Part shown: in pieces, positions 1 through 28,888 of the stretch
Numbering within the stretch: the first letter of the stretch is position 1
Layout: each line of letters opens with the position of its first letter
Virus record (IMG/VR): IMGVR_UViG_3300006123_000043
Location: 1-28,888 of that record
Length of the DNA: 28,888 bases
Direction: 5' to 3' (one strand)
From: a virus
Lineage: Duplodnaviria; Caudoviricetes
Translations under genes and position numbers: made by a program
Notes under the pieces: model-generated
What the model was told of the DNA's origin: nothing
Databases searched by the model: none
What the model saw: the letters and a program-made list of their open reading frames with translations, nothing else

Positions 1-173
1 TAGACCTTAACAAGTCCGATGAGTTCGGTTCGTCTTGTGTAGTACAACAAGCTATTGGTTATATCAAAGGTACCTGTAACATGGAACCAATGGTGAAACC
101 AAATGCACCAGCTGCTTCATTCTGTGCTGACCGTCTTAAACGGATTCTAGCAGAGCAAGAAGCTGTAGTTTAA
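1..173 (+). CDS. 3' end of hypothetical protein (partial)
   Basis: Open frame from window edge (...DLNKSDEFGSSCVVQQAIGYIKGTCNMEPMVKPNAPAASFCADRLKRILAEQEAVV) to TAA at 171-173. Confidence 0.65.
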   Translation, partial: DLNKSDEFGSSCVVQQAIGYIKGTCNMEPMVKPNAPAASFCADRLKRILAEQEAVV

Positions 174-178
174 TTTAT

Positions 179-253
179 GCAGTTGTTAGTTTAGTGGTAA
201 AACCTCGGGTTGTGATTCCGATATCATGGGTTCGATTCCCATACTTCTGCCCA
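179..253 (+). tRNA. tRNA-His(GUG)
   Basis: Cloverleaf; anticodon arm TCGGG-TT GTG AT-TCCGA; TTCGATT T-loop; encoded G-1:C73 and CCA. Confidence 0.93.
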
Positions 254-274
254 TTTTTATAATAAGGATATTTT

Positions 275-535
275 ATGATTTATTCCCCATTACAAGATAA
301 GTTAGTCATTCAACGTATTACACCAGTAAAAGAAACCGCTTCAGGTATCATTTTACAATCATCAGTAGAACCAGATAGAGCAAAAGTAGTTGCTGTAGGT
401 CCAGATGTTGATGAGGTTGTAGTTGATGAAGAATTATTAATCAATTGGAATGGTGCTGTAAAAATCAAAGACGATTTATACTCTTTACGTATTGAACACG
501 TAATTGGTGTATATGATAATGCCTCGGTAGTTTAA
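275..535 (+). CDS. groES: Co-chaperonin GroES-like protein
   Basis: PLQDKLVI...ETASGIIL...AKVVAVGPD motifs of Cpn10; AAGGA RBS upstream. Confidence 0.9.
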   Translation: MIYSPLQDKLVIQRITPVKETASGIILQSSVEPDRAKVVAVGPDVDEVVVDEELLINWNGAVKIKDDLYSLRIEHVIGVYDNASVV

Positions 536-594
536 TGGTAGAACGGCATCCTTACACGGTGCATACGGGAGTTCGATTCTCCAACGAGGTACCA
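521..594 (+). tRNA. tRNA-Val(UAC)
   Basis: Anticodon arm GCATC-CT TAC AC-GGTGC; TTCGATT T-loop; ends ACCA; overlaps the groES 3' end. Confidence 0.92.
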
Positions 595-597
595 AAT

Positions 598-673
598 GCA
601 AACTTAGCTGATGTGGTCATAGCGGTGGTTTGAAGAACCATGGAAGTAAGTTCGATTCTTACAGTTTGCACCA
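598..673 (+). tRNA. tRNA-Phe(GAA)
   Basis: Acceptor GCAAACT/AGTTTGC; anticodon arm GTGGT-TT GAA GA-ACCAT; CCA end. Confidence 0.93.
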
Positions 674-693
674 GATTGTAATACTTATTTTTA

Positions 694-700
694 CTAAATA
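694..700 (+). promoter_or_regulatory. Putative T4-type late promoter (CTAAATA)
   Basis: TAAATA core ~30 nt upstream of HNH start; similar to T4 gp55 consensus TATAAATA. Confidence 0.5.
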
Positions 701-728
701 TATAGTGTATACTATTTTTAGGAATAAG

Positions 729-1172
729 ATGAGACAAGATATTATTGATAGAAAATTAGAAATATTAGATTGGATTGGTGAAAATCAATCCAAATCTTTT
801 ATATGTAAACAATTAGGTTGTAAACCTGAAACGTTAGAAAGTTACCTAAACAAGTTTGGTGTTGAATATAAAGGCAACATGGGACTAAAAGGTAAAAAAG
901 TAAATACAAGATATGTTCCAGCTATGGAGTATATCAAAGGTTCTTTTGTATCAGCTCACAAGTTAAGATTAAAATTAATTCGTGACGGTATAAAAAAACA
1001 TGAATGTGAAATTTGTGGTGTTACTGAATGGATGGGCCAAAAAGTTCCATTAGAACTTGACCATAAAGATGGAAACCACTATAATAATGAAATAAAAAAT
1101 CTGAGAATTATTTGTCCAAATTGTCATGCACAAACGGATACAAATTCAGGTAAAAATAGTAAAAGAAAATAA
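729..1172 (+). CDS. HNH endonuclease (probable free-standing homing endonuclease)
   Basis: CEICG...LELDHKDGNHYNN...NLRIICPNCHAQT; N-terminal HTH-like segment. Start moved to ATG 729 (AGGA RBS) because the longer ORF overlaps tRNA-Phe. Confidence 0.9.
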   Translation: MRQDIIDRKLEILDWIGENQSKSFICKQLGCKPETLESYLNKFGVEYKGNMGLKGKKVNTRYVPAMEYIKGSFVSAHKLRLKLIRDGIKKHECEICGVTEWMGQKVPLELDHKDGNHYNNEIKNLRIICPNCHAQTDTNSGKNSKRK

Positions 1173-1173
1173 T

Positions 1174-1260
1174 GCCCCGGTGATGGAATTGGTAGTCTTG
1201 CGGTCCTTAGAAGTCCGTGTCCATTGTGGCGTGTCGGTTCGAATCCGACCTGGGGCACCA
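1174..1260 (+). tRNA. tRNA-Leu(UAG)
   Basis: Acceptor GCCCCGG/CTGGGGC; loop CT TAG AA; long variable arm; TTCGAAT; ACCA. Confidence 0.92.
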
Positions 1261-1267
1261 TTATTAT

Positions 1268-1344
1268 ACGGATATGGACAAATTGGTAAAGTCAAAAGGC
1301 TTAAACCCTTAAAATTGTGAGTTCGAATCTCACTATCCGTACCA
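1268..1344 (+). tRNA. tRNA-Leu(UAA), short variable loop
   Basis: Acceptor ACGGATA/TATCCGT; loop CT TAA AC; only 5-nt variable region; ACCA. Confidence 0.88.
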
Positions 1345-1345
1345 G

Positions 1346-1427
1346 GCCCCTGTGGACAAATTGGTAAAGTCACCTCTCTCAAACAGAGGAGTATAATATA
1401 TCCGTTCGAATCGGATCAGGGGCACCA
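1346..1427 (+). tRNA. tRNA-Leu(CAA)
   Basis: Acceptor GCCCCTG/CAGGGGC; anticodon arm CCTCT-CT CAA AC-AGAGG; ACCA. Confidence 0.92.
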
Positions 1428-1428
1428 C

Positions 1429-1457
1429 TTGCCATAGGCGCCTATATAGTATACAAT
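1429..1457 (+). promoter_or_regulatory. Sigma70-type promoter upstream of the three tRNA-Gly genes
   Basis: TTGCCA-N17-TACAAT, 10 nt before tRNA-Gly(GCC). Confidence 0.7.
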
Positions 1458-1467
1458 ACAAACAAAT

Positions 1468-1541
1468 GCGGGATTAGTTTATTGGTAAAACAGAACCTTG
1501 CCAAGGTCCAGTGATGAGTTCGATTCTCATATCCCGCTCCA
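1468..1541 (+). tRNA. tRNA-Gly(GCC)
   Basis: Acceptor GCGGGAT/ATCCCGC; loop TT GCC AA; U73; CCA. Confidence 0.93.
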
Positions 1542-1549
1542 AATACCAT

Positions 1550-1623
1550 GCGGAATTAGTTTAGTGGTAAAACTGGAGATTTCCAATCTTCTGTCAACAG
1601 TTCGATTCTGTTATTCCGCTCCA
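1550..1623 (+). tRNA. tRNA-Gly(UCC)
   Basis: Acceptor GCGGAAT/ATTCCGC; loop TT TCC AA; U73; CCA. Confidence 0.93.
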
Positions 1624-1628
1624 AATTT

Positions 1629-1695
1629 GCGGTCTGTCTAGGACAGGTTAGAGTTCCCCTCTAATAGTTCGGTGCAATTCCGAAGGACCGCTCCA
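1629..1695 (+). tRNA. Atypical 67-nt tRNA-Gly(UCC)-like RNA
   Basis: Acceptor GCGGTCT/GGACCGC + U73 + CCA; anticodon arm TTAGA-GTTCCCC-TCTAA; T-arm TTCGG-TGCAATT-CCGAA; D-arm reduced to GTC-TAG-GAC. Confidence 0.8.
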
Positions 1696-1725
1696 TCTTT
1701 ACACACTCCTGACATAAACCAAAAC

Positions 1726-1732
1726 CTAAATA
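1726..1732 (+). promoter_or_regulatory. Putative late promoter (CTAAATA) inside inverted repeat AAACCTA-AATA-TAGGTTT
   Basis: TAAATA core 36 nt upstream of ATG 1768; inverted repeat spans 1722-1739. Confidence 0.5.
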
Positions 1733-1767
1733 TAGGTTTAACTACCTCAATTTTTATAAGGAATATT

Positions 1768-2226
1768 ATGTCACACCACCACGTTAAGTTACACAAATTA
1801 ATCGACGGAGTATTGAAGACTTTTGCACATTCATTTCAATCCGTTGAAGAAGCTAAAGAATTTATTGCTAACACTCCAGATGTACATTCTGCTCAAGTGT
1901 ATGATAATGGTAATCTAGTTCACGCTCAAGATCCACAACCAGAACCTGTAGTAGTACCTGAAGTTGTGCCAGCTCCAGTTGTTGAGACACCGGCACCAGT
2001 AGTTGAACCTACTCCAGAGCCAGTTGTAGAAACACCAGTCGTTCCAGTAGAAACAGCACCAGTAGCACCAGTTGTTGAAGAAACTCCAGTAGTAGAAACG
2101 CCAGCTCCTGTTGTAGAAACGCCAGTTGCTGTTGTTGAACCAACACCTGTTCCAACACCTGAAGTTGTTGCAGAGCCTGTTGTAACTGCTCCTGAGTCCA
2201 CAGAAACTCCAGCAACAAACGCTTAA
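1768..2226 (+). CDS. Hypothetical protein with small N-terminal domain and Pro/Val/Glu/Thr repeat tail
   Basis: AAGGA RBS before ATG 1768 (MSHHHVKLHK...); C-terminal PVVET/PAPVVE repeats. The longer GTG start overlaps the tRNA. Confidence 0.8.
   Translation: MSHHHVKLHKLIDGVLKTFAHSFQSVEEAKEFIANTPDVHSAQVYDNGNLVHAQDPQPEPVVVPEVVPAPVVETPAPVVEPTPEPVVETPVVPVETAPVAPVVEETPVVETPAPVVETPVAVVEPTPVPTPEVVAEPVVTAPESTETPATNA
1933..2214 (+). repeat. Imperfect coding repeats (P-[A/V]-P-V-V-E-[T/P])
   Basis: Recurring ccagtagttgaa/ccagttgtagaaac-like units. Confidence 0.8.
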
Positions 2227-2966
2227 TCATATTGACGGAATAATTGTTCTGCCTCTGGTATTCTGGTCTTTGTACTACGACTACCTAACACAATAATTAT
2301 TCTATCATTTATTGTCATTATTAAACACCCGCCAGCAGGGAATGTCCAACCGGTTTTACTAACCACAATGTTGTGATTTTTCTCTACTAGCGGGTTTGTG
2401 TTTGTAAACGGTACCCAATTATCATTGACTAATATTTTTACTTGGTATTCTTTACTAAACTCTGTGACTTCTTTATAATTTGTTGCCTCTTTGGCCAATA
2501 AAATTAAATCTCTGGCGGTACTTACATTCTCTTTATCTAAACCGGTAGGTTCAACTACAGAAGTGTTTATCATACCTAAGAGTTTCGCTTTGTTATTCAT
2601 GGCTAAGATACAAGCATTATAACCATTTGGATAATTTTCACAAAGAGTTAAAGAAGCCCGATTATCTGACGATACTAAAGCCATCTCCATTAAAGCTCGC
2701 CTAGTAACCTTTTGGTTCTTTCTAGGAAGTTTATCTCTTAATTTTGTAGTGAGTGTCAGGACTTCCGTTAAGTCTTGTTTGGCATCTAACACAGTAATGA
2801 TGGTTAGAAGTTTGGTGATACTGGCAATTGGTCTTACTTCATCAATATTCTGTGAATCATAAATTTTACCAGTAGTGTCTGCCACTACCCATGATTTGGC
2901 TGTTAGTGGTTTTGAATTACAGAAAAATGCTAGTGATATTAAGAAAATAAATAATAGACGAGACAA
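2223..2966 (-). CDS. Peptidase S11 D-alanyl-D-alanine endo/carboxypeptidase (PBP7/PbpG-like)
   Basis: N-terminal signal peptide; SxxK (IASITKL), SxN (SSDN), KTG (SKTGWT) penicillin-binding motifs; GAGGT RBS before TTG start. Confidence 0.9.
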   Translation of the reverse strand: MSRLLFIFLISLAFFCNSKPLTAKSWVVADTTGKIYDSQNIDEVRPIASITKLLTIITVLDAKQDLTEVLTLTTKLRDKLPRKNQKVTRRALMEMALVSSDNRASLTLCENYPNGYNACILAMNNKAKLLGMINTSVVEPTGLDKENVSTARDLILLAKEATNYKEVTEFSKEYQVKILVNDNWVPFTNTNPLVEKNHNIVVSKTGWTFPAGGCLIMTINDRIIIVLGSRSTKTRIPEAEQLFRQYD

Positions 2967-2996
2967 TTACAACCTCTTTTTGCTTTGATGAATGAA

Positions 2997-3004
2997 TATT
3001 TATG
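2997..3004 (-). promoter_or_regulatory. Putative late promoter CATAAATA for the S11 peptidase
   Basis: Reverse complement of TATTTATG, ~30 nt upstream of the start at 2966. Confidence 0.55.
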
Positions 3005-3037
3005 GATGCTGTCATAAACATATTTTTCAATCACCAA

Positions 3038-3184
3038 ATGCGTTTCACAAAAAGTATAATAGAACTATTAGAAGGTGTAGAGAGTGTAGGAATATTTTTC
3101 TTATACGTTCTCGGATTTTTAGCGTTAGCTTCAATTGGAATCCTAATCTTCTTCTGGTGGGCTCTCAAAAGTCGTCTTCTTTGA
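3038..3184 (+). CDS. Possible small single-pass membrane protein
   Basis: MRFTKSIIELLEGVESVGIFFLYVLGFLALASIGILIFFWWALKSRLL: clean hydrophobic helix then basic tail; no clear RBS; overlaps a convergent gene end. Confidence 0.3.
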   Translation: MRFTKSIIELLEGVESVGIFFLYVLGFLALASIGILIFFWWALKSRLL

Positions 3185-3952
3185 TTTTTCAATATATTCC
3201 AAAACCTCTTTCTTGCGCAACTCTTGTAACACATATTGATTTGTGTGGTCTTTAAGGCCGGGATATCTTTTCTCGGCATCATGTGCAATGAGAGCAAACA
3301 TACAACCAACAAAGAAGATAATGACAAGTAAAAAACCACCAATGTAAGCATCAGCACGTAATGTTGCCATAAATCTTGCTTTTCTGGCCGCTTCGATAGC
3401 TTCTGCCTTCATTCTCTTAGCAATAAGAATCTTTTCTTCTTTGCCAAGTTCTTCCATCATCTTATTCACATCTGTCCACAAAGCACCAAGTTCTGGTGGA
3501 CTTTGATATACAACCAACTCACGTAGGTCAACACTCATTTGTTCCAATTTCTTTTTCATTAGAACACGTTGTAGAGCACGTTTACCAATACTAGCATCAC
3601 CTTGGTATATGTGCGTCTTTGAATGTTTTTCTTCTTCCTCTAAAACAGTCTTACACTTATGGAAGGCATCAAAGAATTCACCAAGTTTTTCACCAATTTC
3701 GGCATACACATCATCAGTCTCACCACCCTTTTTATTGAGTTCGATGATTTCATTTTTCTTTTCAATGAATTGTTTCTTTTGTTCAGCTGTTGGAGGTTTA
3801 TCTTTGTGTGCACTATGAAACTGGTCGTCCAAATCCTTGAGGACGCCTTTAACGTCCCCAGCAGCACCTTTAATATCTTTGTAGAGTTGGCAACCTTTTT
3901 TGACGGCAGACACAGCCGCATTTGCCATTGCGAATAGCGTAATCGGATCCAC
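3143..3952 (-). CDS. Hypothetical helical protein with C-terminal transmembrane segment
   Basis: 269-aa ORF (MDPITLFAMANAAVSAVKKG...), coiled-coil-like body, TM helix YIGGFLLVIIFFVGCMFALIA. Confidence 0.8.
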   Translation of the reverse strand: MDPITLFAMANAAVSAVKKGCQLYKDIKGAAGDVKGVLKDLDDQFHSAHKDKPPTAEQKKQFIEKKNEIIELNKKGGETDDVYAEIGEKLGEFFDAFHKCKTVLEEEEKHSKTHIYQGDASIGKRALQRVLMKKKLEQMSVDLRELVVYQSPPELGALWTDVNKMMEELGKEEKILIAKRMKAEAIEAARKARFMATLRADAYIGGFLLVIIFFVGCMFALIAHDAEKRYPGLKDHTNQYVLQELRKKEVLEYIEKSKKTTFESPPEED

Positions 3953-4016
3953 GGTTCTATATGACCTTTGTTGAATTCACCTATAATAAAATGATGGTAA
4001 AATTAACAGGAACCGC

Positions 4017-4045
4017 TTGACAGTTCAGACGAAATCATATATACT
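4017..4045 (+). promoter_or_regulatory. Sigma70-type early/middle promoter
   Basis: TTGACA-N17-TATACT upstream of ATG 4074 (GGAG RBS). Confidence 0.8.
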
Positions 4046-4052
4046 AATATAT

Positions 4053-4060
4053 TATTTATC
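4053..4060 (-). promoter_or_regulatory. Putative late promoter GATAAATA for the minus-strand genes
   Basis: Reverse complement of TATTTATC, ~100 nt upstream of the 3952 start. Confidence 0.45.
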
Positions 4061-4073
4061 TATTGGAGTTATT

Positions 4074-4382
4074 ATGACCGTTAAAGTATTGAAGTTAATT
4101 ACGGGTGAAGAAGTATTAGGAGATGCAGAAATTGCACTAGGTGAATGGTATATTACCAATCCTGTGGCCATCTCAATTGTACGGGGTCAAAATGGTAGTC
4201 CTAACGTAGGATTAGCACCATTTCCACTACACGCACCACAAACCAAAGACGCTAAGATTGCCATACCGCTAACAAGTGTAGTATACTCTTATATTCCAGC
4301 AGAAGATTTCATTAATAACTACAATCAAATCTTTGGTTCTGGTATCGTTCTTCCAACTCCAAAACAAATTATTACAGGTTAA
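4074..4382 (+). CDS. Conserved T4-like small protein upstream of DNA polymerase (possible Sm-like fold)
   Basis: VKVLKLITGEEVLG...NNYNQIFGSGIVLP pattern recalled from the gene preceding gp43 in T4-like phages; start set at ATG 4074. Confidence 0.75.
   Translation: MTVKVLKLITGEEVLGDAEIALGEWYITNPVAISIVRGQNGSPNVGLAPFPLHAPQTKDAKIAIPLTSVVYSYIPAEDFINNYNQIFGSGIVLPTPKQIITG
4258..4287 (+). promoter_or_regulatory. Internal sigma70-type promoter upstream of gp43
   Basis: TTGCCA-N18-TATACT within the upstream CDS. Confidence 0.5.
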
Positions 4383-6925
4383 TGTCAACATTTTACACCA
4401 ATGTTCAATCAGTTGGCGGCCATATTCTCTATCGTGGTATCAAAAACGGTAAGAGAGTACAGGCCAAACTAGACTACGAGCCGTGCCTCTATCTACCATC
4501 AAACAAGCCAACACAATTCAAAAATCTTAAAGGCGAATATCTTAACCAGAAACGCTTTGATTCTATCTACGAAGCAAGAGAGTATCTTAAGAAGTTTGAA
4601 GACGTAGGCGGGTCCCTGGTGTATGGACAGAATCGTTTTGAGTATGCTTATATTGCTGAACACCATCAAGGCATGGTTGACTATGACTATGATAAAATCT
4701 CAGTAGCCTTTATAGATATTGAGGTTGGTTCTGAGAATGGTTTCCCTGATCCATACGAAGCAAATGAACCAATCACAGCCATCTGTCTCACATTCTTAAA
4801 CGGTGAAACACACGTTTGGGGTTGTGGTGACTACGAAGTACAAGGTGATGAGAAATACCACAAATGCCGGGATGAATGGACTTTGTGTAGAGAATTCTTA
4901 TCATTCTGGCAGGCCAATTATCCTGATGTGTTAACTGGTTGGAACACAGAGTTCTTTGATATACCATACATCGTCAATCGTTTCAGGCGTATTCTTGGTG
5001 AGAATGAAACCAAGAAGTTATCTCCGTGGCAATATCTACCAGAACGTAAAGTTATCAATATGGGTAAACAAATGATCCATTATTTGATGACAGGTATAGC
5101 CTGTTTAGACTATATCGAATTATACAAATGGTATGCTCCTGGCGGTAAGTCACAAGAATCATACAAGTTGGATGCTATTGCAAACGTAGAACTCGGTGAA
5201 CGTAAATTGTCCTATGATGAGTATGATAACTTACACGCCTTGTATCGTTTGAACCACCAAAAGTTTATTGAATATAATATCAAAGACGTACAGTTGGTTT
5301 TGAGATTGGAAGATAAACTTAAGTTAGTTGAGATGGCGGTAACTCTGGCTTATGATACAAAGTCCAATATGGATGATGTGTTTGCTCAGACTAGAATGTG
5401 GGATGCTATGACATATTCTTACCTGTTGGAAAAGAATATCATTGTACCACCAAGAGTTGTAAGAGAGAAGACAGAAGCGTTTGAAGGTGCCTATGTTAAA
5501 GATCCACAAGTTGGTCTACACAATTGGGTTGCCTCATTTGACTTGAACTCTTTGTATCCACACTTGATGATGCAATACAATATCTCTCCTGAGACTTTGA
5601 TTGAACCTGGTGATTACACAGATGAAATGAGAGATGTAATATCACAGGCACCAAATGTCGAGAAGATGTTACTGAAGAAGATTGATATGTCTAAACTGGA
5701 AGGTGTTACGATGACACCAAACGGTCAATTCTTTCGTACTGATGTTATGGGTTTCTTTCCTAAGATGTTGGAAGAAATGTATGTAGATAGAAAGAAGTTT
5801 AAGAAATTATATCTTGAAGCTAAACAAGAATTGGAGAACGAGAAAGATGTCTCAAAACGATACGCAATCGAGAAACGAATCGCTAAGTACAATAATTTAC
5901 AATTGGCCAAAAAGGTCTCTCTCAACTCCGCTTACGGTGCTTTGGGAAGCCAGTATTTTAGGTTCTATGACTTACGCATGGCACTTGGAGTTACTACGGC
6001 AGGTCAACTCTCAATTCGTTGGATTGAATCAAAGATAAATGCCTACATGAACAAACTATTGTCTACCGATACGGACTATGTGATTGCTTCTGATACAGAT
6101 TCAATTTATCTCCGTCTTGGTGACTTGGTGAATAAAGTTTATGGTGTTGATGGTGTCGTTAATTTGCCGAAACAAAAGGTAATTGAATTCATGGACCGTG
6201 TCTGTGAAGATAAGATTCAACCATACATTGACAACTGTTATAAAGAGTTGGCTGATTATGTCCATGCTTATGCACAAAAGATGCAGATGAAACGAGAAGG
6301 TCTTTCAGACAAAGGTATTTGGACTGCCAAGAAACGTTATATTCTAAACGTATATAACAATGAAGGTGTTCAGTATGCCGAACCTGACCTGAAAGTTATG
6401 GGTCTTGAAATGATTAAATCTTCCACTCCATCTATTGTGCGTGAGAAGATGAAAGAGGTAATCAAGTTGATGGTATCTGGTACAGAACAAGATGTACAGG
6501 ATTATTTGGCAAAGTTCAAGGCCGAGTTCAGTAAATTACCACCAGAAGATATATCTTTTCCTAGAGGTGTGAATGGTCTTAGAGAGTACTCGGATCCTAC
6601 AACCTTGTATAAGAAAGGTACACCAATCCATGTGAAAGGTGCTTTGTTATATAATAAGGCATTAAAAGATAGAAACCTGGAGAAGAAGTATCCTATGATA
6701 CAATCCGGTGAAAAGATTAAATTTACCTATCTTAAAACACCAAATCATTTCCAGGATACCGTCATATCTTTCCCTGGTAGATTACCGACTGAGTTTGGGC
6801 TTGACAACTGTATAGACTTTGAGTTACAATATGAGAAATCGTTTTTGGAACCCATCAAAGTTATTCTTGATTGTATGGGTTGGAAAACAGAACAGGTAAG
6901 CTCACTAGAGGACTTCTTTACATGA
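4382..6925 (+). CDS. 43: Family B DNA polymerase (T4 gp43-like)
   Basis: Exo motifs DIE and GWNTEFFD; pol motifs SFDLNSLYP, KVSLNSAYG, SDTDS, KKRY; C-terminal clamp-binding SLEDFF. Confidence 0.98.
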   Translation: MSTFYTNVQSVGGHILYRGIKNGKRVQAKLDYEPCLYLPSNKPTQFKNLKGEYLNQKRFDSIYEAREYLKKFEDVGGSLVYGQNRFEYAYIAEHHQGMVDYDYDKISVAFIDIEVGSENGFPDPYEANEPITAICLTFLNGETHVWGCGDYEVQGDEKYHKCRDEWTLCREFLSFWQANYPDVLTGWNTEFFDIPYIVNRFRRILGENETKKLSPWQYLPERKVINMGKQMIHYLMTGIACLDYIELYKWYAPGGKSQESYKLDAIANVELGERKLSYDEYDNLHALYRLNHQKFIEYNIKDVQLVLRLEDKLKLVEMAVTLAYDTKSNMDDVFAQTRMWDAMTYSYLLEKNIIVPPRVVREKTEAFEGAYVKDPQVGLHNWVASFDLNSLYPHLMMQYNISPETLIEPGDYTDEMRDVISQAPNVEKMLLKKIDMSKLEGVTMTPNGQFFRTDVMGFFPKMLEEMYVDRKKFKKLYLEAKQELENEKDVSKRYAIEKRIAKYNNLQLAKKVSLNSAYGALGSQYFRFYDLRMALGVTTAGQLSIRWIESKINAYMNKLLSTDTDYVIASDTDSIYLRLGDLVNKVYGVDGVVNLPKQKVIEFMDRVCEDKIQPYIDNCYKELADYVHAYAQKMQMKREGLSDKGIWTAKKRYILNVYNNEGVQYAEPDLKVMGLEMIKSSTPSIVREKMKEVIKLMVSGTEQDVQDYLAKFKAEFSKLPPEDISFPRGVNGLREYSDPTTLYKKGTPIHVKGALLYNKALKDRNLEKKYPMIQSGEKIKFTYLKTPNHFQDTVISFPGRLPTEFGLDNCIDFELQYEKSFLEPIKVILDCMGWKTEQVSSLEDFFT
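6801..6830 (+). promoter_or_regulatory. Internal sigma70-type promoter in the gp43 3' end
   Basis: TTGACA-N18-TACAAT ~90 nt upstream of the next gene. Confidence 0.55.
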
Positions 6926-7881
6926 TATTTTTGACATTCTTAACGGCACTAGCATTGTCTGCCGTATCAGCATACTTCTCTGTGGTCGGTATGGCATCAA
7001 TTTTCCCTGGTGCTTACTGGCCTATTATTCTTATGTTCTCCATTATTGAGGTTGCTAAAGTAGTAACTATATCATGGACGTATCGTAATTGGGACAATGC
7101 ACCACACACTTTGAAATATCCTTTCATTTGTGGTGTTGTTGTGTTGATGATGTTCACTTCAATGGGTATCTTTGGTTTCTTATCAAAGGCTCATTTGGAA
7201 CATTCTGCTGATGTAGGACCTATTGTCGATAAGGTGGCATTAATTGATGAGAAGATTAGAATTGAGAAGGACAATATAAATGAATATCGTAAGAATATCA
7301 AACAGCTTGATGATACAGTTGACCAAATCATGGGCCGTTCAGACTCGGAAAGGGGAGCGGAGAATTCGTATAGAATACGCAAAACCCAATCGAAAGAACG
7401 TAATGAGTTGGCTTCGAATATCGAGTCATCGCAGAAGCATCTCAACCAACTTAATGAAGAAAAGGCTCCGTATTCTAATCAATTGCGGAAAGCTGAATCC
7501 GATTTTGGCCCAATCAAATACGTGGCGGAACTAATCTACGGTTCGGACGATAGAAGTATTATTGATAAGGCAGTTCGATTATTGATTATAATGATTGTAT
7601 CTGTGTTTGATCCATTGGCAGTATTGTTATTGATAGCAGCTAACTATTCTTTACACCGAGAAGTAGAAACAAAGAAAGCCGAACCGGCAGTAAAGTCTAC
7701 ACCTATAGCCGACACACCTGATATTCCAGTTTTCATTACACCTAACGTTGCAGAACCACCACAATGGAAGACAACAATAGAAGTGCCAAAAGATAACATA
7801 GCAACTATTGCACCAGGAGTAGCTGCAACTACATATGATTATGATGAACCATTTGCATTTAAACCAAAGGATAAACAATGA
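6922..7881 (+). CDS. Membrane protein: three N-terminal TM helices, coiled coil, further TM helix
   Basis: ATGA overlap with the gp43 stop gives start 6922 (MIFLTFLTALALSAVSAYFSVVG); hydrophobic segments flank a heptad-rich region. Confidence 0.85.
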   Translation: MIFLTFLTALALSAVSAYFSVVGMASIFPGAYWPIILMFSIIEVAKVVTISWTYRNWDNAPHTLKYPFICGVVVLMMFTSMGIFGFLSKAHLEHSADVGPIVDKVALIDEKIRIEKDNINEYRKNIKQLDDTVDQIMGRSDSERGAENSYRIRKTQSKERNELASNIESSQKHLNQLNEEKAPYSNQLRKAESDFGPIKYVAELIYGSDDRSIIDKAVRLLIIMIVSVFDPLAVLLLIAANYSLHREVETKKAEPAVKSTPIADTPDIPVFITPNVAEPPQWKTTIEVPKDNIATIAPGVAATTYDYDEPFAFKPKDKQ

Positions 7882-8945
7882 GTATATTAGATAAAATTAA
7901 AAAGAATAGTAGCATCAAAGAATCTGCTATTCTATCCAAATCAAAGTTCTTCACCGAGAAGGACATGATACCAACGGCAATTCCAATCATCAATGTGGCA
8001 TTGTCTGGTAAATTAGATGGTGGTCTTACACCAGGTCTTACAATGTGGGCAGGTCCATCAAAACACTTTAAGACTGCTTTTTCACTTTTGATGGCAAAAT
8101 CTTACTTGGACAAATATGAAGATGCGGCTCTCTTATTCTATGACAGCGAGTTTGGAACTCCTCAGTCTTACTTTGATTCGTTTGGCATTGACACTAACCG
8201 TGTTCTACATACACCACTTACTGACATTGAACAGTTAAAGTTTGATGTGATGCAACAGTTAACACAGTTGGATCGTAAAGATAAATTAATCATTATCATT
8301 GATTCAATCGGTAACTTGGCATCTAAGAAAGAAGTTGATGATGCACTAGAAGGCAAATCTGTGGCTGATATGTCGAGAGCCAAACAAGTCAAATCATTGT
8401 TTAGAATGGTAACACCCCACCTTACAATGAAAGATATACCAATGATTGTTGTCAACCACACATACAAAGAGATTGGTATGTTCCCTAAAGATATTGTTGG
8501 TGGTGGCACAGGTTCATATTACTCTGCCGACAATATCTTTATTCTCGGTAGACAACAAGAGAAAGAAGGTACTGAAGTTGTTGGTTACAATTTCATTATC
8601 AATGTAGAAAAGAGTCGTTATGTCAAAGAGAAATCTAAAATACCTGTTACTGTTTCTTTTGATGGAGGCATTAGCAAGTGGTCTGGTCTTCTTGATATTG
8701 CGTTGGATTCAGGTCATGTAGTTAAACCTGCCAATGGTTGGTACTCACGTACTGATGATGATGGTGTTGTTGAAGAAAAGAAATACCGTATCAAAGAAAC
8801 TGATACCAAAGAATTCTGGATGCCAATTCTTAAGAAGAAATCTTTCCAAGACCATATCGAACACAAATACCGTATTGCTTCTGGTAATATCATGCAAGGT
8901 GATATTGATGAGGCTTTTGAAATTGAAACAAGTAATGGTGTATAA
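7878..8945 (+). CDS. uvsX: RecA-like recombinase UvsX
   Basis: AGPSKHFKT Walker A variant, FYDSEFG, IIIDSIGNLASKKE, VVNHTY. Confidence 0.97.
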   Translation: MSILDKIKKNSSIKESAILSKSKFFTEKDMIPTAIPIINVALSGKLDGGLTPGLTMWAGPSKHFKTAFSLLMAKSYLDKYEDAALLFYDSEFGTPQSYFDSFGIDTNRVLHTPLTDIEQLKFDVMQQLTQLDRKDKLIIIIDSIGNLASKKEVDDALEGKSVADMSRAKQVKSLFRMVTPHLTMKDIPMIVVNHTYKEIGMFPKDIVGGGTGSYYSADNIFILGRQQEKEGTEVVGYNFIINVEKSRYVKEKSKIPVTVSFDGGISKWSGLLDIALDSGHVVKPANGWYSRTDDDGVVEEKKYRIKETDTKEFWMPILKKKSFQDHIEHKYRIASGNIMQGDIDEAFEIETSNGV

Positions 8946-9340
8946 TGATTGATTGTATGGTTTTAGGTGATAGCATTGCGGTCGGAACCCAAATGTTCCG
9001 ACCCGAATGTGTTGCATACGCTAAAGGTGGTTGGAATTCTTGGCAATGGAAGAAAGACTATCTTCAAAATGATTTGACTGCCAATACAGTTATCATTAGC
9101 CTTGGTTCTAACGACCACAAAGGTGTTAAGACTAGGAAAGAACTGGAAATCATACGAGATAAGGTCAAAAGTAGTAGAGTGTTTTGGATTCTACCGGCAA
9201 TCAAACCTAACATCCAACAAATCGTAAAAGAGATTGCTGAAGAACATGGTGACACAGTTCTACCAATAACACAATTACAGCCTGATGGTGTACATCCTAG
9301 TTGGGCTGGTTACAAACAATTGGCAAGAGAAACAAGATGA
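8945..9340 (+). CDS. Minimal SGNH/GDSL hydrolase
   Basis: Block I VLGDSIA, block III ISLGSND, block V DGVHP. Confidence 0.85.
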   Translation: MIDCMVLGDSIAVGTQMFRPECVAYAKGGWNSWQWKKDYLQNDLTANTVIISLGSNDHKGVKTRKELEIIRDKVKSSRVFWILPAIKPNIQQIVKEIAEEHGDTVLPITQLQPDGVHPSWAGYKQLARETR

Positions 9341-9657
9341 TTGAAGGAATAGATTATGAGTTTATATTTCCTGAAGGAAGTAAAACCGAAACGCACATCA
9401 AATTGATTACAGGTAAATATAAAGATACGGTATTTAAATATGGCAAAGTGAAACTCCTGGAACATAATGACGGGCCCCATTTACATTTTGCTTTTGATGT
9501 GATACAATCTCCAGTGATGAAGCCTAAGAAACTTCAAAAAGATGAGGAGTTTACAAAATATTTGTTTGAACTCCTCTTAGAACTTATGGCTGATAGTGAC
9601 GAGGAAATAATTGATGAAACTGGAACAGACGATATTAAAGAACCTAATTTACAATGA
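9337..9657 (+). CDS. Small protein in the syntenic position of T4 gp40
   Basis: ATGA-coupled start at 9337; lies between uvsX and gp41; function inferred from synteny only. Confidence 0.65.
   Translation: MIEGIDYEFIFPEGSKTETHIKLITGKYKDTVFKYGKVKLLEHNDGPHLHFAFDVIQSPVMKPKKLQKDEEFTKYLFELLLELMADSDEEIIDETGTDDIKEPNLQ
9480..9508 (+). promoter_or_regulatory. Internal sigma70-type promoter upstream of gp41
   Basis: TTTACA-N17-TACAAT with extended -10 TGn. Confidence 0.5.
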
Positions 9658-10978
9658 AGACTATTTACGCAAGGTTCTCCCCTTCATTAAAGATGAATAC
9701 TTCACCGACAAAACTGAAAGGATGTTATTCACCGAAATCTCTGAATTTGTTTCGAGATATAACACTACACCAACGATTGAAGCAATTGGATTGGCCGTCA
9801 AAGAAAGGCGAAATCTTTCAGATGACGAAGTGGAAAAGTCCGAATCTTATTTACAAGAGATTGCATTGGCTAAGGGAGAAGAATCCAAGATTCAATGGCT
9901 TATTGAAAAGTCGGAAGCCTTTTGTCAAGAGAGGGCAATCTACAATGCAGTACTGGGCTCTATTAGCATTTTGGACGGTAAGGATAAAACCCACGATAAG
10001 GGTCAGATTCCCAAGATATTATCGGACGCTTTGGCGGTAACATTCGATAGTTCTGTTGGCCATGATTACTTAGAAAATAGTGATGAACGATATGAATTCT
10101 ACCACAGACATGAAGAAAGAATTCCTTTTGACTTGGACTTCTTTAACAAGATTACAAAAGGTGGTCTTCCTTCCAAAACTCTTAATATCGCTCTTGCTGG
10201 TACCGGTGTTGGTAAGTCCCTTTTTATGTGTCATTGTGCCGCTGGAGCTATGTCGTTGGGTAGAAATGTTCTTTACATCACTATGGAAATGGCTGAAGAA
10301 CGTATTGCGGAAAGAATAGATGCGAACCTATTAAATGTGACCGTTGATGATTTGAATTCTTTACCAAAAGATATGTATGACAAGAAGATTGCCAAGATGA
10401 AAGAGAAGACAACTGGCAAATTGATTATCAAAGAATATCCAACTGCCTCGGCTTCTGCAACTCACTTTAGGACATTATTAAATGAGCTCAATCTCAAAAG
10501 GTCGTTTACACCTGATATTATTTTCATTGACTATCTCAATATTTGCTGTAGTTCTCGTATCAAGGCCGGAGCCAATGTCAACTCCTACACCTACGTCAAA
10601 TCCATTGCAGAAGAATTGCGAGGTCTTGCCGTTGAATTCGGAGTACCAATTGTTTCTGCTACACAAACAACACGGTCAGGATATGGTAGTTCAGATCCAG
10701 GACTCGAAGACACGAGTGAGTCTTTTGGTTTGCCAGCTACAGCCGACTTGATGTTTGCTTTGATTACAAGTGAAGAACTAGAAGAACTTGGCCAACTGAT
10801 GGTCAAACAATTGAAGAATAGATATTCTGATCCAACCACCCATAAAAGATTCGTTATCGGTATTGACCGTGCAAAAATGAGACTTTATGATGTTGAACAA
10901 ACAGGACAAGATGGACTAGCCGATGCAGGCCAACCTTCACAGAAACCTAAAAAGAATTTTGATGGATTTAAAGTATGA
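9614..10978 (+). CDS. 41: Replicative DnaB-like helicase (T4 gp41-like)
   Basis: LAGTGVGKSL Walker A, YITMEMAEE, IFIDYLNI, SATQTTR, SESFGLPATAD, QLKNRY; GAGGA RBS. Confidence 0.97.
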   Translation: MKLEQTILKNLIYNEDYLRKVLPFIKDEYFTDKTERMLFTEISEFVSRYNTTPTIEAIGLAVKERRNLSDDEVEKSESYLQEIALAKGEESKIQWLIEKSEAFCQERAIYNAVLGSISILDGKDKTHDKGQIPKILSDALAVTFDSSVGHDYLENSDERYEFYHRHEERIPFDLDFFNKITKGGLPSKTLNIALAGTGVGKSLFMCHCAAGAMSLGRNVLYITMEMAEERIAERIDANLLNVTVDDLNSLPKDMYDKKIAKMKEKTTGKLIIKEYPTASASATHFRTLLNELNLKRSFTPDIIFIDYLNICCSSRIKAGANVNSYTYVKSIAEELRGLAVEFGVPIVSATQTTRSGYGSSDPGLEDTSESFGLPATADLMFALITSEELEELGQLMVKQLKNRYSDPTTHKRFVIGIDRAKMRLYDVEQTGQDGLADAGQPSQKPKKNFDGFKV

Positions 10979-12084
10979 AACTAACTAGAGAAGAAGCACT
11001 TTATTGTGCTAATGCCTTCCATGAATATTTTGCCGATATCGGTGATATTGAAGAATATATGAGAGAGGAGAAGTTGAAAGCAGTCAAAGATATTCCTTTT
11101 TCATTGTTTCCTCCCGAAGATGATTTATTCTCCGATTTCTCTATGCACCCAAATGATATGGACATTGAAGTTTGTGAGATACCTAATGATACCTGGGAAA
11201 CTTTGTTAGCCATAACATCATCACACGTTAACAAATCTCCTGTTGGTAAGAATATTCAATTGGCTGTTAGAGAAAAGAATACTCAAAAGATTCTAGGATT
11301 CATCCGTCTCGGTTCACCAGTAATCTATATGAAACCAAGAAACGAATTGCTTGGACAGGTTTGGATTCAGAATCCTGATACGGCCAAACGATTCAATGAA
11401 TCTACTATAATGGGTTTTGTTATTGTACCGGCACAACCGTTTGGTTTTAATTATCTTGGTGGTAAATTGCTTTCTGGTATTTGTACTTCACATACAGTCC
11501 GTGAAATTGTCAATAAGAAATATGGTGCCAATATTTGTTTATTTGAAACCACCAGTTTATATGGTACGGCTAAGACCGTATCTCAATATGATGGTATGAA
11601 ACCATTTATTCGTTTCAGAGGTCTAACAGAATCGGATATGGTGCCAATGATGCACGGTGAAAGATATAATACTCTGAAAGATTATGTTGAAAGCCGAGTT
11701 GGTGATTTGTTACAAGGTGATACATCCACAACCAGTAGAAAACTAAGGTCTTTTACTAAGATTATTGCTATGACTAAAGCCGCTTTGAAAGGTACCAAAG
11801 AAGGTGATGATTTTAACACTACAATTGAAAATGCTAAAAACTTGACCGAGAAGAAAAGATATTACACATCCGATTATGGTTATAGTAACATGGTTGATTA
11901 CATGGCCTGTAAGACCGATAAACTAATACCAGGTGAGAACTATGAAAAGCATGAACTAGAAAACATTATCAAATGGTGGAAGAACAAGGCAATAAATAGA
12001 TACGAAACCCTTAAGACAGAGGGTAGACTAAGAACCGAACTAGAAGTTTGGACATCAGGTAAAGAAATACAAATCATTAGGTAA
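10975..12084 (+). CDS. DUF4338 (DruA-like)/Mom-like GNAT-fold protein, putative DNA-modifying enzyme
   Basis: ILGFIRLGSP, VPAQPFGFNYLGGKLL, FETTSLYG, SQYDG...GLT resemble DUF4338 motifs as recalled; ATGA-coupled to gp41. Confidence 0.65.
   Translation: MKLTREEALYCANAFHEYFADIGDIEEYMREEKLKAVKDIPFSLFPPEDDLFSDFSMHPNDMDIEVCEIPNDTWETLLAITSSHVNKSPVGKNIQLAVREKNTQKILGFIRLGSPVIYMKPRNELLGQVWIQNPDTAKRFNESTIMGFVIVPAQPFGFNYLGGKLLSGICTSHTVREIVNKKYGANICLFETTSLYGTAKTVSQYDGMKPFIRFRGLTESDMVPMMHGERYNTLKDYVESRVGDLLQGDTSTTSRKLRSFTKIIAMTKAALKGTKEGDDFNTTIENAKNLTEKKRYYTSDYGYSNMVDYMACKTDKLIPGENYEKHELENIIKWWKNKAINRYETLKTEGRLRTELEVWTSGKEIQIIR
11992..11998 (+). promoter_or_regulatory. Possible late promoter ATAAATA upstream of the nuclease gene
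   Basis: TAAATA core ~90 nt before ATG 12087; could be chance in AT-rich DNA. Confidence 0.35.
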
Positions 12085-12086
12085 AA

Positions 12087-12818
12087 ATGAGTACAGCTTC
12101 AGATAAATTTGAAATTGATGTTGCCAAGGAAATTGATAAGATTCCTGGCGTAAAAGCAACTCGACCTTCCGTTAGTGTTGAATATTCGGATGTATTGATA
12201 TCAAAATATAATAACAAACCAGTCAAAGAATGGGTTGAAGTTAAGATGTCACACTCCGACAATTTATCTAATCCAAGAGTTTTCTATGATGGTGGAAAAT
12301 GGCAGACAACATATAAGACACCAGCCGCTAAAGCCGCTATTGAAATCTTAAACAAATCACCTGAAGCTAAAAAGTTTATTGATAGTATCTCAAAGTTTAC
12401 TGGTATTCCTAAAAAAGATATAAAGATACCAACAACAAAAGGTGGACTAAAAGAACCTGGTGCTGTACCACTTAATATTATGAAACAATATTTTGACCAA
12501 CCAGGTATCAATAGATATATTGCAAATGAAGAAAATTATGATATGGGTAAGTTAGTAACAGAACATTACACCGAAGGTAAAAAAGAACCTGCTTATTATA
12601 TGCAAGCAGGTGATGATTTTTATCGAATATCAAATAAAAATCCATTAAAACTAGATATGAAGATACCTCTATTGAAAGGTATTGGAGATTTTAAAGTACG
12701 TGTTGCTACTAGGTCTGAATTTTATGAAGTTCAAGCTGAATTGAAAATAAAGAAGATGCCTGATAGTGACTTTTCTATATCACCTAAAACCAAAAAGAAA
12801 AATCCTTTCTTAGCATAA
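12087..12818 (+). CDS. Putative PD-(D/E)XK restriction-endonuclease-like nuclease
   Basis: KFEIDVAKEI helix, YSDVLI, WVEVKMS give the E...D...ExK arrangement. Confidence 0.6.
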   Translation: MSTASDKFEIDVAKEIDKIPGVKATRPSVSVEYSDVLISKYNNKPVKEWVEVKMSHSDNLSNPRVFYDGGKWQTTYKTPAAKAAIEILNKSPEAKKFIDSISKFTGIPKKDIKIPTTKGGLKEPGAVPLNIMKQYFDQPGINRYIANEENYDMGKLVTEHYTEGKKEPAYYMQAGDDFYRISNKNPLKLDMKIPLLKGIGDFKVRVATRSEFYEVQAELKIKKMPDSDFSISPKTKKKNPFLA

Positions 12819-12819
12819 T

Positions 12820-13104
12820 ATGGCACTAACAGACTTCCAAAAAATACTTGATGAGTATAAAGTAACCGAAAATGATTTTGGTTTTTCTGCTGTTTCCGAA
12901 GAAGAATACAATGCAAGAATTTCTGATGCATCTTCTTTGACAGCCGAACAATACAAAGATAGATTATTGAAACTAGAAAAGATAATCATACCTTTCCTAC
13001 AGAAACTACATAGTACATCCGAACAAGAATATATTTACTGGCCAAATCGTAAAGATATACTTGAGAAGGAAATGAAAAGAATATTAGAACTGACTAGAGG
13101 ATAA
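12820..13104 (+). CDS. Conserved hypothetical phage protein
   Basis: 94-aa ORF tightly packed in the operon; DFGFSAV and EYIYWPNR motifs. Confidence 0.8.
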   Translation: MALTDFQKILDEYKVTENDFGFSAVSEEEYNARISDASSLTAEQYKDRLLKLEKIIIPFLQKLHSTSEQEYIYWPNRKDILEKEMKRILELTRG

Positions 13105-13105
13105 T

Positions 13106-13816
13106 ATGAGCGCAACGGTGATTATACCAACGACTGGTGCCAGTACGTTGAGAGATGCTATTGAATCTGTATTAAAACAATCATATAAAGATACCACTTG
13201 TTATGTGGTTTGTGATGGTGAGGAATATAGAAGCAAAGTTAAATTAATCTTAGATGATTATCCTGAAGTAAAAGATTGTTACCTACCAATCAATGTTGGT
13301 GCCAAAGGTTTCTATGGCCATAGAGTATATGCAGCCTTCACACATCTAGTGAACACCGATTATGTGCTATATCTTGACCAGGACAACTGGTTTTACGATA
13401 AACACGTTGAGTACTGTGTAGACACCATTCAGCGTAGAGACTTAGATTGGTGTTATTCCTTAAGACAAATACATGACAAATATGGCGCCTTTCAAACCTT
13501 TGATGATTGTGAATCTTTAGGTAAATGGCAAACATACCATGGAATTAACCACATAGATACAAATTGTTATTGCCTTAAGACTAAAACTGCGATACAATTA
13601 GCACAAGTGTGGCATGGAGGTTGGGGACAAGACAGAGTATTCTTAGGTGCAATATCTCAATACTTCCCAAAATTTGATTGTTCAAATGAATATAGTGTTC
13701 ATTACCGCCTTGATGGCAACAAAGGTTCAGTAACAAAAGAATTCTTTGAACACGGTAATGAAGTGATGTTTAAAAAATATAATGGAGTTTACCCATGGAG
13801 AAAAAAGACCTTGTAA
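13106..13816 (+). CDS. Glycosyltransferase family 2 (GT-A)
   Basis: ATVIIPT, AIESVLKQSY, VVCDG, YLDQDN (DxD). Confidence 0.9.
   Translation: MSATVIIPTTGASTLRDAIESVLKQSYKDTTCYVVCDGEEYRSKVKLILDDYPEVKDCYLPINVGAKGFYGHRVYAAFTHLVNTDYVLYLDQDNWFYDKHVEYCVDTIQRRDLDWCYSLRQIHDKYGAFQTFDDCESLGKWQTYHGINHIDTNCYCLKTKTAIQLAQVWHGGWGQDRVFLGAISQYFPKFDCSNEYSVHYRLDGNKGSVTKEFFEHGNEVMFKKYNGVYPWRKKTL
13570..13598 (+). promoter_or_regulatory. Possible internal sigma70-type promoter
   Basis: TTGCCT-N17-TACAAT inside the GT2 gene. Confidence 0.35.
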
Positions 13817-14667
13817 TAGGCGGCTGTACGAACTACGGCATCAATGAATTAAAACCTTGGGTACTTTCAGTCAATGAATGTATGCCTGAGGCAGACAAGG
13901 TGATGTGTGTTGGTAATGCCACACAAGAAACAAGAGACTGGTTGGTTGCAAACAATTTTAGGATTGTTGATATGCCACAGGCTCAAATTCCAATCCACGT
14001 ATTAAGATTCCTATCAATCTATAATTTCCTAAAAGATAATTGGGAAGATTATCGTTATGTGGTAACTACAGACGTAAAAGATGTATTCTTCCAGTATTCA
14101 CCATTTACATGGATGGAAAACCAATTCATCGGTAATACATTTATGTCCAGTCATAAATTAGTTTGTGGATCGGAAGGTTTGAAATACAAAGATGAACCTT
14201 GGGGTAATGAAAACTTAATGCAAGCTTATGGTCCATATGTACATGAGTTGTTTAAGGATAAAGAAATATATAATGTTGGTGTTCTTGGTGGAAGTGCTGA
14301 GTATGTAAAAGACTTAGTGTTCAACATTTTCACCAATGCGATTAATAGACCAATTGCAATTTGTGACCAAGCAGTATTCAATGTACTAATCAATACACAA
14401 CCATATTTTGATGTGGTGTTCTTTGCATGGAATAGACACGCATGGGCTTGTCAAGCAGGTACAATGGTCGATCCATCTAAGATTGAACAATTCAGACCAA
14501 ACCTATTAGAAGATGAACCTATATTTGATAATGGTGTTGTATGGACTGCTGACCGTGAAATGTATTGTATTGTACACCAATATGACCGTGTACCGGAATG
14601 GAAGAAGTTCGTTGAAGAAAAATATGGCCAACGAAAATCTGATGAATATATTACTATAAGGACTTAA
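13795..14667 (+). CDS. GT-A fold nucleotide-sugar transferase-like protein
   Basis: TTDVKDVFFQ, YNVGVLGG, DQAVFN, IVHQYDR. Confidence 0.7.
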   Translation: MEKKDLVIGGCTNYGINELKPWVLSVNECMPEADKVMCVGNATQETRDWLVANNFRIVDMPQAQIPIHVLRFLSIYNFLKDNWEDYRYVVTTDVKDVFFQYSPFTWMENQFIGNTFMSSHKLVCGSEGLKYKDEPWGNENLMQAYGPYVHELFKDKEIYNVGVLGGSAEYVKDLVFNIFTNAINRPIAICDQAVFNVLINTQPYFDVVFFAWNRHAWACQAGTMVDPSKIEQFRPNLLEDEPIFDNGVVWTADREMYCIVHQYDRVPEWKKFVEEKYGQRKSDEYITIRT

Positions 14668-15237
14668 ATGAAAACCCTAGTTGAAATTATTGATGAATTG
14701 GCTTTAGACAATAGAACCAACCTGACACATGGAACAGATAAAGAAGTACATAAGTATTGTAGCACATTCTATGATAAAGAATTTGAAAAGTATAGAGACG
14801 AACCAATTAAACTATTAGAAATTGGTTTATTCCGTGGAGGTTCTTTAATCTTATGGGAGAACTATTTTACCCATGAACAAACCGAAATTGTTGGTGTTGA
14901 TGTTACAAACTTTGGTGCTATGCAAATTGCAGAACAACTTAAGAGAACCAAAGTTATTATCAATGATGCTTACTCGGTCAACTTTGCCAATTTCTTGTCG
15001 AAGTTTGATATTATGATTGATGATGGTCCACATAGTGAAGAAAGTCAAATGAAATTCTTGGAGATTTATATACCAAGATTGAATGATGGTGGTGTAATGG
15101 TGATTGAAGATATCCAAGACATTGCTTCAACAGAAAAATTCAAAACCCTTGTTCCAGAAGGTTATACATATGAGATAGTTGATACGAGACACTTAGTTGA
15201 GTATCCTGATAATGTAATGTTTATAGTGAGAAAGTAA
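14668..15237 (+). CDS. Class I SAM-dependent methyltransferase (sugar O-methyltransferase-like)
   Basis: GTDK...H, LLEIGLFRGGS, FDIMIDDGPH, GGVMVIEDI. Confidence 0.85.
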   Translation: MKTLVEIIDELALDNRTNLTHGTDKEVHKYCSTFYDKEFEKYRDEPIKLLEIGLFRGGSLILWENYFTHEQTEIVGVDVTNFGAMQIAEQLKRTKVIINDAYSVNFANFLSKFDIMIDDGPHSEESQMKFLEIYIPRLNDGGVMVIEDIQDIASTEKFKTLVPEGYTYEIVDTRHLVEYPDNVMFIVRK

Positions 15238-15950
15238 TGAGTTTAGGATTTATACATTCAGCCTCAAATCAATTGAGGTCTGCTGAGTTTGTTATGCAGA
15301 ATGTCCGTCAACATTATCCGGACAGTAACTATATTGTTTTGGTGGACAAGGGTGCCGATTACTTACCTTTGGCAACCAAATACAATACAGAGATTCTATA
15401 TTCTCAATTGCAGAATGGTTATCCCGTTCAACCATACGGTTATCAAAAAGCACAAATATTAGAATTCTTAAAGAGAATGTATATTGGTTGCCTGAGATGC
15501 ACCGAAGAATATGTGATGATGATTGAAGAAGATAATGTGATATTAAAACCAATCACTATACCCGTAGGAACTATTGTGATGGGTTACAACACAATAGATG
15601 GTAATGACTACCCCCAAGAATTTGTAGACCTACTTGAATACTGGACTGGTAAAGAACCTAATTTTAAAAAGTATGGTTCGTGTGGCGGCACAATATTCCA
15701 TAGAGCAACTTTTATTGATGAATATTTTGCTATGGTTTATTTTGTAGAAACAAAATTAGACGAGATATTCAAATATTATCCTACAGCCGGTTGGATTGAT
15801 TGTTTTATGACATATCTATTCCAAGCAATGGGATACGATTATACACCAAATCCAAAATTATTTAACATACATCCCCGCCAGATGTTTGACCTAAGTAAAG
15901 TACCTGCTGATGCAGAATATGTAAACAACTTTAAGAATTATTATGATTGA
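15237..15950 (+). CDS. Putative glycosyltransferase (GT-A-like)
   Basis: IVLVDKG, YVMMIEEDN, CGGTIF; located inside the GT cassette. Confidence 0.55.
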   Translation: MSLGFIHSASNQLRSAEFVMQNVRQHYPDSNYIVLVDKGADYLPLATKYNTEILYSQLQNGYPVQPYGYQKAQILEFLKRMYIGCLRCTEEYVMMIEEDNVILKPITIPVGTIVMGYNTIDGNDYPQEFVDLLEYWTGKEPNFKKYGSCGGTIFHRATFIDEYFAMVYFVETKLDEIFKYYPTAGWIDCFMTYLFQAMGYDYTPNPKLFNIHPRQMFDLSKVPADAEYVNNFKNYYD

Positions 15951-16572
15951 AAATTACGAACGAATAAGAGATGGCCATTGGCACCAGATTGAATTGACTG
16001 GTGACATGATGAAATATGATGAGAAGTATATGCAATATTATACTAAGATGGATGATTCAATGTCCAAACTTAGATATAATATATTGTCAGACCATGTTGG
16101 TCCATTTAAATCTGTTTTAGATGTTGGTTACGGTGATGCCAACTTTTTACAGTATTGTTTTAATCGTTTTGTGACCTGTTATGGTAATGATATATCAAAT
16201 TATCCATTACCAGAAGGAATTAAATTTGTTGAAAGTCCTTCCGATGTTGAAGTTGATGTAATCACATTCTTTGATTCTTTAGAACATAGGCCTGAAGCTG
16301 ATTTGGTTCCTTTTCTAAAATCCCTAAAAACAAAACATATCGTGGTGTCATTACCTTGGTGTCATGGTGTTATGGGACCAGGTTATTTTGAGACATGGAA
16401 ACATCGTAAACCAAATGAACACTTCCATCATTTTGATTACATTGGTTTAGTCAATTTATTGGATGATGCTGGTTTCCAAACAATTCATGTAAGTAATGCT
16501 GAAGATGCAATTCGTAAACCAGTAAACTACTTACCGAATATTTTAACTGTGGTGGCAAAAAAATATGAGTGA
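15943..16572 (+). CDS. Class I SAM-dependent methyltransferase
   Basis: SVLDVGYGDANFL, DVITFFDSLEH, VSLP, EHFHHF. Confidence 0.85.
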   Translation: MIENYERIRDGHWHQIELTGDMMKYDEKYMQYYTKMDDSMSKLRYNILSDHVGPFKSVLDVGYGDANFLQYCFNRFVTCYGNDISNYPLPEGIKFVESPSDVEVDVITFFDSLEHRPEADLVPFLKSLKTKHIVVSLPWCHGVMGPGYFETWKHRKPNEHFHHFDYIGLVNLLDDAGFQTIHVSNAEDAIRKPVNYLPNILTVVAKKYE

Positions 16573-17368
16573 TATTACTATTGTAACGGCCTTCTATGAT
16601 ATTGGTCGTGGAGATTGGACACCAGATAAAGGTCTTCCACATTATCTCCAAAGAACTACCGATACATACTTTGAGAGATTTGGTCATATGGCTAAACTTG
16701 ATAATGATATGGTAGTCTTTACTTCTCCCGATTTAGTTGACCGAGTGAAGTCCCTACGAGGAGATAAACCAACAAAAGTTATAGCAAAAGAATTTTCATC
16801 ATTGACTCCGAATTTGAGAGAAAAAATTATGGGAGTTCAACTGCTGTCCAAGTATCAACAGATGATTAATCCGTCTCAGGTTAAGAATCCTGAATACTGG
16901 AACGCTAATTATGTGATGGTGAATCTATTAAAATCGTCATTCATTACATTGGCAATTGCGGCTGGTGATATCAATACTGATTTGGTTGCCTGGTTAGACT
17001 TTGGTTATTGTAGAGATGAATCTACATTGAACGGTGTTACTCATTGGCAATATCCTTTTAGTGAAGATAAGATTCATGTATTCAGTATCAAAGATTTTAT
17101 CGAAGGTACATATATCAATGATATTATTGCTAATAATGATGTTCATATTACTGGTCCACATATTGTAGCACACAAATCATTATGGCCTAAATTAGAAAAA
17201 ATGGTTATGGCTCATACTAACCAACTATTGGAAAATGATTTGATTGATGATGACCAAACATTACTATTGATGTCAACATTAAGTAATCCTGAATTGTTTG
17301 AAATACACCCAGTATCAAAAGATGACTGGTTTATTATTTTTAAGGAATATAATGAATCTATATCTTAA
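16565..17368 (+). CDS. HtrL/YibB (WlaTC) family glycosyltransferase-like protein
   Basis: ITIVTAFYDIGRGDW, YFERF, AWLDFGYCR, IDDDQTLLL. Confidence 0.8.
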   Translation: MSDITIVTAFYDIGRGDWTPDKGLPHYLQRTTDTYFERFGHMAKLDNDMVVFTSPDLVDRVKSLRGDKPTKVIAKEFSSLTPNLREKIMGVQLLSKYQQMINPSQVKNPEYWNANYVMVNLLKSSFITLAIAAGDINTDLVAWLDFGYCRDESTLNGVTHWQYPFSEDKIHVFSIKDFIEGTYINDIIANNDVHITGPHIVAHKSLWPKLEKMVMAHTNQLLENDLIDDDQTLLLMSTLSNPELFEIHPVSKDDWFIIFKEYNESIS

Positions 17369-18083
17369 GTCTACCGCAAATCTTGGTGACTTTTTAAATG
17401 CTATGCCTGTATTGGCAGGTCTATCTACAGCTTATGGTGATGTTAGTCTGATTATCAGAAGTGAGATGAGAAAATTTAGAGGTATGAAAGAATTCTTATC
17501 ATACCAAGGCATATTCAAAGATGTTAATTTTGATGATGAGGTGTTCTTTAGTGGTGTAACCGAGATTAGTTCTTGGACTAGAGAAGACCAAAATGATCCT
17601 AATCGTCCAATCGAAACCTGTAGATACGAGAATTGGATGAAAGATAGGGGTTTCAATTTTGAAGTACAAGATGACTTTAAGATTCGTTATCCTGATTTGA
17701 ATAAAATTGTTGACCAAAACAAATATTATGTTGGCGATAGATGGGATGTTGGTAACATTGACACTAGACGAGCCACTAAAGTATTGTCACATATGAATGA
17801 CTGTATCTTTATTGACTATAGTAGAGACTTGTTGGAGAATTGTTACTTCATTGCCGAATCACCTAAGCCGTTCATCACCAATTTAACGGGTATATCCGTA
17901 TTAGGAGACTTGTTGAATAAGGAACAATGGATTGTTTGGAAGTCTGAAGATTGGAATCCAGAATTCAGAAATGGTAAAGATATTAATTGGGATAATGGTA
18001 AGAACATAGATTCTGTTTTTAAGAAACACTTCTATGGCAATAGAAAATCAAAACTGGTACATTCTGACGATTTACGACTATGA
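17352..18083 (+). CDS. GT-B/GT9 (heptosyltransferase)-like protein
   Basis: N-terminal NLGDFLNAMPVL, FITNLTGISVL; start set at ATG 17352 (AAGGA RBS). Confidence 0.55.
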   Translation: MNLYLKSTANLGDFLNAMPVLAGLSTAYGDVSLIIRSEMRKFRGMKEFLSYQGIFKDVNFDDEVFFSGVTEISSWTREDQNDPNRPIETCRYENWMKDRGFNFEVQDDFKIRYPDLNKIVDQNKYYVGDRWDVGNIDTRRATKVLSHMNDCIFIDYSRDLLENCYFIAESPKPFITNLTGISVLGDLLNKEQWIVWKSEDWNPEFRNGKDINWDNGKNIDSVFKKHFYGNRKSKLVHSDDLRL

Positions 18084-18799
18084 TACTTAATATTGTTAAA
18101 GGTTTATTTGGAGACACACTAAGAAATGGTGACTTGGTCGCTGTTGGTAATGTATTGGAATATTTGAGAATCAGAGATAAAAATCCTGAATTAAAATTCT
18201 ATATGAAGCCAGACACCTTAAGTGAAGCCAGTTATGTTCAACAATTCTTTTCTTGGTTGACAGAGAATACTGATTGGTTCTCACTTACTCCAGGCGATAA
18301 GTTTTTAGATTGGAAACATTGTAACGTCTGGGACTTTAGAGATATCTCCGGTGACTTGGTAAAGATAGAGAATTATAAACCAGTAGAAAAGAAAGTTGTT
18401 ATCTTTCCCGTATTAGATGCTCCATATAATGCTTGGCGTAATTGGCCACAGGAAGCATTTCAACAAATTGTCAATGAATATGGTGGTGAAAAATACAAAG
18501 ATTACCGTAAAATTATTTGTATAACACCTAATATTAAGATAACTGTTAATGGTTGGGAGATTTCTACCGACTTTATGACAAATATAGACCACATTCTTAC
18601 TGCTGACACATATGTTGGTGGTGATACTGGTACATCCCATTTTGCATGGGCATTGTATAGGTCTCCACCAAATCTGGTATACTGGTCATCAAGTAGAGGT
18701 CTAGTACATACTCTACCATTCTATGCCTTAAGAGGTAAAGGTCAAATAAACAGTTATTGGTTAAATTTTGAAGGTCCTTGGACTAAAATAGACGTATGA
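18080..18799 (+). CDS. GT-B/GT9-like protein
   Basis: RNGDLV, WRNWP, YVGGDTGTSHFA motifs typical of GT9. Confidence 0.65.
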   Translation: MILNIVKGLFGDTLRNGDLVAVGNVLEYLRIRDKNPELKFYMKPDTLSEASYVQQFFSWLTENTDWFSLTPGDKFLDWKHCNVWDFRDISGDLVKIENYKPVEKKVVIFPVLDAPYNAWRNWPQEAFQQIVNEYGGEKYKDYRKIICITPNIKITVNGWEISTDFMTNIDHILTADTYVGGDTGTSHFAWALYRSPPNLVYWSSSRGLVHTLPFYALRGKGQINSYWLNFEGPWTKIDV

Positions 18800-19494
18800 C
18801 CACATTCAAACATCGAGGTAAACTAGGTGATATTATCTGGTCTTTACCATTCATTAAGGATATGGGTGGAGGTAAACTTTACCTACAAATCGGTGAATAC
18901 CTAGATGAAGAAGGTTTACAGTTTCTTAGACCACTATTAGAATGTCAGCCATATATTACTGAGGTTGTAAAGTATAACGGAGAACCAGTTGATTACGACC
19001 TGGATCGTTTCCGTGAGATAATGAATACTTCACACCAAAGATCCTTGGCCGAGAGTTATTTTGTGGTTTTTGGTAGAGAATTGCCTAGGCATTTTCAATA
19101 TGAACCTTGGTTAACTGTACCAGATTTGCCACAATACAAATCTTCTGTTATAATCAGTAGGGTAGAAAGAGGTTTACATGGTAGTAGACCAATACACAAT
19201 CCTTTCTATGACGAATTGGTAAAAAGAAATTTACAACGAACTTCTTATTTTGTCGGTTTGGATACTGAGTGGAAAAGATTCATGGAAGAATACCAATGCA
19301 ATATTGCCTATAAACCAGTAAATAATGCGTTGGAAATGGCAACAATTATTAAACAGGCTGAACTTTGTGTGATGAATCAAAGTATGCCACTTGTAATTGC
19401 TGAAGGTCTAAAGAAGACAATACATTTGGAATTGAGGCACGATAATGCCAAACCGGATTGTATGTTTGACCGTCCGAACTTGTTCTATATCTAA
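18796..19494 (+). CDS. GT-B/GT9-like protein
   Basis: GKLGDIIWSLP, IIKQAELCVMNQSMPLVIAEGL. Confidence 0.6.
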   Translation: MTTFKHRGKLGDIIWSLPFIKDMGGGKLYLQIGEYLDEEGLQFLRPLLECQPYITEVVKYNGEPVDYDLDRFREIMNTSHQRSLAESYFVVFGRELPRHFQYEPWLTVPDLPQYKSSVIISRVERGLHGSRPIHNPFYDELVKRNLQRTSYFVGLDTEWKRFMEEYQCNIAYKPVNNALEMATIIKQAELCVMNQSMPLVIAEGLKKTIHLELRHDNAKPDCMFDRPNLFYI

Positions 19495-19553
19495 AAGTCT
19501 CTATATATCTAATACGATAATTTAAAAGTTTGAGCACCAGACGGCAAAAGTTG

Positions 19554-19561
19554 TATAAATA
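19554..19561 (+). promoter_or_regulatory. T4-type late promoter TATAAATA
   Basis: Perfect gp55 consensus, intergenic, 45 nt upstream of ATG 19607. Confidence 0.85.
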
Positions 19562-19606
19562 TATCACGGCAACCAAAGTGTGTTGCAATTCTAAGGCTAA
19601 AAATCA

Positions 19607-20785
19607 ATGGGTGCATTTTTACAATTTCTTAAAGAAGAAGATGAGGGAGATGGCAAGTTAAAGCACATCACTCATCCTGAAGACCGACCATTAATGTCTG
19701 GCACTAAAGGTTTTGACCGTGCCAAAGCCGTACTAAACAAAGCACATAATCATATTAAATCTGGCGGTAACAGTTCAGACCTAACAATGAAGTATGACGG
19801 TTCACCATCTTTGGTGTTTGGTCATCATCCAGAAACTGGCAAGTTCTTTGTCGCTTCCAAGTCTGCTTTCAACAAGAATCCAAAGATTAACTATACTTCC
19901 GCAGATATTCAAAAGAACCATGGACACGCTCCTGGTCTAGTAGATAAGTTACAATCATCATTAACACACCTTAAGAAAGTTGCACCAAAACATGGTGTAT
20001 ACCAAGGCGATGTAATGTTCTCACATGGTGATGTAAAGAATAAACCGGGTGGTAAGGCTGAGTTTACTCCTAACACAATCTCATATACTGCCAAAGGTGA
20101 TGAGGCTGAAAAAGTTAAAAAAGCCAAGTTGGGAGTAGTGGTTCACCAACAATATCACGGTGATACATTAAATAATATGAAGGCGGATCCACATCCAGAC
20201 CATCATAACTTTGGCCATCATCCAGATGTATGGCACAAATCAGCAGAAATGAATACTAAACACGTTCATTATTCCGAACCAGACCAGAAAGAATTTCAGA
20301 AACACATGGATGCGGCTGAAAAGATACACAAAGCTGGTGGAAAAGAGATGTATAAAGCTATCGAAATGCACGGTGGTGATGGTGGACACTTAGCCACATA
20401 TATAAATCATACCGTTCGTACAGATGAGAAACCTACACCCGAAGGTCTAAAGAAACATATTGCTGATAAGTATAAGAAAGCAACAGAAAAGTTAAAGACA
20501 CCTGCTGCCAGAGGTAAAAAAGCATCAGAATTAAAGATTCACATGGATCATATTGATGCAAATAAGAAACATTATAAAGCAGCTTTAGATATGCACCAAC
20601 ATATTCAAAAAGCTAAAGATGTATTAGTAAATACTTTGAATCAGCATCCTGGTGGACTAGAACATCATATAAATGGTAAACCTACTGATCCTGAAGGTTA
20701 CGTTGTTAACCACGAAGGAACACCAGATAAGTTAGTTAACCGTAAAGAATTCGCAAAAGCAAATTTGTTAAAGGCAAGAAAATGA
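19607..20785 (+). CDS. His-rich ATP-dependent ligase/nucleotidyltransferase-like protein (DUF6267-like)
   Basis: KxDG (MKYDGSP), YQGD, EGYV, KLV motifs of the covalent NTase superfamily; leader MGAFLQFLKEE. Confidence 0.6.
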   Translation: MGAFLQFLKEEDEGDGKLKHITHPEDRPLMSGTKGFDRAKAVLNKAHNHIKSGGNSSDLTMKYDGSPSLVFGHHPETGKFFVASKSAFNKNPKINYTSADIQKNHGHAPGLVDKLQSSLTHLKKVAPKHGVYQGDVMFSHGDVKNKPGGKAEFTPNTISYTAKGDEAEKVKKAKLGVVVHQQYHGDTLNNMKADPHPDHHNFGHHPDVWHKSAEMNTKHVHYSEPDQKEFQKHMDAAEKIHKAGGKEMYKAIEMHGGDGGHLATYINHTVRTDEKPTPEGLKKHIADKYKKATEKLKTPAARGKKASELKIHMDHIDANKKHYKAALDMHQHIQKAKDVLVNTLNQHPGGLEHHINGKPTDPEGYVVNHEGTPDKLVNRKEFAKANLLKARK

Positions 20786-21981
20786 TATCAAAACAAACAC
20801 AAATATGGCTAGAAAATGCCGGCTTAATCAAAAAGAAAACTATCGTAGAACAGATATTAGACGAAGAATATTTGGCTGAAGCTGGTGGTGCAGGTGCTTC
20901 AGCCGATTCTAAAGGTAAACTAAGAGAATTGGAAGTTGGCCAACACCTTAATGGTGGCAAGCATATGTCGAGTTATCGTGCTGAAGGTAAAACTCCAGCT
21001 GAGATGCATCACATTCATGCTACTAAAATGCACGGTGAAAACTATCAAAAATCCGTAGCACACAAGAAATCACAAAAACTTGCTGCTGATGCCGCCAAAC
21101 ATATCAAAGCTCATTTGAAGAAATATGGTCATGGTGATGTTACAAGAACTGTATGGACATCACAACCTAGTGACCATGAAAGTGAGACTGGTCACCACGA
21201 TCCAAATAATAGTGCTGACTTGATTCTTACCACAAGTAAATCACACAAAAGATTAAATGAAGAAATCTTAAATGTTTTAATTGAAGCCGCAGCAAAATCA
21301 CGTAGTGAAAAGAAAGTTGCCATTTCTGTTAAGACAGGAAGTGGAAATGTAAACTATTCTAATCCAGGCGTTAAATCTTTGAGTACTATGGCTGGACACG
21401 ATTTGTCTAAACATACAGCTGAACATGAGAAGGTTGTTAAAGCAAATCTACCTGCAGGTAAAGGTGATTCACATAAGAAGTATAAAGAATTGAGAGATTC
21501 TAATAGTAAAGAAGACCAATCTAAAGCTGCAGAAATTAAACATTCTTCTGAAAGAATGAATGCTAATGTAGCACATGGTTTGAGACAAGGTCTTGCTAAA
21601 AAATCTCACGATGAATTACGTGATACTATTAAACATGAAGTAGCACCAAAAACACATTTGAAGCATATTGTATCGAGACAAAAAACAAATGCCAAGACAG
21701 GTGAACATGAATCTCACCACACATATGACCTACATAAACACGTAGACGAATATTTGGATCATTTCCATGGTTTACACGTAGACCCACACACAAGTGGTGG
21801 TTCAGTCACAGTACATGGTACACATAAGAAAACTGGTAAGAAAATGGCAGTAGCTAGAATTTCTGTACACGCAGGAGGAAGACCAGCAAATCATTCTCCA
21901 AGAGGTTCAGTAGTTTTACCTAGTGAAGACCATAAAGACGTACATTATACAGATAAATCGGAACACATGGTACACGATTAA
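20782..21981 (+). CDS. His-rich putative PD-(D/E)XK-like nuclease
   Basis: KGKLRELEVG, NSADLIL, AISVK; N-terminal acidic leader ending ILDEEYLAE. Confidence 0.5.
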   Translation: MISKQTQIWLENAGLIKKKTIVEQILDEEYLAEAGGAGASADSKGKLRELEVGQHLNGGKHMSSYRAEGKTPAEMHHIHATKMHGENYQKSVAHKKSQKLAADAAKHIKAHLKKYGHGDVTRTVWTSQPSDHESETGHHDPNNSADLILTTSKSHKRLNEEILNVLIEAAAKSRSEKKVAISVKTGSGNVNYSNPGVKSLSTMAGHDLSKHTAEHEKVVKANLPAGKGDSHKKYKELRDSNSKEDQSKAAEIKHSSERMNANVAHGLRQGLAKKSHDELRDTIKHEVAPKTHLKHIVSRQKTNAKTGEHESHHTYDLHKHVDEYLDHFHGLHVDPHTSGGSVTVHGTHKKTGKKMAVARISVHAGGRPANHSPRGSVVLPSEDHKDVHYTDKSEHMVHD

Positions 21982-21982
21982 C

Positions 21983-23812
21983 ATGAAATCATTTCTACAA
22001 GTTTTAAAGGAAGAAGACGAAGGTAAAAAGCCAGTTGTTATGGCTTTTGGTCGTATGAATCCGCCTACTACCGGTCATCTTAAATTGATTGACAAGGTTA
22101 GAGAAGTTGCTAATAAGCAAAAGGCTAAACATACGGTTGTACTTTCACATTCACAAGATTCTAAAAAGAATCCATTGTCAGCAGAACAGAAAGTGAAACA
22201 CCTAAAGAGATATTCTCCAGGTACACACTTTGAGGCATCTTCTAAAGAGACGCCAACAATTCTACATCATGCTGCCAGATTACACGCTGCAGGACATGAC
22301 CACTTAACAGTAGTTGCTGGTTCCGACCGTGTTAAAGAGATGCATGACTTATTACACAAATATAATGGTGTAAAAGGTCGTCATGGCCATTACAACTTCA
22401 AAAAGATTAATGTTGTTTCCGCTGGTCATAGAGATCCAGATGCCGAAGGTGAAGAAGGTATGTCTGGTACCAAGATGAGAGAACACGCAAAGAATAAAGA
22501 CTTCCACGAGTTTAGAAAAGGTGTTCCACACCATGTATCTGATGCTCATGTAAAAGAATTGATGAAAGATACTCGCAAAGGTATGGGTCTACATGAACAA
22601 GTTGACCGTGGTCAATTCAGAGCAATCTTCGTGACGGGTGGTCCTGGTTCTGGTAAAGATATAATTATCCGTGAAGCAATTGCAGAAGCAAGAGCAGTAG
22701 AGTTAAACACTACACAAGCATTTGATTACTTACAAGATAAAGTTAGATTGTCTGAAAGAACTGGTGACTTACGTAGAGAAGCAATTCGTAACCGTTCACC
22801 ATTGATTATCAACGGTCCTGCCGATGACCATGACCGTATTATGACTATCAAGGAAGAATTGGAAGAACTAGGATACGAAACAATGATGGTGTTTGTTAAT
22901 ACCACAAATGAAGTATCTAAGGAAAGAAATGAGAAGTTGAATAGAATGATTTCCGAATCTATTCGTTTGAATAAGTGGGAAGAATCACAAAAGATCCATA
23001 AAGCCTTCCAAGAACAATTTAAAAATATTTTAAGTTTCGATAATAGTCCTACATATAGAGAAATAGAACAACAGATTACCGAAACTTATCATAATATCAA
23101 TGATTTCTTAGATGATAAGGAATATAATGATATTGCTTTCTCCTGGTTAGAAAACCACAATAAGTTAAATATAAATGAAACGTTCAAATACCTTTTTAAA
23201 GAGAAGAATGATGTTAAGAAAGATAGCAAGTCTATTCAAGCTAAAACCTACGGTAGATACAACCCCACCTTCAAAGCCGCTGGACCAGCCGATGCCACCC
23301 CAGACAACCGAAGAGGTGGTCTCAGATTCGGTCAAACCGACTCCATCAAAGGCGACACGTTCCCGAGGAAAAACCCCAACGGTTACTCCATCGCAGGTGG
23401 AGCAGGATCAGGAGCCTACGCAGCTCAAGAAGAAGCGCAGCCCACGCTCAAAATCAGTCCAGAACAAAAAACCTCGAACTTCTCCAAAGACAACAACATA
23501 GATAAGAACGGCAGAAGAAAAACTTCTGGTAATCCGTCACATGGTGGAAGAAATACGATGGGTAATGGGCCAGGTCCAACATTTAGTGACCGTTCTGGTT
23601 TACAGATGGGTTTGGGTGAAACAAAGAAATTTAGTGCTTTCAGAAAGCAAGTTACAAAAGAAGCGATAGATGATCCAGGTCTCGGTGATCCAGGTCTTGG
23701 AGGCGTAGCTGGTAATGTAGACAATAAAGAAAATATGTCCACATACGGCGACAAAAAATACAAAATGGAATTGGCCGGAATAAAAATTAATAAGAAAAAG
23801 GGAGCAAAATAA
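21983..23812 (+). CDS. HxGH nucleotidyltransferase (cytidylyltransferase-like) fused to a P-loop kinase domain and low-complexity tail
   Basis: FGRMNPPTTGH, VAGSDR, MSGTKMR; then FVTGGPGSGKD, MVFVNT..VSKERN; start set at ATG 21983 (MKSFLQVLKEE). Confidence 0.8.
   Translation: MKSFLQVLKEEDEGKKPVVMAFGRMNPPTTGHLKLIDKVREVANKQKAKHTVVLSHSQDSKKNPLSAEQKVKHLKRYSPGTHFEASSKETPTILHHAARLHAAGHDHLTVVAGSDRVKEMHDLLHKYNGVKGRHGHYNFKKINVVSAGHRDPDAEGEEGMSGTKMREHAKNKDFHEFRKGVPHHVSDAHVKELMKDTRKGMGLHEQVDRGQFRAIFVTGGPGSGKDIIIREAIAEARAVELNTTQAFDYLQDKVRLSERTGDLRREAIRNRSPLIINGPADDHDRIMTIKEELEELGYETMMVFVNTTNEVSKERNEKLNRMISESIRLNKWEESQKIHKAFQEQFKNILSFDNSPTYREIEQQITETYHNINDFLDDKEYNDIAFSWLENHNKLNINETFKYLFKEKNDVKKDSKSIQAKTYGRYNPTFKAAGPADATPDNRRGGLRFGQTDSIKGDTFPRKNPNGYSIAGGAGSGAYAAQEEAQPTLKISPEQKTSNFSKDNNIDKNGRRKTSGNPSHGGRNTMGNGPGPTFSDRSGLQMGLGETKKFSAFRKQVTKEAIDDPGLGDPGLGGVAGNVDNKENMSTYGDKKYKMELAGIKINKKKGAK
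23208..23501 (+). CDS. Overprinted small Pro/Thr/Lys-rich protein (+1 frame)
   Basis: MMLRKIASLFKLKPTVDTTPPSKP...KKPRTSPKTTT; host-frame codons become C-ending over this interval only. Confidence 0.55.
   Translation: MMLRKIASLFKLKPTVDTTPPSKPLDQPMPPQTTEEVVSDSVKPTPSKATRSRGKTPTVTPSQVEQDQEPTQLKKKRSPRSKSVQNKKPRTSPKTTT
23671..23700 (+). repeat. 15-bp tandem duplication (DPGLG x2)
   Basis: tgatccaggtctcgg tgatccaggtcttgg. Confidence 0.8.
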
Positions 23813-25953
23813 TGTTCGGAAAATCAAAAATATCTAAATCTATGATTGATGCTGTTAATTCAGTCATCGGTGAAGAACCGGTCGTAGAAAATAAAAAACC
23901 AGCTATGTTAAGTGAAGAAATCTATGATTTCAATATTGATCCACATACAGGTAAAATGAAACCAGTAAAAGATTTATTGGTATCAGGTTACGAGAGACCA
24001 GTAGGAAAGAAACAAGTTGTAATGATTGAAGAAGAACCTGAAGTTTCTCCAGAAACACTTAGAGGTATTATCTTAAAGAAAAAAGATAATAAGAAGGCGG
24101 AATTAGGCAAGTCTTCTATTGCTATGGCAACAGAATCAAAGAAAAAAATGTTAGCTGATGATGAGTTAGATGAAACAGGTTTTCATATGGCTGCTCATGC
24201 TGCTAAAAAATCTGGTGCAACACAATTTGAATTCCAAGGTAAAAAATATCCAGTTACTGCTAAGTCTCATACAGAAGAATATGAATTGGACGAAGAAGGT
24301 AATTGTGTAACTCCTATGAAAGCAAAGAATATTGCTAAGAAAGAAGTTAAAGGTCACGAAAAAGAAATGCATAAAGAAAGTATGACATTTAAAGAGCGTC
24401 TATTAGAAAAAAGTGTTTCTACAAAGCAAGCACGTACAATGGCTGCAGCTGCACATAATCCATCATTCGCAAAGAAAGTTGGTATTCCACAAGACGTTGC
24501 TAAAGACTTCAACAAGGCTGATAAAGGCACAAAGATGTTGAGTAAAGCAATGTCGGAAGAAATGGAAGAATTAGATGAAATTTCGAAAGAAAGAGCAACT
24601 GCTGCCTATGTGGCAAGAATGGGTAGAGATGATAAAGATAATGATGCCAAAGCACTTAAAACAATAACACACATTGGAAATAAACATGGTGTTAAAGGTG
24701 TTGCAAGAGCTGCTAAAGCTGCTGACAAAGAATATGGTTTAAACGATAAGAATAATCCAAGAAAAGCATTTGTTAAGCAAGTTATGTCTGGAACTAAAAA
24801 CGAAGAAGTAGAAGTAACAGAAAGCCTTAAAGATGTGGCTAAGAAGATTCTATCTAAAGTTGGTCATCCAGACGATAAAGGTATGCGTAAAGACCTACAA
24901 AAGAAAGTTGGTGTTCCACAAACTGGTGAAAAACCAATGAAGAAAGAAGAAGTTGAATATGTATATGAAGCGAACATTCAACCAACAACTGAGTCCAAAA
25001 CACATATAGGTAATTTATCACATCCGATTGTAAATTCAGTAAATCATCCTAAATCGGGAAAAGAAATCGGACTCATCACCAAACAACCAGACGGTAAGTA
25101 TCACGCTTTTCATTCAGCAGCAAAACCAGCACACGCACAAAGCGACACATTTGATAATAAGGACAAAGCACACCAGTTTGTTCGTGACGCTCATGCTAAA
25201 GCTATTAAAAGCGGTACGTTAAAGGATAAATTCTTGAAAAAGGAAGAAGTTGAAGGTGTAGAAGAAGCTATGCGTCCTGGTTTTGATTACCAAGCTGCTG
25301 CAAAAGAAGCACAACAACGCAAAGCCGCAGGTTATGAGCGTTCTGGTCCATATTCATGGAAGAAAACAAAACCAGAAGAAAAGAAAACTCAAAAAGAAGA
25401 AGCTGAGTTGGACGAAAACGCATTTACAGATTACAAGACTGATAAGAAGCCAAGTATCTTTGCACCAAAGTCTCATTCTGCTAAGAAGACCGAAAAGGGT
25501 ACAATGTACACTAAGAACTGGTCTAAGAAAGATATGGAACACAAAGATGATGAGAAAGTGAAAAAAGAAGCAGTTGATAGAGAACATGAGAAACACGTTA
25601 GAGTTGACGGTGAAACTGATATGAACACCAAGACTGTTGACGGTTTACGTGGTCGTATGAAAGTGCCTGCTGATTACCACAACAAATCTAAATCATATAA
25701 AGTTGCTTTGACTGTTGGTGAAGAAACAACACACGATGACGAAGCTGAAGATAAAGCATTAGTTAAAAAGATGGTTAAGAAAGATGCTCTAAAGAAAACT
25801 GATGAAGCCTTCAAAGGACCTGAAGCAGGTTCTGGTGTTGGTGACCATCCATTCGTTACAGCAGAAGCAAAACCATTGAAGAATGCTAGGGAATTGGCAA
25901 AGAAAACAATGAACCGTTTGAAAAATGAAATGTTGGGCAAGATTGCCAACTAA
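23812..25953 (+). CDS. Large Lys/Glu-rich modular protein, probable internal head (poly)protein
   Basis: 713 aa; basic modules separated by EE..LDE/VEE/VTE acidic linkers; GGAG RBS. Confidence 0.75.
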   Translation: MFGKSKISKSMIDAVNSVIGEEPVVENKKPAMLSEEIYDFNIDPHTGKMKPVKDLLVSGYERPVGKKQVVMIEEEPEVSPETLRGIILKKKDNKKAELGKSSIAMATESKKKMLADDELDETGFHMAAHAAKKSGATQFEFQGKKYPVTAKSHTEEYELDEEGNCVTPMKAKNIAKKEVKGHEKEMHKESMTFKERLLEKSVSTKQARTMAAAAHNPSFAKKVGIPQDVAKDFNKADKGTKMLSKAMSEEMEELDEISKERATAAYVARMGRDDKDNDAKALKTITHIGNKHGVKGVARAAKAADKEYGLNDKNNPRKAFVKQVMSGTKNEEVEVTESLKDVAKKILSKVGHPDDKGMRKDLQKKVGVPQTGEKPMKKEEVEYVYEANIQPTTESKTHIGNLSHPIVNSVNHPKSGKEIGLITKQPDGKYHAFHSAAKPAHAQSDTFDNKDKAHQFVRDAHAKAIKSGTLKDKFLKKEEVEGVEEAMRPGFDYQAAAKEAQQRKAAGYERSGPYSWKKTKPEEKKTQKEEAELDENAFTDYKTDKKPSIFAPKSHSAKKTEKGTMYTKNWSKKDMEHKDDEKVKKEAVDREHEKHVRVDGETDMNTKTVDGLRGRMKVPADYHNKSKSYKVALTVGEETTHDDEAEDKALVKKMVKKDALKKTDEAFKGPEAGSGVGDHPFVTAEAKPLKNARELAKKTMNRLKNEMLGKIAN

Positions 25954-25961
25954 GGAACAAT

Positions 25962-27506
25962 ATGACACCCAAAGCTAAAAAACTTTTGGATATTGCTAAG
26001 AGACCTACATCTGCACCACCAGAACAAAAGGTTGGTGGTACAGATCCAAACGACCAATGGTCGGCTCAAAACAAAATATCTGAATCACCTAGTCTAAACA
26101 AATATTTGTTGTCTAGAGGATTTGATCCAAAACACACTCCTAAAGATATTAAAGTTGCTCATTCTAAATCTAATCAATTTAAATTATGGCAACAACATCA
26201 TATAGGAGAAGATTTGACAACTCGCCATACTGGTACTGGAGTTGACCATAAAACTGATTTGAGCGTATCTCCAACCAAGAAGCGTTTGGATATTTTAAAA
26301 AAAGCAAAAGCACATTATAATATTCCTACTCCTCCAGGCACTTTGCGTAAAGAAGCGGTTGATGATACTACTTCAAAGTTGGACGATTATCAACATAAAC
26401 AAGCAATCAAAAGAGATTTGCCTAAACATAAAGTAACTAAAACTCCACAAGGTTCTGGTGCTCAATTGAGAGGTACAATTGAATCTGTTGAAAACTTAGA
26501 TGAGATTGATGCAGATGCAATCTTAGGTATGGCTAAAAAAATAAGTCCTACTGCAAGAATGAGACCTTCTATCGACCAGCAGAAAAAAGAACGTGATGCT
26601 AAAATGGCAGCACATATCGCAAAACATGGTGAACCAAAACCATACAGTCCACCAGGAAGAAAAGAATTTGATTTTGGTACATCAAGAGGTTATGGTCAAG
26701 GTCGTTACATGGGTGATTCTGTGGAATTAGATGGTGACCAATTAGATGAAATCTCTTTAGGTGATTACAAACAAAAGGCTCAGGCACAGACTAAAGAACT
26801 AAAGAAACACACCAAAGGTGAGTATAGTGGTATTGTAAATCGTATGTTGGACCGCCGTAAAAAGGGTTTGGCAATGGCTGGCAAGAGAGAACATAAGATT
26901 GAAACCGAATCGGATGTGACTGAAGGCTGGGCAGTAAACGGTTCAGTATTATCAGATGCTAAGAAACCTAAGTTATCTGCTTCTGAGAAGATGTCGGATT
27001 ATGCCAATAAACGTCATAAAGTTTATCAAGGTATTGCTGACAAGCAAAAAGAATTGATGAAGAAGTGGAATGATGACCATAAGGATCAACCACATCTACA
27101 AGTACCAATTCCTGAAGATGTTGGTGATGCTATGGCTGCAATCAAAGGAGTAGGGGTACCAATCTCTCTACCAGATTCACAACCAGACAGAGAACAACAA
27201 AAAGAGAGTATGGCTAAGAAAATCAAGGCCATTTATAAGAAAAAAGTGGCTGAAGACACATACGATTCTGAAAAAGATGACAAGTATGGTCAGAATCCAA
27301 CTTTTGGTAAAAAACCAGTTTTACAAACAGCTGAGAAAGGTAAACAAGCCAAAAATATTGACGGCATAAAGACCAAAGCAGCTGCCATTTTAACTGGCGG
27401 AACTACACTAACTGGACAAAAGCGTGATACAGTACAAATTGATCCAGATTTGAATAATCCACGTCCGGGACAATCAGATCCTAACGGTGACAGAAACAAT
27501 AAATAA
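25962..27506 (+). CDS. Lys/Asp/Glu-rich modular protein, probable internal head protein
   Basis: 514 aa; ESVENLDE, DSVELDGDQLDE, ESDVTE linkers; AAGGA RBS. Confidence 0.75.
   Translation: MTPKAKKLLDIAKRPTSAPPEQKVGGTDPNDQWSAQNKISESPSLNKYLLSRGFDPKHTPKDIKVAHSKSNQFKLWQQHHIGEDLTTRHTGTGVDHKTDLSVSPTKKRLDILKKAKAHYNIPTPPGTLRKEAVDDTTSKLDDYQHKQAIKRDLPKHKVTKTPQGSGAQLRGTIESVENLDEIDADAILGMAKKISPTARMRPSIDQQKKERDAKMAAHIAKHGEPKPYSPPGRKEFDFGTSRGYGQGRYMGDSVELDGDQLDEISLGDYKQKAQAQTKELKKHTKGEYSGIVNRMLDRRKKGLAMAGKREHKIETESDVTEGWAVNGSVLSDAKKPKLSASEKMSDYANKRHKVYQGIADKQKELMKKWNDDHKDQPHLQVPIPEDVGDAMAAIKGVGVPISLPDSQPDREQQKESMAKKIKAIYKKKVAEDTYDSEKDDKYGQNPTFGKKPVLQTAEKGKQAKNIDGIKTKAAAILTGGTTLTGQKRDTVQIDPDLNNPRPGQSDPNGDRNNK
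27499..27505 (+). promoter_or_regulatory. Putative late promoter ATAAATA
   Basis: ~35 nt upstream of ATG 27541, which has an AGGAG RBS. Confidence 0.55.
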
Positions 27507-27540
27507 CATATAAACACCTTATCAATAGGAGATAAACAAA

Positions 27541-28191
27541 ATGTCAACATGGTCAAATACTGACAATCACAAAGATAAACCAAAGTTCAACTATGAACGT
27601 GAAACAATGGAAACTGTACAATTACCAGTTTTTGCTGGTAATACTGCAGGTAACAACATAATTAAAGTTAGTTACAATGATGGTGGCCAAAATAACGTGG
27701 CAAACATTGGTGTTGTTGCTGGTCAATACGTTTACTTTTGGGCTCAAGGCACTTCCGCAAGTAACGGTGGTCAAGCAGGTAACGGTGTTCCTGGTTTCTT
27801 CGCATCAAATACTCAAGTTCTATCTACAAGCGGTAACACAATTACTTTGTCTACCAACTTGTTTGGTGGTGTAACTACTGCATTTACTGCTGAATTTGAT
27901 ACCGCAATCGTATATCAGACTGGTGAAAATCTATCACACTATAATGCTGATACAGTATTGTTAACACCAACACGTTTAGCTAATGCTGTGTTTGCTGGTA
28001 CTGCAAACTCATCTAGTTATAACTTGAATTCTGGTATGTCTCATGTAGGCTGGAATAAAGTTACAACATTTACTGGCGGTCGTGCTGGTCGTGTTCAGAC
28101 TGAGACTTTAGTTGCTTTGTCAAGTCCAGTAGCTTCTAACACAATCTCTGGTAATACAAGTAACTCTCTAACTTACTTCGCTGGAGTATAA
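27541..28191 (+). CDS. Probable virion structural protein (Gly/Asn/Thr-rich)
   Basis: MSTWSNTD start and HVGW...GGRAGRVQTETLVAL C-terminal motif recalled from T4-like virion proteins; own promoter, strong RBS and terminator. Confidence 0.65.
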   Translation: MSTWSNTDNHKDKPKFNYERETMETVQLPVFAGNTAGNNIIKVSYNDGGQNNVANIGVVAGQYVYFWAQGTSASNGGQAGNGVPGFFASNTQVLSTSGNTITLSTNLFGGVTTAFTAEFDTAIVYQTGENLSHYNADTVLLTPTRLANAVFAGTANSSSYNLNSGMSHVGWNKVTTFTGGRAGRVQTETLVALSSPVASNTISGNTSNSLTYFAGV

Positions 28192-28194
28192 TAC

Positions 28195-28218
28195 ATGGGG
28201 CTTCGGCCCCATTTCTTA
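28195..28218 (+). terminator. Rho-independent terminator with cUUCGg tetraloop
   Basis: ATGGGGC-TTCG-GCCCCAT followed by TTCTT; UUCG hairpins are typical of T4-like phages. Confidence 0.85.
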
Positions 28219-28220
28219 AT

Positions 28221-28607
28221 ATGTTTGATGATTTGAATGAAGATAACTTTATGATGTATGCGGCTAAGTGCTATACGTCACCTCATTGTATCCAATCGGA
28301 GTTTGAAGGTGACATAAAGCGTACTAAGTATCTTAAAAGATTATTTCGTAGATACAAAGTTACTAAGTCATTGAAAGAAAGACTGATTTTAAATCATATC
28401 ATTTTATTGAATAATGTTTTTGGACCAGAACATATGGCAAGAATATTATTCTATAAAACAGATGAACGTGATTATGATATACTTAAGACTTTCTTAAGTT
28501 ATTTGAATTTGATGCCGGAGATGATATATGGTATTAACGGAAAGAATATCAGGTCATCAGAAATACAAATAGATATGGATGTCGCAGAGATACTAAACAA
28601 TATATGA
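28221..28607 (+). CDS. Conserved T4-like hypothetical protein
   Basis: LNEDNFMMYAAKCY...KYLKRLFRRY...LKERLILNHIILLNNVFG, recalled from T4-like phages. Confidence 0.85.
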   Translation: MFDDLNEDNFMMYAAKCYTSPHCIQSEFEGDIKRTKYLKRLFRRYKVTKSLKERLILNHIILLNNVFGPEHMARILFYKTDERDYDILKTFLSYLNLMPEMIYGINGKNIRSSEIQIDMDVAEILNNI

Positions 28608-28888
28608 AAACATTTAAACAAATTAGAGAAAAAGGTAGATGCTGGACTGGATATAAACCAGTACCCGGTAAAGAACCATATTCACCTGGTAGCTGTGCAA
28701 AAGAAGAAGTTACGGAAGCTAAAGATCCGGAATATTCTGATCCATATATGGCAGTTAATCAATTAAAGACCATCATGCACAATGCACAAGAAATGATGGA
28801 CTTGATTGGTGAGAAAACAGATTTGCCTGAATGGGTTGAATCTAAAATTACATTGGCAGAAGATTACATTATGACTGTTGCCAATTAT
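28604..28888 (+). CDS. 5' part of modular probable internal head protein (partial)
   Basis: ATGA-coupled; MKTFKQIRE leader, CWTGY...C mini-module, EEVTE linker, LPEWVESKITLAEDY module; frame open to the window end. Confidence 0.75.
   Translation, partial: MKTFKQIREKGRCWTGYKPVPGKEPYSPGSCAKEEVTEAKDPEYSDPYMAVNQLKTIMHNAQEMMDLIGEKTDLPEWVESKITLAEDYIMTVANY

Follow-up and report, generated by a model that had tools for sequence, protein, structure and literature searches.

The window analysed here is a whole virus record of 28.9 kb (28,888 nucleotides) and is a piece of a T4-like phage whose DNA is also found in freshwater metagenomes. A cluster of tRNA genes occupies positions 180-1695, and genes for DNA polymerase, UvsX, a helicase and glycosyl- and methyltransferases are located further on. 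The cluster begins with tRNA-His (180-253), which has two mismatched acceptor-stem pairs, and it contains an HNH endonuclease gene (729-1172) in the interval from tRNA-Phe to tRNA-Leu. At its end are three glycine-type genes on the plus strand. Two are canonical and are recognized by both ARAGORN and Rfam, namely tRNA-Gly(GCC) at 1468-1541 and tRNA-Gly(UCC) at 1550-1623. The third is a 67-nucleotide tRNA-Gly-like RNA gene at 1629-1695 (the mini tRNA), which combines glycine identity with a 3-bp D hairpin, a TGC T-loop and an encoded CCA. A weak sigma-70-like promoter match (1429-1457, plus strand; 10/12 matches) is located upstream of this three-gene block, and the region holds 6 sigma-70-like sites, compared with 2.5 +/- 1.6 in shuffled sequences.

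Immediately 3' of the mini tRNA is a reading frame for a repetitive protein rich in Pro, Val and Glu (1768-2226), for which no family match was found. A phage-encoded D-Ala-D-Ala carboxypeptidase (PF00768; 2223-2966, minus strand) lies 0.5 kb from the mini tRNA. A 369-aa DruA/DUF4338-like protein, called A below, is encoded at 10975-12084 (plus strand) directly after the replicative helicase gene and 9.3 kb from the mini tRNA; related phages also carry a paralog of 420-450 aa, called B. A is followed by a series of genes for glycosyltransferases, methyltransferases and HtrL/YibB-like proteins (13106-19494), parts of which are retained in relatives that lack A.

Structure and authenticity of the 67-nucleotide element

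The acceptor stem has 7 bp, including G1-C72, C2-G71, G3-C70 and a U7-G66 wobble pair, and the 3' end is U73 followed by CCA. A D hairpin of 3 bp (GTC-TAG-GAC) starts at position 8, with both the U8/A9 linker and the GG absent. The anticodon arm pairs TTAGA with TCTAA around the loop GTTCCCC, which presents UCC followed by C37 and contains a possible G32-C38 pair. The variable region is 3 nucleotides, and the T-stem pairs U49-A65, U50-A64 and C51-G63 stand below the T-loop TGCAATT. The cloverleaf is the minimum-energy fold of the element (-23 kcal/mol, z -2.1), with 4 of 200 shuffled sequences equally stable, and in this fold the anticodon stem is lengthened to 7 bp, leaving a loop of 5 nucleotides. 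The first-pass annotation had named the glycine identity elements, the shrunken D-arm without a canonical loop, the GTGC T-loop, the pyrimidine at position 37, the stem extension by G32-C38 and the normal tRNA-Gly(UCC) 5 nucleotides upstream. All are present, and the predicted fold closes the anticodon stem further than had been proposed. Every bacterial GlyRS determinant in Table 1 of PMC9976931 (U73, G1-C72, C2-G71, G3-C70, C35 and C36) is carried by the element.

ARAGORN does not detect the element and neither does Rfam, the latter even at E values up to 10. It stands outside the canonical bacterial tRNA family (RF00005), with a sub-threshold score and without U8, the D-loop GG and a TTC T-loop. 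A loose pattern finds a single match in the window, which is the element, and none in 100 shuffled sequences. Class model R1, whose training set included the element itself, assigns it 75.4 bits, versus 39.1 and 34.1 bits for the two canonical tRNA-Gly genes. Among four freshwater runs whose contigs were compared over positions 1400-1800, three cover the element with no difference listed within 1629-1695 and the fourth has no cover there; two of the three covering runs differ from the window at four sites upstream. Thus, the element is not an assembly error, and it is both genuine and unique in the window.

A class of short tRNA-Gly-like RNAs

Judged by its sequence, the element is a member of a class of tRNA-Gly-like RNAs, 63-71 nucleotides long, that is widespread in phages; standard annotation overlooked this class of genes in this window. 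A search pattern that specified nothing but the ends and the GTGC loop, and imposed no pairing, matches at least 121 viral loci, and the total is estimated at about 470. Among the matches listed there are 128 matches representing 89 unique RNAs, with lengths of 66-70 nucleotides (53 RNAs), 72-76 nucleotides (33) or more (3). For seven stem pairs left unconstrained by the pattern, pairing is observed in 325 of 371 cells for the short forms listed (shuffle mean 175, maximum 201) and in 228 of 231 cells for the long forms listed (mean 120, maximum 139). The 5' start was picked by best acceptor pairing, which biases three of these seven pairs upward; the four T-stem pairs, which are free of this bias, form in 202 of 212 cells for the short forms. 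A MAFFT alignment of 55 short forms is 87.6% paired, slid controls falling to 39-50%, and it exhibits two-sided changes at 16 of 20 pairs in all four helices, although these 55 (of 101) were pre-filtered on stem pairing, which limits independent evidence to the D and anticodon helices. A check for covariation among homologs, as proposed in the first-pass annotation, therefore finds both relatives and covarying stems.

The smallest members of the class, at 63 nucleotides, combine a TTT T-loop with an anticodon loop of 4-5 nucleotides (L342:4755-4817 and other B loci), and they are located 26-62 nucleotides downstream of paralog B. At six loci (L014, L046, L050, L376, L390 and L404) two distinct short tRNA-Gly-like genes are arranged in tandem right after B.

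Features were compared across 295 unique glycine-type RNAs, comprising 152 canonical, 43 long atypical and 100 short representatives. The middle-loop CC, which no search had required, is present in all 98 short forms having the hairpin, while the base preceding CC is free and the anticodon loops vary from 4 to 8 nucleotides; C35 and C36 are among the GlyRS determinants (PMC9976931). Position 8 is G in 83/100 short forms and T in 148/152 canonical tRNAs. The G51-C63 pair is found in 3/100 short forms versus 106/152 canonical tRNAs, and the short class dodges it by several routes, although the canonical UCC tRNA of the window also carries C51-G63 and this pair fails to distinguish it from the mini tRNA. 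According to the available part of PMC7826273, the translating tRNA-Gly of Staphylococcus aureus use a combination for tight EF-Tu binding that includes G51-C63, and TGC T-loops are a mark of its non-translating tRNA-Gly, which avoid EF-Tu. The same part states that charged tRNA is mostly EF-Tu-bound in cells, and that in S. aureus a transferase that uses Gly-tRNA is inhibited by EF-Tu, an effect that is weaker with the non-translating tRNAs. The sequence pattern of the short class fits selection for charging without translation.

Genes associated with the short RNAs

Among the GTGC loci listed, 25 of 115 have a gene for Mom, A or B within 200 nucleotides, versus 3 of 126 GTTC controls. These 25 comprise 8 Mom, 4 A and 13 B genes, every one on the same strand as the RNA. 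The 115 loci are the 121 minus one duplicate and five that are poorly paired or longer than 76 nucleotides, and 41 of the 121 had flanks of 300 nucleotides only. Of the three control exceptions, two are canonical tRNA-Gly beside B, and the third is a 69-nucleotide form that overlaps a mom gene. With wide flanks, A, B or Mom is found at 34/80 GTGC loci versus 4/79 canonical controls, a count that favours the GTGC set because the profiles were built partly from GTGC-locus proteins. An adjacent partner is absent from 90 of the 115 GTGC loci listed, and Mom at E <= 0.001 was found in none of 29 partnerless contigs, which are mostly fragments. The linkage loci are related, and their counts are of non-independent events.

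Starting from the proteins removes the bias of the RNA pattern. Of 80 loci found through B, 7 were dropped for short flanks, and 52 of the remaining 73 have a form of 63-70 nucleotides within 400 nucleotides downstream, with 5 more at about 550 nucleotides. Of 80 loci found through Mom, 6 were dropped; a short form is located within 400 nucleotides at 20 of the 23 loci that are at least 58% identical to the L049 Mom, with 2 more at 487 nucleotides, and it is absent from 50 of 51 distant loci, where the single match looks false. The short-form detector gives no match in 263 kb of reversed sequence. The L049 Mom is a true homolog of Mu Mom (E 1.5e-60 to PDB 8bv8), and the partners at L049, L035 and L048 pass the PF25680 cut-off with E values from 9e-65 to 4e-30. 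Since pairwise identity among the Mom partners is mostly 21-38%, the link between the RNA and Mom spans distant lineages. Two copies next to Mom genes (L413 and L427) have the same anticodon loop, GTTCCCC, as the window element. Of 120 matches in cellular genomes, 7 are fully paired, and five of these are beside mom genes in sphingomonad genomes, one of the five on the opposite strand.

Several loci have unusual arrangements. A tandem pair of mom genes has an identical GTGC tRNA-Gly copy at each 5' end (L012:9899-11884). In contig G038, a short form (L057:5457-5525) lies just 3' of a frame faintly matching Mom (E 0.0015), possibly a broken mom gene, near an IS1595-type transposase. At L302, A and B flank a canonical tRNA-Gly.

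For the clade of the window itself, 20 contigs were chosen through UvsX or A, and 14 of them have A and/or B. A form of 65-70 nucleotides is present in 12 of these 14; the other two have no tRNA-Gly of any kind, and their A genes are near contig ends. The six contigs without A and B, each 22-50% complete, include three with no tRNA-Gly, two with canonical tRNA-Gly only and one (G011) in which A is missing from its usual slot and yet a 66-nucleotide form is kept, with A3-U70 replacing G3-C70. In G011 and the two canonical-only contigs the post-helicase slot is present and empty of A, and the usual B region is off the contig. All 10 contigs picked through B have A and the RNA. Ten control viruses that carry canonical tRNA-Gly lack both A and B, and no form of 63-70 nucleotides is detected in them by the model. 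The short form was found in none of five cultured phages having A and/or B. Given its absence from these five phages and from 50 of 51 distant Mom loci, the mini tRNA is optional. Among contigs G001-G036, most of the long ones contain both A and B, separated by about 16-30 kb, and the two paralogs may act together. In one contig two TGA stops interrupt A (G010:14962-15830), and B and a 66-nucleotide RNA are retained.

Protein A matches Pfam PF14236 (E 1.7e-7; 31.2 bits against a cut-off of 27) and phrog_19197, and its gene lies among replication genes here, as it does in cultured phages. Its predicted model (pLDDT 93.9) has strands and helices compatible with the alpha/beta core of GNATs. Foldseek gives nothing at E <= 0.001. 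The best match (E 0.014) is malonyl-CoA decarboxylase, whose core is GNAT-like, and the 40 matches listed are weak, nearly all of them to acetyltransferases, with the Mom structure 8bv8 not among them. By sequence and profile A matches neither PF25680 nor phrog_1384 nor 8bv8, a sequence search of the PDB was empty, comparisons of A with Mom profiles gave nothing significant, and no counterpart of the Mom-invariant ELxR motif was found in the A/B alignment. The predicted model thus resembles GNATs weakly and Mom not specifically, and A is probably a GNAT acyltransferase. Homologs of A are found in 31 phage records, one of which (49% identical) is annotated by its depositor as 'methylcarbamoylase mom', the basis not being stated. 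There are 6306 homologs at E <= 0.001, and the DruA/DUF4338 family is abundant in aquatic T4-like phages. DUF4338 has been termed a GNAT domain (PMC10853773).

Interpretation and comparison with known systems

The element is probably a non-ribosomal glycyl donor, and the sequence evidence supports the interpretation offered in the first-pass annotation, which had named no consumer. Its gene associations point to phage GNAT acyltransferases (Mom and DruA-like proteins) as consumers rather than to peptidoglycan synthesis, and in the window the likely consumer of the charged RNA is the predicted DruA-like protein A. Glycyl transfer by A is proposed because its RNA partner is shared with Mom. We assign a probability of roughly 0.58 to the reading that the mini tRNA feeds DNA modification by A and/or B. 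The mini tRNA would be transcribed and matured together with the adjoining tRNAs and charged by host GlyRS through G1-C72, C2-G71, G3-C70, U73, C35 and C36. The lost contacts between D-loop and T-loop, together with a closed anticodon loop and a weak T-stem, would then keep the glycylated RNA free of EF-Tu and off the ribosome. Its glycine would be passed to A and/or to paralog B, which in relatives is encoded upstream of the tRNA cluster, a region outside this contig. The acceptor is likely a DNA base, as for Mu Mom, and its modification would give protection against host nucleases. Use of the charged RNA at replication would solve the problem of Gly-tRNA supply for a DNA-modifying GNAT. The mini tRNA would boost this supply without being essential, a role that fits its patchy spread.

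The same donor might instead serve A and B in glycylating a protein, an RNA or a small molecule, or serve some other enzyme. This is possible, though rather unlikely: the generic resemblance of A to GNATs, with no significant similarity to Mom, is in its favour, as is the suggestion that DUF4338 GNATs may act on proteins (PMC10853773), but true Mom genes abut the same RNA class and A is located among replication genes. Quite improbable is a decoy or mimic that absorbs defences directed at tRNA-Gly, such as anticodon nucleases or Gly-tRNA-acetylating toxins, or a buffer of the Gly-tRNA pool, with the linkage reflecting a shared counter-defence role. The 90 loci listed without an adjacent enzyme would suit such a role, as would the position after canonical tRNA-Gly within the tRNA cluster in the clade of the window, and phage tRNAs have already been described as counter-defence (PMC10264068, in its available part). 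There would be no reason, however, for a decoy to abut or overlap, in the same orientation, genes of three different GNAT families.

More doubtful still is an odd yet functional translational tRNA-Gly. The cloverleaf, UCC anticodon and CCA are in place, and 13 window genes use GGA for 67 of their 382 Gly codons; set against this are the canonical UCC tRNA 5 nucleotides upstream, the variable loops of relatives with their free base before CC, and the class-wide loss of U8 and G51-C63. A functionless decayed duplicate or integration remnant is very improbable. One would be expected to lie beside a canonical tRNA-Gly and to score below the Rfam thresholds, as this element does, but compensatory changes in all four helices, the invariant CC and the presence of the RNA in 12 of 14 relatives with A or B agree with the first-pass annotation in arguing against decay. 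A glycine donor for cell-wall cross-bridges, in the staphylococcal style, is scarcely credible despite the D-Ala-D-Ala carboxypeptidase gene nearby and a TGC T-loop and 5-nucleotide anticodon loop resembling those in the available part of PMC7826273, since the carboxypeptidase matches none of 80 wide-flank GTGC loci and no Fem-type family is present among 28 window proteins scanned in Pfam.

Both halves of the preferred reading, donation of glycine by a non-ribosomal tRNA and modification of DNA by an enzyme of the Mom type, have precedents, and a literature search found no paper that describes a mini tRNA-Gly or joins the two. According to the available part of PMC13219725, Mu Mom transfers glycine from Gly-tRNA-Gly to adenine N6, with 6-NcmdA as product, and all three E. 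coli tRNA-Gly isoacceptors serve it. This chemistry requires charged tRNA-Gly, and true homologs of Mu Mom (PF25680, 8bv8) abut relatives of the phage RNA. The activity of Mu Mom was demonstrated on host isoacceptors, whereas the window has no Mom and a DruA-like protein instead; no mention of a phage-encoded or non-proteinogenic donor was found in the available main text. DruA-like proteins have been noted in cyanophages, and the available part of 10.1101/2025.08.05.668817 gives neither function nor co-substrate and reports no tRNA link, whereas RNA neighbours are found here. Protein A shares the family match to DruA/DUF4338 (PF14236), and its phage relatives carry two paralogs.

The staphylococcal tRNA-Gly NP1-3, as described in the available part of PMC7826273, share with the phage RNA the retained glycine identity, TGC in place of TTC, a 5-nucleotide anticodon loop, the lack of G51-C63 and a normal tRNA-Gly alongside. 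The first-pass annotation had drawn this parallel, and it stands for the T-loop and the anticodon loop; loss of the D-loop GG and a pyrimidine at position 37 were not found in that part as NP features. The NP T-stem (A49-U65, U50-A64, A51-U63) is also not matched by that of the window element. The NP lineage is said there to be confined to staphylococci, and its partners are Fem transferases, whereas the phage RNA is phage-encoded, 63-71 nucleotides long, has a D hairpin of 3-4 bp starting at position 8 and has Mom and DruA-like partners.

It is conceivable, at somewhat less than even odds, that private mini tRNA-Gly, proof against the ribosome, have arisen repeatedly in phages as dedicated cofactors of DNA aminoacylation and that DruA/DUF4338 proteins are a second tRNA-dependent class of DNA-modifying enzymes. 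If so, an undescribed glycine-derived base is predicted in such phages, the DruA of Druantia gains a biochemical role, and a direct test is offered for the large DruA-like family. The same view would explain how a Mom-type enzyme obtains Gly-tRNA that is normally sequestered by EF-Tu, and it would carry the principle of dedicated non-ribosomal tRNAs beyond the staphylococcal cell wall, into viruses and the chemistry of DNA.
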